IMG/VR virus record: IMGVR_UViG_3300045125_000119
Span: 12,045-76,044 of that record
DNA: 64,000 bases
Strand: one strand, 5' to 3'
Origin: a virus
In this document: positions 1-64,000 of the stretch, one piece after another
Numbering within the stretch: position 1 is the stretch's first letter
How the letters are laid out: every line of letters starts with the position of its first letter
The notes under the pieces: generated by a model
Databases searched by the model: none
Seen by the model: the letters and a program-made list of their open reading frames with translations, nothing else
Told to the model about the DNA's origin: nothing
Made by a program: the position numbers and the translations under genes

Positions 1-209
1 GCTTTAGCTATTCAGTGGATGGTGGAAGAACGATGGGTAGTTCAGTCTTACAAATTGCGGCGTCGTGACACCGGGAAGCTTCTGGCAGAACGATATTAGG
101 AACCGCTCGATATACCGGACGAAATCTACGACGGTGACGAGCAAGTGCCCACAAACAATCTCGATCTGTACAGTGAGATTCTCAAAACAGCAATATTCGG
201 GAGAGTCTG

Positions 210-407
210 ATGAAAATGATCTACGCAGCGCAGCAAAACGCTGACACGACCGAAGGTCGAGGTCCGATGGTTACATTCGCCTACTTCACAAATGAAAAAT
301 CGGCCAAAAGAAGCCGTCAAGAGCCGAGGGTGATGGGGTACGAAGGCGACGGCGAAGTAAAAGTGATTCCGCTGTACGACTCTATCGAGGACTGGCGGAA
401 GAGGTGA
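210..407 (+). CDS. small hypothetical phage protein
   Basis: 65-aa ORF overlapping the upstream stop (TGATG); ends LYDSIEDWRKR. Confidence 0.5.
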   Translation: MKMIYAAQQNADTTEGRGPMVTFAYFTNEKSAKRSRQEPRVMGYEGDGEVKVIPLYDSIEDWRKR

Positions 408-759
408 GAAGAGGAAACAAAACGCGCGTGCTGGCGAAGCTGACGCCGGAAGAAAGAGCCGCATTGGGGTACTCATAATGCGGCCCACGGGGTACGGCGA
501 TACCTACGCCGAAGTCAAAAAGCGATACCCGGATGCGATCCGCCGATGTGGAGGCTCGTATTCGGAAATCGAATCGGCTTCGCGGAATGATCCGTTCGAT
601 ACATTCAGTGGGAAATTCACGGTGGCATGACAATGGAATACAGCCACCGTCCCGCCCAGAAACCGTTAGGGTAACGGCGTGGAAAAAGAAACTGTGGCGA
701 TGCAGTCAACTCTACAACATATCAGGCAGAGTTAATCCCCGGTAATTGGAGTTTTTGAA

Positions 760-1575
760 ATGGCAGAAGGAAAACTGGTATCTCGTGGACGGACCACACG
801 TTCAACATCGTGTGGGGGTGCGAGAAGGTCTCTCCGGCCTGCAGAACTGTTACGCCGAGACGTTGGCGTTGCGGTTCGGCTTCGACGTGTGGGGGAAGGG
901 CAAGCCACGCCGCACGTTCGGTCAAAAGCACTGGAACAGGCCGCTGAAATGGAACCGTTCGGCGGCAAAAGAAGGCGTACAGAAAAAGGTCTTCTGTAGT
1001 TCCGATGTGTGGCGTGTTCGAGGATCACCCGACAGTCGAAGCCAGAGTTGAAGAAACTCTGGCCGTTGATTCGTCAGACTCCGAATCTTGAGTGGCAATT
1101 GCTCACCAAGCGCCCGGAACGAATCGCCCAGAGCCTCCCGGCCGATTGGGGGAATGGCTACGAAAACGTATGGCTCGGTTCGACCATCGAAAACAGCGAC
1201 TACGTTGATCGTGCCGATTACCTCCGGGCGGTGAACTGCAAAGTTCGGTTTGTATCTTACGAACCGGCGTGCGGCCCGCTGGACAAACTCGACCTGACGG
1301 GTCTGCATTGGGTCATTTTCGGCGGCGAATCAGGGGCCGGGTTCCGTCAGCACGATCCGCAGTGGGCACGAGACATCCGTGACCGTTGTGACGCCGCTGG
1401 CGTGTCATTCTTCTACAAACAGGGCAGTTCTTTGTACAGCGGGGCCGACGAAACGCTCGACGGCCAAACTTACAAGAAATTCCCATTGGCGGTGGTGCAT
1501 CGAACGACCAGAAGACGACCGTCGAGAAGGCGAATTTCGACGCCTATCTCTTGCGGAATACGGCCCGCCGTCTGA
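760..1575 (+). CDS. DUF5131 / phage Gp37-Gp68 family protein (frameshifted)
   Basis: Stitched frames give ISWTDHTFN..GC.KVSPAC.NCYAE, WQLLTKRPERI, NVWLGSTIEN, RFVSYEP, WVIFGGESG, FFYKQ. Confidence 0.85.
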
Positions 1576-1661
1576 TACCATGCTGATTCGTCAGATCGGA
1601 CCATCCTTCAGGCTGGCAAGGGTGGTTTCCGCAGGTCAAATGGGAAGACGGTCAGGTCGAA

Positions 1662-1889
1662 ATGTTTAACGACGTGCCCGGACTTGCTGATCTGAACAAA
1701 GGTCAGCGGTTCGAGGCAATGGTCACACGAACCGCATGGAAAAACCAGTACGAACGGGGCTGGGATTTCATCAGCATGGCCGACGTGAAAGCTATTGAGC
1801 CGCTGCCGGAAATGACTGAAGAAGAGTCGAAAGCACTGTGGGACAGTATTCCATCGACCGCTTCCCTGCCACCGGCCAGTTGGGGCTAA
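1662..1889 (+). CDS. hypothetical protein
   Basis: 75-aa ORF co-directional with neighbours. Confidence 0.45.
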   Translation: MFNDVPGLADLNKGQRFEAMVTRTAWKNQYERGWDFISMADVKAIEPLPEMTEEESKALWDSIPSTASLPPASWG

Positions 1890-1918
1890 AATGTTGCAAA
1901 ATGGAGGTCGATAACCCC

Positions 1919-1924
1919 TAAATA
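1919..1924 (+). promoter_or_regulatory. T4-like late promoter core (CTAAATA)
   Basis: TAAATA 20 nt upstream of ATG 1945, with GGGGG RBS between; motif recurs before other late genes. Confidence 0.6.
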
Positions 1925-1944
1925 ACCAAAATTTGGGGGTAGTG

Positions 1945-3454
1945 ATGAAATTTCGGGAATGGATCACACACAACGGAGACTTGTTCTGGGAGTTCGGCGA
2001 CATCAGCAAGATGGACACGTCGCACCTTTCATTTGACGAGTTGCCGTCAGATGGCGACGATTTTGATGAAGATGACGCCTACCGAAGATTGCGAAAGCGA
2101 CTTGGACTTCGATGACTCTGAATATTTCAGTGACATTTACGAAGACCCAACAGACGACCCTAATTTTGACGCACAAACTTCTGACGATTGGGTAGAAGAT
2201 AACCCCAAACCTGACGAAGACGACGAACAATTTTGGACCCCGCACACTCGTCACCCTTTGCCAATGGCTGGAGAAGAGGAAGAGGATCGAGACGAGAGGG
2301 GTACGTTCAACAAAGAAGCTTTCGATGAAGCTTTAGAAAAGTGGAAAGAAGAGTACCGACAGGCACAAGACGACTACGAAACTGCCGAACAAGATTGGTA
2401 CGCCGACATGAAACGTAAACAGCGTCAAGCAGAACGTGAGGCTGAACAGGCTCGTGATGACGCCGTTCGTGATTGCGTAGAAGAAAAGAGAAGCGATCAC
2501 GAAGAAGACCGCCGAAACAGCGGCGAAAACGGCGGGTACGAAACGTCTTTTCAGCACGACGGAAACAACTACAGTGTAAACTTCGAGAGAGATAAATCGC
2601 AAGATTACCAAGGAGTTGAAGTTCCGGGGTTTTTCAGTATCGTCTTCACCGGACCCAAAGGAACCTCGTCCACGAAAATGGCCGGGACCGCCGCTACTGC
2701 CATTTACACTCAGTTGATGCTTGCAGTAAAAAAGCTGATCGAAATTGAACAAGTTAACGGGCTGGGTTTCTCTCCCGCCGAACCGGGCATGGGGCTTGTG
2801 TACCAGAGGTTCTATCGTCAGTATTTGCAGCCGGGCGGGTTCATTCGTGTCGATCCGTACACATATATTCTCAAGGAATGGATCAAGAAGAACATCAAGA
2901 ATTCGTACAACTTGAAGAACGCCTACAGCACGATTCTCAAGACGAACCGGGAAGTTCTGAAGAAGATAAAAGAAGTAGAAGCCGACAAAGCGCTAGATGC
3001 GTGAGTTCCGGCGTCTCAACAAGATGGCCGGTCAGGTTATTTCGTTCGCTCAACCGAACGGCGGCACGAGTTGGCCCGCCATCTACTTGATCGGGACCGA
3101 CGAAAGCCGTTACGACGGGCCGCAGCTTCTGGTTTTGTGTACGATTCGACCGGGCCTCACAAGCAAACGTGGAAGGCGATCAGTCTGAAGGGGCAAAAAC
3201 TACAAGAGCCTCAACCGCAAGAAGCATACAAACTGGTGATGCAGATATACAACCACCGGAACGATCAGTTGATACAGAACTACATCAAACCGGGGTTGGA
3301 AGCTTTGTTGGAGAAGTACGGTGGGCACATTGAAAAATTGCTCACACCCCCATCGGGCAAACCGGCGATCCAACAGCCTGTGCAACAACCCGCACAGGAA
3401 GTTCCGGCTAACGTAGCTCAACCTAACAACAGGCAAAAACCTCCTCCTGCTTAA
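1945..3454 (+). CDS. acidic ~500-aa putative internal head (ejection) protein, frameshifted
   Basis: Starts MKFREWI; ORFs 1933-2115, 2033-3004, 2997-3188 and 3071-3454 join by single-base shifts; D/E-rich N-terminus, coiled-coil, Q/P-rich tail. Confidence 0.55.
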
Positions 3455-3464
3455 CGGAGAAACG

Positions 3465-3962
3465 ATGGAAAAGCCACGCTTGGATTTTGTGGCAATGGTA
3501 GCCAACCAGATGATGAAGGGTCCGAATTTTGGCTGGCCCGATGCCAGCGATAAACAAAAGGAACTCTTCAAAATGCGGCACCAGAAGCAGATTGAATGGA
3601 TCATTTCAATGCTGCCGAAGACCAGTGCGGCGGTGCCAGCGGTTCTCGTGAAGTGCCTCATTCGTTTTGGGCCGGAAAAGGTCATCAAATTCTGTAAGAC
3701 GATCAAGAACGGATCGTTCAACGGAATTGACGATCCGGCTCACATGCTGTGGAAGTTCATGCTCGGACAGAACGGGCGTCGGGCGAATGTGGTGCAGGTT
3801 TACCGCAAGACGTGCTATGCGCTCAAGGCGTACATGGAAGACAAGCGGATCGACGGCATTCGTGAAGCCAAATCGGACATTTTCAATTGGGACGAAGACT
3901 ACACCGTCCCCGACGAATACCTCGCAAACTGGAAGCCCGACGAAATTCCCCAAGTGGAGTGA
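3465..3962 (+). CDS. hypothetical protein
   Basis: 165-aa ORF with GGAG RBS. Confidence 0.6.
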   Translation: MEKPRLDFVAMVANQMMKGPNFGWPDASDKQKELFKMRHQKQIEWIISMLPKTSAAVPAVLVKCLIRFGPEKVIKFCKTIKNGSFNGIDDPAHMLWKFMLGQNGRRANVVQVYRKTCYALKAYMEDKRIDGIREAKSDIFNWDEDYTVPDEYLANWKPDEIPQVE

Positions 3963-3965
3963 GCC

Positions 3966-4286
3966 ATGTTCACAGAAGTCCAAAAAGAGGCTATGAACAA
4001 GGTAGAGTCGATCAGGATGTGTGGCAAGAAAGCCTACGAAGAACTCAAGGCGGCTTTGCGTGAACGTGGTCTTGAGGACGACGCTTGGTTCTCATACGAT
4101 TTCACCGACAAACATCTTGAAGTAGCCAAAGAAGTTTGGGACCGCTGGCACACAACCAACAACTTCAAAGTTGGAGACAAGGTCTACGTCGTGCCGCTAA
4201 CGTCTACGATAATGAAAAACTGCATTCGGGCCACAGTGACCGAAATTACAACGGACGGCTGGGGCTACTCATTTGCGGGCATTTGA
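3966..4286 (+). CDS. hypothetical protein
   Basis: 106-aa ORF directly after upstream stop. Confidence 0.55.
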   Translation: MFTEVQKEAMNKVESIRMCGKKAYEELKAALRERGLEDDAWFSYDFTDKHLEVAKEVWDRWHTTNNFKVGDKVYVVPLTSTIMKNCIRATVTEITTDGWGYSFAGI

Positions 4287-4388
4287 AAGTGATCTGCCGG
4301 GAATCTATATGTTCAACATTTGGGACAAGGATTTGGAGCCTCGCAAGGACAAATCCGCAAAGCCCGTGCCGCCTGAATTGCGAATCAA

Positions 4389-4634
4389 ATGACACAGTTA
4401 CAATGCAAACGACTGTTGCAAATTGCAAATCGTCTCGGCGTGAAAATGGTTCGCCGAGACGATTTTCTAAAGATTCACCAGATGGGTAAAACCTTCAAGG
4501 TTCAACACCGTGGCGAATGTCTCGTGGTTCCCAATTTGGTTGCCGTGGCAACCCTAAACTCTCATTACAACGAACTTTTTGACAACCACAAATTCTGGTA
4601 CGAGCAGAGTGGTGACAATTACGTTATGTTTTGA
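4389..4634 (+). CDS. hypothetical protein
   Basis: 81-aa ORF convergent with resolvase. Confidence 0.5.
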   Translation: MTQLQCKRLLQIANRLGVKMVRRDDFLKIHQMGKTFKVQHRGECLVVPNLVAVATLNSHYNELFDNHKFWYEQSGDNYVMF

Positions 4635-5170
4635 TCGAAGAAGAATTCGTCGTCCAATTTGAGCAATTGTTTCAGATCAACTCCGGTCCACTTCCCGTAC
4701 CGAAGACTGTAGACGAATTGATGACCTTCCAGTTCCGTCGTGTGAACAAAAGCCAGCCAAGGTTTGCGGTCACGCTTCCAGCACAACATCGGCTTTCGAC
4801 CACAACGCTTGCTGTCTTTTGTGACTTGATCCAAGAACCCGCTTAGTTCGCTGTTACCACAAACCAAGATCGAATTCAAGTCAATGCCTTCGTAGCCGCC
4901 TTTGCTCTCGATGACCCATTTGAAGTGTTTGGGAACCACCAAGTCGCCGGAGAACACGTCTTGTGCGTGCTTGGGAAGATATGAAACCTGACCCCAACGG
5001 TTCCCGGACCCAACGGCACGACTGAACCCTTGCCCGAACCTCTCGGTCAAAACCTTAACCAGACCCAACTCGGTTCGGCTGCCTTTTTTCTTGCCGTTTC
5101 GCCGCTTCTTCTTGCCTTCTCCGTCTCCAAGATCGTCGGTGAAGAAGTCGTCATCGTCATTATTGTTCAT
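4619..5170 (-). CDS. Holliday junction resolvase, phage PD-(D/E)XK type
   Basis: KKG.R.E..L...L, FSR..GSG, GDL.VP, IESKGGY, KPMLCWKRDRKPW motifs. Confidence 0.8.
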   Translation of the reverse strand: MNNNDDDDFFTDDLGDGEGKKKRRNGKKKGSRTELGLVKVLTERFGQGFSRAVGSGNRWGQVSYLPKHAQDVFSGDLVVPKHFKWVIESKGGYEGIDLNSILVCGNSELSGFLDQVTKDSKRCGRKPMLCWKRDRKPWLAFVHTTELEGHQFVYSLRYGKWTGVDLKQLLKLDDEFFFDQNIT

Positions 5171-5183
5171 ATAGCCCTCCCTG

Positions 5184-5189
5184 TATTTA
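5184..5189 (-). promoter_or_regulatory. late promoter core (GTAAATA)
   Basis: TAAATA 13 nt upstream of resolvase ATG, GGGAGG RBS between. Confidence 0.55.
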
Positions 5190-5209
5190 CAGAGTAAGGC
5201 TTCAATAAT

Positions 5210-6280
5210 TTACTGTTGAGGGATATACACCTCGGTCAGTTCCTTCTTGATCTTGTTGAGTTTAGAGACAATTTGTTCGTACTCGCTGGGGTGCAAACTG
5301 CAATTCTTGACGAGTGCCGACGTTTCGCCAACGATCCGGGCCACCGTTTGATGTATTTCTCGGCCGATCCCTTTGACCTCATCGAGTGCAGCGGCTATGG
5401 CAGGATTTTCTGCGGGTGGTTCCGGCACCGGGTCTTCGGAAGGCTTTACAACAAGTCTGTTGCCGTCGAATTTCCAGGGTGTGCCGCCATCGGACTTCTC
5501 GACTTCATACCTCTGAACTGAGGGTGTTGGTTCTTTGTCGGAAGACTTAAAGAACCAAACCTCTTCGACCGGAAGCTCGATCAATTTTTGAGTCTGAGAA
5601 ATGTTTCTGATTCCGCACTCACGCACAGCCAGTTCCCATATCCGTGGTTCGGAAACGAAGAAAATCTGACCCAGCAGTTCACGCATATCTACAACCCACA
5701 AAGGTCGGAATCGGTTGCGGAACAGCCACAAGAGATTTTGGTTCTGGTATCGTTCCCCGATGGCGACGGCCATGTGCCCTTCGTTGATGAAGGAGAATAT
5801 ATCTCTGATGCCCGATAGTCGGTTATCGAATTTGTCTTCGTTGACTTCGGTGGGATTTTCAAATATCCTGAGAAGTATTTCCGAATCACATTCGGATTGC
5901 ACCTCGTATTTTTGCTTGAGAGTTTGGTATTCGTAGTCTTCGATGCGGCCGTTGTGAATGAGGCCGACGGACTTATCGAAACTGACGAACGGATGGTTGT
6001 TTTTGTTGCATTCAGGCTCGCCCACGCCTTTGGAGGCGGCTCGTGCGTGAACGAGCATGATCGAAGGGTTCAATTTAGCGACTTTGCGCCACACGTCTTT
6101 TTTGACGAAATGGCTGCTGCGACAGGGTTCCTTGTGATACACGATTTCGCCGGTCTGGGTGCCCCAGAATCCGGCGGCATCGGCACCTCTGATTTCACTT
6201 TTGTCGAACAGCTTGGTGATTAACTGATACGTCATCACTGGCTTTTTCGACTCGCCGATAAACCCACTGATACCACACAT
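5210..6280 (-). CDS. class II (Ntn) glutamine amidotransferase
   Basis: MCGISG N-terminal Cys, RG.DAAG, HARAAS, NNHPF, IHNGRI, CDSEIL. Confidence 0.9.
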   Translation of the reverse strand: MCGISGFIGESKKPVMTYQLITKLFDKSEIRGADAAGFWGTQTGEIVYHKEPCRSSHFVKKDVWRKVAKLNPSIMLVHARAASKGVGEPECNKNNHPFVSFDKSVGLIHNGRIEDYEYQTLKQKYEVQSECDSEILLRIFENPTEVNEDKFDNRLSGIRDIFSFINEGHMAVAIGERYQNQNLLWLFRNRFRPLWVVDMRELLGQIFFVSEPRIWELAVRECGIRNISQTQKLIELPVEEVWFFKSSDKEPTPSVQRYEVEKSDGGTPWKFDGNRLVVKPSEDPVPEPPAENPAIAAALDEVKGIGREIHQTVARIVGETSALVKNCSLHPSEYEQIVSKLNKIKKELTEVYIPQQ

Positions 6281-6741
6281 CAGTCTTCCCCGTCTTGTTC
6301 GAGCGCCTCTTTTCGATCCCTGAACGACTTACCGAACACTTCTTCGATAAGGGTCCAGTCTCGCTTACAAATCTGGTCCCATTCTTCGGGCGACGGAGAA
6401 ACAGGTTCGCCAAAATGTTGCTTGATGAACTCGTCGCACTTTTTCAATTCTTCTTCCGTAACCGGTCCCTGCCAGTACCGGTGGCCGGGAATCATCGCAT
6501 CTTGTCTGGCTTCGTCTTCGTACATTTGCGGGTACAATCTGAGAGCCATGTCACCCAAAATCTTCAGATCGTGTAGCAAACCACAGGTACAAGGAGCATA
6601 GCGATACACTTCCATACTGCGGTGAGTTTCACAATCGCCGTGGTGAACCAAATCCCCTTCCGGGTGCTTTGTATTCGGTCGATAATACCTATCCCGAATC
6701 GCTTCGAGGCGGGTACGCATTTTTCTACGTTGTAGTCCCAA
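6280..6741 (-). CDS. hypothetical protein
   Basis: 153-aa ORF coupled to GATase start; H/C-rich HHGDC..H...CTCG. Confidence 0.55.
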   Translation of the reverse strand: MGLQRRKMRTRLEAIRDRYYRPNTKHPEGDLVHHGDCETHRSMEVYRYAPCTCGLLHDLKILGDMALRLYPQMYEDEARQDAMIPGHRYWQGPVTEEELKKCDEFIKQHFGEPVSPSPEEWDQICKRDWTLIEEVFGKSFRDRKEALEQDGED

Positions 6742-6764
6742 ATCTTCTTCATTTCAATTCAACC

Positions 6765-7294
6765 TCAGAAGGCTTGAAGCGGGCCAGCATTACCGCCCAA
6801 TGGCGGTGCGCCCTGACTCAAACCGGGGTTCGAGTTCGGATCGGGCGGGGCGGGCCTGCGGGAGATGGCATTGTACCCTGTCCGGTCGGAGACGGCTTCT
6901 TTTCTGGGGAGGCCGTTCCACTCATTTTTTCTTCTGGTTCGGCCTTTTCTGGGAGGCTAGTCGGTGGACCGGTACGCCCAACTTTCCAGACAACTCTTCC
7001 AACGAAGCAGAAGCACTAGAAATCACAGACGGAAGGTCGTCCCGCTCGTCAATTGCCTTCATGATCGCCACCCCAATCTTTTGGAGTGACATCAGATGTT
7101 TTTTCTTCCCTCGGCCATTGACTGTGAAGAATTCGGCGAATTTGATTGACAATTTTCTCCGAAAACCGAGTCAAGTCACGGGTGCCCATGTGCTTGCTGT
7201 CGTCACGAAGTTGTTGTGCCGCCGTCAAAACGTCGCCAATCTTCTGACCCAGGTAGGCTCGTTGCTCAACAATAAGGAAATCTTTGAAGTTCAT
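6765..7294 (-). CDS. putative internal head protein (frameshifted)
   Basis: Starts MNFKDFLIVE; ORFs 7049-7294 and 6922-7152 join; C-terminus read as ...GGNAGPLQAF*. Confidence 0.55.
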
Positions 7295-7298
7295 GCTC

Positions 7299-7304
7299 TA
7301 TTTA
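7299..7304 (-). promoter_or_regulatory. late promoter core, leaderless geometry
   Basis: GTAAATA-GAGC-ATG (4-nt spacer). Confidence 0.6.
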
Positions 7305-7313
7305 CAGTCGTCA

Positions 7314-8957
7314 TTACGCAATATTTTCTTGAATCCGTTGCGATGCTGCGGCAATTAGTCCTTGAAACAGTGGGGCAGCCGTTGTAAGTCTAGATTTGAA
7401 CTCTGGGTGCGCCTGCGTCCCGATGAAGTACGGGTGCAAACTCCGGTCCAATTCCATAACTTCAACGAGTCCGGTTTCCGGGTTTCGTCCGCTCACCTTG
7501 AAACCTTTGGCCTCGTACTGGTTAATGTAGTGTGGGTTGACCTCGTATCGGTGGCGGTGTCTTTCTTTGATGATTTTGTTTCCGTACAAATCCATCGCCA
7601 GTGTATCTTTGACCAATTCGCAGTCGTATGAACCCAATCGCATGGTGCCCGATTTCACTTCAAGATTCTCCTGTCCCTCTACGAAGTGAATGACCGGATC
7701 GGACGTTTCCTTGTTGAATTCGAGGCTGTTTGCGGCCTCCATACCGCAAACATTACGAGCGAATTCAATGACTGCGCACTGAAGACCTAGACAGATGCCA
7801 AGGAACGGAATTTTCTTCTCACGGACGTACTGGATCGCTTTGATTTTGCCCTCGATGCCACGGGTGTCGAAGCCGCCGGGGACAATGATGCCGTGCAAGC
7901 CTTCAAAGTATTTGTGAAGACCACGATTGTCCTTGTATTTTTCCAAATCCTCGGCCTTGATCCAACGTGGTATAACTTTTACGTTGTTGGCGATACCGGC
8001 GTGTACCAGAGCCTCGGTGAGAGACTTGTACGCTTCGTCGCCGTCGTATTTGCCGAACACGCCGATTTCAACCGCCGGGAGGTGGTTGTTGACGTATTTC
8101 TCCACGACTTCACGATATTTGGCAATGTTGCAACGACTCCGATTCAATCGGAGCAAGTCAACAAAAGATCGTCAACTTGCCGCTCGTAAAAACCGAGCGG
8201 CACTTCGTAGATCGTAGAAACGTCGGGAGCCTCGAAAACGTGTTGACGTGGAACGTTTGTCAACATCGCAACTTTGTCCAGCAACTTGGCCGGTAGGTCT
8301 GGACCGCCGCAGAGAGGGCGACAGAAAATCACGTTGGGTTGAAGGCCGTGCCGTTGAAGCTCCTTCACCGAATTCTGTAGTGGTTTTGTTTTGAATTCCT
8401 TGATGGTAGGAATCCAAAGAATTGGAGCCACCATAACGATCAAAACTTCGTCTTTGTATTTGCCCTCGTCACGCCACTTGAACTGACGCATCGCTTCAAA
8501 GAAAGCGAAACTTTCGCTATCTCCCACGGTGCCGCCAATTTCGGCAATGACAATATCGTGTGTTTTGCCCAGATCGAGCAGCCGTTGCTGTATTTTGTCG
8601 GTCAGGTGCGGCTGAATTTGCACAGTTTGTCCGAGATACCTTCCTTTTTCTTGTTCCTCGATTAGTTCTTTGTGCAAAGTCCCGGACGTGGCAATATTGG
8701 CCTTGGAAACGGTAATGCCACAAATGCGCTCATAGTGACCCAAATCCAAATCGGTTTCGGTGCCGTCGTCGCACAGGAAGCACTCGCCGTGTTCACGGGG
8801 CGCTTAAAATACCTGCGTTCACGTTCAAATACGGATCGAACTTGATTAAAGTGACGGTGTGACCCCTGAGTCGCAGCAAAAGTCCCAAACTAGCCGCAGA
8901 AACGCCCTTGCCCGTGCCGGAAATCACGCCACCGGCAACAATGATATACTTACTCAT
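7314..8957 (-). CDS. pyrG: CTP synthase (frameshifted)
   Basis: [72 protein letters not shown]. Confidence 0.97.
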
Positions 8958-9005
8958 TAAAATCCTCTCAATATCCTTATCTATCAGAGTAAGGGCAACA
9001 AAACA

Positions 9006-9023
9006 GCGGGGTAAAAACCCCGC
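9006..9023. terminator. possible terminator hairpin
   Basis: GCGGGG-TAAAAA-CCCCGC in an intergenic region. Confidence 0.4.
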
Positions 9024-9158
9024 CGTAAGATAACACAACTGGAGGGAAATAACCACATCAACTAATGCGTGGCATAGGAATACTTTGACGTTTGCGGAAG
9101 TACGGGGTGTTGATCTTGTGCCGCCGCAAAAGAAGGTCGTAATCGAAGTTCATGTTCT

Positions 9159-9581
9159 TCAAAAAGTCTTTGACTGCCGGGACGTAAATCCGGCACCGAG
9201 CGGCCAGTTCGCCACTAGCCGCCGTACTCGGCCCAACTTTCCCGTGTCCTGTAATTTGAAGCGGTTTTGAAGGTGTTGTAACACTCCATGAACCGCTCGT
9301 AATCGGCGGAGGCCGTCATAAGCCGAAGCGAGGTAGATCAACTCTTCCGTGACCTGAAAGGTCTTCTTTGAGCGACAAATCAGCAACCCCTGATTGCTGA
9401 AAGCCGTGATGCACTTGGAACAAGCACTAGAAAGGGAGTCACGAGTTTTGTCGTTCCGCCCCCAATCCAAAACGAGGTCCGGCGTATCTTCTTCCACTTC
9501 TTCCTTGAGAGTGGCGAGAGTGAAAGATTGGCCGACCTGACAATCGGCCAAATAGTCAGCAAATTGCTTCCAGAGCGGCAA
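9159..9581 (-). CDS. hypothetical protein
   Basis: 140-aa ORF downstream of RNR; C-terminus uncertain. Confidence 0.45.
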   Translation of the reverse strand: MPLWKQFADYLADCQVGQSFTLATLKEEVEEDTPDLVLDWGRNDKTRDSLSSACSKCITAFSNQGLLICRSKKTFQVTEELIYLASAYDGLRRLRAVHGVLQHLQNRFKLQDTGKLGRVRRLVANWPLGAGFTSRQSKTF

Positions 9582-9613
9582 CCATACCTTCGGTGGTCTT
9601 CATCGGAAAACCC

Positions 9614-11914
9614 TTAACGGAGTTCACAAGACTGTCCACTGCAAGCCCATTCTTGCTGGACTTTCGTCTCGTCGGTTTCTTCGATCATCAAAGAATAGTC
9701 CACGTCCTTGTAGTCACGGGTCAAATCCCGCCACAACTTCCAATTGTTCACTTCTTCAAGCAGTACGTCATCTTCTTCACTTTGTTGTCGAAGTACCGCT
9801 CGGAAAACTGAATGGCTCGGCGAACAAAATCCTTTTGTTCCTTCCACTTGTCGTGTGCCTCTTTCCATTCCCGGAAGGCGACGAAATCTACAGAGAATTG
9901 GTCGCCTTCCGGGGCTGCGGTTCGGGAAGGTTGATCCGGCCCCATTCGTTCCTCGTGGGGCTTGACCTCTTCCATAACGGCATCACACGCCGCCCACAGG
10001 TTATTGTCGAAAGCCCGAAGGCCGTCAACGATCAATCCGCTGGCGAAAAGGCTCCCTTCTCCGTACTGCGAAACAATTTCTTTCGCCGTGTGGACTGTAC
10101 ACATCGGGGCTTGGGGGTAATCCAAGTCGCCCGACGTGGGGAGCAATGCAATGCCAGCGAAGTGCTTCCGGTTTTCGTAGATGTAATCGGTCACGTCCTT
10201 CCACTCGTCGGGACGGACGTTAATCGTGTTGGAAACGTTGTGAGTGAGCCACGGTTGCGTACACTCGTCCAGTCTCTGCGCCCGGAATTCGACCCACTCT
10301 GCTGAGTATCCTTCACATATTCCAAGTGGTGGACGGCACCCAACTGGTTTTTCACCTTCGCCCCGTCCGGGACTTCAATGCAGAAAGTGATGACCTCGTC
10401 GGTCTTGTTCGCACTCCACACCGACCTTTCGGTGGCGTGTGGGTTTTGTTTCTTGAAATATTGGAGCGGGGCTTCCATGCTGTTGCCCTGAACCCGTCGG
10501 AAGTACCGCTTGGCGTGGTGAGGGTGAATACCACTCGCACTGCCGAGAATGCAACTCGTCGTTCCGGCGGGCTTCACGCACGTCGCCCGTGCCGCCGGGC
10601 GAATCCCGATCTTCTTGGCGAACTCTTTCGTTGACGGCCAACACGAGTTGGGCCATCGCCTTTTGAACTTCGGGATCGAAGATCACGTCGGGATTGTCCA
10701 TCATCCCCGTGATTGAAACTCCCAACAAAGCCTCACGTTCGACAATCTCTTTTGTCGTCTGCCCCAAGTAAGCGAAATCGGTGTACCCGGCCTGAAGCGT
10801 GCCGATAATTGCGGCGGCTTTGGCGGCGAGAGCGAAGTCCTCTTTGGTCTTGATCTTGCGGCCGTTAATCTCACACAAGCTACACATCTGCCAGCCGGAT
10901 TCGCCGGTAACAGAGTGGACGGGCCACATGCCGATTTCGACGCACGGGTTGACGCACAATTCCGGTGGAGTCCGACCAGACGAACCCCGGTTCGCCGAAC
11001 TCTTTCACCTTTTCCATCAGCGACTCGAACTGCTGCTTCGTAGTCGAATCCCTGAGCAGTAAGGCCGAGTTATTGAGCGGGCACGTTGCGGATTTTCACC
11101 GTACCAGTTGCCAGTTTTGGCACTCGCCATCAACTCGTCGTCGGGGCTGAACAAGCAGATCGTAGGCGCTACGACGGACGCCACCGCTCAGGACTGCATC
11201 GCTGGCGTGCATGATAATGTCGTAGGCATCAATCGGGCGCAAACGCTCGTGGCCGTCCGACACCAAAGTGTCCAACATCGTGCGAATAATTTCCAAAGAC
11301 CGCTTCAGCGGTTCGTGCCCCGGCGCTTTGCCGACGCCAGAAGCCAACACGCTCCCGGCCTTGCGAATTTGCGAGTAATCAGACTCTACATCACAAGCTT
11401 CCCAATCTGCAAACTCTGGGTGAGGCATGTATGTAGCCAGAAGAATGCTCAAGGCGTCCGACCAGCCTTCAATGCTGTCGGGGATCAACAAAGGTTTTCT
11501 TCGGGAACTTCCGCTTGGACAGGCGGTAATCGGAGAAACCGGGTGAAGCTTCGCAATGTGGTGATGCTGAACGGAAAACCCGGTCCCGCAACCACATAGC
11601 AACAACCAGAACGTCTCCTGAAACATACGAATACGGTCGCAAAATGACACGCAACAGTTGTAGATTCTGGCGTTCTTTTGCTCGATGGGAGAGCCGCCAA
11701 ATTGAGCCGCTCTTTGACTACCCAATACCCTCTTTTGCTTCACCAAATCGAACGCCCATTCGATCTCGTCTCGCCAGCATTCGGATACTTCCGGAAGGTG
11801 CATTTCTTTTACCCTATCCACCGCCTCCGACCACGTTTCCCGCCGCTTGTGTTTTGCGTTAAACCTCGCATATTTGCTGACGTAAGTGTAATCCTGCAAA
11901 GACTTTATAGACAT
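9614..11914 (-). CDS. ribonucleotide reductase catalytic subunit (RTPR/NrdJ-like sequence type; frameshifted)
   Basis: SKYAR..RRETW.EAVDRV, NARIYNC, LLCGCGTGFSVQ, GGVRRSA, NPCVEI, TCVKPAGTTS, C-terminal WACSGQSC; class cannot be fixed from the window alone. Confidence 0.92.
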
Positions 11915-12050
11915 CTCTAACTCCGTTTTCCTTCTTTGATATGTTTGCTGGGACGGTATCTAAGCGTTATTGGTCATTTTTTTCGGCTATTACCGTCAGA
12001 TACTTTTTGGGAAGGAATATTAGCCATGTCTGGGCAACTTTGCAATGCCA

Positions 12051-14075
12051 TTAGTTGACCATTTTCGTTATTCCTTTTTCGTGGCACAAACTGATCGTAT
12101 TGGCCCCGTGCAACATGCGAATAAGGTCGGCGTCGTGCGTAGTTACGAACACCTGTTTTTCTTCGGCCAGTTCGGAAATCATGTTATAGATGCCTTGAAC
12201 GCCGAGCGGGTCGATATTCGTGGTGACTTCATCGAGGAACACGACGGACGGCACGGTTCCGGTGGACACCATCATAATGTGTGCGAAAGCCTGTGATACG
12301 GCGAGGTTGAGTCGTCGCCGTTGTCCGGCCGACATTGCGTGATAAATATACGGGTCGCCGTCGGGCGGGTTCCGCTCGATGAGTTCGTTGAGTTCGTTAT
12401 CGAATTTAAGGGTAATTTTGTTGTCGATAAGGAACTGGAGCCAGTACGCAATCTTCCCGTTGAGGGCGGAATAATCCCGTCCACGACCCACTTGCGGATT
12501 CCCTTGTCCCCGTATGCTTTTACCCAATATTCGTAATACGGCTTTTTCTTTTCTGCCTCTTTGACTTCCGCTTCTTTGTTAGCACAGGTCCGAACGTGTT
12601 TCTCCAACTCCTTGCGGTCGTTGACGAGAATCTCAACGAAGGGGCTGTCGCCGTCCGCTTCGGCCTTTTTCGCTTTGGCTTGCTCTTTAAGAGCTTCAAT
12701 CTGTTGCTGCAACAGGGCCGCTTTGCTGTCGGCTTTCGGTTCACGAACTTGCGATGCGGTGACGAGGCCGGAACGCAATTTTTTGAGTTCGGTTTCGCCG
12801 TTGGACAACTCCACTTCGCCGTCCGAAATGGAGGACCGAACTCGATCCTGTCGGGTCTTGAGAACCTTGATTTCGTCTGGACAGCCCTTTGGCGCTTTTG
12901 CATCTCCTGATTGATGATAGATTTACAGGCCGATGCGTCTGCGGTCGTCTCACGACAAGCGTGTTCGATGTTGGCGGATTCAATGACGCCGTGACACTTG
13001 TGGCACTTGCTGCCGGGTTCGTTGCCCTGAAGTTCGGCGATCAAATCTTGGTGTTCTTTGAGTCGAGCCTGCTGATCCTTGACGATCCTCTGGCAGTCTT
13101 GCACCTGCTCGGCAATGGCACGAGCTTCTTCCTTGAGTTCGGTTTCTTTCTCTCTCGTTTCAGAGAGAATCCGACGGCGAGTGTCCTGCTTCTTTTCAAG
13201 AATCTCGATCTTGGCCGTCAAAGTCTTAATCTCGTCCTGGGCCTTCTGATACGCAACGAGTGCGGCCCCGGTGTCGGTGGACTGAAGCTCTTTGGTTTTG
13301 TCTTTGACTTGTTGCACGAGGTTCTTCGCCTCTTGCAACTTGGCAGCCTTCCAGTCCTTTTCCTTCTGTAGCGTTTTTTCGATGCGGCTTTCGGTGTCCT
13401 GCTTGACCCCAGAAGCGTCTCGTACTCACGACCCAAATTGACAATCGTGGCCTTCAGGCTCTTGAGGTCGCTGTTGGCCGTTTCGTGCCGCTGGCGGTAG
13501 ATGGATAGTGACAGCAAATTTTCAACGATTTCCCGCTTCGTTGGCGTATCACATTCCAAGAAACAAGAAGACTGGTCGTCGGTGAATACACAAATATTCA
13601 CGAACGCTTCGTATGAGAGTCCGATAATCTCTTCGATTTTTTTCTGAGTGACCCGCATATCGCCTTGGGTCAATTCGGTCGAATCGTTCCACTCGTGCTT
13701 TTCACTCTCCCACAATCGCAAGAAATTCGGCTTGCGGCCCCGCTCGATGCGATAGTTGTCAACAATCACAGCCGTCTTGCACTTGCCGCCAATGAGGTTG
13801 TGAATAACTCCGTCGGCCTTGATCTTTGAAGGGTTTTTGATCGTTTTGCCGTAAAAAGTCCAGCACAGAATTTCCTGCAAAGTGCTTTTGCCGGTGCCGT
13901 TACCTCGATACACGGACCTCTTCTGAAGGAAGATCGGTGTCGATAGGTTTAACGTCCCGATTTCGCCACGGACGAATACCACTTTGCCGAGTTTATCGAA
14001 CCGTATTTCAACCCCATCTGGACCGAATGGGAGGAAGTTCCAGGCACCGGCATAATGGAGTTTGAGTGTTCTCAT
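12051..14075 (-). CDS. SbcC/Rad50-like ATPase (T4 gp46-like), frameshifted
   Basis: GNGTGKST Walker A, long coiled coil with CHKC zinc hook, MSAGQRRR signature, VFLDEV Walker B, TTH. Confidence 0.93.
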
Positions 14076-14112
14076 GAAAGGAGTTTATATGCCAATCTCG
14101 TTCTCTGCAATA

Positions 14113-14799
14113 TCATTCTGCCTGGATATTTGTTTTGTGATTGTGCAACAGATTTTTTGGCAAATAAGTACCTCGCCATTTGCGATACACGCTTTGATAG
14201 TTGTTCGGGAAGGAGTATTCATCGAGTTGGCTGTTTTGCACAACGGGCACAATGCGATCTTTATATCGGTAGCCGTTGTCCCACTTGAGAAGGCTCAGGT
14301 CCGAAAAATTCCAAATATCTTCTAAGGGGCGACTCATGCTGGGGATGTGGTTATTGAATTTGACCACCGTTTCCACAAGGCTCGTCGGACGAACCAGTTG
14401 CACGAGTCGGTAAAAATCAAAGAACAATGCCCACACTTCATTGGACCCGCCCAACATTCCGGTGCCAGAACTCACTAGCGAATCGGGATATTCGTATACG
14501 GGATCAACGGAATCTTGGAAATAAACGTCGCAGTCCCAATGAACGTGAATGCCGGGGTGTTCGGCGATAAAGTGTTCGGCCAAAGAAATGGTCCGATCCC
14601 GGCCAATACCGGGACCAGAATTTGTAATGACTTCTGCGTTAAGTTTCAATTTTTCCGGCACGTCGGTCCACGAGTAGTCGTGCATGTATACGACTACTCG
14701 TCCATCGAACCGAGCGAACTCTTTGAGAGAGGCGATCCAAGAAGTGCCGTACTTGTTCCAACATTCCGCATCGAATCCGGTGAAAAGATACTTGTCCAT
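14113..14799 (-). CDS. putative GT-A-fold nucleotide-sugar transferase-like protein
   Basis: HVHWDCDVYF DxD motif after a beta-strand, GMLGGS; weak assignment. Confidence 0.4.
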   Translation of the reverse strand: MDKYLFTGFDAECWNKYGTSWIASLKEFARFDGRVVVYMHDYSWTDVPEKLKLNAEVITNSGPGIGRDRTISLAEHFIAEHPGIHVHWDCDVYFQDSVDPVYEYPDSLVSSGTGMLGGSNEVWALFFDFYRLVQLVRPTSLVETVVKFNNHIPSMSRPLEDIWNFSDLSLLKWDNGYRYKDRIVPVVQNSQLDEYSFPNNYQSVYRKWRGTYLPKNLLHNHKTNIQAE

Positions 14800-14813
14800 G
14801 ACCTACAAGAGCG

Positions 14814-15879
14814 TCACGTCGGAGTCTTTTCGCAGATTTCTCGACCGATCTTGAGCAGCAAATCTCGGTCGAGGCCGTCGGTTCCGACTTCATCGACGTA
14901 ACGAGTCAACATCTCGTCTTGCTTGAAAAGAATGGCCTTGGCGTCTTGAATGACGTGTTCGTCCATCTTCTTCTTTCGCTGCTTAATTTCAAGAGAGCCG
15001 ACCTTATTGTTCTCTGTGATTTCTCGGCGAACGTTAATCAGGTCCGTGGCTTCCCAATTTCGTCAACAATCACTTGAACGAAATTGCCGTCAAGCTTGTG
15101 TTTGTCCAAATCCCTTTGTCGCAGAATCAAGTGCTTGGGAGAAAACGTGTTCTCGATGTAAGTTTTTGTGTGTTTCAGACAGTCAATTGCCAAGATTTGC
15201 TTTTTCTGGTTCGCTTCCCCGAAAGACAGTTCGAGCGGCGAACCGAGGGTACTCAACTACGTCCGTAATCTGTTGGGCGCAGTGGTAGTGCCCAAGGATC
15301 ACCGACTTGTAGTGCGAGAACAAATCGGCACTCACTCGCATCATGTCGCCGTCGTGTTCGACCACAACGTCGGCCGTGTGATCGCCGTGCAAAATGGCCC
15401 CGTCGATAGCAATGTGCCCAAGGCAATATTGCGGACGGCCGGATTCCTGTTTCAATTCGTTGACCGCCGTGATGGGGTCGTGAGTAAAAGGAATAAAGTC
15501 CCAGGTCGAACCACAGATATTGTGACACCGAGTCGGCTTGTCGATGATCGTCACGCCCGGCAGGGACGAAAACGGCACGACACTCGATATAGAAGTGTTC
15601 TCGTTGAACCACAGGTCGTGGTTGCCGAGAAGAAGGTACAGTTTAATGTCGCCCAGCAGATTCCGTCTCAGCGTCTCGAACAATCGCTGATAAGTGTAAA
15701 CTTCGATCTTTTTGGCGGTCGTGCAGCAAGTCGCCGCCGAAAAGAATATTGGTAATTCCACGCTTGCGTGCCGTCTGGAAAACCCAATCGACCACCTTCA
15801 GGCAGTCTTCGAGTCGCTCCACTTTACGCTTGTGCGGGTGGACGTGTGCGTCAGTAAAAATAAGGACTTCGTCGCTCAT
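14814..15879 (-). CDS. SbcD/Mre11-like nuclease (T4 gp47-like), frameshifted
   Basis: IFTDAHVH, GGDLLHDR, LLGNHD, LGHIAI, LGHYH metallophosphoesterase motifs. Confidence 0.93.
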
Positions 15880-15921
15880 ACGAGGCAAGATAATCAATCT
15901 CGGAAATAAAAGCAAGGGGGA

Positions 15922-15927
15922 TAAATA
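15922..15927 (+). promoter_or_regulatory. late promoter core (ATAAATA)
   Basis: TAAATA upstream of AAAGGAG RBS and ATG 15963. Confidence 0.45.
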
Positions 15928-15962
15928 GAATGGCCTTTCGCACGGACGGGAAAGGAGATAAT

Positions 15963-16593
15963 ATGAACCCGTCGCCGAGGGAAACGACATGATCCTTTTA
16001 GTTATTGAACTCCTACTCCCACACCTTCTTCTCTGGCAGTGGCTCGGAGAAAAACCGCTGCCGCCTTCGACGCCAGAAATTAGAAAACTCGTTGATGAAT
16101 TGGGCGACCCAGAATACAGCAAACGTGAATGGAGCGCAAAAGAAACTCACCGACCTCGAAATCAAATCCATGCGTGATTGCTTGAGAGCAGCAAATACGA
16201 GTGACGACCCCGAAATCCGAAAGCGGGCCGGAGAAATAGTCGGCAAATATTACGGAGTCAGAAGTGACGACAAGAAAACTCCGATGCCGAGCATTTACAT
16301 GCTGCCGGATAAAAATCCGCTTCCCGCATGGTGTGAAAATTGAAATGGACGAAGAAATGAACGGGGCCGGGTGGTGCAAAACTATGGAGTCGCCGTTTGA
16401 CTTGGCCGCATTCTACTTTGAAAAAGCCCGTGAGAACTTCAACTCGTTCCTGACAGAAAATCAAAAGTATTACGGCCACGGAGTCAACGGCTGGCTGGAC
16501 GACTTCTGCGAGCGAGAGGCGATGAGATTGTTCACTTACGACATGCTGAAGGCGGGTCAGAAGCAGAAAAGAAGTGAAAGACATAGTGAATGA
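15963..16593 (+). CDS. membrane-anchored HEAT-like-repeat protein (frameshifted)
   Basis: Hydrophobic N-terminus, then IRKLVDELGDPEYSKRE.AQKKL...SDDPEIRKRA. Confidence 0.5.
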
Positions 16594-16750
16594 AGCGGCC
16601 GAAAGGACGCAGACCCACAAAAACAGTTACCGCCACTACAACGGCGGGAGTTGCACAGATGTGGTTCCGGGACCGGCTATACCATCGGCGTCGATCCCGG
16701 AAGGGGCCGAGAGAAGGTATGGCGGCTATTACTACCGCCATCCACACAAA

Positions 16751-17075
16751 CTAAGCACTTTTCAACACACGTTCCAAAACGTCCCAAACGTTATACGCTT
16801 TAAGTTTGTCGGCAGCTTGACCACCTCCGGGTGCCCCGGAGGTGCGCCCATTCCGCCACCCGGAGGTGGGGGACCACCTAAACCGCCACCACCCGGAGGG
16901 GGCGGTGGCATACCGCCACCCGCACCGCCCGGCAATGCACCGGGATGCCTAATCCACCGGGCGGTCCTAAACCGCCGCCACCCGGAGGGGGCGGGGGCAT
17001 ACCGCCCGGAGCCGGTGCCGGTCCAGCTTCAGCTATAAGTCGTTGTTCCAAAAAATACTTGAAAGTGTACATCAT
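16751..17075 (-). CDS. Pro/Gly-rich putative internal head protein (frameshifted)
   Basis: MYTFKYFLEQ start, repeated GMPPPPPGGGGLG, C-terminus read as KLKAYNVWDVLERVLKSA*. Confidence 0.55.
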
Positions 17076-17077
17076 CT

Positions 17078-17083
17078 TATTTA
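17078..17083 (-). promoter_or_regulatory. late promoter core, leaderless geometry
   Basis: GTAAATA-AGATG-ATG (5 nt to second ATG). Confidence 0.55.
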
Positions 17084-17164
17084 CCCTTTGGCTTCTGTTT
17101 TCCGCTTTACCTCTGAGACTTTTCGGACTACTATGCAGTAGGCAGTTTCCAACTGGAGCTAAGT

Positions 17165-18017
17165 ATGAACAAAATGATTCAGATGGGCGACACGGTATCT
17201 GTTTCTTTTGAAGGAAGAACCGGCACCAAATCGGTTTACAAAGTATCCGGGTACAAGAAAAACAAGCCCGAAGACTGGCTGGACGAAGATTTTTACGTCG
17301 AGGCCGAAGACGGCGAAACGGTGACGGCGGTCTTCGTCGGCTCGGCAGACGAAACCGATTTCAACGACGAAACCGTTCAAGGAATCCCCAATCGACCGGC
17401 CCTCGAAGACGGCGTTAACGAAATTACAATCAAATCCGGCGGGAAAGAATACTACGCTGCAATTTATCTTGTGCGATGCTCCGAAAGGGTCGGCCACGAC
17501 AATTCCGGGAGATCGTTTGGGACTCGTACTCGGAAACGTTCGAGTTCGAGGAAATGGGCTGGGTGTCTGGTCTGTGGGCGTCGGTATTCGGAAGCGAACC
17601 TTACGAAGACGATTTTGTGCCCATCAGCATTGAGGCAGATGAAGTGGAAGAAGTCCACCACTGCTGCGGTGGACACTGCCACTCTCAAGAAGCCGTAGTC
17701 AACATGGACGTTACCCAGCCGGTGGATATGGCTACGCCACCGCCAAGCGAACCCACCTACTCGCCGCCGCCAGAGCCGACGTGGACGGCCCCCGAACCCA
17801 CGCCACCGCCAAGCGAACCCACCTACTCGCCGCCGGAACCGAGTTATTCGCCGCCACCGCCCCTCCGAGTTACGACAGCGGTTCGAGCGGTAGCAGTTCT
17901 TACGACAGCGGTTCGAGCAGTAGCAGTTCTTACGACAGCGGTTCGAGCAGTAGCAGTTCTTACGACAGCGGTTCGAGCAGTAGCAGTTCTTACGACAGCG
18001 GTTCGAGCAGTTGGTGA
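17165..18017 (+). CDS. acidic protein(s) with Pro-rich linker and (YDSGSSSSSS)n tail; one or two ORFs
   Basis: ORFs 17165-17698, 17476-18114 and 17781-18017 stitch into an acidic domain, HHCCGGHCH, PPPSEPTYSPP repeats and a Ser-rich tail ending in W. Confidence 0.5.
17871..18010 (+). repeat. 30-bp tandem repeat, ~4.7 copies
   Basis: TACGACAGCGGTTCGAGCAGTAGCAGTTCT, head-to-tail with no spacers. Confidence 0.95.
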
Positions 18018-18024
18018 TTTAAGC

Positions 18025-18053
18025 AAAAGACCCCGGTTTTACCGGGGTCTTTT
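18025..18053. terminator. bidirectional intrinsic terminator
   Basis: AAAAGACCCCGG-TTTTA-CCGGGGTCTTTT between convergent genes. Confidence 0.85.
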
Positions 18054-18062
18054 CTTTAGAAA

Positions 18063-19487
18063 TCAATACTTTCTTTCACCACTACACTGTGCCCTTGTTC
18101 TTTCAGAATCTTGATGCGTTTCTTCGAGTGGTCTTCTAGGTAGTCGTTGATTTTGAACAGGAAGTCGTAATATTTGAGCATATCTTTGTCGTCGGCGGTA
18201 CGAAGCCCACGACCCATCCGCTGAATAATCTGGTGATCTGCCTGACCCCGGCCGCATTGATTAAGTTATGCACCTTGACGTTGATGCCCAGTGTTGAAAA
18301 TCTGCTGGGTAGCAATTGCAACAACGTTTCCCTTCGCCTTCTGCAACTTGTGGATGACGCCTTTGCGGGTAGCCGCATCGTCTTTGCCCTGAACCCAGAG
18401 GGAGCCGGGAAGCATACTGTGTAAAGCGTCCCCGTGGGCGACACGATCAACCAGAATAAGTGTGCGGCCCTTCTGGAGTTTCGTGAGTCTTGTAACGACC
18501 TGATGGAAATAGTAGCTCTCGGCGATCCCACGGGTCACGGCATCCATGTAGATGTCGTGGGGATCATCGGTTCCTCAATCGGATAGAAGAAGCACTCCGA
18601 AGCGGCCAGAATTCCCCGATCCTGCAAATCCTTGGTAGTAAGAATGCCGGATTCGGTGGCGTCGGTCTTGAGTACAGGGCCGAAGAAGCCCTTGACGTAA
18701 AACTTCTGAACCTGATCTGTTTCGCCGAACTTAAATGGAGTGCGCTCAAGGCCATGCGGACGGAACACGACTTGAGCCGCCGATATGTGGCTTTGGGCAT
18801 GGCCGACATCATATCGTGAATTTCGTCCACGATAACCGCTCGGTATTTGTGCAAGTCCTTTTCGATCTTGCCAATCGAGGCAATGTTCGCCACGGTGATC
18901 GTGTCCGGCTGGCAGAATCCGCCCCACAACCCGCCGACGTTCTTGAACCCCCAATTCCTGATTTCGTTCGTAGTTCTGTTGAGCCAAAGCTACCCGATTC
19001 TGCAAGACCAGTGTCGGACAATCCTGGGGAGAGCCTTGAGAAGCGCCGACCATGATGAACGTCTTGCCCGCCGACGTGGGGGCGTAGACGACGCCCCGGT
19101 GGTGCTTCGTGATCTTGTTGATGAAGTCCACTTGGTAATCGTGAAGCTTAACCTTGTCGGCGTTGGGAGCGATCCACTGATTAAGGAAGTTCTCGTCAAT
19201 GTCGGTGAAGCGAAAATCAACCCTGTTACGTTCGTCGGATACTGTATAAGAAATGTCCCATTTTTTGAGGGCGGCACGCACTTCGGGAAGCAAGCCGGTG
19301 AGAAACTTCCCTGTTTCCATTTTGAAAAATTCTGTGTACCCGTCCCACAACTTCATCTTTGTACCGACGATTGTGAAAGTAATTGCGGCTCTCGAAAACG
19401 CAACATAGTCCACAACCGGTGCATGATATTGATGTTGTCACAGGTCAAATACGAATAGTCGTTACTGATTTTGAGGTGGCTGGACAT
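18063..19487 (-). CDS. uvsW: superfamily 2 helicase (T4 UvsW-like), frameshifted
   Basis: LHDYQ, APTSAGKT, VIVDEIH, LILVDRVAHG, IATQQIFNTG motifs. Confidence 0.88.
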
Positions 19488-19611
19488 TTGCATCCTTATC
19501 GGTCGTTTTCTTTGAGGTCTGATTTTTGACCTTACTCGATCTGATTATCTTACCAGATCGAGCCGACTTTCGTCCACCCGGTTTGCGTTTTCCGCCGCCA
19601 CAACAAGCCAT
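19462..19611 (-). CDS. 49-aa basic protein MACCGGGKRKPGGRKSARSGK...
   Basis: Translated by hand (not in ORF track); AAGGAGG RBS and upstream ATAAATA at 19636-19641. Confidence 0.6.
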   Translation of the reverse strand: MACCGGGKRKPGGRKSARSGKIIRSSKVKNQTSKKTTDKDANVQPPQNQ

Positions 19612-19670
19612 ATAAGCCTCCTTATTGGAGGCATATATTTATCATTTTTTGTGTTTCTGAATGTAATCAC

Positions 19671-20129
19671 TCAAAAATGAAGAACGACGGCGGTCGTCTT
19701 GCACGAACCGTCACAAGCGGGAAGATCGGGCCACGGGTTGTCGTACAGAGGGTCATCTACGTCCATGTTCTCCAACTCTTCGTGGAACGCCACCGAATCG
19801 ACGCACGAAACTACGAACTCAGGGCTGACGTAGCCCGTGCCACCACCAGATGCACTTCGGCATCCGGGTTGTGCTTCGACAACTCTGCCATCAAGTCTTT
19901 GATTTTCATATTCCTCTAAAACCTCTTTGGCGGCTAAAATCAGATCGTCTCGTCGGTTAGTTGTGTAGAACTCGCCCAATATGCCACGGGTGTTATAAAC
20001 CTTGTATCCCATTGCAGTTAATTCTGCAAACACTTTATCGTGTGTGGGATCGACCATACGATCCAAGCCGACGCCGACGGCAAGTGGACAAAAACAACCG
20101 TCGCAATAATTGTAGGCATTCAGTACCAT
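19671..20129 (-). CDS. hypothetical Cys-rich protein
   Basis: 152-aa ORF with YCDGCFCP and CDGSC. Confidence 0.5.
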   Translation of the reverse strand: MVLNAYNYCDGCFCPLAVGVGLDRMVDPTHDKVFAELTAMGYKVYNTRGILGEFYTTNRRDDLILAAKEVLEEYENQRLDGRVVEAQPGCRSASGGGTGYVSPEFVVSCVDSVAFHEELENMDVDDPLYDNPWPDLPACDGSCKTTAVVLHF

Positions 20130-20244
20130 ATCGTGGGGCCAATTTATGACTCTGCGAAGTTGCTCAGGGGTGAGTTGTCTGAGGCCGTTCTTCAGACCGG
20201 TTTAGCGAGGGTCTTCCATATAATTCTCCGTGTGTTCGCCAATT

Positions 20245-20564
20245 ATGGACATAGAAACTGAAACATTACAAGGCCAAAATAGGAAGTTAAAAGCCCAATG
20301 GACCGTAGAAGCGGCCCAAGACTTGGCCGCTTCTTTCACGGCAACGCCGAGAAAAGAACTGGCAGAGGTATTGGCACAGGAAATTAACGCCGAGATAGAT
20401 CGTGAGATATTGGAAGACTCGCGGCGGTCTGCACAGGAAATTAACGCCGAGATAGAGATCGCGAGATATTGGAAGACTTGCGGCGGTCTGCCCAAGAAAA
20501 GGAAGCCGCCGCAAAGAAAAAGAAGAAATATAGGAGCATTGACGACCCGTGGGACGCCGAATGA
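20245..20564 (+). CDS. stand-alone fragment of T4-like major capsid protein gp23 with internal duplication
   Basis: RKLKAQWTVEAAQDL...ELAEVLAQEINAEIDREILED matches the conserved gp23 segment; AQEINAEIDREILEDxRRS occurs twice; ends KYRSIDDPWDAE* after frame correction. Confidence 0.75.
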
Positions 20565-20999
20565 TTATTGCTCGGTAACGGTTGTAGAAGCCGTCAATTG
20601 CGGCGTAACGCCGTTAGAAACAGCAACGTTTGGGCCAACCGTACCGAAGTAAAAGAAGCTTTCCGGTGCCCGGAACTTGCAGTGCCGATACCAAAGTGAG
20701 CAATCGGGTTGCTGCCACCTGTAGCCGCCGGAAAATCCAACGGTCGAAATTGGCGTAATCGAACCGCCTGTAATTGACCATCCGCCAGTTGTTCTCGCCA
20801 CAGCAACACGAGCATAAGAAGTATAATCAGCTTCGTTTGAAGTCTGGCTGCCTGAAGCTGTTGGGCTGCTTGTGTGAAGACTAACGTATAAGTTAGTCAA
20901 AGGTGATGAAGCCGCATTGTCCGCAATATTGGCAATGGCTGTGGCCTGAAACACCAACTTGGCAAAGTCATTCGTAAATGTACTACCTTTTGCTGCCAT
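20565..20999 (-). CDS. phage virion structural protein (tail-associated family)
   Basis: TAIANIADNAASSPLTNLYVSLHT...YTSYARVAVAR, a motif recurring in phage tail modules. Confidence 0.7.
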   Translation of the reverse strand: MAAKGSTFTNDFAKLVFQATAIANIADNAASSPLTNLYVSLHTSSPTASGSQTSNEADYTSYARVAVARTTGGWSITGGSITPISTVGFSGGYRWQQPDCSLWYRHCKFRAPESFFYFGTVGPNVAVSNGVTPQLTASTTVTEQ

Positions 21000-21476
21000 A
21001 TTTTCCCTTTATATTATAGTTATCGGTGCCGACATTGGCTCAGTTGATTTTCAGTTTCTTGAGTAATGAAATCGTAATATTCTAGAGCATACGCCTGAGC
21101 TCTGTGCGTCGGTGCAAAAGGTCGGCCTCGTTCCAAAAGACTGTTTAACGTATCGACGTACATGATGTTGGTAGCACCAAATGTCTTCGTGTTGTTAATG
21201 AATTTTGCGGTCTTGATACTGATAGCCTCAAAAACGCCTTTTTGGCTTTAACTCATTGAGTAAACAGTTGTGTTTTCTGAAAATCGGTACTCAATTGCCG
21301 TCGCCCGCTGTCCGTGGGCACACGCATAACTATTTGCAGTTGATGTACCTTTCAGCCATTAAGTCTCCGGCAATGAAACAAATGATCTATGTCTCTGTTA
21401 TTTATCGTCCTAAAAACGAATTTCGGCACCGGATTGGGTTTTGGTTTCCGATTTACAATGGACTTAAACCTGTTGT

Positions 21477-22361
21477 TTACGCTCGCTCGTGCAATCGCCG
21501 CTGGCGGTGTAAGGAAGCTGGCGAAGGATGAACAACGTAAGTTTTCCAGAAATATCGAGAGACACCATAAGCATCAGAACTTGCAATAGATTGACCGACT
21601 GCCGTTTTAGCAGATGCACCAACAGCCGTCGCTGTGCTGTCCGCTGTGGCTGTACCTTCACATTGCAAAGCTGTAAACGTAGAAGAAACTGCTGTGCTGT
21701 CCGCTACAGCCGTACCGACAAATGTAGCTGTTGCGGCAAGCGATCCCGTTGCCGTACTGTCCGCTGTAGCCGTTCCGACCAAATGCAGAAGCACAGAGCT
21801 AGTGCCCGTTGCGGTGCTGTCCGCTGTAGCCGTACCGATGACCCCGGCTTGTCCCGTTGCGGTGCTGTCCGCTGTAGCCGTTCCGACGAACGCAGCTGTT
21901 GCGGCAAGCGATCCCGTCGCCGTGCTGTCCGCTGTAGCCGTTCCGACAAATGTAGCTGTTGCGGCAAGCGATCCCGTTGCGGTGCTGTCCGCGGTAGCCG
22001 TTCCGACAAATGTAGCTGTTGCGGCAAGCGATCCCGTTGCGGTGCTGTCCGCTGTAGCCGTTCCGACAAATGTAGCTGTTGCGGCAAGCGATCCCGTTGC
22101 GGTGCTGTCCGCTGTAGCCGTTCCAATGACCCCGGCTTGTCCCGTTGCGGTGCTGTCCGCTGTAGCCGTTCCAATGACCCCGGCTTGTCCCGTTGCGGTG
22201 CTGTCCGCTGTAGCCGTTCCGACAAATGTAGCTGTTGCGATTAAGACACCATCTGCGGTGCTATCGGCATGGCTAAACCTTCTCCTTGACCTTCTGACAA
22301 TTAGAAGGCCCGAAGAAGAAATCGGGCAGACCTCAGAAATGGGAAATGAGCCAATGGACAT
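21477..22361 (-). CDS. Thr/Ala/Ser-rich repeat virion protein
   Basis: (GTATADSTAT)+GSLAATATFV or GQAGVI units; true C-terminus probably ~21360 after a frameshift. Confidence 0.7.
   Translation of the reverse strand: MSIGSFPISEVCPISSSGLLIVRRSRRRFSHADSTADGVLIATATFVGTATADSTATGQAGVIGTATADSTATGQAGVIGTATADSTATGSLAATATFVGTATADSTATGSLAATATFVGTATADSTATGSLAATATFVGTATADSTATGSLAATAAFVGTATADSTATGQAGVIGTATADSTATGTSSVLLHLVGTATADSTATGSLAATATFVGTAVADSTAVSSTFTALQCEGTATADSTATAVGASAKTAVGQSIASSDAYGVSRYFWKTYVVHPSPASLHRQRRLHERA
21700..22240. repeat. mixed 60-bp/48-bp tandem repeats
   Basis: Shared core GCGGTGCTGTCCGCTGTAGCCGTTCC, about 10 copies. Confidence 0.9.
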
Positions 22362-22377
22362 GGAGGTATTTATCCTC
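22362..22377 (-). promoter_or_regulatory. late promoter inside an inverted repeat
   Basis: GGAGG-ATAAATA-CCTCC directly followed by ATG. Confidence 0.6.
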
Positions 22378-22394
22378 CATGTCCACGATTGCTG

Positions 22395-23556
22395 TTATTT
22401 TACAATTTCAACAAAAAGACTCATTTCTGCAAAAAACTCGTTGGTTTCTTTTAGTATTTGGGGGTGTCCAACTCTGGAAAGATTTGATGTGAATGTTGCT
22501 GAACCCAGCCTTCTGGAGCAATGGAAGTAAAAGTTTCTACGTCATAGGCCGATTGGTGTCCGTTGAACAACATTGTCCACAGTCTTCCGGCTTTGCTGTC
22601 AAAAGTGTGTTGGATCGAGAAGTTTCATCAAACAACTGACCAATTGCGCCGTCAAGATAGTGACGTGCCAGTAGTTGAGTGTCTGGGAACAAAAGGCAGA
22701 AACGTAGCCCCTAGGTTTCATGACCCGATGACACTCTTTAAGGAAATTGATGCCTTCGGAGAAAGTCAAGTGTTCGAGAAAGTGACTTGAGAACATTAAA
22801 TCCTACGGAATTATCGGAAAATGGCAAACGTTCCCTCAAATCTCTTGAACAAACTTGTAAAAATTCCGGGTAGCAAAATCATTCAGGTCGATCACGTCCA
22901 TATTGATCCAACCGTAATGAAACATTGTCGTATAACAACCGACATTTAATTTCAATTGACCGTCCGGTTCTGGCAATGCGAGAGGCAATCGGGAACCAGT
23001 TTCCAAATCTTCTTTATCAACGACAATTTGTTCTGGCATCCTCTCTTTCCACCAAGATTGATTTCTGAGGGTACAGTGAGTTTTATCGAATCCATCATCT
23101 TTTTCACCAAAATCAATACCATGCAAGCCTCGCCGACAAATCCTTTTGATTTCACCGATAACGGCGGGCAAGAACTGTTCGGGAATATGTTCCAGAACGG
23201 CAATTGAGAAACAAACATCGAAGGATTGATCGGGAAAAGGCCACGGCGTTTGGCAAATATCCCATTCGACTATAGCATCGGCCACCCTTGTGACCATGCA
23301 ATGCTTCGATATTTCTAAACCGGCGGCACGGATTCCTGCATCCTGTAGGCGTTTGACGATGTACCCTACGGGCACAGCCAATTTCGAGAACCGATTCTGG
23401 ATTCATTGCCATAATCTGTCTGAAAGTGGCCCAATGAATTGGGTAGTCCCAATATCCTTCTCTGGCGTAACCGCCTACTTTTTCGCCACCGTTGAAGTAA
23501 TGCCTGTCGAACAAAGACTTGCGATCCGACATAGTTTTCTTGGCCTCAATTATCAT
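22395..23556 (-). CDS. SAM-dependent methyltransferase with two type-11-like domains (frameshifted)
   Basis: SVLEIGCA.G, FDVCFSIAVLEHIPE, then LKLNVGC and FSSHFLEHL...CHRVMKPRG. Confidence 0.8.
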
Positions 23557-23564
23557 GTCAGTTC

Positions 23565-24008
23565 CTAGTTCTCCCAAGGCAAAACAATAATGTCGGTGAA
23601 ACCAACGTCTTGAAGAAGTTTCATTGCGTAGGTGGGCGACAAACTGTTTTTATGTGCGTTGTCGCCATAGTCTTGTCCACCAAATATGATGCAAGAAGAG
23701 TCATCGTCCCACTCGTTCCGATCTAACACCCAACGCATTTGTTCTTCAGTAAGTCGGCCGTAATGAAAACGAGACTTACCGTCATCCTTCAAAATTCTGT
23801 ACACTGCTTCAATAAATTGACGCACTTTCCGCCACGAAATGTGTTCAACGCAATACGAGCTAAAAACAACGTCCCATTCGGCCGACTGAATCGGCAATTT
23901 GTCGTCTAAATTGGCAACCATGTCCTACCCAGTGGGACCGGGCCGAATGTCAACGTTGGGCCGGAACCTCGGATTCTCCCCGCCACCGAGTTCAATTACC
24001 TTTGACAT
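23565..24008 (-). CDS. SAM-dependent methyltransferase (type-11-like)
   Basis: VIELGGG, DVVFSSYCVEHIS, YRILKDDG, GGQDYGDNAHK. Confidence 0.8.
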
Positions 24009-24012
24009 TGCG

Positions 24013-25077
24013 TTAAATGGAAACGTATAATTCATAGATTGTTCCCGAGGTCCGAGTAAAGATCACGGACTCTTTTCCCAAGTGTACTTTCTCGCATTTT
24101 CTTGAGCGGCAACACCTTGAGCCGCCAAACCAAGCCAGGTCCGATTTATACTTTTGAATAGCACTTACAAGCAGTTCGGGGTTACAACTTTGTATTACAG
24201 TTCCAGCTTCTATCTGCCTATCTCAATCGGAAGCTCCTGCTCCTCTCGCAAGAAACAACCGGACGACCGTGGGCCATTGCTTCCAATATTTCGATTCCGG
24301 AACCCTTTTTCGGTTACGCTCGGTTGAACGTAAACCGAGCAAGCGTTGTAAAGTTGAGACGGCGACCGAACGAATCCGGCCAAATGTATTGCGCCGCCGC
24401 CCTCACGACGTGCCAAATCCAGTAAGGTAGGAGTATTTCTGATCCGGCTTTATAATCAGTTGCGAATCTTTAGAAGAAAGCAATTTCCAAGCACGAATCA
24501 AATAGATCAATCCCTTATCTGGACCGGGTTGTCCCAGATAGCCCACTGTGAAAACTTTGGTAAAGGTGTTGCTTTTGTGACGGGTTCACATCCGTGTGGG
24601 ATAACTGCCAAACGTTTGTTGCATCTTCGTAACTTGCCATCACTTTCTTGCTGTGTGTTGACGGACAAATTACAACATCTGCGTCAGAGATTAGCCTTGA
24701 ACGTACTTCTGGAAGAGAATAGGATCGTTTAGGTGAGGGTAATCAAAAGACAGCCCTAACTTCTCGTACTCTTTCTGCTTAAATTGATGTCGTGAGCCGC
24801 AGCGGTATAGGTAATCTTGACTCCGTCCAACTTGAGAGCTTGGATCAATTTGGAATAAGTGCCAGCATAAAAATGAGCGACACTTCGACCGGGGACCATA
24901 AGATGCCGGTATTCATTATTGTGAATTCCAAGTGCAATTTCGTCGGCAGCAAACGGGTCCGGCATGGGGGGCGGATTGATGACAAAAACCGCTCGGCATG
25001 GCCTTCAATTCGTTGGCAGTTACAACGCCACCGCCAGTTTCGGTCCCAATAGTATCAGAAGTCACAAACAGGTGCAT
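24013..25077 (-). CDS. glycosyltransferase family 4 (GT-B), frameshifted
   Basis: GTETGGGVV N-terminus; YNACSVYVQPSVTE.F...LEAMAHG C-terminal motif; ends ARENAEKYTWEK. Confidence 0.75.
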
Positions 25078-25109
25078 TACCAACCCCCTCCAATCGCTTC
25101 CTGACACAA

Positions 25110-26093
25110 TTGATCGTAGCGAGTAATCATTGTCATCAGGAAAACTGTGACGCCCATTCACGGCAAGTTTCAGGTTTCATGCCACCGGTAGCATCTCTTG
25201 ACATCAAATCTTCCATTTGCTGTTGGCTACTTACAAGAAATCCAGTTTCACCTTCCTTGATGGTTTCTCGCATTGCCCCGTTGTTCCAAGCTATCACTGG
25301 CATTCCGCAAAGTTGAGCCTCGACAGGAGCCAAGCCGAACGGCTCACGGTACGTTTCGTTGGGATGCAACAATGCTTTGTTTTTACAAAACCAATCGACA
25401 CATTCGGCACGACTTTGAGGTCCGATGTACTGAATCATCGAAGACGCACTGCATCCTTCTTTTAATTTGCTTGACCAATTCCGGCTCGCCGGTAAGTCGG
25501 TCATCGCCGACCATGTCCAAAAACTTCTAGTATTCTTGGCCGCACTCAGAGCAATGTGTGGGCCTTTAATTGTACTCATACGGGCCAAAATAAATATCTT
25601 TGGTTCCTATTCCATTGACGTGACTCTGTTGTAAGAATTTACGTCAACGCCATTGTAGCAAACTCTAGATTCTACTTTAAGGTGTTCTTTAACCGCTTCA
25701 GATTGATCTTTGCTAATCGCCACCAAACACGGCTTCTCGACGGGCGGGGCCGTACCAAACATGGTGTGAACCGAGCGTGAAGCACTCGAGAATGGGTGCC
25801 TTTAATTGGCCCTCCATTTTCAAAATGTAGCTCCAATTTCTGCCAACTGTGGTCGATAATTACGTCGTAACTGGTCAGAGTTTGCCAGTATTTACTGTAC
25901 TCGTCCTTTTCGTGCCCCCAAGGACAGTTTCGTGAAGCTTGCAATTGACTTTAGAGCCCGCCGGTGCGATAAGTGTGACATCGTGTCCTCTATCGTGGAG
26001 TCCGGTGGCAATTTGCCAAGCCAACATCTCCAGCCCGGAATAACCGGGAGGTGGACACGTCATAATTGTGGTGGAAATTACAGCTATACGCAT
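25110..26093 (-). CDS. glycosyltransferase family 4 (GT-B), frameshifted
   Basis: MRIAVIST...PPPGYSGLE...GHDVTLIAP; EPFGLAPVEAQLCGMPVIAWNNGAMRE. Confidence 0.85.
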
Positions 26094-26107
26094 ATGTCCT
26101 CAAACAA

Positions 26108-26737
26108 TCAGTTCTGCTGGGGTGAATTCGCCGCCAATTCGACTTCTCCGAGGCCAATGTGTCGGCATTGGACGGATGTGTCTACAAGTATTTTATATCC
26201 ATTCTCACGGGCGTACTGACAGAATCTAAAATCTTCCGACATTCTTTCGTGAGCAGGCAGGTCGTAACGGTCTACACGCCAGTCGAACCAGGGAGCTTTC
26301 AAGGTAGTCAAAACGTCTCTGTGGATCAAAAGACAGCCGGAACCGACGAAATCAACTTCCATCAAGTCCGGTGCTTTGAATTGACTAATCCAATTGCGGC
26401 CAGAAGGAGATTCCTTGAGCATTACAGGAACAATCGGAGGATTGCGGCGATAATACAACCCCGCTGACATAGGCTGTTTGTGGGCCATTAGGCGATAAAT
26501 GGCATCAGGCGGCGGGACCGTATCATCGTCTAAAAAGACGTACTCCCAGCCCAATTCAAGAAGTTTTTGACATCCGGTATTACGGGCGTGATCGTAAGGC
26601 ATTCCAGACAGACCGGTGTAAGTTCCGGGTATCTGTAAATTTTTGAAACCAAAAGCCCAAGCAACAGAAGTTAATTCTCGTGTCAAAATGACAACAAGCA
26701 CACGCTGCTGGTTGTATATTTCCCAAGCTCCGGCCAT
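26108..26737 (-). CDS. glycosyltransferase family 2-like (GT-A)
   Basis: DHARN, VFLDDDTVPPPDAI, VGSGCLLIHRDV, SEDFRFC. Confidence 0.85.
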   Translation of the reverse strand: MAGAWEIYNQQRVLVVILTRELTSVAWAFGFKNLQIPGTYTGLSGMPYDHARNTGCQKLLELGWEYVFLDDDTVPPPDAIYRLMAHKQPMSAGLYYRRNPPIVPVMLKESPSGRNWISQFKAPDLMEVDFVGSGCLLIHRDVLTTLKAPWFDWRVDRYDLPAHERMSEDFRFCQYARENGYKILVDTSVQCRHIGLGEVELAANSPQQN

Positions 26738-26789
26738 AATTTGGGTACTCCTTGTGCAAACAAAAGGAGTACGCACGTCTAAAAACAAA

Positions 26790-27618
26790 CAACCGGTCAT
26801 TAGCAGTCAATATTTTGTCGCCAAATTTAGCTGGATAATTCACTTTTGGATCAATACCCGCAGGAGAAAACATCCTATTTTTGGGAGTCAGAGGCGTCAC
26901 GCCTTTTGTAAACAAACTGTATTTCCGAAGCATTCAACACACGATTGTAAATTCCGGCATATGACATATTGCCAGCTAAAGCCTCGGCGGTGCTTGCCCC
27001 AGCCCCTAATGTGTTAGGATTTCCAAATTCCAAAACGTTTGTAGTAGAACTAACTGTGCCTTGTGAGTAAGTTAAAGAAGAAACAGAATTGTCAACATAA
27101 TAGAACACTTCACCGTTAAGACCATTGTATGTTTACAAACAGCATTGGCTCCATTTGTTGGCGGTCAACATGCCGGTGGCTGATTCGGTAAATGTCGGAA
27201 AACTTGCGTTCACATACAATCTAAATCCGCCACTTGTATTGGTATAAAGAATATAACTGACATTAGCAGTTGCTGCTTTAGAAAGCGGCACCAAAATTGG
27301 CGAGCGAAGTTATTTGAATCCCAAAACCATGCTAAAACCGCTCATGCCGTCTAACCAGTCGGAATCTGAGATTTGCAGATAATTGTTCACTCCGTTGGCA
27401 AAATTGATGTACGGACCAAACGTCGAGTTGCCCAGCTGCTGGCTGAAATACCGTTGAAACTGGCATGAGTAGAATATGGGGAAAATCGTAAGCTGTAGTT
27501 CCAGTTTGACCAAGGGAAGGGCAAAGAAAAGAACCAAGCCGTCCCATAGCGACGGCTCCAAAGATTGATACTTGCCACGAGCATAAAAATGTCTGCTCGG
27601 AATACTTTTACTTATCAT
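26790..27618 (-). CDS. LamG / concanavalin-A-like lectin-domain virion protein (multiple frameshifts)
   Basis: INFANGVNNYLQI, LEFGN, YAGIYNRVLNASEI; boundaries approximate. Confidence 0.6.
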
Positions 27619-27639
27619 GCGCTTTCCTGAACAAGTGTC

Positions 27640-28152
27640 CTTAAAGGTATCAAAATGACACGACTGTCGTTATCTGAGCTTCAGCAGTTTCATTTCTGAT
27701 AGATTGTCCCAAAGGTTAACAACAACTGGTGCGACATACCGAGCCGGTGGAATCCAAATAACAGCGGCTGTCTCAAAATTGTGTTCGTGTCGTTAGTTGC
27801 AGTTAAAACGGAGACTGGCGCACCAGTTGTACCTTGTTCGCAGAAACAGGTGGGGGTAAGCAGCATCACTGCCAGTAACTTTCCCAGGCCAATTTGTATT
27901 GTCGTGGGACGAAGCCAAGCACAACTCGACAACAGTCCCAGCAGTAGGAGCCGTACCGGTTTCTATCCAAAACAAAACGACGTACTCCCGGTCCCAAGGA
28001 GTACCAAGATCAACCGCATCACCCATACGACCGCCGCCGTTTGCCAAGTTGTCCAGCGTCAAAGCGGCAGTAGGGGCAGGGGACGCACCGCCAGTCACGC
28101 CCCAAACAATTGCAGTCCCGTGTTCACTTTTGAAATAATCTGGTAAAGGCAT
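27640..28152 (-). CDS. putative virion structural protein
   Basis: LTLDNLANGGGRMGDAVDLG..ETGTAPTAG; frameshifted near 27790. Confidence 0.55.
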
Positions 28153-28624
28153 TAGAATCTCCCAAGCGCTCTCGCAATATCGTTCGCACTTACACGAGTG
28201 TCAGTTCCAAAAAGTTGTTCGGCACGGCTACCGTCCCGATTGGCAATATTGTTCAGTCTAACTCGGCTGTTGTTCGTATCAGCGACGTTCAATACGTCTC
28301 TAATGTTCCTTAAAATGCGTGTGTTACTTCCAGCTTCGTCAATCAGTTGAAGCGTTTGCAATTGAGTTGCAGATTCAAACCAAGAACATTGCAAGTTACT
28401 TGCGTTAGAAATAAAGTCACGAGTGTCAATTGCTTCAAGAACTTCGGAAGATAAAATATTCTTGCGTCTTGTAATTGTTGAGGCCCACCGTTGGTCCCCG
28501 TCCTTGGCAAATTCAACATATTTGCCAAAGCAGTATCGTCGCCCGAAGCAATAAACTCAGCGTACCCATAAGCAATCGGGTCGGTATTCAATTCAACGCC
28601 AAGAGCCGTGTAATCAATAGCCAT
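28152..28624 (-). CDS. putative virion structural protein
   Basis: MAIDYTALGVEL.TDP..YGY; AGGAGG RBS; ORFs 28343-28693 and 28152-28394 join. Confidence 0.55.
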
Positions 28625-28650
28625 GAGTCCTCCTAAGTTGTTTGGTTTAG

Positions 28651-28656
28651 TATTTA
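28651..28656 (-). promoter_or_regulatory. late promoter core (ATAAATA)
   Basis: 26 nt upstream of ATG 28624; heads the GT/MTase block. Confidence 0.55.
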
Positions 28657-28673
28657 TGTAGTTTGATCCAAAA

Positions 28674-31600
28674 TCACATGAAAGTACCAGCATTCAACAA
28701 CGGCAAACCAGAGGTACAAGGATACCCAGGTTCGACATAAAACTGACCGCTGTGAGTCGCTATCCCTAGACACTGGCATACGGCACCAGATATGTTGGCA
28801 ACACCACCGAAGCCGCCGGACAAGAATCCGCCAGAAATGTTGCCTACAAATCCAGAAGCGTTGACCCAAACCGGACGCCCCGGTCGAATAAGGTTCAAAC
28901 CACTGGCCGGTGTGACTATGCCGTTCACAACAAATTCAACCACTTGTCCCGACAACACACCGGGTCCGTCATAGTAACCCAAAGCGGGCATTAAACCTGA
29001 CAATGTACTTTGAGCAATTCTGGCATTCCCGGTGTTGTCTACACAAACAGCACGACCACCAGAAATTGTTCCAAAAGCAGTAAGCCTTACGACCTGCCTT
29101 TGTGACATCGGATAGCCCTGATAGTTCAGGCCGGAAGCAAACATACCAGAAGAAATAGACCCGGAGCCAACAACTCCAGACAAGCCGGTCGGGGGAGCGG
29201 CCCATGTGAAGTCGTCTCTCAAGAAACTACCGCCCGTAGGAGTTCCTGTAGTTCCGAGTCGGCCCGAAGTAACGGCCCCCGAACCAATGTGGAACGAACC
29301 AACTTGACCGGATGCGATATTGCCCGAAGTAACGGCCCCCGATGAAATGTGGTTGGTGCCAACTTGACCGGATGCGATATTACCGGACAAGATTTGACCA
29401 GAACCAATATCGAGTGAGCCGATTGTACCGGACGCAATATTGTCGAACGTGCCGATGCTACCTTGAACAGAACCGGTTGCAATATGAGTAGAACCGATCT
29501 GACCGGATGCGATTCTGCCTGAAACAATTGCCCCCGAACCAATGTGGAACGAACCAACTTGACCGGATGCGATATTGCCCGAAGTAACGGCCCCCGATGA
29601 AATGTGGTTGGTGCCAACTTGACCGGATGCGATATTACCGGACAAGATTTGACCAGAACCAATGTCAAATGTACCAATGGTCCCAGAAGCAATATTGTCA
29701 ATAGTGCCGATGCTACCTTGAACAGAACCGGTTGCAATATGAGTAGAACCAATCTGCCCAGATGCAATGTTGCCAGACAATACCAAAGATGCAACGAACG
29801 GCAAGGACGCTGCAATCCCCATCATCCCGCCACCGCTGTTCAAAGCATATCCAATGGGCTGTATAACGTCGCCCGATAACAACCCGCCGGAGTTAAATGA
29901 TCCAGAAGTAGTGACTATTTGACCGGACCTACCAACAAACAAAGATTGACCCAAGTATCCCGAAAAATCGACCAAACCAGAAGTAAACTGGAATGCTCCG
30001 GCCGTATAAACATTAGCTGGAAGACCTGACAGAGTATTCTGGAACACTACGCCAACGGCTGGCATACGACCAGAAACAGACGCCATCGCAATTCTGATGT
30101 TGCCGGATTGAGACAAACATACAGCCACACTGCCGGAAACAATTTCTTCCGTCAAAGCCGTCCATTGTGTTCCACTCACAAACGGAGCGGCGAACTGAGC
30201 CTGAGACACATGGGCACCGCTGGCGAAGTCAAAATAACCAACAGTCCCCGAACTAATGTGTCTAGTAGTTCCGAAATAACCCTGAACCGTACCGGATGCT
30301 ATTTTCCAGAACCAATACCACCAGAAGTAACACCGCCACCAGCAGCAGCCCATGTAAAGTCGTCCCGAAGGAACAATGTTCCGTCAGGAGTACCAGCAAT
30401 GTTTATGTGCCCCGAAGTAATTGCGTTAGGCGCAAAATCGAACGATCCTATTGTTCCAGAGGCAATATGTCTGGTGGTTCCGTAAAAACCTTGAACCGTA
30501 CCGGATGCTATTTTTCCAGAACCAATACCACCAGAAGTAACACCGCCACCAGCAGCAGCCCATGTAAAGTCGTCCCGAAGGAACAATGTTCCGTCAGGAG
30601 TACCAGTAACACCCAAACGGCCACTTGTTACAGACCCGCTTGCTATGTGGACATTGCCAACTTGTCCCGATGCAATCCTACCTGAAACAATTGCCCCCGA
30701 CCCGATGTCGAGGTGACCCGATTGTACCGGACGCAATGGTAAATGCGCCACCACCGGCTTGTCCGAGTACAGCACCGGACCCGATATGGCCTGAGTTGAC
30801 TGCACCGGACGCATGATGGAATTGACTTATAACACCTGACGCAAGTGTGCCTGATTGTACGGAAGCATTGGCAAGATGTCCGAAGCCAACTTGCCCGGAA
30901 GCGATCTTGCCCGAAACTACTGCACCGGAGCCAATTGTAGAAGCTTGAACCGATCCGTCGGCAAGGTGTCCAAAGCCAACTTGCCCCGATGCAATTCTGC
31001 CAGAAACGATGGCACCCGACCCGATGTCGAGTGACCCGGATTGTACCGGACGCAATGGTAAATGCACCACCACCGGCTTGTCCGAGGACGGCACCGGACC
31101 CGATGTGGCCGGAGTTAACAGCACCGGACGCATGGTGGAATTGGCTTACAACACCTGATGCGATGGTGCCGGAAGCAACGGAAGCGTTAGCAAGATGGCC
31201 GAAGCCAACTTGACCGGAAGCGATCCTACCTGAAACAATTGCCCCCGACCCAATGTCGAGTGATCCGATTGTACCGGACGCAATGGTGAAAGCGCCACCA
31301 CCGGCTTGTCCGAGTACAGCACCGGACCCAATGTGGCCTGAGTTAACAGCACCGGACGCATGGTGGAACTGGCTTACGACACCTGATGCAAGAGTGCCTG
31401 ATTGTACAGAAGCATTAGCAAGGTGTCCGAAGCCAACTTGTCCAGACGCAATCCTACCTGAAACGATGGCCCCCGACCCAATGTCGAGTGATCCGATTGT
31501 ACCGGACGCAATGGTGAAACGCTACCACCGGCTTGTCCGAGGACGGCACCGGACCCCATGTGGCCGGAGTTGACTGCACCGGACGCAAGGTGGAATTGGC

Positions 31601-34600
31601 TTACAACACCGGATGCGATGGTGCCCGAAGCAACGGAAGCATTAGCAAGGTGTCCGAATCCAACTTGTCCCGATGCAATTCTACCTGAAACGATGGCACC
31701 CGACCCGATGTCGAGTGACCCGATTGTACCGGACGCAATGGTAAATGCACCACCACCGGCTTGGCCGAGTACAGCACCGGACCCGATGTGGCCTGAGTTA
31801 ACAGCACCAGAAGCGAGGTAAAACTGGCTTACGACACCGGATGACAAACCGCCACCAGCAGCAGCCCATGTAAAGTCGTCCCGAAGGAACAACGTTCCGT
31901 CAGGAGTACCAGTAACACCCAAACGGCCACTTGTTACAGACCCGCTTGCTATGTGGACATTACCAACTTGCCCGGAAGCGATCTTACCTGAAACTACTGC
32001 ACCGGACCCAATTGTAGAAGCTTGAACCGATCCGTCGGCAAGGTGTCCGAATCCAACTTGCCCGGAAGCAATTCTACCTGAAACGACCGCACCGGAGCCA
32101 ATTGTAGAAGCTTGAACCGACCCGTCGGCAAGGTGTCCGAATCCAACTTGTCCCGATGCAATTCTGCCTGAAACGACCGCACCGGAGCCAATTGTAGAAG
32201 CTTGAACCGACCCGTCGGCAAGGTGTCCGAATCCAACTTGCCCGGACGCAATCCTACCTGAAACGACCGCACCGGACCCAATGTCGAGTGATCCAATCGT
32301 ACCGGACGCAATGGTAAATGCGCCACCACCGGCTTGGCCGAGTACAGCACCCGACCCAATGTGGCCGGAGTTGACTGCACCGGACGCATGATGGAATTGA
32401 CTTACAACACCGGACGCAAGTGTGCCTGATTGTACAGAAGCGTTAGCAAGGTGTCCGAATCCAACTTGACCGGATGCAATCCTACCTGAAACGATGGCAC
32501 CCGACCCGATGTCGAGTGACCCGATTGTACCGGACGCAATGGTAAATGCACCACCACCAGCTTGTCCGAGAACGGCACCGGACCCCATGTGGCCGGGTTA
32601 ACAGCCCCAGACGCAAGGTGAAACCGACTTACGACGCCGGACGCAATGGTGCCAGAAGCAACGGAGGCGTTGGCAAGATGTCCGAAGCCAACTTGTCCAG
32701 ACGCAATACTGCCTGAAATTACATTCCCAGAACCGAGTACAAATCCACTGACATTTGGATAATTCAGTTGGATAAGGACAGCGCCCACTATTTGCAGCAA
32801 CTCCCAATGGCTGCAATATATCACCTGACAACAACCCGCCGGAGTTAAATGATCCAGAAGTAGTGACTATTTGACCGGACCTACCGACATACAAAGAAGT
32901 CCCGATATAGCCTGAGTAATCAGCCAATCCAGAAGACAACTGAGAGAATCCAGCCGTATAAACATCAGCCGGAATACCGCTTGCAACAGAATCAAACACA
33001 ACACCAATGGCTGGCATCCGAGAAGGAACCGAAGCCATAGCAACAAGCAAATTGCCGCTTAAAGACAATGCAACGGCACGACCACCAGAAACTATTTCTT
33101 CAGTAAGAACGGACCAGTTGGTTCCACTAACAAATGGTGTTAAAAATTGGGCACGAGGGGCAGTTGCTCCTGATGCGAATTTATAGGTACTTACAACACC
33201 TGATGCGATGGTGCCTGACTGTACAGAAGCATTGGCAAGGTGTCCGAATCCAACTTGCCCGGAAGCAATTCTACCCGAAACGACCGCACCGGACCCAATG
33301 TCTAGTGATCCGATTGTACCGGACGCAATGGTGAAAGCTCCACCACCGGCTTGGCCGAGTACAGCACCCGACCCGATGTGGCCGGAGTTAACAGCACCGG
33401 ACGCATGATGGAATTGGCTTACAACACCTGATGCAAGAGTGCCAGAAGCAACGGAAGCATTAGCAAGGTGTCCGAATCCAACTTGCCCGGAAGCGATTCT
33501 ACCCGAAACGACCGCACCGGACCCAATGTCGAGTGATCCGATTGTACCGGACGCAATGGTGAAAGCACCACCACCGGCTTGTCCGAGTACAGCACCCGAC
33601 CCGATGTGGCCTGAGTTGACTGCACCAGACGCATGATGGAATTGGCTTACAACACCTGATGCAAGAGTGCCAGAAGCAACGGAAGCATTAGCAAGGTGTC
33701 CGAATCCAACTTGCCCGGAAGCAATTCTACCCGAAACGACCGCACCGGACCCAATGTCTAGTGATCCGATTGTACCGGACGCAATGGTGAAAGCACCACC
33801 ACCGGCTTGTCCGAGGACGGCACCGGACCCGATGTGGCCTGAGTTGACTGCACCGGACGCATGATGGAATTGGCTTACAACACCTGACGCAAGTGTGCCT
33901 GATTGTACAGAAGCATTAGCAAGGTGTCCGAATCCAACTTGACCGGAAGCGATCTTACCTGAAACTACTGCACCGGAGCCAATTGTAGAAGCTTGAACCG
34001 ATCCGTCGGCAAGATGACCGAATCCAACTTGACCGGAAGCGATCTTGCCCGAAACTACTGCACCGGACCCAATTGTAGAAGCTTGAACCGATCCGTCGGC
34101 AAGATGACCGAATCCAACTTGCCCGGAAGCGATCCTACCCGAAACGACCGCACCGGACCCAATGTCGAGTGATCCAATCGTGCCAGACGCAATGGTAAAT
34201 GCACCACCACCGGCTTGTCCGAGGACGGCACCGGACCCGATGTGGCCTGAGTTAACAGCACCAGAAGCGAGGTAAAACTGGCTTACGACACCGGATGACA
34301 AACCGCCACCCGCAGCAGCCCATGTAAAGTCGTCCCGAAGGAACAACGTTCCGTCAGGAGTGCCGGTAACACCCAAACGGCCACTTGTTACAGACCCGCT
34401 TGCTATGTGGACATTACCAACTTGTCCAGACGCAATCTTACCAGAAACTACTGCACCGGACCCAATTGTAGAAGCTTGAACCGACCCGTCGGCGAGATGG
34501 CCGAAGCCAACTTGCCCGGAAGCGATCCTACCCGAAACGACCGCACCGGACCCAATGTCTAGCGATCCGATTGTACCGGACGCAATGGTGAAAGCTCCAC

Positions 34601-37600
34601 CACCGGCTTGACCGAGGACGGCACCGGACCCGATGTGGCCGGAGTTAACAGCACCGGACGCATGATGGAATTGGCTTACAACACCTGATGCAATGGTGCC
34701 AGAAGCAACGGAGGCATTGGCAAGATGTCCGAATCCAACTTGCCCGGAAGCGATCTTGCCCGAAACTACTGCACCGGAGCCAATTGTAGAAGCTTGAACC
34801 GATCCGTCGGCAAGGTGTCCGAATCCAACTTGTCCAGACGCAATCTTACCTGAAACTACTGCACCGGAGCCAATTGTAGAAGCTTGAACCGACCCGTCGG
34901 CAAGATGTCCGAATCCAACTTGTCCAGACGCAATTCTGCCCGAAACAATTGCCCCCGACCCGATGTCGAGTGATCCGATTGTACCGGACGCAATGGTAAA
35001 TGCACCACCACCGGCTTGGCCGAGGACGGCACCGGACCCGATGTGGCCGGAGTTAACAGCACCGGACGCATGATGGAACTGGCTTACAACACCTGATGCA
35101 ATGGTGCCAGAAGCAACAGAGGCGTTGGCAAGGTGTCCGAATCCAACTTGCCCGGATGCAATCCTACCCGAAACGATGGCACCGGAAGAAATATGGAAAG
35201 AACCAATTTGCCCAGAAGCAATATTGCCTGAAAGGACAACACCGGAACCAAGAGTCAGACCCCCGCTAATATATTGATTTCCCTAGTCCAATTAGAGCGC
35301 CGCCGCTGTTGTTCGGCACGCCTAATGGCTGCAATATATCTCCCGATAGGAAACCGCCTGAGTTAAACGATCCAGAAGCGGTAACTATTTGACCAGACCT
35401 ACCGACATACAATGAATTCCCAACATAGCCTGAGTAATCAGCCAATCCAGAAGTAAATTGCACCACTCCTGCTGTATAAACATCGGCGGCAATGCCACTG
35501 GCTACGTTATCAAACACAACTCCGATAGCTGGCATCCTGCTTGGAACTGAAGCCATAGCAACGAGCAAATTGCCGCTTGGGGACATTGCGACGGCACGAC
35601 CACCAGAAATATTTTCTTCGGCCAATACCGTCCAAGCCGATCCACTTACAAAAGGTGCAGCAAACTGCGATCTTGTAGTTGCTGTGCCACTTGCTATTTT
35701 GTATGTTGAAATTTGACCAGATGCAAGGTGTCCAGCACCAACTTGTCCCGATGCGATCCTACCTGAAACGATTGCTCCCGACCCGATGTCGAGTGATCCA
35801 ATCGTACCGGACGCAATGGTGAAAGCTCCACCACCGGCTTGGCCGAGTACAGCACCGGACCCGATGTGGCCTGAGTTAACAGCACCGGACGCATGGTGGA
35901 ACTGACTTACGACGCCTGATGCAAGAGTGCCGGAAGCAACAGAGGCGTTGGCAAGATGTCCGAAGCCAACTTGTCCCGATGCAATGGTGCCTGATTGTAC
36001 GGAAGCATTGGCGAGATGGCCGAAGCCAACTTGCCCGGAAGCGATCCTACCTGAAACGATGGCACCCGACCCGATGTCGAGTGATCCAATCGTACCCGGA
36101 CGCAATGGTGAAAGCTCCACCACCAGCTTGTCCGAGGACGGCACCGGACCCGATGTGGCCGGAGTTGACGGCACCGGACGCATGGTGGAATTGACTTACG
36201 ACGCCTGACGCAATGGTGCCTGATTGTACGGAAGCATTAGCAAGGTGTCCGAAGCCAACTTGACCGGAAGCAATGGTGCCTGATTGTACGGAAGCATTAG
36301 CAAGATGACCGAAGCCAACTTGCCCGGAAGCAATTCTACCCGAAACGACCGCACCGGACCCGATGTCGAGTGATCCAATCGTACCGGACGCAATGGTGAA
36401 AGCACCACCACCGGCTTGACCGAGGACGGCACCGGACCCGATGGTGGCCTGAGTTAACAGCACCGGACGCATGATGGAACTGGCTTACAACACCTGATGC
36501 AAGAGTACCTGACTGTACGGAAGCATTGGCAGGGTGGCTGACCAACTTGCCCGGAAGCAATTCTACCCGAAACGACCGCACCGGAGCCAATTGTAGAAGC
36601 TTGAACCGACCCGTCGGCAAGGTGTCCGAATCCAACTTGTCCCGATGCAATTCTACCCGAAACTACTGCACCGGACCCAATTGTAGAAGCTTGAACCGAC
36701 CCGTCGGCAAGGTGTCCAGAGCCAACTTGCCCGGAAGCAATTCTACCCGAAACGACCGCACCGGACCCGATGTCGAGTGATCCAATCGTACCGGACGCAA
36801 TGGTGAAAGCTCCACCACCGGCTTGGCCGAGGACGGCACCGGACCCGATGTGGCCGGAGTTAACAGCACCGGACGCATGATGGAATTGGCTTACAACACC
36901 TGATGCAAGAGTGCCAGAAGCAACGGAAGCATTAGCAAGATGTCCGAATCCAACTTGCCCGGAAGCAATGGTGCCTGATTGTACGGAAGCATTAGCAAGA
37001 TGGCCGAAGCCAACTTGCCCGGAAGCAATGGTGCCTGATTGTACGGAAGCATTAGCGAGATGGCCGGAGCCAACTTGACCGGATGCAATCCTACCTGAAA
37101 CGATGGCACCCGACCCGATGTCTAGTGACCCGATTGTACCGGACGCAATGGTAAATGCGCCACCACCAGCTTGTCCGAGGACGGCACCGGACCCGATGTG
37201 GCCGGAGTTGACTGCACCGGACGCATGATGGAATTGACTTACAACACCGGACGCAAGAGTACCTGACTGTACGGAAGCATTGGCAAGGTGGCTGAAGCCA
37301 ACTTGTCCCGATGCAATCCTACCCGAAACGATGGCACCGGAAGAAATATGGAAAGAACCAATTTGCCCAGAAGCAATGTCGCCACTGAAATACTTACCTG
37401 GGACAATTCCTTGAACGCCAAAAATGGCACCGCCGCTATTTTTTACAGTGCCAATAGGTTGTACTATTCCACCCAACTGCCCAGATGCAGTAGAAATATC
37501 ACCAGAAGCACCAACATAAAGTTGTTGTCCAGTATAACCGGAGAAATCTACTTGTCCACTTCCGAACTGAACGGGACCAGTAGTGTATACATTGACATTT

Positions 37601-38097
37601 TGTCCGCTGGCAACATTATCGAAAGCGACGCCAATGGCTGGCATACGTCCCGAAACAGCGGCCATAGCAATACGAACATTGCCAGAAACCGGAGAAATGT
37701 GAACGGCTTTCAGTCCAGAAATCGGTTCTTCTGCAATGGCAGTGAACTGAGTTCCGCTAAAATACGGTCCTGAGAACTGTGAACGGTTAATTTGGTTCTG
37801 ATATCGTGCAGGACTGACCTGCATGACATCTTTCGATCCGGCCGAGAAGTTAACCGCATTGCCGCCATTGCTGCTGGCATAAATGGTAGTGCGAGTAAGT
37901 GTTAGGGCACCAGAATCGTAGGTGCCTCGTCCGACTTCCCAATCGGTGCCGTCGGTAATACAGTAAGGGGTTTCGTTGCCATTGCCAACAACAGCAAACG
38001 ACTGATAACCAATCCTGCACCGGCCAAAGTTACGGTGCCAGTACCGGTTGTTGTAGTCGTTTCCCAAATCTCTGTCGAATAGTGGTAGTTCAGCCAT
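28674..38097 (-). CDS. giant (~3,100 aa) tail-fibre/adhesin-like protein with pentapeptide xIASG repeats (many frameshifts)
   Basis: N-terminus corrects to DR.WETTTTTGTGTVTL..GYQSF...DWEVG.GTY...SSNGGNAVNFSAGSKDV (common fibre anchor); five globular modules (EE.ISGGRAV..A.ASV.SRMPAIGV); five FLRDDFTW motifs; breaks resume in another frame. Confidence 0.8.
29280..37350. repeat. modular, synonymously diverged coding repeats of the fibre
   Basis: Units SGQVGFGHLANASVQSGTLASGVVSQFHHASGAVNSGHIGSGAVLGQAGGGAFTIASGTIGSLDIGSGAVV and SGRIASGQVGFGHLADGSVQASTIGSGAVV in varying order. Confidence 0.95.
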
Positions 38098-38112
38098 TTC
38101 TCTCCCTACACC

Positions 38113-38118
38113 TATTTA
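38113..38118 (-). promoter_or_regulatory. late promoter core (CTAAATA) of fibre gene
   Basis: 15 nt upstream of ATG 38097, GGGAGAG RBS between. Confidence 0.65.
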
Positions 38119-38166
38119 GAAGTACAGAAGAGGAAAATTGTAAAAGTTTATCCGCTAATTACTTTC

Positions 38167-39531
38167 TTAACATCTGGGAACAATATTGAAAAATAATCCA
38201 ACAAAGAGTCGAAGATTTTGCAGAGTATCGTACATTAGCGTTTTGCAGTTCTCGATCCATTTGTCACAAAACGTGTGCCAAAAGAAATTGGTAAGATACT
38301 GAAAAGCTAACGGCCAATCTGTAGTCATGTTCTAGATACGTCTGCATCCTCCCAAACACAGCGGCGGCTTCCCAATAAAGTTCTTCGCTTATTCCGCCTG
38401 ATTTGCCATTAAGGAACCGACCGGCATTTTTGATCTTGTTCAAAAAGACGCTTGCCTTTTTCCATCATGGCTTCATCACACCGGGTATCAGTCCCGACCT
38501 GATTCAAAGCGGCCCAATACCGAACACCGGCCATCCCGTACTTTTCGATGTAAGTATCGGGGTGAACAAAGTTTCCGGCACTTTTGCTGATCTTCCGGCC
38601 GTGACGGTCGAGGGCGTGGCCGCTAATGATGATTCGGTTCCACGGAATCTGGTTGTTGTGGTAAATGCTCTTGACGATGGTGAAAAAGGCCCACGTCCGA
38701 ATGATGTCGTCAGCGCCTGAAACCGTGCGTCAAAAATCGGACACTTCAGGCTCGGTTCGCCGGTGTGCGACATCCAAGCTAGTTGCGGACTCAAACTGCT
38801 GGTGAACCAAGTATCGAACACTTGGTCGTCGGCTTCGCCCGGAATGTGGATTCCGAACTTTCGCTCACGAGAAATACTCAATCGTATTTCAGATCATCGA
38901 GCCACCGGTGCAATCGTTCACGAAAGTGATCCGGGTGCCATTGAATGCTGTCAATGGCTTCACGCAGCCGTGGCAGGTGATCCATAATGTTGATGAACCA
39001 GCCCTCACCGGTGCGCAATTCGACTTTCGCACCGCTGCGTTCGCTAGCAGCCGTTCTCGTCAATCTCGGATTGGCTCACGGACTCTTTTGTGATCGGGCA
39101 CCAATAGTAGTCACGGACGGCTTTGTAGGCCAACCCTTTCGACTTCAGGTCGTCAAAAGAGATGGCACTGAGAGTAATCGCCTTGCCTTGAAAGGTGTGG
39201 TATTGGTGCTTACTCCATCCCATCCCAATTTTTGCAAACAAGTCAGAGTACATTTCCGACTTGTTCTCGGCGAACTTGATGATTTCCGACTGGTCGAAAA
39301 TGTGTTCTTTGTTAGCCAGTTTCTTTGTTGGCAGACCGTTGCAGTCAAAACAGAACGGATACAACAAGATGTCCTCTTTGGACGGCTTGTGTCGGCCCGT
39401 TTCTTCATCCCACTCGGCCGCATCGTAAAACGGCGTGTACGAGCGATGAAATCCATGTGGCAGTACGAAAAAACGTGCCCCATGTGAAGTTGACCGGAAA
39501 TTGTGGGCGGCGGAACGTCAATAAGATACAT
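38167..39531 (-). CDS. valS: minimal valyl-tRNA synthetase (archaeal-type), ~450 aa, no CP1 editing domain, frameshifted
   Basis: [82 protein letters not shown]. Confidence 0.9.
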
Positions 39532-39546
39532 GATTGCTCCAAAAAA

Positions 39547-39572
39547 GAAACCGGGGTAGAAACCCCGGTTTC
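39547..39572 (-). terminator. intrinsic terminator
   Basis: GAAACCGGGG-loop-CCCCGGTTTC followed by a T-run on the minus strand. Confidence 0.75.
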
Positions 39573-39598
39573 GAGAAGACTCAAAGTTCTATGGACCG

Positions 39599-39841
39599 TC
39601 ACCGGGGCCGCTTGGGTCCAGAGTACGGTACGACTACGGTAGCATAGAACTTGTTCATGAAAGTATAATACCACGCCCAAGCCAATTTGTCAATCTTTTT
39701 GTGAGAACAAGTGAAGTCCACCTTGTTCTTGCCGTCTTCGTACTTGACCAGACAGTTGTAGTCACAGGTCAGTTCGACTTCGATATCTTCCGCCGCCAGA
39801 TCGTAGTCAGTGAAAGTTTTCTTGTCCTCAGATTCGTACAC
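39599..39841 (-). CDS. hypothetical protein
   Basis: 80-aa ORF; start may lie further upstream. Confidence 0.4.
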   Translation of the reverse strand: MYESEDKKTFTDYDLAAEDIEVELTCDYNCLVKYEDGKNKVDFTCSHKKIDKLAWAWYYTFMNKFYATVVVPYSGPKRPR

Positions 39842-39895
39842 CCGAAAAAAGTGTTTCTCGGTGTACGGATTGTGAGAAGAAACCCACGGACGCCC

Positions 39896-40306
39896 TTAGC
39901 CAGTTTTACTTCTTTTTTCATTTTTAGACTTACGTTTGAGTGGCTCGATAAGATTGGGATATTTGTCCGAGGTCAAGTCCAACGCCGAAACGTACCAATG
40001 GCCCGCACGCATGTTGCCGACATCACGTTTTTGCTCAAACAGCTTCACGGAACAGTAATCTTTGCTGCGGTATTCGACGTAATAGGCGTCGGGGTGTTTG
40101 TGACGCAACCGCCCGGTTTCGGTCAGAGTAACGTTCTCGAAAAGAATCTGGTCGGGTACGAACTCGACCATCGGCCCTTTGCTGGTCATGAGTACCTGTT
40201 TGTAGCCGCAGGCAACGGGCAGGCCGTTCGGCGTTGCGAATTTAATCTCTTCTTCGGATCGTGCCGGGATTTTCAACCGCTCGACGTATGTGTTTGGCAT
40301 GGTCAA
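39896..40306 (-). CDS. hypothetical protein
   Basis: 136-aa ORF with GGAG RBS. Confidence 0.6.
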   Translation of the reverse strand: MTMPNTYVERLKIPARSEEEIKFATPNGLPVACGYKQVLMTSKGPMVEFVPDQILFENVTLTETGRLRHKHPDAYYVEYRSKDYCSVKLFEQKRDVGNMRAGHWYVSALDLTSDKYPNLIEPLKRKSKNEKRSKTG

Positions 40307-40354
40307 TCTCCTAATCGGATTGACCTATAATTTAACATCATCTACGCCAATGTC

Positions 40355-40360
40355 TATATA
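40355..40360 (+). promoter_or_regulatory. variant late promoter (CTATATA), leaderless geometry
   Basis: TATATA-TCTTC-ATG (5-nt spacer). Confidence 0.4.
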
Positions 40361-40365
40361 TCTTC

Positions 40366-40761
40366 ATGCAATTTCGTGAATACCTTGCAGAATCCGAATT
40401 CCGATTTGAAGGGGACAGTGTGGGTATCGTCACGGCCCACAATCCACAAGGCAAAAAGCTGTCCCGAAAGCAAAACAAAAAACTGAACGGCCAATTGTGG
40501 ACAGATTTACGAGTAGCGGGGCACGACCCTTGGGCTGTGGCTGGAAATTACCAAGGGCACAAAGAAGACTCATTTATGATTCCCGACATCAGCCGGGAAG
40601 AGTTAGTCAGTTATGCCAAAAAATACGACCAAGCGGCCGTAATTTGGGCCAAAAAAGTCGATCACGGATACGATGTCGAATGGATCGCCGACGGCAAAAC
40701 GACTAAGCGGAAAAATATTGCGAACATCCGCTCGTTGTTGGCTCAGTCAGTTTCTTTTTGA
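40366..40761 (+). CDS. DUF3293-like protein with capsid-targeting-like N-terminus
   Basis: MQFREYLAE; IVTAHNPQG..LS..QN...N..L, E.SF.I, A.KYDQAAVIW. Confidence 0.6.
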   Translation: MQFREYLAESEFRFEGDSVGIVTAHNPQGKKLSRKQNKKLNGQLWTDLRVAGHDPWAVAGNYQGHKEDSFMIPDISREELVSYAKKYDQAAVIWAKKVDHGYDVEWIADGKTTKRKNIANIRSLLAQSVSF

Positions 40762-41640
40762 GCATCGACATCGAAGCCGAACTGTTTTGCTACGTCAGGG
40801 TGGAGCATGATCTTCATGCCCTTGTTTTCTTCGGCAGTTTCCTTGAGTTCGGGAAACACTTCTTCTGCGGGGATGGAGTCAGCCAGTCCAGACTTGATTT
40901 CGTCCACACGCTCTTTGAGCATGTCTTTGACTTCGTTCTTCTGAGCGGGACCGCCGTGGAAGCTGATTTCCCAATAGATGGCGTCGAGAACGTCTTGGAG
41001 ATTGTAGGTGCGTTCGGCGACCATTACGGGACGGGGTTCCGGTTTCGGGCCGGTCCCTGTCGGTCTTGCTGTACGCCTTGAGAGCAGCGAGGTATTCGTC
41101 GGAATCGTAAAAAGAGGCAGTTTGGTTGAGAACGACAGGAAGGTGTGCAATTTCCTGCATCGGGGTGAAACCGATGCCCCACTGCATCTTTTCGCCAATT
41201 TGATCTTCGCCGTAACCAAAATTCTTGACGCAGTTGGGACCGACAAGTCCGATAGCATGGAAACTCGGCGTCAAATCAAACGCCTTGCGGCTTTCGTCTT
41301 CGTAATGATCGCCCAGATCGCAGGCCCAATACACCTCAAGGGCCGTCATCGGATCGCCATTCTTTTCTTCGTCTTCGTCGGGACTGTACGGTTCTTCCGC
41401 CTGAGCGTGAAAGTCATCAATGCTGCGGCACCACGAATATTGCGAAATGAACAGCTTCAACATCTTGTACTGACTGACGGTGCGGAAGATGTCGAGAAGG
41501 GTGACGCCTTCGGCAATTTCGCAGGCGTCACGGAGGTGCTTCCAAACTGCAATTTTCTTGACCCGACGGCGAACGTACTTCCGCTTGTCACCGTTCCACT
41601 TGTACTCGAACAGCCCGTCCTTCTCGAACTTGACAGTCAT
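40743..41640 (-). CDS. hypothetical protein (frameshifted)
   Basis: ORFs 40879-41640 and 40743-41258 join near 41050. Confidence 0.55.
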
Positions 41641-42167
41641 GACTAATCCTCAAGGATTCTCGATCTGGTGCTGATGATTCCGACCTACAAATCGGTCAGA
41701 CACCAGATCGGCGACCCTCAAATATCCCTTTTCACCCAGATAGGCTTTTAGGTGAAAAAACAGGGTATCCGGGTCGAGGTTTTGAATTCGGAAGAAAAAT
41801 CTCTCATATCGTCCCGAAACTCATCGGGCGACCTGTTAGTGCTGGCCCAATATTCTACATCCTTGCCCTCGATTTGGACGGAATAAATCCGACACAACAG
41901 ATCGAGTTTTTGGCAATCCTGCCGTTGTTGGTGTATCATACACCTTATGTATTCGTCTGGCAGTCCTTTTCTGGCATCGAGTAGTGCCGCACTAGACTGA
42001 GGGCGGTCGGATTGTCAATCGCCTTCGACCTGTCGCCGAAGAAAACCTTGACAATCGCTTCGGCCAAAACGTCCGGCACCCGTCCAACTTTTTTGGTCCC
42101 AGCAGCAGACTCATGCTCAGATGGTAGCTCGGTTCACCATCAAACTGGTCTAGGGTCAGCACCAAAG

Positions 42168-42404
42168 TCACGAAAAGTGCCCGCCCCAGAATGACACAGC
42201 GGGTGGTGCCAGAGGTTCGCAGGTCTTCGACAATTTTCGGATTTTTGCCCGCTCGAAAGCCTCGTCAGCGGTTTTGGAGTACGGCGGCGGCGAATCAATT
42301 GGGTCGCCTTTGGCCGCTTTGAACATCTCTTGTGCGAGACTTCTAATGTCTTCGACTCGGTCGCAGATCACAGGTTCAAGGTAATCAGCCACATCAGTCT
42401 CCAA
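42168..42404 (-). CDS. hypothetical protein
   Basis: 78-aa ORF. Confidence 0.4.
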   Translation of the reverse strand: METDVADYLEPVICDRVEDIRSLAQEMFKAAKGDPIDSPPPYSKTADEAFERAKIRKLSKTCEPLAPPAVSFWGGHFS

Positions 42405-42939
42405 TGCGAAAAGCCGACCGAAGTCGGCTTTTCTTTACTTTGCAAGAGCCAAGAACTACAGTTCTCATGATGTCTTCTGCGGTCTTTTCCACGATGATGG
42501 GCCTGCACTCGCCCATTATCGACAAATCTTCAACCTTCGGCTTGGGCGGCGGTGGAGGAGGAGGCGGCGGCGGCGGCGGTTCGGGTTCAAGGAGCATTGC
42601 CCGAATCGCTTTCAGTTCGTCCAGAATCGACACCAACACCTGCTGCCCTTCGTTGAACTGAATCTTCAAGAATTCTTTGTGTTCTTCCTGTTTCTCGGCG
42701 AACCAGTACGGCTTGTTCTCGGTCAACCGCCTTTCAATGTCCTTCAACTGTTCTTGAAGTTCGCTCCGATTTTTCTTTGGCGTCATTGCAATCATACTCT
42801 CGATCCGCTCCTTTTCTGCAATTAACGCCTCGTGTTCCTCCGATGCGGTCATGAATTTGGCGTCGGGATTGAGAGCCTTCAATTGTGCCAGTTGAAGTTG
42901 TCGCTCACGTTCCTTCCGCTGCTTTTTCGTTTTTGCCAA
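42394..42939 (-). CDS. coiled-coil protein with poly-Pro run
   Basis: K/E/Q-rich helices plus a run of at least 11 Pro; real stop probably before the hairpin at 42408. Confidence 0.55.
   Translation of the reverse strand: MAKTKKQRKERERQLQLAQLKALNPDAKFMTASEEHEALIAEKERIESMIAMTPKKNRSELQEQLKDIERRLTENKPYWFAEKQEEHKEFLKIQFNEGQQVLVSILDELKAIRAMLLEPEPPPPPPPPPPPPKPKVEDLSIMGECRPIIVEKTAEDIMRTVVLGSCKVKKSRLRSAFRIGD
42408..42433 (-). terminator. intrinsic terminator with UUCG loop
   Basis: GAAAAGCCGAC-TTCG-GTCGGCTTTTC. Confidence 0.75.
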
Positions 42940-43594
42940 GTACCGGCAGTTTGCGGGGTGTGTCGGTGATGACGGTTACAAGGCGGAATTCGGTCTTAGG
43001 TTACTGGTTCCAGAATGAACAGAATGTCATCTTTGACTGCGTACACCGAATTCGCTTTGCGAGGCATTCCGTATGGAATCGGTTCGTTCTTTTCTAGCCT
43101 CCGAGCCTCCCTAACCGACTGAATGATCGTGTACGCATTGCAATCCGACTGAGTTTCTGACGCCCGCTCACGCCAACGGACCCAAGCATGGTCCGTAACA
43201 TGGACGATTTCGGCATCCACTTGATACCCCCTCCTGTGTTAGAGAAAGAGGCAACCATTCCCATAGCCGGGATTTTGTTCTATGTCGTCATTTATCTACC
43301 GGTTGCCCGGTGCCTTACGGCTGCTCCAACCCGGCCTCACAGTGCTGCTTTCCCACTCGGCCTGTTTGGATTGCACCCTCCGAGGTATGACGATACTTAC
43401 CTTGCGGCGTTTTCTTCCTCTTTCAGCAGATGGTGTCCCGAACTTCCTCTAAGGCCGCTTGCACGGCCCCAGCGACGACTCGGAATGGTTGTCTCGTTCT
43501 AAGATACTACCACGAATTCGCTTGGTTCGATAGTAGATTCGCTCAGGATTCAAATTGGTCCCAAGGGGCGTCATCCACGCCCCTCTAGACATAT

Positions 43595-44687
43595 TTACAC
43601 CAAATAAGTTGGAATATAGTTCTCGGATTCGATCCATACCAGCCCACGCTTGGCACGACTAGCGGCTGTATAGGCCCACCGTTTGTGTTCCCATTTATCG
43701 CACTTCTGCTCGTAAACCATTACGTTGTCCCACTCGTCGCCTTGGGCTTTGTGGCAAGTAATGGCATATGCGTAATCGAATGGATTTGCGCTAGTGCCGA
43801 AATCAAAATCGTTCTTCTCTTGGCCGAACTGGTCGGGGTCGTATTGAACCTTCACATATTCCTGTCCGTCCGACACGAAATCGAAAAAGAACTTCGTCAC
43901 TGGTCGTTTTGCGAATCTTCGTGACCGTGCCCTGCATTCCGTTGAACAGTTGTAGCTTTCTGTTGTTTCGCAGACACATCACCTTGTCGCCCACGGCGAT
44001 ATAACTGAACTCGATTTTTTCTCTTTTCTGACTTGTGAGTTGATTTTGCAACGAGTCTTGTTGAAAGCGCAAATAACCTGATCGGTGTCGGCCAGATTTT
44101 TGGCCGTCACAACACGTTCTTTGACGATCTGGACGGATTTGTCCGTTTTGAAGAGGCGTGCCAAGCTGCCTTTGCGAAGGTGTTCAGCGAAATAAGCAAT
44201 TTCACCGGCATTGCGGTGAACCGTTTCGAGAGTGTACATCGGCTCTGACATCAAGTTAAACTTGGTGCCGCCAATTGGTTCCAACTGTCCGTGATCGCCG
44301 ACGTAAATGATGGGAATACCGAAAGACTGTAAATCACGGTCTATTTCAGTGCCGATCATCGAGGCTTCATCGACAATGAAACCTTCGGTGAAATTGTCGG
44401 CCAGTTCATGTTTGCTCGCCAATTCCCATACTGTATCGCCCTTCAAGTCTTTGTAGGGCCGGTAGATCGTACTGTGGATCGTACCGGCCCCTGTGAGTCC
44501 CTTTTTCCTGAGAACGTTTGCCGCTTTTCCCGTATAAGCACAGATGCAAAAATTGGGCAGCGCTGTGACAAGACTTTGATAACAGTCGTTTTCCCGGTCC
44601 CGGCGTACCCGCCGAGAGTCTGGATCATATTGTTCTCTCGGCCCTTCACGATCTTGCGCACAACGTCTTTTGCTCTGTCGTTAACAT
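43595..44687 (-). CDS. RecD/Dda-like SF1B helicase (frameshifted)
   Basis: LGGYAGTGKTT, FIVDEASMI, VGDHGQLEPI, YAYAITCHKAQGDEW, WAYTAASRAK. Confidence 0.9.
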
Positions 44688-45254
44688 CAGATGTATCTTC
44701 CCTTGCCGTATAAAAGAAGCTGTTTATCGAAGTCGGTCGCCATGCTGTTCAGACGAACGCCACACTGCTCGCACGCCAATTCCCAAGTGTTGGCGTCGAG
44801 GTCGATATCGCCCAGATTTTTGGCAATTTCTTGCTCTTTAGTCTCAATGGCATACAAAAATTGGTGAAAACTCATCACGTCTTCATAGCCGACTCCGTCT
44901 TCGAGTTCGAGACTGCAAAGCACAGCCAAAGTATAATTCGACTTGATCCGATTGTACAGATCAGTCGGGGAATATCCGGGTGCGCCTTGCCGGTAATGTG
45001 ATATTGTTCGGCAAAACCGTGGCACTGCGAACACAGGCTGATGCCGTTCTCTTTGACGTACCCGCCCCACGGCATTAGCGTGCGGTCTGTGACGTGGTGG
45101 GCGTCGAGAGGCGCAGCGGACGGGATTTGCTGTGGGTGTTCGTAATACGAAGCCCAAGCCTCTTTCGACGGCTTCCAGCCGCACATTGCGCAGCAGTGAT
45201 CGTCCCGCTCGTAACAAGCGTGTCGGAATTCGGCACGGACATTTTTCTTGCTCA
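44687..45254 (-). CDS. HNH-like endonuclease (frameshifted)
   Basis: RD.HCCAMCG, LDAHHV, NGISLCSQCH. Confidence 0.7.
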
Positions 45255-45461
45255 TGACTGTTCCCATTCGTCGTCTATCGACCGATATTGTTTCACCTTT
45301 GTTTTCGGCAGGGGCAGTTCGCCGGTCCCGCCACAGATGGAACAATCGTAATGATATTCGCCGCCCAAACCCGCCTCGTACCATCCGTCGCCGTTGCACA
45401 CCGGGCATTTTTGCATTACTTCTAAGATACTCCGAACCTTGCCCCTATTTTCACCACTCAT
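45252..45461 (-). CDS. small Zn-finger protein (CPVCNGDG..CSICGGTG)
   Basis: DnaJ-type CxxCxGxG pair; ends QYRSIDDEWEQS. Confidence 0.6.
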   Translation of the reverse strand: MSGENRGKVRSILEVMQKCPVCNGDGWYEAGLGGEYHYDCSICGGTGELPLPKTKVKQYRSIDDEWEQS

Positions 45462-45464
45462 GTC

Positions 45465-45470
45465 TAAATA
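45465..45470 (+). promoter_or_regulatory. late promoter core (CTAAATA)
   Basis: 12 nt upstream of ATG 45483, GGGGGG RBS between. Confidence 0.6.
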
Positions 45471-45482
45471 TCCGGGGGGACC

Positions 45483-45821
45483 ATGAAGAGAAAACATTCA
45501 GAGAATACGTCGAAACTATTGACGCTGCCGCAAAAGCAGCATGGGACGCTCAACGGCGAGCAGAGGCGAGCGCACGGGATCGTCAAAAGAGCCAAGAACG
45601 TCGCAACTGGATCAGAGACAACAACGTAATCGTCAATACGGCCGAACCCGGTGCGTGGTTCAAATCACTCAGCCCGCAACAGCAACAAGAACTTTGGATG
45701 TTGGCAAAAAACACCGAAGTCAACCAAATTCCGCTGCCACCGTCTTGGGTCACGCCGGACCAAAGAGTGGCATTCAAAAAGGTCATACAGGCTATGCAGA
45801 ACCAATTGGAAAAAGCCGCTT
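45483..45821 (+). CDS. putative internal head protein (frameshifted start)
   Basis: ATG followed within a few bases by KTFREYVE...; runs to MQNQLEKAA*. Confidence 0.55.
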
Positions 45822-45977
45822 AACGCTTTTGAAAATAGCCAAGAACCCGTTCCATCGGCGATTGAGCCAAAACCGCACCTTTCGCCATCGAGAGTTGCGG
45901 TATTTTTCCATCTTGGTGACACTGTTCTGCGTCTTTCCGAGCAGTTCCAGATAATCGTTTGAGTTGTTTGCCACAAA

Positions 45978-46620
45978 TCACCATTTTACAGGGAACGGGG
46001 TCAGGTTTTTCAAGTAGGAGTCAATAACGGCGGGGTACATGGCCCGTTCCGCTTCCTGTACCCGTGCGGCCAGACTCGTCGGAGTATCGTCCGGGAGAAC
46101 CGGAACTCTGCTTTGAGCCAAAATCGGCCCGTGGTCGTATTCGTTATCAACCACATGAGCGGTACAGCCGGAGTATTCTTCTCCGGCTTCCAGAACCGCC
46201 TTGTGAACATTCAGCCCGTACATCCCTTTGCCGCCATATTGGGGAAGCAAAAGAAGGGTGAATATTCACGACCGCCTCTGCCACATTGGTTTCAAGTGCA
46301 GTTTGGCAGTAAACCCGGCCAGCACAACCAGCTTAGGGGACGAGAAAGAAGCCCAATCGAACAATTTGTCCGAATAGGCTTCGTCGCTCTTGTAGGCGTC
46401 ACGTCGGTCGTCTTTCGGACCCCACATCCTTGGGATTTTGATGTAAATCAATCCGTATTTGCGAGCGACCTCAGAAGCCTTGATGTCTAATTTGTTGCTT
46501 ATAACGGCCTTGATTCGAGCGTTCAATTTACCGGAATCACAAGCCTCGGCCAAATTAGCCAAAGCTGGTTCCGGCACCGGAAACGAATACAACGAGACTA
46601 TTTCCGGTCGTTCGATCCAT
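45978..46620 (-). CDS. purN: phosphoribosylglycinamide formyltransferase (frameshifted)
   Basis: VVFVSG.GT.L, VISNK, LVVLAGF, LLPQYGGKGMYGLNVHKAVL, GCTAHVVDNEYDHGPILAQ. Confidence 0.9.
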
Positions 46621-46629
46621 TTCCAAACT

Positions 46630-47777
46630 CCGTAATGGCGGGCTTTGCCGTAACGGTGCGGAACAAATCGAGACAAGTTTCCGGTGATAATGGTGTCGTC
46701 TTCACGGATGCCGACGCCACCGGCCCATCCATTTACGATCCAACTGCCGATACAGGGGTGCTTCCCACCGAAACTCGGAAGTTCCCAAATCTGCTGGTAA
46801 TATCGAGGGGCCGTCATAAGGATCCGTCGGTTTTCATGTACAACCGACCGTGTTCAAAAATCTGGATATTCGCCCCTTCACGGCTGAACATCGGCTTTCA
46901 CATAGTCGCCACTCTCGAACGGCTCGAAACTGGATCGGAGCAAGTTCGGGTGGCCGGGAACAGTTCCCACAAAACCCGGAAGGATGGCTTTGTTGGAAAG
47001 GATCGCCTTCCACGGCGGCTCCAACCACTTAGTCGTTCGCTTCAGAATTTTCGGCCCGAACTCTTCACGTTGCATCCACTCCCAAGGGTACAACTTGAAG
47101 CAATTTTCGATTTCATTTTCATCGAGGTCGGTAAAACATCGGCGGCTTTCGTTCCAGCCAATGTCTTCGATGTCGATGTAAGCGGTGTCGAAACCCGCCT
47201 GAATCGCCGTGTCACGAAGGTAATTGACGTTCATGTAGCTCTTCGACCATTCCGGCAAGACCGGCGAAGTACATGACACCGGGAGTGCGGCTTTTTCACT
47301 GCGCTCCACGCCTCAATCAACCGCTCGTGAATACAGTTGAACTGCTTGTAACCGGGCGAGAGCGTCTTGCAACCAATACACCACTGACCGACGGCAGCTT
47401 CGATCAAGCCGGTCGGAGTGTCGGCATTATATTCGAGCATTTTCGGTTCGTGAGTCCCGTCATAGACGAGGTCAAAACGACCGTAAACGCTGGAGAGCAT
47501 CATTGTCCCAACTACCCGTAATGTAGCCACGGAACTCGTCGGGAATTTGGAACTCATCGAAACGATTGTTCACAATGACGTGTTCGACGGCTTCGAGACA
47601 CTAATTTGTCAAGTTCGTAAGTTGCGGCTTCGAGAACGTCCACTTCGGCGTCCAGTGAACTCGTAACACGCCGACTCGTCCCAATACGTTTTGCCGTCGG
47701 GAGTGTGGTAGTGTATGCCTTGAGATTCAACAATCCCCGGCCACTCGTGCCGGGGGATTCGATTCCGATTCTTTCAT
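46630..47777 (-). CDS. glutathionylspermidine synthase-like ATP-grasp ligase (YgiC/YjfC family), frameshifted
   Basis: YWDESACYEF, YGRFDL.YDG..PKMLEYNADTPT.LIEA, FKLYPWEW, EPPWKAILSNKA.LP, IGSWIVNG..GG.GIRED..ITGN.SRFVPH. Confidence 0.92.
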
Positions 47778-48110
47778 TAGGCACCTGCCGTAGCCGAGTG
47801 GCCCATAGAGCCGAACCCGCCACGAACGGAACTCACAGAAGCGGAAGACTTGAAGCCACTAATCGTCCCACTTCTGGAAACGAATGAGGAACTACCGCTA
47901 CCGTCACCGGGTACGGGTGGGGGACATAGTGATGATACACGCCCCCACCGCCGCTGTGGAAATACCAGAAAGAGGTGTGGGATCAACAACGGTGACAGCA
48001 TCGGCGGGGACTTCTTCGTGATGATGCCCACACCCGCTCAAGATCATCGAAGACCCAATCAGCACAAGCCCGATTTTTTTGGTCAAACGGTTTGGTCGTA
48101 ATGGGTGCAT
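47777..48110 (-). CDS. putative lipoprotein with Gly/Ser-rich RGGFG tail (YgiB/YjfM, DUF1190-like)
   Basis: KIGLVLIGSSMILSGC lipobox; C-terminus SSVRGGFGSMGHSATAGA. Confidence 0.7.
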
Positions 48111-48141
48111 CTTTTCAAGGCCCGCCGGGGCCGCTCCCTTG

Positions 48142-48384
48142 TTAATGAATGACGTGTGCGACGATGTAGGCCAGAGCCAAGAACAGACTGCCCCACGGTC
48201 ACAGCCACCGCCACGTTGCCCTTCTGGAGTTGGTCTTCAACTTCCAGCTTGGGGTGATCCACTCGAACATCTTGAAACCGAGCATCAACATCACCAGACC
48301 GATCAGGCCGAAGGCGAAACTGCCGACCAGACCGACGAAAAACGTCTCAGGCAGAGCGAAACTTGCGAGAAGCGGCGTCATCAT
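48142..48384 (-). CDS. DUF350 family small membrane protein (YjfL-like)
   Basis: Two TM segments around FKMFEWITP.L...QLQKGNVAVA (after frame correction). Confidence 0.8.
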
Positions 48385-48456
48385 TTTTCTCCGGGTAAAG
48401 GAGGGTTTGAGATTCAGAACAGGAAGATTCTACCTCAAGAAAAACGGTTTGTAAAC

Positions 48457-49122
48457 TCATTTCACCATTACGAAATCATTCGTCTTATCGTCGTATTTTC
48501 CGATGAGACGAACTTCGGTAACGGCCTCTTTATCCCAAATGACACCAGAAGCACAGTCCCACCCGTAGTACCAAATCGACTCCAGTCGTTTAGACCACAA
48601 ATACGGCACGATTTCAACCCCGCCGTACTTCTCGGCCACACGCCCGTAATCAATATAACTCGTGAAGTACCGGCCGGAGCGAAAATACGGCGACGGGGCG
48701 TCGATTGACCGATATTTTCTGCCGTTGTGTTCTTTGTCGTACATGGCCTCCAAATATTCCGGTACACCGTGATACTCGTCCTCGAACGCCTCAAACTCTT
48801 GTTCGTTACTGATCCGCAAGATTTTGGACTCATCGACCAAAATCTCGTAAACGTAGGGCTGGAACCAATCGTGCATGGACTCGCCACGACACCATTCCAG
48901 CCAAGAATCATTAAAACCGTACCAGAAAGAGCAGTGATCGGTGCCGCCTCGTTCTCGCACTCTCATGCCCGGTTTCATTTCTATGCCCGGCTTCGGCATA
49001 TCCAAAAGTGTCAGGTCGGGAACGTTGGTGATGTGAATGCGGCGCAACGACTTCCAACGTCGCATTTTGGCAATCAGCTTGCGACTGGCGACGACCAATT
49101 CCATCTCATGAAGTGGAGGCAT
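48457..49122 (-). CDS. hypothetical phage protein
   Basis: Long ORF ending WYYGWDCASGVIWD. Confidence 0.6.
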   Translation of the reverse strand: MPPLHEMELVVASRKLIAKMRRWKSLRRIHITNVPDLTLLDMPKPGIEMKPGMRVRERGGTDHCSFWYGFNDSWLEWCRGESMHDWFQPYVYEILVDESKILRISNEQEFEAFEDEYHGVPEYLEAMYDKEHNGRKYRSIDAPSPYFRSGRYFTSYIDYGRVAEKYGGVEIVPYLWSKRLESIWYYGWDCASGVIWDKEAVTEVRLIGKYDDKTNDFVMVK

Positions 49123-49279
49123 GAATAATTCCAAAAGAAAAAACCCCGCCGGAGCCTTATGGCTGACCAGACGGGGCAAGAGATACTCAGGACATTATCG
49201 TCCCTCAATCGGCCCGAAGATGCTATCTTCGGGGGAGTTCTGTCCAAGGAAGGGCATTCTGACCATGTGGAGCAAAAGA

Positions 49280-49664
49280 TTACTTTGCGGTGCCCACGCC
49301 CATCAGGTAAAGGATGGCAGTCGAGGGATTGTTATCCTCTTCGGCCAACATTTCTGCTGCTTCTGTGACGGCGATTAGGTCAATGTCAGTAACCCGAAGC
49401 CCGTCAACGATTCCCGTCACAATCGCCGGTGAAACCGGAAAAGTGTTGAAATCAAATTTCGACAAGAGGCCCGTCAACTCCAGAACCGTCAGCGGTTTGC
49501 TCTTGCCGGTACGGTCAACGTCGATGAACGGGTGCCCGTCGTGCGTAGTTTTTACGAGAACAACGGGCATAGCATCCAGATCGCCGCCCACGTCGGTGTA
49601 AACTTTCACCGACGAATTGTCGTTGAACGAACTCAGCCGGGCCACAAGCTGAGTCGTGTTCATC
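49280..49664 (-). CDS. hypothetical protein
   Basis: ORF probably starting MNTTQLVARL. Confidence 0.45.
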
Positions 49665-49927
49665 CGGATTTTCGGCTTGCATGTTAGAAAAGTTCCTGTT
49701 GGGCATCGCCCCATTCGGTGATGCGGTCATCAGTATGGGTGTCCGCATCTTTTTCGCCACGCAGAACCCAACTTTTCTCTTTGCCGCTCATGGGAATGGC
49801 TCCATATTCGGCGTCCAACTTGTAACCAGCAGTTTTCGCAATCTCAATCGCATCGACAGCGGTTTCGGCTTTAACTTCCAGCATCATCGCAGCGACCCTC
49901 AAGCAAGCAAACTCAACTTCGCACCAG

Positions 49928-50016
49928 CGGCAAGGCAAGGAATCGAACCCCCGGCACCCTTGCGGGTGCGCTCGCTTTCCAGGCAGGTCCGGCTGACCAT
50001 CGTCCGGCCACCTTCC
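49928..50016 (-). tRNA. tRNA-Ser(GGA), imperfect
   Basis: GGAAGGT acceptor, CT-GGA-AA loop, long variable arm GCACCC-GCAA-GGGTGC, TTCGATT T-loop, G73; stem mismatches may be read errors. Confidence 0.7.
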
Positions 50017-50047
50017 ATCGAAACTATCTAGCACGAATGATTTCAAA

Positions 50048-51172
50048 TCAAAAAATGTAGCGAATTTTACAAAATGGAATTGTTTTTTCCATAATACCTT
50101 TAAGAGTGTTGATTGCCTCGCTTTTAATGTTATTTTTATAGCGTAAATTTACCATGCCATTTTGACTCAGTTTCCTTTGTTGAATAACAGGTAAACCAAA
50201 GCGATTTTTGGTCTTATCTTCTTCGCTGTCCCAATGTCGCCAAAGATATTGTTCCTCGCCCTTGGGATGCCATTCCATATTTAGTTCGTGTAGATTTTCA
50301 TTGTGAGTCAAGAAAATAACTTCTGCTTTAAGCTGTTCTTTTGCTTTGCAGTCCAAAATATCGTCCAGTTGACGGAATAATTCCACATAATCTTCTTGCC
50401 ATCCGTCATAGATGATGACAGGACTCAGGTTGATATGCACTTCATATCCTGCTCGGACGAAATCATTGATAGCATTGATCCGCTCATCAATAGGAGAGGT
50501 TCGCACGTCCACAACCTTAGACGGCTTATGAGGCATTAGGCTAAACCGCACCCTTGTTTTTGCCTTTGGGATCGTAGTTAAGCAAATTACGGTTAACGAA
50601 TTTAGTGGCAAAACTACCTTTAGCGTTAGGGATACGGGCAAACATATTGATTAGATCACGAACGTTATTGCTAATCAAATCATCTACACTACAATCGTTA
50701 TTTTCGCCAATATCCCATGTCCAAAAACGGATCACACTGAGCATTTTCGTCGTTGATGACTTTAGGGCCCAAGTCGCTCGCACTTACGCTCTATGTGCTT
50801 CATGATCTTGTCAATATTGGCAAACACGAGTGATAGGATTGGCGTACCCTTTGCGGCGAGCTACATAACAGTAAGAACAAGCCATCGCACACCCTGATGC
50901 GTGTGAGGGGGCAATCCAGTCAGTTGAACGACAATTGGGTCGTGAGGCAATACTTGCTTTGATGCCAAGAACGAGAAATGTGCCTTGACTTGATTCCAAT
51001 CACGGACCAAATCCGGGTTCTGATTCAGTTCTTCAATTTTCCAATGACTGTTGACTTCGATAAGCTCTGTATGTGGACTGTACTTATCAAAGATTTCACG
51101 CCCACGCTCAAATTCCAAAGCCTTGGGGTCAAAGTAAAGACGACTAATGTCTAGAAGCGTTTGAGAATTCAT
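50048..51172 (-). CDS. spore photoproduct lyase family radical SAM protein (frameshifted)
   Basis: GCAMACSYCYVARRKG CxxxCxxC, WDIGENNDCSVD, SFATKFVN, RVRFSLMP, GYEVHINLSPVI. Confidence 0.9.
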
Positions 51173-51266
51173 TGGATGAGTGTTGTTTTGCTGTTTTGCT
51201 GTTTTGCCGACGAAAACCAGACGGAGATGTCTCCGTCTGGTGCAGCATCTTTTTCGTGGTTATCAA

Positions 51267-51340
51267 TAGCCAAGGTGGGACTCGAACCCACAACCTATTG
51301 ATTTTGAGTCAATCGCCTCTACCGATTGGGCTACTTGGCC
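51267..51340 (-). tRNA. tRNA with Leu(CAA) anticodon and short variable loop
   Basis: GGCCAAG/CTTGGCT acceptor, ATTGA-CTCAAAA-TCAAT, 5-nt variable loop AGGTT, GTGGG-TTCGAGT-CCCAC, A73. Confidence 0.85.
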
Positions 51341-51369
51341 TTACTTCACTTCAAATCAAATTCGCCTCG

Positions 51370-51590
51370 TTAAAATGTACGTCCCCGCGCCACTAGACAG
51401 GCCAAGAATGAGACGAGCGTTCTTTCTCTGTCCGTGAATTCTTCGTCCTTTGGCTTTTCAGCCAAACTTTCAATCATCGGCAACAGTTCTCGTGCCCGTG
51501 CCCATCCTTGATCCTTAACAGCTTGGGCACGAGCGGTTTCCTCTTCAAGTTCCTTTTGAACTTGTTCTAGTTTGTCTTTCGGGTTCATGA
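51370..51590 (-). CDS. hypothetical coiled-coil protein
   Basis: [17 protein letters not shown]... Confidence 0.45.
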
Positions 51591-52803
51591 CATTTCCAGT
51601 TGGAGTTTTTGAAAACTTCGGTGGTTCCATTCGGATTGTCCCTAATTTCGTATCCTTGGTTCAATACGGCCACACGAACAGCATCGGCGGCGAGCCAGTC
51701 TTTTGCGGCCCTCAACTTATTTCTGATTGCGACCATCTGATTTATTGCATCAGGAATCAAATCAGATTGCAATCGGAAACCCAAAATATCTGCCATTTCA
51801 AAGACGGATTCTTTCGCAACTCCGGCCAGCCGCTTTAACGGAGTGTTAAGATCGTTGTTCAAAGTCAGCGAAAGCGTCAGTTACACCCTTTTCGGGGCGT
51901 GTCGCAGTTTTTCCTGAAGCCCAGCCCACTGTAACGCTATAGAACCGTCGTCAAGGGCTTCTTTCGACAAAGGTTTTCGATAGTTGGCCTGAAGAACCCA
52001 AAAACGAATCAAGTTCGGATCGACACCGGACTGTCGATACCATTTAATCTGGAAGGCATTGCCTTCAGATTTTCCCATTTTTGGTCGCCGACCTGAACCA
52101 TACCGTTGTGAAGCCAATGATCGGCTAATGCCCGGCCTTCGTGCAAGCATTCACTTTGGGCAATTTCGTTTTCGTGGTGGGGGAACATTAGATCGTTCCG
52201 CCAGCGTGAATGCTCAATCGGGTCCAGACCGAGTGCGTTCGATCATGACCGAGCATTCAAGGTGCCAGCCCGGACGCCCCTGTGGGAAATCGGGTTCCTC
52301 GGCCTTCGGACCTTTCCACAGAACGAAATCCTCGCCCGGCGGTCGGCCCGACAACTTGCCGTAGGTCGGGTGAGACTCGCACCGGAACCGAATGTCCCCG
52401 TCACGCTCGTAGGCGTAGCCGTGTTCGACAAACCAACGAGCGGCGACACGCATGGCATCCATGAGCGGGGTTACACGAGGGTACTCGTCGGCCCGCCGCA
52501 CGTTCAACCAGTCCATGTCTTCGTGATAAGCGGCGATGTACCGTTCGGCGATTTCGGCCGCAGAAACACCTTCCGCCCTCGCACGATTGATGATCTTGTC
52601 GTCTACGTCAGTGAAATTTCGAATGTGTGCGAACTTCCACTTCCTGTCACTTCCACCGCTTGAGAACGTCCCACTCTATGGTAACTGCGGGCGTGACCGA
52701 GATGGCAATAGTCGTAAACGGTCACGCCGCAAGCGTAAAACGTGATCGGCCTTCCTTCTGGGAGGTTTTTGATGGTCCGGCTCAGGGAGTCGTACATTTT
52801 CAT
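51545..52803 (-). CDS. cysS: cysteinyl-tRNA synthetase, compact (~400 aa), frameshifted
   Basis: [53 protein letters not shown]; ORF 51545-51862 supplies NNDLNTP and [23 protein letters not shown]...GT anticodon domain. Confidence 0.93.
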
Positions 52804-52847
52804 ACGCCGATCCTACCCCGAATTCGACCGGTTGTAAAGTCTCCGAG

Positions 52848-52927
52848 TAGCCCCGGCGGGACTCGCACCCGCACGCCCGAAGGCGGCACATTTTAAGTGT
52901 GCTGTGTCTGCTTTCCACCACGGGGCC
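52848..52927 (-). tRNA. tRNA-Leu(TAA)
   Basis: GGCCCCG/CGGGGCT, GCACA-CTTAAAA-TGTGC, variable arm CGCC-TTCG-GGCG, T-loop TGCGAGT (non-canonical), short D-loop. Confidence 0.88.
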
Positions 52928-52929
52928 AA

Positions 52930-53722
52930 AATTCTTCGTCAAAAAATGATCCAAAAACCGATCCAAACAATGAGCGTGGGACTGAAAAAGGAACCCATTT
53001 TTCTGGCGGAACAGCGGCTCCAGATACATGAACCATGCGACCGGCAATCGACCAACATGGTAGCAAAAGTAAGTGTCCGGCAAAACGCAAAATGTCGGCT
53101 TGCCAGTTGACCAGCCGATCATCGCCACAGAACTGTGAGAGCCGATCACACACGAAGAATGGGCCACAAGTTCGACCAACTGACTGACCGTTGTTTTGTC
53201 TATGAGGTTCACGACCCCCGGTATGTCGGCGAATTCTTTCTTTGGGCGAAGATATTCGTGATCGGCGAGATATTCACAAGATTTACCGACGAGGATCGGG
53301 ACCAAGCCCCATGCTTGAACCGTCAAGCAAACTTGTCGCAGATTTACAATCCTCGCCAAATCCTTTCTGTCGTCGCTTGAGTAAGGGTGTATTATCGCAT
53401 ATCTTTCGTACTTAACACTCAGTCTTTCTTCTGGAAAATCCAACCTGAGTGGTGTGAACGCTTCTTCTCCGGCAAGCGGCGTGAAAGCGATTGCGTATTG
53501 ACCGGTGGCAACGCCAGCAACTTGTGGACAATTCGCAAGTAACTCTCTAATGTTCGGAAGGTGACAGTCTTCCATTACGAATATGCGGTGCCCGCCCCGA
53601 TGAGCAAATTCGCCCCTCAAAATGTTGTAAAGGCAGTCTCCAAAGCCGCCGCCGAGAAAAACCGTCCTGTATTCTGGGCACGTCCCGATTGGACGGCTGT
53701 TGGGAAAAAACTTCAACATCAA
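52930..53722 (-). CDS. glycosyltransferase family 9-like (heptosyltransferase fold)
   Basis: GGFGDCL, YAIIHPYSS, VNLIDKTTVSQLVELVAHSSCVIGSHSS; ORF-track extension through the tRNA is spurious. Confidence 0.7.
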
Positions 53723-54102
53723 TGCAAAAGAGTAATTTCAAAAAAGAAGCGAATGCACCTTACTGAAAAGTGCATTCGCTCGCACGAATACGGCCGTATT
53801 CTGTGTTGGGTTCCAGACTTCCTCGGCCAGTGTGCTATTACGCCAAAGGGAAACGTACCGGATCAGTCGGCCGTGACGTATCTTCCCACTCTTTAGATGG
53901 ACCCGATTTTTGACAGTGTAAGGTTCCTCGGTAGCGACCCGATTTGCAATACACCATTTTTATGCGGGCACGGTGGCTGCCTCTGAGCCAACATCCTGGC
54001 TGTCTTAGTTCGCCTAGCGGAAGCGAGTCGTTGTCAACCCCCTCCGTAAATAACCCAATTCCCACAACACGGCGGCTTGTGCCATCGTTTTGTTGCGGGC
54101 AG

Positions 54103-54186
54103 TGTCCGAGACAGGATTTGAACCTGCACAGGGTTGCCCCCGCCAGCCCCTCAAGCTGGTGCGTCTGCCAGTTTCGCCACTCGGAC
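54103..54186 (-). tRNA. tRNA-Leu(GAG)
   Basis: GTCCGAG/CTCGGAC, CCAGC-TTGAGGG-GCTGG, long variable arm, GCAGG-TTCAAAT-CCTGT. Confidence 0.95.
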
Positions 54187-54394
54187 TTAGTTCCGTTCCA
54201 GCCATTCCCTAAAAGACAATCGTTGTATTGTGTTAACCGGGCGGTCGGGATTTAAGATCAACTTGTCGATTTCTTTTTTTGACCCTCTTTACTGTTGAGT
54301 CCGGCCCAAGCCGCTTCACGGGTATTGCGTGAATATTTCTTGAACACTCCGGCAACGGCCTTCGCTATATCGACGGCGGCTTTCTTTGCATTAT

Positions 54395-54848
54395 TCATAC
54401 TCCACCTACTTTGGGGGGCTTGACCACCTTCGGTTTGGGCAGAGTTGGCGTTTCGGGAGTCCCCGATCCGGCTTGACCTCGCTCTTTGGCCTGAATATAG
54501 AAAACGAAAGAAGTCTTGTTGTCTGTGGAAGATTTCGAGGGCGAGTCGGTTTCTCGGTAAACCAAAGCCAATTTCGTGGTCGGACTCTCGAAGTTCAAAA
54601 ACTCTTTGAGTCTGGGCAACACACTCGCAATAAATTCCCGACTGCCCGTGATTCGCACGCCGTCTTCGGCGTATGTCGTTCCCTGGTGGTCATAGCGCCC
54701 GGCGTCATCTGGATCGGCACGTCGGGACGAAGTCCCTGCCAGAACCGGATAATTTCGTCCTTTGTGGCCTTCCATTTTTGGTTTGGCTGCCGGGGCCATC
54801 GGCTGTTGGGCCGGTTGTTCCGCCATCCACTCCAGTAAACGTCTGCAT
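54395..54848 (-). CDS. putative internal head protein
   Basis: One-base correction gives MQTFLEWMAEQPAQQP..., continuous with ORF 54395-54826. Confidence 0.6.
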
Positions 54849-54853
54849 GAGGT

Positions 54854-54859
54854 TATTTA
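54854..54859 (-). promoter_or_regulatory. late promoter core, leaderless geometry
   Basis: CTAAATA-ACCTC-ATG (5-nt spacer). Confidence 0.6.
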
Positions 54860-55290
54860 GCGATGTCGATCAAAATATCACGGCATAACCCTCTTTGATG
54901 ATATCGACAACAATATCACAAAGCATTTCCTGAAATTCCGGCTTACACGCAGCCGCCGTCACAGTCATTACGGCGTCTTCTGGCAGCTCTGGAACGCCTA
55001 CGGCGAGGATGCGTAGGAACATTTTGACAACGTACCCTTTAGCCTTCTCACGGTCGCCGACGGTCAAATCGGCCGCAAAGCGGCCAAGTGAAGTTGGCCG
55101 TCCGAGCGGGTCAACGTTCCGGCGACGTATTTGTAAAGAAAGTTACAGGTCAATCGACTCAAGCGTTTGTTCCTGTTCCACTGAAAATGTCCTCGACGGC
55201 TCTCGCCGTGCCAAGATAAAGGGTTCCGCCGTCCTCAAGAAACGAGAACCAATTTGGCAATTTACTCAATTCGGTCAAAAACTGCTATGC

Positions 55291-55605
55291 TCAACCACGG
55301 AACCCATTCCGGCAAGGGTGCAAATCCATCAGGGTCACGCCGTTAAGCGGGTTCCAACAGGTGATGGCCCGGCCCATAATCGGAACGTAGTCGTAATCTT
55401 CACCTTTTAGTTTCTTCTTTTTGTTCATCCACGCTTCCCAACTGTGCCGTGAGTTAAACGGCTCGAAACTGGTCGGCGTTTTGGCGAGGTAGCCGTCTCC
55501 ATCACACGGGATCGCTTCGACCAGTTTCCACAGCCGTTTGTACGGTTCGCTTGCGTCTTTAGGCGGAATGTACTCCCAGAAGCACCTGACGGAAGACGGT
55601 TTCAT
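55291..55605 (-). CDS. hypothetical protein (probably continues to ~54870 across frameshifts)
   Basis: 104-aa ORF with GAAGG/GGA RBS. Confidence 0.45.
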   Translation of the reverse strand: MKPSSVRCFWEYIPPKDASEPYKRLWKLVEAIPCDGDGYLAKTPTSFEPFNSRHSWEAWMNKKKKLKGEDYDYVPIMGRAITCWNPLNGVTLMDLHPCRNGFRG

Positions 55606-56559
55606 TTTCTGTCCTTCTTACCGTACTTCGATTGGATGTACGGATCGTCGGAGGAAATCACGCAGCATTTGTTCGTTCGCTTTTTCGTTCCACCTGTGCA
55701 TCCAGAAACAAGAGCGGAACCATAATTGCCATAACGACCGAGAACCAGAAAAGAGGCATCAGAGTGTTTCGTTCGTAACATGCGATCCCGACGAGAATGA
55801 GCAAGCATTCCCATCGGGTGAATCGTAACACGTCCGAATCTATTGTCGTTTCTCGAACGGGTGTTTTCTCGGACCTTTTGCAATTTCTTCGGAGGGATCG
55901 TGTGCAATTCCTTCAGTTTTGCAGGAGGATGCAGTTACCGTGGATCGTTGCGGCACTCGGCAGCGGTCTGAATCTCAAGAGTGCTACCGGTGTCGCAATA
56001 GTCCACAACGAACTTGACATCATCCTTCATTTCCATGTTTTGTCGAACTATCATCTGTAGCTTCCGGTGGGTTGAGATATTGTACCACAAGGCCGACGTG
56101 CGGCGGTGTTTCCATTTGGTGCCACGGTTTCCCACGGTAATCGAGGAACAGGTCTACGAACCCGTGTACCAGTTCCTTTTCCAGGGGAACCCGTAGTTGT
56201 CAACGACGGTTCAATTGAGCACACGGCCATATCGGGAACTTCCATCTCCCAATAGCTCAACTGAAGGGCGTGCAGCCCAAGACGAATAAACTTGTTGTAG
56301 TCGGCACAAGCGGCCAGCGACTTGGACCCACGAATCCTCGCGAGTCCCTGTTCCGTCGTGGGTTCAACGTAGACGCCCCTTTTCAGGTGTTTCCTGCGCG
56401 CTTCTAGCGGCGGCGACCGAATCAAACGGCGGCTTGGCTCCCGGCGTAGGCTATCATGCCCTTCGCCAGATTCTCCAGTTCGTCGTAGGTCAGTTCCTTG
56501 TACGAGGGAAGACCCATTGCGTCTTTCAGGTTGTGGCCGAACATTGCTCGCCCTTTCTT

Positions 56560-57090
56560 TCAGTCGATCATCAGCCTTTTGAACCCACTTGCGCCCACAG
56601 CCGAAGTCATGTTTTTACGCTTCGGACCAAACGGCTTTGAATCGGCGTACTGAGTCCAGATGCCGGTCTTGTTTTCCGGGCTAAAACTCTTGGTGCTTCG
56701 GACGATTTTGGCGAGCCTGTTAGCTTCGTCCCAATCGTTGAATTTGTAAAAATGCAAATACACCTCATCGCCTTGGCGGGCAACGAGGTAATAGTGTTCG
56801 AGCCAAATGTAGCAGCCAGCCGATTCAGATCCAGCCGCCACGCAGGGCATCAGTTTGGAACAGTATCGGCCGTACTTCCCTTTGCTCCGTGGATCGTCAG
56901 GCCCGAACCATGTGTCGAGCGAGTTCGAGTTTTTCTTCCCCGAATGTCGAGAGTTCGTGAGCGCTTGAGGATGCCGCTTTTGTTCAGTGTGTCCAGCATC
57001 GTTTCGGCTTTTTGCTTGGTTGTAGCAATGCCGTATATCCATGAACGTGTCGTAGTCGCTATAAACGACAAGATATACTTTGTCATTCAT
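56560..57090 (-). CDS. hypothetical protein(s)
   Basis: 176-aa ORF, possibly chimeric through frameshifts. Confidence 0.4.
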   Translation of the reverse strand: MNDKVYLVVYSDYDTFMDIRHCYNQAKSRNDAGHTEQKRHPQALTNSRHSGKKNSNSLDTWFGPDDPRSKGKYGRYCSKLMPCVAAGSESAGCYIWLEHYYLVARQGDEVYLHFYKFNDWDEANRLAKIVRSTKSFSPENKTGIWTQYADSKPFGPKRKNMTSAVGASGFKRLMID

Positions 57091-57283
57091 ATTCTTTAAC
57101 CGGAGCAGGGGCTAACTTTTTGAGATAGAAAGTAGACGCCGTGTTATCTACCGCAAAAGGCTCCCACCACTTTTCATGAACCCTTCGACCACAGATTTCA
57201 ACGACTTCGTTCAGTACGATTTCCAAATTTGGATTATCGTCATTCCATTGTTCCACACTAACGAATCCAGAGGACCGTAGACC

Positions 57284-57520
57284 TTAATCATTTGCCACAC
57301 GACAAACCTCGATCCGTTGCACGTTGAACGCCTTCATCGAACACGTCGATGAGGCGATTGGTGCCAGAAGGTAGGCGGGACCATCATCGCCGTAGCGAGC
57401 GATGATGGTCGGTAATGCGCCCTGTTCGCAGTGATAAAGATCAAGCTGCATGGGGCCGCTGTTTGAATAGCACCCAAGAAAGGTGCATTTGACACAGTCG
57501 TGTTGGTAGCGAGGCGTCAT
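57284..57520 (-). CDS. small hypothetical phage protein
   Basis: PRYQHDCVKCTFLG..DLYHC...IIARYGDDGP.Y. Confidence 0.55.
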   Translation of the reverse strand: MTPRYQHDCVKCTFLGCYSNSGPMQLDLYHCEQGALPTIIARYGDDGPAYLLAPIASSTCSMKAFNVQRIEVCRVAND

Positions 57521-58719
57521 TCCAATTCTTTCAACTGCCGTTTGAAGTCGTCGTCAGCGGCCAGTTCTTTTTCGGACTTCTGACGCTTCGGGAACTTGTG
57601 GCTGGCGCAGACCATGCCACCCGGCCCTGCCGCAGTCGTAAGCGTCTTTCTTGCGGAACCTGCCGATCTGATCGTCGGCAGGCACTCGACAACGAGACGG
57701 GTCTCTTCGATCCGATCAAGTTGTAGTCTTTGTTTCTTTCGGTGTGAATACGACGGTGCTTACGCCACTCTCTGCGAGCGACGGCCTCGTCTCGTGCCAT
57801 CTCTACATCGAACCAACTCTCCGTAATGAGTAAGGGACAGGAGCCTCTTACTTTGGAGGTTGGTGACGGCGTTGTTCATGTTGCTCTCTAATCGCCCCGA
57901 AGGGCGGTGTCCAGTGAAGTCGAACCCACAAGACTTCCGTTTTAAGCGGAAGATGTTTACCAATTACAATCAACTGGACATATCTATCAACCAATCAGAG
58001 TAATCCACATATCTTCGCCGACTTCAGAGCGGTTCCAGTCCAAGTGACCAAGACGTTATTTTCTCCAACCGACTGAACATTGCAGACATAATTTGTAACC
58101 CCGTCTACATTTCGTGTCATGTAGACGAAATCAGTGAGTGCCTAGATCGTGCCGAGAAATCAAAAGACTTTCGGCTCCCGTCGCCCACCATTTTGCCAAC
58201 GAACTTTTTCATTTCAGTCTTCGCCGGAAATTGTAGCATGAAGTCGTGCGTCCCGCCACGCTTCTTCCTGCGTCTTACCGGACCCATAAACGAGTGACCC
58301 CAGAGCGTCAAAGACTGCCCAATCGTAAGTCACATCGTCGGCCTCGAACAGCTTGTCCATGACTGCGTTCGGGCGGTGGCACGAACCCAAGCTTCATCGT
58401 CATTCACGTCGGACTTATTCATCGTCTATACTCCGGTAACGTCTCTTGCTACCTTTCGAGACGGACGAATCCGGTTCTGGTGCAGCATCTTTGCACGTTG
58501 TTCTCGCAGCATTTTGCGGCTCTGGCAATATTCGCCGGATCGAGAGCCGCTTTCACCCTTGCGACAGAAGCGAAATGCCGGATCGCTGGTGATCTTTTCC
58601 ATGTTCTACAGTAACCACGACCGAAACGGGCGTTAGTTCCGTCCACGGGATCATATCCTCGCCGGGCGGAACGCCGCGTTTGCGACTTCCAGTTCTTCCC
58701 ATTCTTGGTCTGTCATAAG

Positions 58720-58806
58720 TTGCGGCAACAGGAGTCGAACCTGATGCTTCCATCGTATCGGAGGGATGGCTGGCTGCCGTTACCGGGCACAACCCCTCGC
58801 CCCGCA
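58720..58806 (-). ncRNA. tRNA-like element with non-canonical core
   Basis: TGCGG../..CCGCA-A acceptor and CAGG-TTCGACT-CCTG T-arm, but the interior does not fold as D and anticodon arms. Confidence 0.5.
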
Positions 58807-58860
58807 GAACTCGGATGGCCGGTGGCCTGCGTAAACGATTCGGTGATTTCACTACCGCAG

Positions 58861-58950
58861 TGACTCCGACTGGACTCGAACCAGCAGTATCCCCGTCTAG
58901 GGGAGACAACAGCTTCTCAAGCTGTCCGCTATCTCATTGTGCCGCGAGTC
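58861..58950 (-). tRNA. divergent tRNA with GAG (Leu) anticodon
   Basis: ACAGC-TTGAGAA-GCTGT, 23-nt variable arm, GCTGG-TTCGAGT-CCAGT, A73; bulged acceptor; D-loop lacks GG. Confidence 0.6.
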
Positions 58951-59804
58951 ATTCAATCTTAGTTCTCGACGCCCAATCGCCAATAACCACGACAATCACT
59001 TTCGTGTCTTCTTCTAGATATTGTATAACACCGGTTTCGTTGTGGATTATGTTGTAATATTTACCCGGCGTTCTCTGGCTCTGCACCGGCTCTTGTTTCA
59101 ACCAAACACTGTACTTACCTTCTGGATTGGGGAACCAGCCTTCGGGCGGCGAAGGCATAATGAAGGCTTCCCGACATTCAACTCTGATAGCGGTTTGGTA
59201 ATCATGGTTTCTCCGGGTCGGGCAGCACGGTCGCTTGCGTTTTCGCCGCCTTGAAGGATGTATCCGAGCATGTTCCCGACGGCCCGAAGCTAGCGTTGCG
59301 CTTCGTGTGTTGCCGCCCCGCTCGTAAATCGCACCCACCCGAACATGATCTTCGCACAACTGCGACAACTGGTTTCGCAGTGCGACGGTTTCTTCGTTCA
59401 AAACCCGCAAACTGGAATAAAGGTCAGACACCATCTTGAACAGCTCAGTGTTCCCGTTCGGTCATTTCATCGACACGACACGGAAGCTGCTGGTTCGCTT
59501 CGAGCGAATCTTTTGCACACTCAAGTGCCGCTTCTAGCTTGGTCACAGTTGACTTCGTAATGAGGATCGGGTTGATCGGCCGTAGTCGTCATTAAGACGT
59601 TTTTGGCTTCCTTTGCCACTTTGCTGTCGAGAAGGCACATCAAACCGTAACCGGCCACAAGCAAACGAATTTTCTCCCTGCGTTCTTCGGGCAAGGCGTA
59701 AATCCGCACGTTTTGATGATTTCGTCAATCTGTTTCTCAAGCATGGCAAACCCTTATGAAATCTCCGGCTGGCGAGATTCTACCCCGCCAGCCGGAGTTG
59801 TATA

Positions 59805-60988
<1,184 letters not shown>

Positions 60989-61102
60989 CTTACACTTCCT
61001 TATAGGCTTCAACGAGCCATAAGTGACAACCAACTCTTATCCCCACCTTGCGGTGTTTTTACTCACAACGAGTAAGAGCCAGGGCAATCGGAGTTGAATG
61101 AG

Positions 61103-61185
61103 TGCCGATAGCAGGACTTGAACCTGCACGCCCTTACGGGCACCGGCTTCTAAGACCGGCGTGTCTGCCATTCCACCATATCGGC
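61103..61185 (-). tRNA. tRNA-Leu(TAG)
   Basis: GCCGATA/TATCGGC, CCGGT-CTTAGAA-GCCGG, variable arm GCCC-GTAA-GGGC, GCAGG-TTCAAGT-CCTGC. Confidence 0.96.
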
Positions 61186-61802
61186 TTATTTGACACTTTC
61201 CACCATCTCTCTGGTGATTGTGAGTGTCGCTCCACAATCACAGATCAGATCAAAAGAAACGAACATGGCATCGAAGTATTTCCACTCCCCTTCGGTCATT
61301 TTGTGACCGACGTGTTCGGGGAAATACTTCACTCAATCCGTCGCTTTTGATCTTCCATCTTGTCGAGTCTTTCCATGACCCTTTTGGCAAAAGAACCGTC
61401 TTCGATAGCTTCTTCGCATAGCCCTTAGAATTTTTCTTTGCTGGAATCCATATCACTCCATCGGCTTGTAAGGTTCCACCCTGATACTCGTGCCACAGTT
61501 TCATGGCATCGTTCCAATCAGCGGCGAAGAAAACTTTTACCAACTTGTCGCAACCTTCGCCGACTCTCGGTTCGGTGCCAACCAAAGTGGTGTAACACGA
61601 TTCGTCTTCCGTGGCCCACACCGAATATTCTCGCCCATCACTTGAGCCTGCGATCTGCCAAGTCGATGCGATCTTGGCACCGATTGAAATCCGTTTCAGT
61701 TCCGCCGCTACTTCAAAGTTGTCTTCGCTCAGATTGATGTCGATGGCTTTTTCAAGGTTTTCGACACACTCGCTAAGGGTGCTACTGACCTTTTGTTCGT
61801 AT

Positions 61803-62249
61803 TCACGACTCATTGGTATCGAACCAGCGTTGTGGGTAAAGGTAATCCTCACCGGATTCGTCAACGACACGGAACCACCCGTCTCGTTCGGCCGTCGGGT
61901 CAGAGATTCTCTCGTAAACCTTACCAACTTGCAAGTCGATGTTAGTCGAATGCACGCATTTAATGAGTTTGTTCACTTTTACGTCGCTGCCAAAAGCAGC
62001 CCAGAGCCGAATGTAGTTGTCTACCGCTTTGGACTGAATGACGGCCCCTCGTTCCATTCGGTCCCAATACTGCGGGTTAATGCCAAATACCATTTCGACT
62101 TTTTCGAGGGTCAATTGGCCTTCGGGCCAGTTTCCCAACTCTCCACTTCCGCCGCAGTCGTCACACGTTCCTTCTTGTGCGTCGTACTTGCCGGTAGCAA
62201 CGTTGTACATACCGGCCTGTTGTTTTCCCATGCCACCACAGCGGCTCAC
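61803..62249 (-). CDS. hypothetical protein
   Basis: 148-aa ORF with CxxCGG and VVDESGEDYLYP. Confidence 0.5.
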   Translation of the reverse strand: MSRCGGMGKQQAGMYNVATGKYDAQEGTCDDCGGSGELGNWPEGQLTLEKVEMVFGINPQYWDRMERGAVIQSKAVDNYIRLWAAFGSDVKVNKLIKCVHSTNIDLQVGKVYERISDPTAERDGWFRVVDESGEDYLYPQRWFDTNES

Positions 62250-62762
62250 ACAGGCTCATCTTCGATCCAGCCCGTTTTGTAAAATTCCGTTTCTATGAAA
62301 CCGACGTACCCCAACCCCGTAAACTTCCAGTCGTCAATGTATTTCTGAGGAATTTCGACCTTTTGGCCGTTCTCCGTACAGTTCGACCTGATTAGGGTCG
62401 AGATTTTGAATCCGTCGCCACTCTTCGAGAACCTTCATTACGTCTTCGACGTTGATCTTCGTCATCTGTCACCAGTTGATGTATTCTTTGTCTGCGTCAC
62501 CGCCGGGTCGCCGCCGCCCACTCGTAGGACTGCGGAACCAGCCGCACGGTTCGCCCGTACCGTCCCAAGCCTCGAAAGCTGCGACCGCAGCTTCGTGACT
62601 GTCGTATCAGTACGCTTCCTGAATATCCACAGTAATCAAGTCCGACGAGAATCCTCGACTTTCCGAAAGTAAACGAGCCACTTACGGCGGCGTACCGACC
62701 GTCAGGAAGTTGCTTCCAGATGCCGTAGTCGTCCAGAACTCGTTGCAGTTGTGGGTCCATTG

Positions 62763-63092
62763 TCAAGCTGCTGGTTCGATTGCGGCACTCATGCTCCCCT
62801 TGCACCGTGCAATGAGAGGATCAGGCCCGAATGCGTGAATTTGTTCTTGTTTCAGTTCGGCGACTTCCATCGTGCCGGACCAGACGATACAGCGGCCCTC
62901 GAAGTGGACTTGCTCTGCGATTTTTAGTCCCTTTTCGACGGGGTGGCCGAACAACTTTTGACACATTGCCACGACGTACTCGACGGTATGATCGTCGTCG
63001 TTGAGCAATATGACGTTGTACGGCGGCTGCCGCTTCGTCTTGGTTTCTGTGTCTACTTGTTCTTCTACGTCAGGAAACGCTGTTGCGCTCAT
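62763..63092 (-). CDS. clpS: ATP-dependent Clp protease adaptor ClpS
   Basis: PPYNVILLNDDDHTVEYVV, A..VHFEGR.IV, planctomycete-like tail IHAFGPDPLI.RCKGSMSA.IEPA. Confidence 0.93.
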   Translation of the reverse strand: MSATAFPDVEEQVDTETKTKRQPPYNVILLNDDDHTVEYVVAMCQKLFGHPVEKGLKIAEQVHFEGRCIVWSGTMEVAELKQEQIHAFGPDPLIARCKGSMSAAIEPAA

Positions 63093-63295
63093 CTTTTTTC
63101 AATCCTTCTGGGAAACGGTTGCTCGGCCATCCTGTTGGCAAACCGTCGCCGACATTAAAATGCCATCCTGTTGCTGTTTCTGGATGGCCCTTATGTTGGA
63201 GAATTCCAACAAGTTGGCCGTGAAACTCGCAACCCGGAAGGTCTACGGTATTGTACTTAGACAAGACCGCTTGAATCGCAGAATTCAAATCGCCT

Positions 63296-63625
63296 TCAAT
63301 TTGTTTCAGGATTTCCATAATCTCCATCCTCGAAGCACATTCCGTCCATCCAAAAGTGCTTGTCGTTAGGAATTCGGTAATCGGTTCCTTCGAGGTGCGA
63401 GTCATCCCACTGGTGAATGTGGCACGAGCGGGCACCCGGTTGCTCCCAATCAAAACTTAAAGAGTCCAGCGGTTTCGCCTGCGGAATGATAAGTGTCACC
63501 GGTACGAGACAGTTCAGCCCCCGCATGGACTCCCAACGGTCGATCAGCAGATCATACTCGTCTTGCGTCAGTTCCGCAAGCCAGTACCGATAGCCGTACT
63601 CTTCGCTGATTACCAACTTAATCAT
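63296..63625 (-). CDS. hypothetical protein
   Basis: 109-aa ORF. Confidence 0.5.
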   Translation of the reverse strand: MIKLVISEEYGYRYWLAELTQDEYDLLIDRWESMRGLNCLVPVTLIIPQAKPLDSLSFDWEQPGARSCHIHQWDDSHLEGTDYRIPNDKHFWMDGMCFEDGDYGNPETN

Positions 63626-63693
63626 TCTTGTGCCAATCGCCGGTGATGAGGCCGTCGGCAGTGTACTCAGGCCACTCGTGGTAAATCATCAAG

Positions 63694-63951
63694 TTAGTGG
63701 GGCCGAGTGCTTGCAAAAGATTTCTTGATGGCTTTTTCAGATTGCTCGGCCGTCAAACCGTGTTTGTCGGTCAAGAAAGTCGTAACTTCGGTCCAGTATT
63801 CTTTGGCGTGCGGGTAATCTTCTCCGATGGTCTTCTTCAACTCACGTTCTTCTTCGGTCGCCCCGAAAGGGGCCGGAAATACGCCAGCTTCGATACAGCT
63901 TTCTGCGTATATCTTGTAGTTTTCCCACAGCCGTCGCAATTCATCTTTCAT
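63694..63951 (-). CDS. hypothetical protein
   Basis: MKDELRRLWENY..., RBS-like GGGGCGG. Confidence 0.5.
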   Translation of the reverse strand: MKDELRRLWENYKIYAESCIEAGVFPAPFGATEEERELKKTIGEDYPHAKEYWTEVTTFLTDKHGLTAEQSEKAIKKSFASTRPH

Positions 63952-64000
63952 AGTGCCGCCCCTGAGAATCGAACTCAAGACCTCTGGGATTTCAAGCCAG

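What the first reader, a model, noticed from the sequence alone, without database searches (positions are those of the whole stretch)
20245..20564. Stand-alone, internally duplicated mini-gp23 capsid fragment
Seen: a ~105-aa plus-strand ORF among minus-strand genes. It consists of the conserved gp23 stretch RKLKAQWTVEAAQDL..ELAEVLAQEINAEIDREIL, a ~57-bp tandem duplication of the AQEINAEIDREILED helix, and a basic tail. The upstream DNA is an opposite-strand gene, so this is not the broken end of a full MCP. A TATAAT lies 20 nt upstream rather than the late TAAATA. Established: several defences (Lit, CapRel, PifA) sense major capsid protein. Inference: an early-expressed decoy for a capsid-sensing defence, or an assembly inhibitor against competing phages.
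Basis: partly seen in the sequence, partly recalled or inferred. Interest (0 to 1): 0.7.

Follow-up and report, generated by a model that had tools for sequence, protein, structure and literature searches.

The report
Tagged capsid-fragment mini-gene of huge phage
A huge uncultured T4-like phage keeps a real, selected 85-codon gene that copies only the most conserved strand-plus-helix piece of the major capsid protein and ends in a short tag shared with other small proteins; its function is untested, and the "internal duplication" and frame breaks are peculiar to this error-rich record.

Summary
The capsid homology is real: Pfam Gp23 E 8e-14, equivalent to T4 gp23 residues 249-311. The ORF as described is not open. 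20245-20564 is 320 nt, and the basic tail lies in the +2 frame.

Three short-read contigs about 99% identical here carry an intact 85-aa gene. It has no 57-bp duplication and lacks three small insertions seen in this record. The record is indel-rich overall (19 indel events against 25 substitutions in 2.6 kb).

The gene belongs to a family of stand-alone proteins of 72-116 aa:
- At least 31 clusters at 50% identity.
- dN/dS 0.09.
- Conserved position near a UvsW-like helicase.
- It is therefore not a pseudogene.

New here: the tail (K-run + YRSIDDPW) is a modular tag.
- It occurs 4-5 times in this 146-kb record and 16-17 times in a complete 533-kb relative; controls gave 0.
- In the relative it caps five pieces that together cover most of the capsid protein's HK97-fold core.
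- It also caps gp32 pieces, a prohead-protease-like copy that appears to lack its catalytic residues, a PrkA piece and zinc-ribbon proteins.

Function is unknown. My best guess (about 0.3) is a tag-docked mimic. The decoy and anti-competitor readings are untested, and early expression is unsupported.

The scan had already noted similar tagged capsid-fragment genes on other genomes. I found no paper describing them.

The parts
20245..20564 (+). Mini-gp23 gene as conserved in relatives (85 aa there). In this record it is readable only with a +2 frame change inside the second repeat copy.
   Evidence: The intact orthologue P0002 is on L084-L086.
20245..20652 (+). The ORF as it stands in the record: 135 aa (P0001). 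It loses the conserved tail and overlaps the convergent gene by 88 nt.
20248..20445 (+). gp23-homologous segment, RKLKAxW strand plus EINAEIDREIL spine helix. It is equivalent to T4 gp23 residues 249-311.
   Evidence: Pfam PF07068 E 8.2e-14 over residues 2-67. PDB profile match to 6uzc/5vf3 gp23. AF2 model has pLDDT about 95 on the helix.
20374..20499 (+). 57-59-bp tandem repeat, 2.2 copies. The extra copy and a GA insertion at 20457-20458 are specific to this record.
   Evidence: TRF. Alignment to L085.
20333..20355 (+). Two compensating record-specific insertions, CT at 20333-20334 and A at 20355. They turn AAFHGNAEKEL into AASFTATPRKEL.
   Evidence: compared with P0002.
20514..20564 (+). 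Shared C-terminal tag KKKKK-YRSIDDPW-DAE plus stop, in the +2 frame relative to the ATG.
   Evidence: The motif is near-invariant in the family alignments A1 and A3.
20217..20229 (-). Start codon (20219-20217) and GGAG (20229-20226) of the divergent 125-aa gene.
   Evidence: (L084 gene 1977-2354).
20565..20999 (-). Convergent neighbour, a Gp80-like fibre or head protein. Its stop codon abuts the mini-gene's stop codon.
   Evidence: PF23140 E 4.7e-8 and phrog_240. The same neighbour is found in L084 and L124.
18057..19490 (-). UvsW-like DEAD/ResIII helicase, the conserved syntenic neighbour of the mini-gene. It is broken over several frames in this record by 1-nt indels. Coordinates are approximate.
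45252..45497 (-). Second tag-bearing small ORF in the window: an 81-aa zinc-ribbon protein (CxxC...CxxC) ending in KTKVKQYRSIDDEWEQS.
49214..49285 (+). Short MCP C-terminal-like piece (FCPRKGILT.W.KRLL) between two minus-strand genes. No tag is visible. It is either a remnant or a noisy copy of the 'RKGIL' mini-gene.
   Evidence: tblastn E 0.002 against the LR756511 MCP, residues 451-474..

Best explanation
What it is (about 0.9). This is the noisy-record copy of a real, conserved gene of 85 codons. The protein has three parts:
- the strand-plus-spine-helix element of a T4-type major capsid protein (R-KLKA-W ... EINAEIDREIL), which holds several of the MCP family's few invariant residues;
- a variable linker;
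- a lysine run followed by the near-C-terminal tag YRSIDDPW.

The 57-bp duplication and the frame breaks belong to this record, through error or a strain variant. They are not features of the gene.

It is one member of a set of small tagged proteins in huge T4-like phages. In a complete 533-kb relative the same tag ends five pieces that together cover most of the MCP's HK97-fold core. It also ends gp32 SSB pieces, a gp21-protease-like copy that by my reading lacks the catalytic His and Ser, a PrkA piece and small zinc-ribbon proteins.

How it works (inference, about 0.3). It acts as a tag-docked mimic, or microProtein. The capsid-derived element offers the contacts that the same element makes in unassembled MCP. 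The tag docks the protein onto a partner common to all tagged proteins, more likely phage-encoded than host. The net effect would be to hold, delay or steer the phage's own capsid-protein pool.

The anatomy, selection and modularity are shown. Mimicry, the docking partner and the direction of the effect are all inferred.
For: Homology:
- PF07068 E 8e-14.
- The segment maps to T4 gp23 249-311.
- R262, D275, E285 and E299-I300-D301-R302-E303 are invariant in 16 diverse MCPs. The mini family keeps R, K, W and E-I-D-x-E invariant.

Real gene:
- An intact 85-aa orthologue lies on three short-read contigs.
- 22 short homologues were found in the 90% identity database.
- At least 31 stand-alone clusters of 72-116 aa cover the whole profile, tail included, among the best 150 of 1.84 billion representatives.
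- dN/dS is 0.09 at dS 0.76 for P0017 against P0016. For P0002 against P0034, pN is 0.24 against a saturated pS of 0.82.
- The gene sits near a 476-481-aa DEAD/ResIII helicase in four lineages.

Noisy record:
- 19 indel events against 25 mismatches in 2.6 kb, several of them in short homopolymer runs. They break the helicase gene, and the genome's gp23-like gene is likewise split over three frames.

Modular tag:
- 4 copies of [YFWH]R[SN]ID[DE]xW in the 146-kb record, against 0 in the reversed sequence and in 50 shuffles. Codons differ between copies. A fifth variant, RTIDDPW, was also found.
- 16 matches in the 533-kb genome G001 against 0 for the control pattern.

Tagged ORFs in G001:
- Pieces matching MCP residues 55-102 (87.5% aa, 72% nt identity), 237-310, 318-368 (80% aa, 72.5% nt), 403-448 and 438-463.
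- gp32 pieces, and the best gp32 homologue, which carries the tag where the window genome's own gp32 has an acidic C-terminus.
- A gp21-like copy, phrog_207 E 2e-15.
- A PrkA piece, E 3.6e-10.

The tag on the best gp32 homologue is the reason I favour a phage-internal partner.
Against: - No experiment or computation here shows binding to anything.
- The parent proteins are of mixed kinds (capsid, SSB, protease, kinase), and several tagged proteins are not fragments of anything recognisable. Two of those have a predicted N-terminal membrane helix. 'Capsid assembly control' therefore cannot be the whole story of the tag.
- Covering every conserved MCP segment is not obviously needed for assembly control.
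- In T4, a free gp23 segment (Gol) turns a defence on rather than off (my own knowledge). This shows that free capsid pieces can have quite different effects.
- An earlier check in this scan of the mimicry claim for a sister family priced it low, at 13/100.
- The gp23-like gene in the window's own genome is very divergent in this segment. The record is only 34% complete, so the cognate canonical MCP has not been seen.
Confidence: 0.35

Rival explanations
1. Defence decoy. The tagged pieces of MCP, SSB and protease imitate the conserved core-protein surfaces that host immune sensors recognise. They occupy the sensors without activating them, and the tag adds a common handling step such as sequestration or degradation.
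For: - The parent proteins MCP and SSB, and portal in a sister family noted by the scan, are classes reported as defence triggers. Avs sensors recognise the conserved core folds of MCP and other structural proteins (bioRxiv 10.64898/2026.01.04.697583). Lit/Gol, CapRel and PifA are from my own knowledge.
- The pieces cover exactly the conserved MCP segments and skip the variable insertion domain.
- One piece corresponds, by my recalled alignment, to the Gol region.
Against: - No defence gene or sensor was examined, and the host is unknown.
- Avs-type sensors recognise folded cores, which 40-75-aa pieces cannot form.
- Free Gol activates Lit (my own knowledge), so a free piece could be harmful to the phage.
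- The tag also sits on the best gp32 homologue and on zinc-ribbon proteins, which are not obvious decoys.
Confidence: 0.2
2. Capsid cargo. The tag is a loading peptide comparable to encapsulin cargo-loading peptides, or to the shared C-terminal coat-binding tails of scaffold and protease in other viruses. Tagged proteins would then be packed into the prohead, and possibly injected.
For: - A short, conserved, near-C-terminal tag on many unrelated small proteins, in a genome whose shell protein has the HK97 fold, has the same anatomy as encapsulin cargo.
- A protease-like copy carries the tag. In other viruses, protease and scaffold share a coat-binding C-terminus (my own knowledge).
Against: - Two tagged proteins have a predicted N-terminal membrane helix, which fits poorly with packaging.
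- According to an unverified first-reader note, this phage already appears to use T4-like N-terminal capsid-targeting leaders.
- There are no virion proteomics for these phages.
Confidence: 0.12
3. Weapon against co-infecting relatives. The pieces poison capsid assembly or SSB function of competing T4-like phages in a dominant-negative way.
For: - The mini-gene keeps the canonical motif: 47% identity to the MCP of the unrelated huge phage LR756511.
- The only gp23-like gene seen in this record is strongly divergent in that segment.
Against: - In the complete genome G001 the pieces are 49-88% identical to the phage's own canonical MCP, so they would hit self as much as competitors.
- The window's record is 34% complete, so its canonical MCP may simply lie outside it.
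Confidence: 0.08
4. Decaying pseudogene or annotation noise. On this reading the ORF is a remnant of a capsid gene with no function.
For: - In this record the frame is broken and a 57-bp duplication is present.
- A tagless MCP-like remnant lies at 49214-49285.
Against: - The orthologue is intact in three accurate assemblies.
- The family has at least 31 clusters with a conserved tail.
- dN/dS is 0.09.
- Synteny is conserved.
- The record carries sequencing-type indels in essential genes too.
Confidence: 0.03

Closest known systems
T4-type major capsid protein gp23 and vertex protein gp24 (Pfam PF07068, HK97 fold; PDB 6uzc, 5vf3, 1yue)
   Same: There is clear homology to gp23 residues 249-311, the P-domain strand plus spine helix. 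That segment includes several of the invariant residues of the MCP family.
   Different: Only 66 of 376 profile positions are present. There is no N-arm, A-domain or insertion domain, so the protein cannot form the HK97 fold or a shell. It carries a linker and a tag that MCPs lack, and it is encoded away from the head genes.
Gol peptide of T4 gp23 (activator of the e14 Lit protease)
   Same: It is a precedent that a short free segment of gp23 is biologically active on its own (my own knowledge). A sister mini-gene in G001 (MCP 55-102) appears to cover the Gol-equivalent region.
   Different: Gol is residues 93-122 of T4 gp23 (from memory), not 249-311. It is not a separate gene and has no tag. 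Its effect is to trigger a host defence, not shown here.
MicroProteins (for example plant LITTLE ZIPPER, animal Id proteins) and engineered inhibitory protein fragments
   Same: These are small proteins descended from one part of a larger self-associating protein, kept by selection. This is the model for the proposed dominant-negative or titrating action.
   Different: They are known from eukaryotes and from engineered fragments. None is known to cover a capsid protein in pieces or to share a common C-terminal tag. Action by titration is not shown here.
Short C-terminal targeting tags: encapsulin cargo-loading peptides; shared coat-binding C-termini of scaffold and protease (herpesvirus UL26/UL26.5, lambda C/Nu3); T4 N-terminal capsid-targeting sequence
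   Same: One short conserved terminal peptide sits on many otherwise unrelated proteins of a virus or compartment built from an HK97-fold shell.
   Different: The tag sequence (K-run + YRSIDDPW) resembles none of them. The partner is unknown. The T4 capsid-targeting sequence is N-terminal and is cleaved.
C-terminal interaction tails of SSBs (T4 gp32 acidic domain, bacterial SSB-Ct DDDIPF) and T4/RB69 clamp-binding C-termini (SLDFLF / SLFDMF)
   Same: The tag is acidic-aromatic (S-I-D-D-P-W) and near the C-terminus. In G001 it sits on the best gp32 homologue, where the window genome's gp32 has an acidic tail.
   Different: The resemblance is recalled from memory and is loose. No gp45 clamp was detected with PF09116 in either genome. 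No binding was tested.

Membership tests
Gp23 major capsid protein family (PF07068) | Significant match to the family profile above the curated cut-off | tested here: met
   52.2 bits against a cut-off of 24.4, E 8.2e-14. phrog_138 E 7e-14.
Gp23 major capsid protein family (PF07068) | Complete HK97-fold core (N-arm, E-loop, P-domain, A-domain) able to build a shell | tested here: not met
   Only profile positions 137-203 of 376 are present. The AF2 model is two helices. It is a homologue of one segment, not a capsid protein.
Tagged spine-piece mini-gp23 family (defined here, alignments A1 and A3) | Stand-alone ORF of about 72-116 aa with R-KLKA-W and E-I-D-x-E motifs | tested here: met
   The motifs are present. 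The length is 85 aa in the accurate orthologue P0002. In this record the ORF is 135 aa as it stands, because of the frame break.
Tagged spine-piece mini-gp23 family (defined here, alignments A1 and A3) | K-rich run followed by the near-C-terminal tag (Y)RSI(D/T)xxW | tested here: inconclusive
   The tag is encoded at 20514-20561 but in the +2 frame of this record. It is in frame in L084-L086. Whether this strain's true sequence is in frame needs reads.
Tagged spine-piece mini-gp23 family (defined here, alignments A1 and A3) | Position near a UvsW-like DEAD/ResIII helicase gene on the opposite strand | tested here: met
   Seen in the window, L084, L087, L088 and L124.
Gol / Lit exclusion determinant | Corresponds to the Gol region of gp23 (T4 residues about 93-122) | tested here: not met
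   The window's piece maps to T4 gp23 249-311. The Gol coordinates are from memory.
Pseudogene | Frame disruptions that are real, with no selective constraint in relatives | tested here: not met
   Relatives are intact and constrained. The record's indels look like sequencing errors. Whether this strain's breaks are real cannot be tested without reads.
Early gene (sigma-70-type promoter) or T4-type late gene | A recognisable promoter upstream of the ORF | tested here: inconclusive
   No plus-strand sigma-70-like site was found upstream, and there is no TATAAATA anywhere in the window. The TATAAT overlaps the divergent gene's start codon. The host's promoter types are unknown.

The most novel reading that the evidence does not exclude
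Huge T4-like phages encode a library of tagged fragments of their own core proteins. The capsid protein is cut into five pieces that cover most of its HK97-fold core, alongside pieces of SSB, prohead protease and a PrkA kinase.

The library would work as a bait-and-tag system. Each fragment binds whatever recognises that conserved surface, for instance host pattern-recognition sensors. The common YRSIDDPW tag then hands the bound partner to one shared neutralising machine.
Probability: 0.12. Interest if true: 0.9.

Novelty: categorically new. Interest (0 to 1): 0.72.

Why it matters
Major capsid proteins are among the most conserved and most closely sensed phage molecules. Yet no described phage system consists of separately encoded, selected pieces of the capsid protein that share a common tag. 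The same holds for tagged pieces of SSB and of the prohead protease.

If the pieces act on the phage's own proteins, they are a new layer of assembly and replication control in phages with very large capsids. If they act on host sensors, they are a new class of anti-defence proteins that could be recognised from sequence alone.

The tag also gives an experimental handle. One peptide should pull down the common partner, and it marks dozens of otherwise unannotatable small genes per genome.

For annotation, two lessons follow. These ORFs should not be called capsid genes or pseudogenes. This record's frame breaks should not be interpreted biologically.

Tried and rejected
- Co-folding of the spine mini-protein (alignment A3, P0017 first) with its cognate 478-aa MCP from G001 (alignment A2) gave no verdict: score 0.00, controls not run. 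This counts neither for nor against binding.
- blastn of 19000-22000 against cultured and deposited phages found no match.
- tblastn of the mini-protein against those phages hit only MCP genes. Just 2 of 2110 records had a second place, so no stand-alone spine piece was seen in that collection.
- I looked for an intact copy of the window genome's own gp23-like gene in IMG/VR and found none. A clean comparison with this phage's own MCP was therefore not possible. I used the complete relative G001 instead.
- The genome search could not reach the Logan/ENA contigs behind L087 and L088.
- The clamp-binding idea for the tag: PF09116 (gp45) was not detected in G000 or G001. The idea remains an untested recollection.
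- PHROGs, Pfam and the ESM Atlas give the family no name other than 'Gp23'.
- Four literature searches, including the literal tag strings, found no description. The T4 head review shown does not mention gp67 or gp68 resembling gp23, so I dropped that recollection.
- The pair P0006/P0007 was too close for dN/dS (5 differences). L084 and L086 are identical.
- A DNA-repeat explanation of the tag is rejected, because codons differ between copies.

Full report
**1. The observation**

The plus-strand ATG at 20245 lies between minus-strand genes. The translated product matches Pfam Gp23 (PF07068) at E 8.2e-14, 52 bits against a cut-off of 24.4. The match covers profile positions 137-203 of 376. It also matches phrog_138 'major head protein' at 7e-14. 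A family profile aligns it to T4 gp23 residues 249-311 in solved capsids 6uzc and 5vf3, and more weakly to gp24. So the capsid homology is real and far beyond chance.

Tandem Repeats Finder confirms a repeat of period 57-59 and 2.2 copies at 20374-20499.

- 20245-20564 is 320 nt, which is not a multiple of 3.
- Frame 1 runs on to 20652 (135 aa, P0001) and overlaps the convergent gene.
- The tail KKKKKYRSIDDPWDAE is in the +2 frame.

**2. The record is noisy and the gene is intact elsewhere**

Three short-read contigs (L084-L086) are about 99% identical to the window around the gene. They carry an intact 85-aa ORF (P0002) in the same place.

Against L085 the window shows 25 substitutions and 19 indel events in 2.6 kb. 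Several of the 1-nt indels lie in short homopolymer runs, and they break the neighbouring helicase gene. Inside the mini-gene the record has four changes:
- an extra CT at 20333;
- an extra A at 20355, which together with the CT recodes 11 residues;
- the 57-bp extra repeat copy;
- an extra GA at 20457, which throws the tail out of frame.

The genome's gp23-like gene is also spread over three frames. An earlier agent reached the same view for another gene of this genome.

The duplication may be an assembly artefact, or a real in-frame strain variant, since 57 = 19 codons. Only reads can tell. Either way it is not a property of the family.

**3. A conserved, selected family**

A length-limited search found 22 short homologues, mostly 101-112 aa, all carrying only PF07068.

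A profile of these was searched against 1.84 billion cluster representatives. Among the best 150 it found 31 stand-alone proteins of 72-116 aa that match the whole profile, tail included. Full-length MCPs match only the first 70 or so positions.

The architecture is constant:
- an optional E-loop-like strand;
- R-KLKA-W-S-x-E-A-x-x-D-L;
- HN-x-D-A-E;
- L-A-x-E-I-N-A-E-I-D-R-E-I-L-x-D-L;
- a variable Pro-rich or charged linker;
- a lysine run;
- (Y)RSI(D/T)xxW(E), followed by 1-8 residues.

Selection is purifying:
- dN/dS is 0.09 at dS 0.76 for P0017 against P0016.
- For P0002 against P0034, pN is 0.24 with synonymous sites saturated.

The gene keeps its place in four lineages, near and opposite to a 476-481-aa DEAD/ResIII (UvsW-like) helicase. 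In L124 the whole arrangement is the same as in the window: helicase, two small genes, mini-gene, Gp80-like gene.

This is not a pseudogene.

**4. Relation to full capsid proteins**

The nearest full-length relative of the window's piece in the deposited-phage collection searched is the 491-aa MCP of the 595-kb phage LR756511, at 47% identity. There the segment sits inside the complete gene.

The window's own 146-kb record is 34% complete by CheckV. It holds one gp23-like gene at C1:110.5-111.5 kb, outside the window. That gene lacks the insertion domain and is very divergent in this segment. A canonical MCP may lie in the missing part.

In 16 diverse MCPs the few invariant columns include R262, D275, E285 and E299-I300-D301-R302-E303, all of which lie within the segment that the mini-gene copies.

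The AF2 model of P0002 is two helices, with pLDDT about 95 on the spine helix and a low-confidence tail. That is typical of a linear motif.

**5. The tail is a shared tag**

A six-frame scan of the 146-kb record for [YFWH]R[SN]ID[DE]xW finds 4 copies, against 0 in the reversed sequence and in 50 shuffles. Codons differ between copies, so the conservation is at protein level. A fifth variant, RTIDDPW, appears.

The tag's carriers in this genome are:
- the mini-gp23;
- an 81-aa zinc-ribbon ORF at window 45252-45497;
- an ORF at C1:97.3 kb, whose body resembles MCP residues 444-459;
- an ORF at C1:141 kb.

A degenerate DNA pattern for YRSIDDPW[ED] hit only 7 stretches of IMG/VR, five of them (six of the nine matches) on one 532,729-bp contig. 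That contig, G001, is rated 100% complete by CheckV. A looser pattern hits G001 16 times against 0 for the control.

**6. Tagged pieces of core proteins**

G001 has one full MCP of 478 aa, next to an intact gp21-type protease. It also has five small tagged ORFs whose bodies match these MCP residues:

| MCP residues | aa identity | nt identity |
|---|---|---|
| 55-102 | 87.5% | 72% |
| 237-310 (the spine piece, P0017) | 49% | not computed |
| 318-368 | 80% | 72.5% |
| 403-448 | 61% | not computed |
| 438-463 | 69% | not computed |

Together these cover most of the conserved HK97-fold core and skip the variable insertion domain.

Other tagged ORFs in G001 are:
- the best gp32 homologue (225 aa; E 7e-21 to the window genome's gp32). 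It carries the tag where that gp32 has an acidic C-terminus.
- two further gp32 pieces.
- a 154-aa gp21-like protein (phrog_207, E 2e-15). By my reading of the sequence, its catalytic His and Ser positions are replaced.
- a PrkA C-terminal piece, E 3.6e-10.
- small Cys-rich or membrane-plus-zinc-ribbon proteins, and several with no match.

Tagged genes often stand in rows with ATGA stop/start overlaps.

I found this pattern before consulting the scan's earlier notes. Those notes describe the same kind of tagged capsid- or portal-fragment mini-genes in several other huge-phage genomes, with clade-specific tags.

**7. Expression signals**

The TATAAT at 20219-20224 overlaps the start codon of the divergent 125-aa gene (ATG 20219-20217) and lies just before its GGAG (20229-20226). 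Only 25 nt separate the two start codons.

The simple scan finds no plus-strand sigma-70-like promoter upstream. TATAAATA does not occur anywhere in the window.

The mini-gene's stop codon abuts the stop codon of the convergent gene. Timing of expression is therefore unknown, and 'early' is unsupported.

**8. Mechanism**

Shown: a selected small protein that presents the most conserved strand-helix element of the MCP, joined to a tag shared by many small proteins. Several of those proteins are pieces or inactive-looking copies of self-associating core proteins.

Inferred (about 0.3): the piece acts as a mimic or microProtein, and the tag docks it to a common partner. I lean towards a phage-internal partner, because the tag sits on the best gp32 homologue in place of the acidic tail that the window genome's gp32 carries. 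In T4 that tail mediates protein contacts (my own knowledge).

Rivals:
- a defence decoy (0.2);
- a capsid-loading tag (0.12);
- a weapon against competitors (0.08). G001's pieces match its own MCP, which argues against this.
- a pseudogene (0.03).

The remaining probability is 'something else'.

The one co-folding job, mini-protein with cognate MCP, gave no verdict.

**9. Novelty**

Pfam, PHROGs and the ESM Atlas know these proteins only as 'Gp23' fragments. Four full-text searches, including the tag strings, found nothing.

The closest concepts are the free Gol peptide of gp23, eukaryotic microProteins, and short cargo- or scaffold-type terminal tags. None has this anatomy.

I rate the system as categorically new relative to the literature I could search. 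The window's ORF is one member of it, in a damaged copy.

Noticed in passing
window 45252-45497 (-): An 81-aa zinc-ribbon protein with DnaJ-like CxxCxGxG pairs ends in KTKVKQYRSIDDEWEQS, the same tag as the mini-gp23. This shows the tag is modular within this window.
   Followed up: partly
window 49214-49285 (+): A short piece resembling MCP residues 451-474 (FCPRKGILT) lies in the 100-nt gap between two minus-strand genes. No tag is visible. It is either a remnant or a noise-damaged copy of the 'RKGIL' tagged mini-gene seen in G001.
   Followed up: partly
window 20565-21017 (-): The Gp80-like fibre or head gene differs from L084 by about 120 substitutions in 440 nt, while the flanking 2.6 kb is about 99% identical. 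This looks like a recombination or host-range hot spot.
   Followed up: no
window 20202-20204: The divergent 125-aa gene has TAA at codon 6 in this record, where relatives have AAA (a T/A difference at 20204). It is another probable error, or a strain-specific knockout.
   Followed up: no
G000:C1:110549-111550 (L002 910-1908), outside the window: The record's only gp23-like gene is about 330 aa, lacks the insertion domain, is very divergent in the spine segment and is split over three frames. It may be a vertex (gp24-like) paralogue rather than the MCP. gp32 and a RecA/UvsX-like gene follow it.
   Followed up: partly
G000:C1:97300-97500, 98418-98460 and 141020-141115, outside the window: Three further tag-bearing ORFs lie in the same genome. 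One has a body resembling MCP residues 444-459 (FVPMSLWAQTPVVLDPETF). One has the tag variant RTIDDPW. One is homologous to G001's 91-aa N/S/W-rich tagged protein.
   Followed up: partly
L104 856-1533 (G001:C1:36315-36992): The best gp32-type SSB homologue of the 533-kb phage (225 aa) ends in RKRRMWRSIDEPWSSQ instead of an acidic tail. No longer gp32 homologue was found in that genome.
   Followed up: partly
L109 1480-1944 (-) (G001:C1:238157-238621): A 154-aa copy of the gp21 prohead protease carries the tag. By eye, its catalytic His and Ser positions read G and K/M. An intact gp21 sits next to the MCP elsewhere in the genome.
   Followed up: partly
window 17700-18030 and 21477-22361: There are long in-frame peptide repeats: SSSYDSGSS units at the first site, and (G)TATADSTATG units in a 294-aa minus-strand ORF at the second. 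They are open in several frames. I did not examine them.
   Followed up: no

Follow-up and report, generated by a model that had tools for sequence, protein, structure and literature searches.

A phage-encoded family of valyl-tRNA synthetases lacking the CP1 editing domain

Valyl-tRNA synthetase (ValRS) is the textbook 'double-sieve' enzyme: since its synthetic site cannot exclude threonine, editing by the CP1 domain is regarded as integral to it. To our knowledge, the LeuRS of Mycoplasma mobile is the only well-known natural class Ia enzyme without this domain. A gene described in an initial annotation as a naturally minimised ValRS with no editing domain, located in a 64,000-nt stretch of DNA from a very large T4-like bacteriophage (hereafter, the window), therefore raises the questions of (i) whether this gene is intact in the phage; (ii) whether the absence of CP1 is genuine and common to other proteins; and (iii) whether a ValRS reduced in this way is likely to be a working enzyme.

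The mini-ValRS locus and its frame breaks

The gene, here called mini-ValRS, lies on the minus strand at 38148–39531, from an ATG at 39531–39529 to a TAA at 38150–38148. Frameshift-aware alignment gives a read-through of about 460 aa that crosses seven frame breaks and is 67% identical, over its entire length, to the intact orthologue P0001. As had been annotated, the gene starts with its own ribosome-binding site behind a terminator: a GGAG at 39537–39540, read from the sequence, precedes the ATG by 5 nt, and an intrinsic-terminator-like hairpin on the same strand (39547–39572), with an 11-bp stem containing 7 G-C pairs and followed by a T-run, lies directly upstream. The distance from the HMGH motif (39486–39475) to the KISKS motif (38594–38580), previously given as ~890 nt, is 892 nt in the window sequence. 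The early stop proposed in the initial annotation held only in part. The protein does end soon after the last helix-bundle motif, but it does so 34 aa rather than ~25 aa past this motif, as the stop at 38167 is out of frame and the real one is the TAA at 38150–38148.

Several features flank the gene. A near-consensus sigma-70-like promoter on the minus strand (39693–39665; TTGACA, a 17-nt spacer and TG-TATTAT, with 11/12 consensus matches) is embedded in the 3'-terminal part of the upstream ORF and lies ~90 nt ahead of the terminator preceding mini-ValRS; a short transcript or an attenuator is possible. When positions 37900–40400 were compared with Rfam, the interval separating promoter and terminator contained neither a T-box nor another known leader; the only match in this region, to MicX, was sub-threshold (19 bits versus a cut-off of 75). 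On the other side of the gene, a TAAATA at 38113–38118 (minus strand), ~15 nt upstream of the ATG of the fibre gene at 38097, resembles a T4-type late promoter, as had been suggested earlier. A blastn comparison of the mini-ValRS locus with GenBank phages produced no match.

Conversely, the single ORF assumed in the initial annotation does not exist in the window. Frameshift-aware alignment to the intact orthologue places the seven breaks near 39427, 39044, 38878, 38713, 38444, 38323 and 38217, dividing the gene into eight pieces that are spread across three frames, and the ORF table contains no ORF that spans them. To judge these breaks we could draw on four biofilter metagenomes sequenced with Illumina, whose Logan contigs are ~98% identical to the window over 38443–39900. 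The first piece (39428–39531, like all others on the minus strand) comprises the N-terminus with the PPP motif and HMGH, and ends at the break near 39427, after which the Illumina contigs contain an additional G. The second (39050–39427) encodes the first half of the Rossmann fold and continues through the CP core strand as far as ..SQSEIDENG; it stops at the CP1 junction, with the break near 39044, where the contigs are 1 nt shorter. The third (38880–39043) reaches ..DDLKYD and ends at 38878, after which an additional C in the contigs restores the invariant Trp of DWSISRER; the fourth (38716–38878), which lacks the ~33-aa ValRS insertion between IPGE and FDTWF, ends at 38713–38715, where the contigs are 2 nt shorter (at 38713), restoring the invariant His of HDIIRTW. 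The second half of the Rossmann fold, KISKS, the stem-contact fold and the first part of the helix bundle make up the fifth piece (38445–38712), which ends near 38444. The sixth (38324–38443, ending near 38323) is a variable loop of the helix bundle, corresponding to the low-pLDDT loop 377–381 of the AlphaFold model; the seventh (38218–38322, ending near 38217) carries the helix-bundle motif; and the eighth (38148–38216), delimited by the frameshift-aware alignment, contains the last helix and the true stop.

Seven breaks within 1.4 kb might be taken to indicate that the gene is a decaying pseudogene in the phage from which the window derives, its frameshifts being real. We regard this as very unlikely, because highly conserved genes across the same contig, a 146,164-bp IMG/VR record (G000) rated as ~34% complete, are broken likewise: EF-Tu (window positions ~59861–60997) is split into three pieces and CysRS (~51611–52803) into five or more. 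The gene just upstream of mini-ValRS (39599–39921) is also frame-split, and the neighbours of mini-ValRS are split relative to a related phage. Moreover, the indels that distinguish the Illumina contigs from the window coincide exactly with the first four of the seven breaks, which are thus absent from these ~98% identical sequences, and further single-base indels are seen in the flanking genes. The remaining three breaks (38444, 38323 and 38217), which could be held in favour of decay, fall where the Illumina contigs diverge from the window, so that Illumina repair is limited to the first four. Over the whole gene, the read-through nevertheless retains 36 of the 38 invariant and 74 of the 75 near-invariant residues of the family (110 of 113 in total). 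Both missing invariant residues are located at break sites, the missing near-invariant residue, K435, is an alignment gap, and there are no in-frame stops other than those due to the breaks.

The seven frame breaks consequently look like assembly noise, not decay. The split conserved genes, the Illumina repairs and the retention of conserved residues together point to indel noise in the contig and to an uninterrupted gene in the phage itself. Since this noise extends throughout the contig, findings made at the level of ORFs in the window require read-through or polishing.

In the Illumina strain, which is otherwise ~98% identical, two stretches give way to sequence that cannot be aligned and differs in length: 38316–38443, the variable loop of the helix bundle, is replaced by a segment of 160 nt versus 126 nt, and 38007–38243, comprising the C-terminus and the intergenic region before the fibre gene, by a segment of 246 nt versus 235 nt. 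These replacements may reflect a local recombination hot spot or a mis-assembly.

Missing domains and family membership

Mapping the window onto the valS model TIGR00422 locates the missing editing domain precisely. Model positions 72–189 match at 39370–39056 and positions 342–400 at 39051–38881, so that ~150 positions are missing across a 4-nt gap; further matches cover positions 445–467, 487–576 and 633–661. At this CP1 junction (39040–39056, minus strand), across which the Illumina contigs are colinear with the window, a turn of ~4 residues takes the place of the ~150-aa editing domain. A short peptide, ..SQAEIDEEGRYERSG.. in P0001, with a comparable short stretch in the window, connects the two beta-linkers of the CP core, and in the AlphaFold model the strands 129–146 and 165–174 meet in a turn at this site. 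An HMM of CP1 has no match in the mini-ValRS family. Compared with a full-length ValRS, P0141 (824 aa), the family lacks residues 2–30, 192–344 (CP1), 419–452 and 720–824. The C-terminal domain that binds the tRNA body is thus absent, along with the coiled coil seen in bacterial-type ValRS, the protein ending where residues 720–824 of P0141 or 697–862 of 1GAX, the T. thermophilus ValRS–tRNA-Val complex, would start, as is the insertion after the FGIxIP region, according to both profile mapping and pairwise alignments. The absence of CP1 and of the latter insertion, both of which had been claimed in the initial annotation, is thereby borne out.

As the contig is visibly error-rich, the missing CP1 might itself be suspected of being an artefact of assembly or gene calling. 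However, the intact orthologues P0001 (473 aa, from a 532,729-bp contig) and P0002 (445 aa) are encoded by uninterrupted genes with the same junctions, and more than 120 independent clusters of proteins (JGI, ENA, NCBI and Logan) display the same CP1 junction. Within IMG/VR, 12 contigs share it, and the four Illumina assemblies are colinear across it, revealing no segment lost in assembly at the junction. The suggestion that clean domain deletions cannot be due to indel noise is therefore well founded, and we consider the artefact effectively refuted, its probability being close to nil.

Neither does CP1 appear to be encoded in trans. An HMM built from 82 CP1 segments, applied to six-frame ORFs of the source contig and of a complete 533-kb relative (G001), yielded only the CP1 of an IleRS itself. 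Editing factors of the YbaK/ProX (PF04073), AlaX/ThrRS-SAD (PF07973) and DTD (PF02580) types are likewise absent from G000, G001 and G002. Nothing obvious stands in for the lost editing in the 533-kb relative.

What remains of the protein is clearly related to ValRS. Among Pfam domains, tRNA-synt_1, tRNA-synt_1g and, weakly, Anticodon_1 are matched, with a PF08264 match in P0002. The top NCBIfam models are PRK13208 (353 bits, cut-off 738), alt_ValS (254 bits, cut-off 900) and TIGR00422 (229 bits, cut-off 612), followed by IleRS (159 bits). All ValRS scores of the mini family are below the curated cut-offs, a shortfall that can be equated with the missing domains. An identity as MetRS or IleRS was ruled out both by the profile scores (65–75 bits for MetRS models, 159 bits for IleRS) and by phylogeny. 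A maximum-likelihood tree based on 414 shared columns groups the mini proteins with the read-through of the window in one clade (SH-aLRT 99), which has ordinary branch lengths and is nested within the PRK13208-type ValRS.

A word-indexed search gave more than 2,300 matches, the best 120 of which are all 423–492 aa long except for one 644-aa fusion, and many of these 120 are encoded on contigs of 200–673 kb. P0006 (644 aa, JGI) has an N-terminal part of ~160 aa with a match to PF00107 (zinc-type alcohol dehydrogenase), and is either fused or mis-called. An exhaustive search among 50%-identity representatives retrieved about ten mini-type clusters, followed by full-length proteins that are ~40% identical. 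The nearest of these full-length relatives exceed the PRK13208 cut-off and are hence bona fide ValRS. A family member is also carried by the unannotated huge-phage record LR745206.1 (634,780 bp), while the protein of the Illumina strain itself is not among the database matches, the closest of the matches listed being 69% identical. Judged by these searches, mini-ValRS is one member of a large family, not a one-off.

In cells, by contrast, we found no member of the mini family among the best 80 loci from 185,579 species genomes: these are only 30–39% identical, and as they mostly span ~2 kb they represent full-length ValRS, with one CP1-less exception, L050, which has a longer and different form. 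L050:2-1744 (Ktedonobacterales MAG DAIDJF010000086.1, at a contig edge) retains the second insertion, with cysteines, and the full C-terminal domain; it could represent either a paralogue from a cell or phage sequence that was binned with the MAG.

The family can be compared with several known systems. With the PRK13208-type (archaeal-like) ValRS and the structural reference 1GAX it shares the catalytic fold and motifs, the valine-pocket residues and the helix-bundle anticodon domain, and its identity to the nearest full-length protein of this type is ~40% over the shared parts. However, it lacks ~30 N-terminal residues, the ~150-aa CP1, the ~33-aa insertion and the last ~105 residues, and the zinc-knuckle cysteines that flank CP1 are mostly gone. 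M. mobile LeuRS (PDB 3ZIU), the accepted natural precedent for a CP1-less class Ia enzyme (PMC3643597), has likewise lost CP1 completely, a short linker taking its place, while the rest of the class Ia core is intact; its comparison with the mini-ValRS model gives Z 31.3 over 438 residues. It is, however, a leucine enzyme with a housekeeping role in the cells of a reduced parasite rather than an accessory of a phage, and its C-terminal domain for tRNA binding has been retained. Minimal MetRS (T. thermophilus 1A8H/2D54; A. aeolicus 2CSX/2CT8), at ~500 aa, is of nearly the same size and layout (Foldseek TM 0.79, Z 32.2), although the sequence signatures and phylogeny of mini-ValRS are those of a ValRS and MetRS models reach only 65–75 bits.

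CP1-less ValRS also occur outside this family. The cultured 319-kb Stenotrophomonas jumbo phages RAS14 (OP752703.1, L022:2881-4230) and CM1 (OP883945.1) encode a 449-aa 'valyl-tRNA synthetase' (WAX21612.1) that lacks CP1, is short at its C-terminus and contains PPP, HLGH and KFSKS. This protein is only 25% identical to the mini family, and the model it matches best is PRK05729 (314 bits), of the bacterial type, and not PRK13208, which suggests that its reduction is probably independent and convergent; its placement in the tree, on a long branch, is unreliable. As RAS14 and CM1 are cultured, they offer a tractable experimental handle on CP1-less ValRS. Additional CP1-less ValRS of 570–673 aa were identified in metagenomes (P0139, P0148, P0161, P0164, P0208, P0217 and L050). 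These have no CP1 according to the CP1 HMM, intact HIGH and KMSKS motifs and best matches to ValRS, but, unlike the mini family, they keep the long C-terminal domain and, in some cases, the second insertion. In the ValRS tree they occupy at least five separate positions, and the context of P0217 looks phage-like.

A search of mainly open-access literature found no description of a CP1-less phage ValRS. Al-Shayeb et al. (2020) inventoried the tRNA synthetases of huge phages and did not discuss their domains (PMC7162821), and a comparative review of jumbo phages (Iyer 2021, PMC7824862) contains nothing on CP1-less ValRS. The family is already present in databases under a generic name, and its defining loss of CP1 appears to be undescribed.

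Active site, anticodon domain and predicted fold

The residues that would be needed for catalysis and for the binding of valine and tRNA are conserved in the family. In an alignment of 120 members, the residues corresponding to D81, W456, D490, I491 and W495 of T. thermophilus ValRS are invariant and those corresponding to P41 and P42 nearly so; these residues, together with those of the PPP motif, are the ones that we take to line the valine pocket (1GAX). H19, G21 and H22 of the HIGH motif and K307 of the KxSKS motif are nearly invariant, while K310 is invariant. More generally, the same residue is kept at 57 of the 97 positions conserved in full-length ValRS. Conservation extends into the helix bundle, whose motifs carry the anticodon pocket and in which R331, W333, G340, D342, K359, N362, F422, C427, E432 and K435 are invariant or nearly so, in keeping with the earlier proposal that the anticodon-domain motifs are retained.

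An AlphaFold model (pLDDT 94.4, pTM 0.92) has as its top structural match the ValRS–tRNA complex 1GAX (Z 33.6, rmsd 2.6 Å, 454 of 473 residues, chain positions 28–696), followed by A. aeolicus MetRS–tRNA (Z 32.2) and the CP1-less M. mobile LeuRS (Z 31.3). The domain layout consists of a Rossmann catalytic fold, a small CP core, a stem-contact fold and a helix-bundle anticodon-binding domain, the last of these formed by five helices (model residues 347–472) that align with 1GAX through residue 696. HMM mapping, orthologues, model and tree thus all agree with the original description of a ~450-aa phage ValRS close to a catalytic core plus an anticodon helix bundle.

The structural matches to both 1GAX and MetRS indicate a ValRS that has been trimmed to a MetRS-like minimal layout. 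In MetRS this layout charges tRNA, and hence it can be enough for charging. The conservation of residues likewise favours a working enzyme that activates valine and binds tRNA. Binding of tRNA could be weak or dependent on a partner, however, because ~105 C-terminal residues that contact the tRNA body are missing.

Non-catalytic functions are known for truncated paralogues of synthetases, and mini-ValRS could in principle be a catalytically silent pseudo-synthetase that binds tRNA-Val in order to sequester or mark it, or has some other regulatory role. Considering that all catalytic motifs (HIGH, KxSKS, the amino-group Asp and the Trp/Ile pocket) are conserved over 120 diverse members, we find this highly improbable.

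Genome context and proposed role

Mini-ValRS is encoded by the phage alongside tRNAs and other translation genes, both in the source contig and in the 533-kb relative, in the manner of the translation gene sets of huge phages. Matches to the T4-type capsid protein Gp23 are present in G000, G001 and G002. The complete 533-kb relative, which is labelled 'provirus' in IMG/VR, encodes 56 tRNAs, four of which are tRNA-Val (anticodons GAC twice, CAC and UAC). All four have A35, C36 and A73, the canonical identity elements of tRNA-Val. The same genome also has genes for MetRS, TyrRS, CysRS and an IleRS that is full-length and contains CP1 (805 bits, above the cut-off), and a full-length ValRS is absent from it; among the class Ia synthetases found there, reduction is specific to ValRS.

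Among the 56 tRNAs of this relative, three have the anticodon CUA and one has UCA, and ARAGORN labels these 'Pyl' and 'SeC' (121393–121540, 491736–491826, 80837–80930). Possibly they serve as suppressors, which would hint that stop codons are recoded in part of this genome.

The source contig carries, in addition to EF-Tu and CysRS, 13 tRNA calls (genome positions 63311–80666), eight for Leu, three for Phe, one for Tyr and one undetermined, with anticodons at positions 32–37. Their odd geometry may reflect indel noise rather than biology. No tRNA-Val gene was detected among the noisy tRNA calls of this 146-kb fragment, which represents about one third of the genome.

Taken together, we consider it probable that mini-ValRS is a working, proofreading-free ValRS that serves phage translation and is encoded by an intact gene in the real phage, inferring its activity and tRNA specificity from conservation and the predicted fold. 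Such an enzyme would use ATP to activate valine and, almost certainly, also near-cognates like threonine; it would bind tRNA-Val through the retained helix bundle and transfer the amino acid to it. With CP1 gone, mischarged Thr-tRNA-Val could not be hydrolysed by mini-ValRS itself. Together with the phage tRNAs, EF-Tu and other synthetases, it would sustain valine charging during infection, the short cycle of which may tolerate a loss of accuracy. The functions put forward in the initial annotation, namely that the enzyme may be error-prone, a backup or repurposed, are best kept as conjectures from sequence.

Among these, a repurposed or specialised use is the main rival. Val-AMP or Val-tRNA might feed a non-ribosomal process, for instance a tRNA-dependent modification of DNA, of the cell wall or of a metabolite, or the enzyme might charge an unusual phage tRNA or attach a near-cognate other than valine. 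The loss of both CP1 and the C-terminal tRNA-body domain would fit a role requiring less accuracy or less canonical tRNA recognition. Phages are moreover known to use aminoacyl-tRNA outside translation, as in the case of Mu Mom, which modifies DNA using Gly-tRNA-Gly (PMC13219725), and the odd CUA- and UCA-anticodon tRNAs of the 533-kb relative could be read in the same sense. Against this, mini-ValRS agrees with genuine ValRS in both its valine pocket and its anticodon-domain motifs, the genomes around the gene are full of translation genes, and no conserved partner transferase adjoins mini-ValRS in the loci read. We therefore judge repurposing to be quite unlikely, and prefer a role in phage translation.

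A bolder extension, to which we assign a low though slightly higher likelihood, is that proofreading was removed from ValRS by phages several times over, in independent events, because it is useless or harmful in infection, the mini enzyme and phage tRNA-Val forming a private, semi-orthogonal pair. CP1 might then reject or deacylate a divergent phage tRNA-Val, or be the target of a host defence, and the outcome could possibly be a 'statistical' proteome, with threonine or aminobutyrate at valine codons, or a non-ribosomal use of Val-tRNA.

Beyond the single well-known CP1-less LeuRS, these results reveal that huge phages encode CP1-less ValRS belonging to a large family that is both diverse and strongly conserved, and that there are convergent cases, cultured jumbo phages included; in the one complete relative examined the CP1-less ValRS occurs beside a normal, CP1-bearing IleRS. 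This loss is hidden by the database label 'valyl-tRNA synthetase'. Our findings suggest that a minimal, MetRS-like layout may suffice for a ValRS and that relaxed fidelity for valine may occur in phage translation. They also suggest that nature has carried out this domain deletion many times, providing compact ValRS scaffolds of possible use in synthetic biology.
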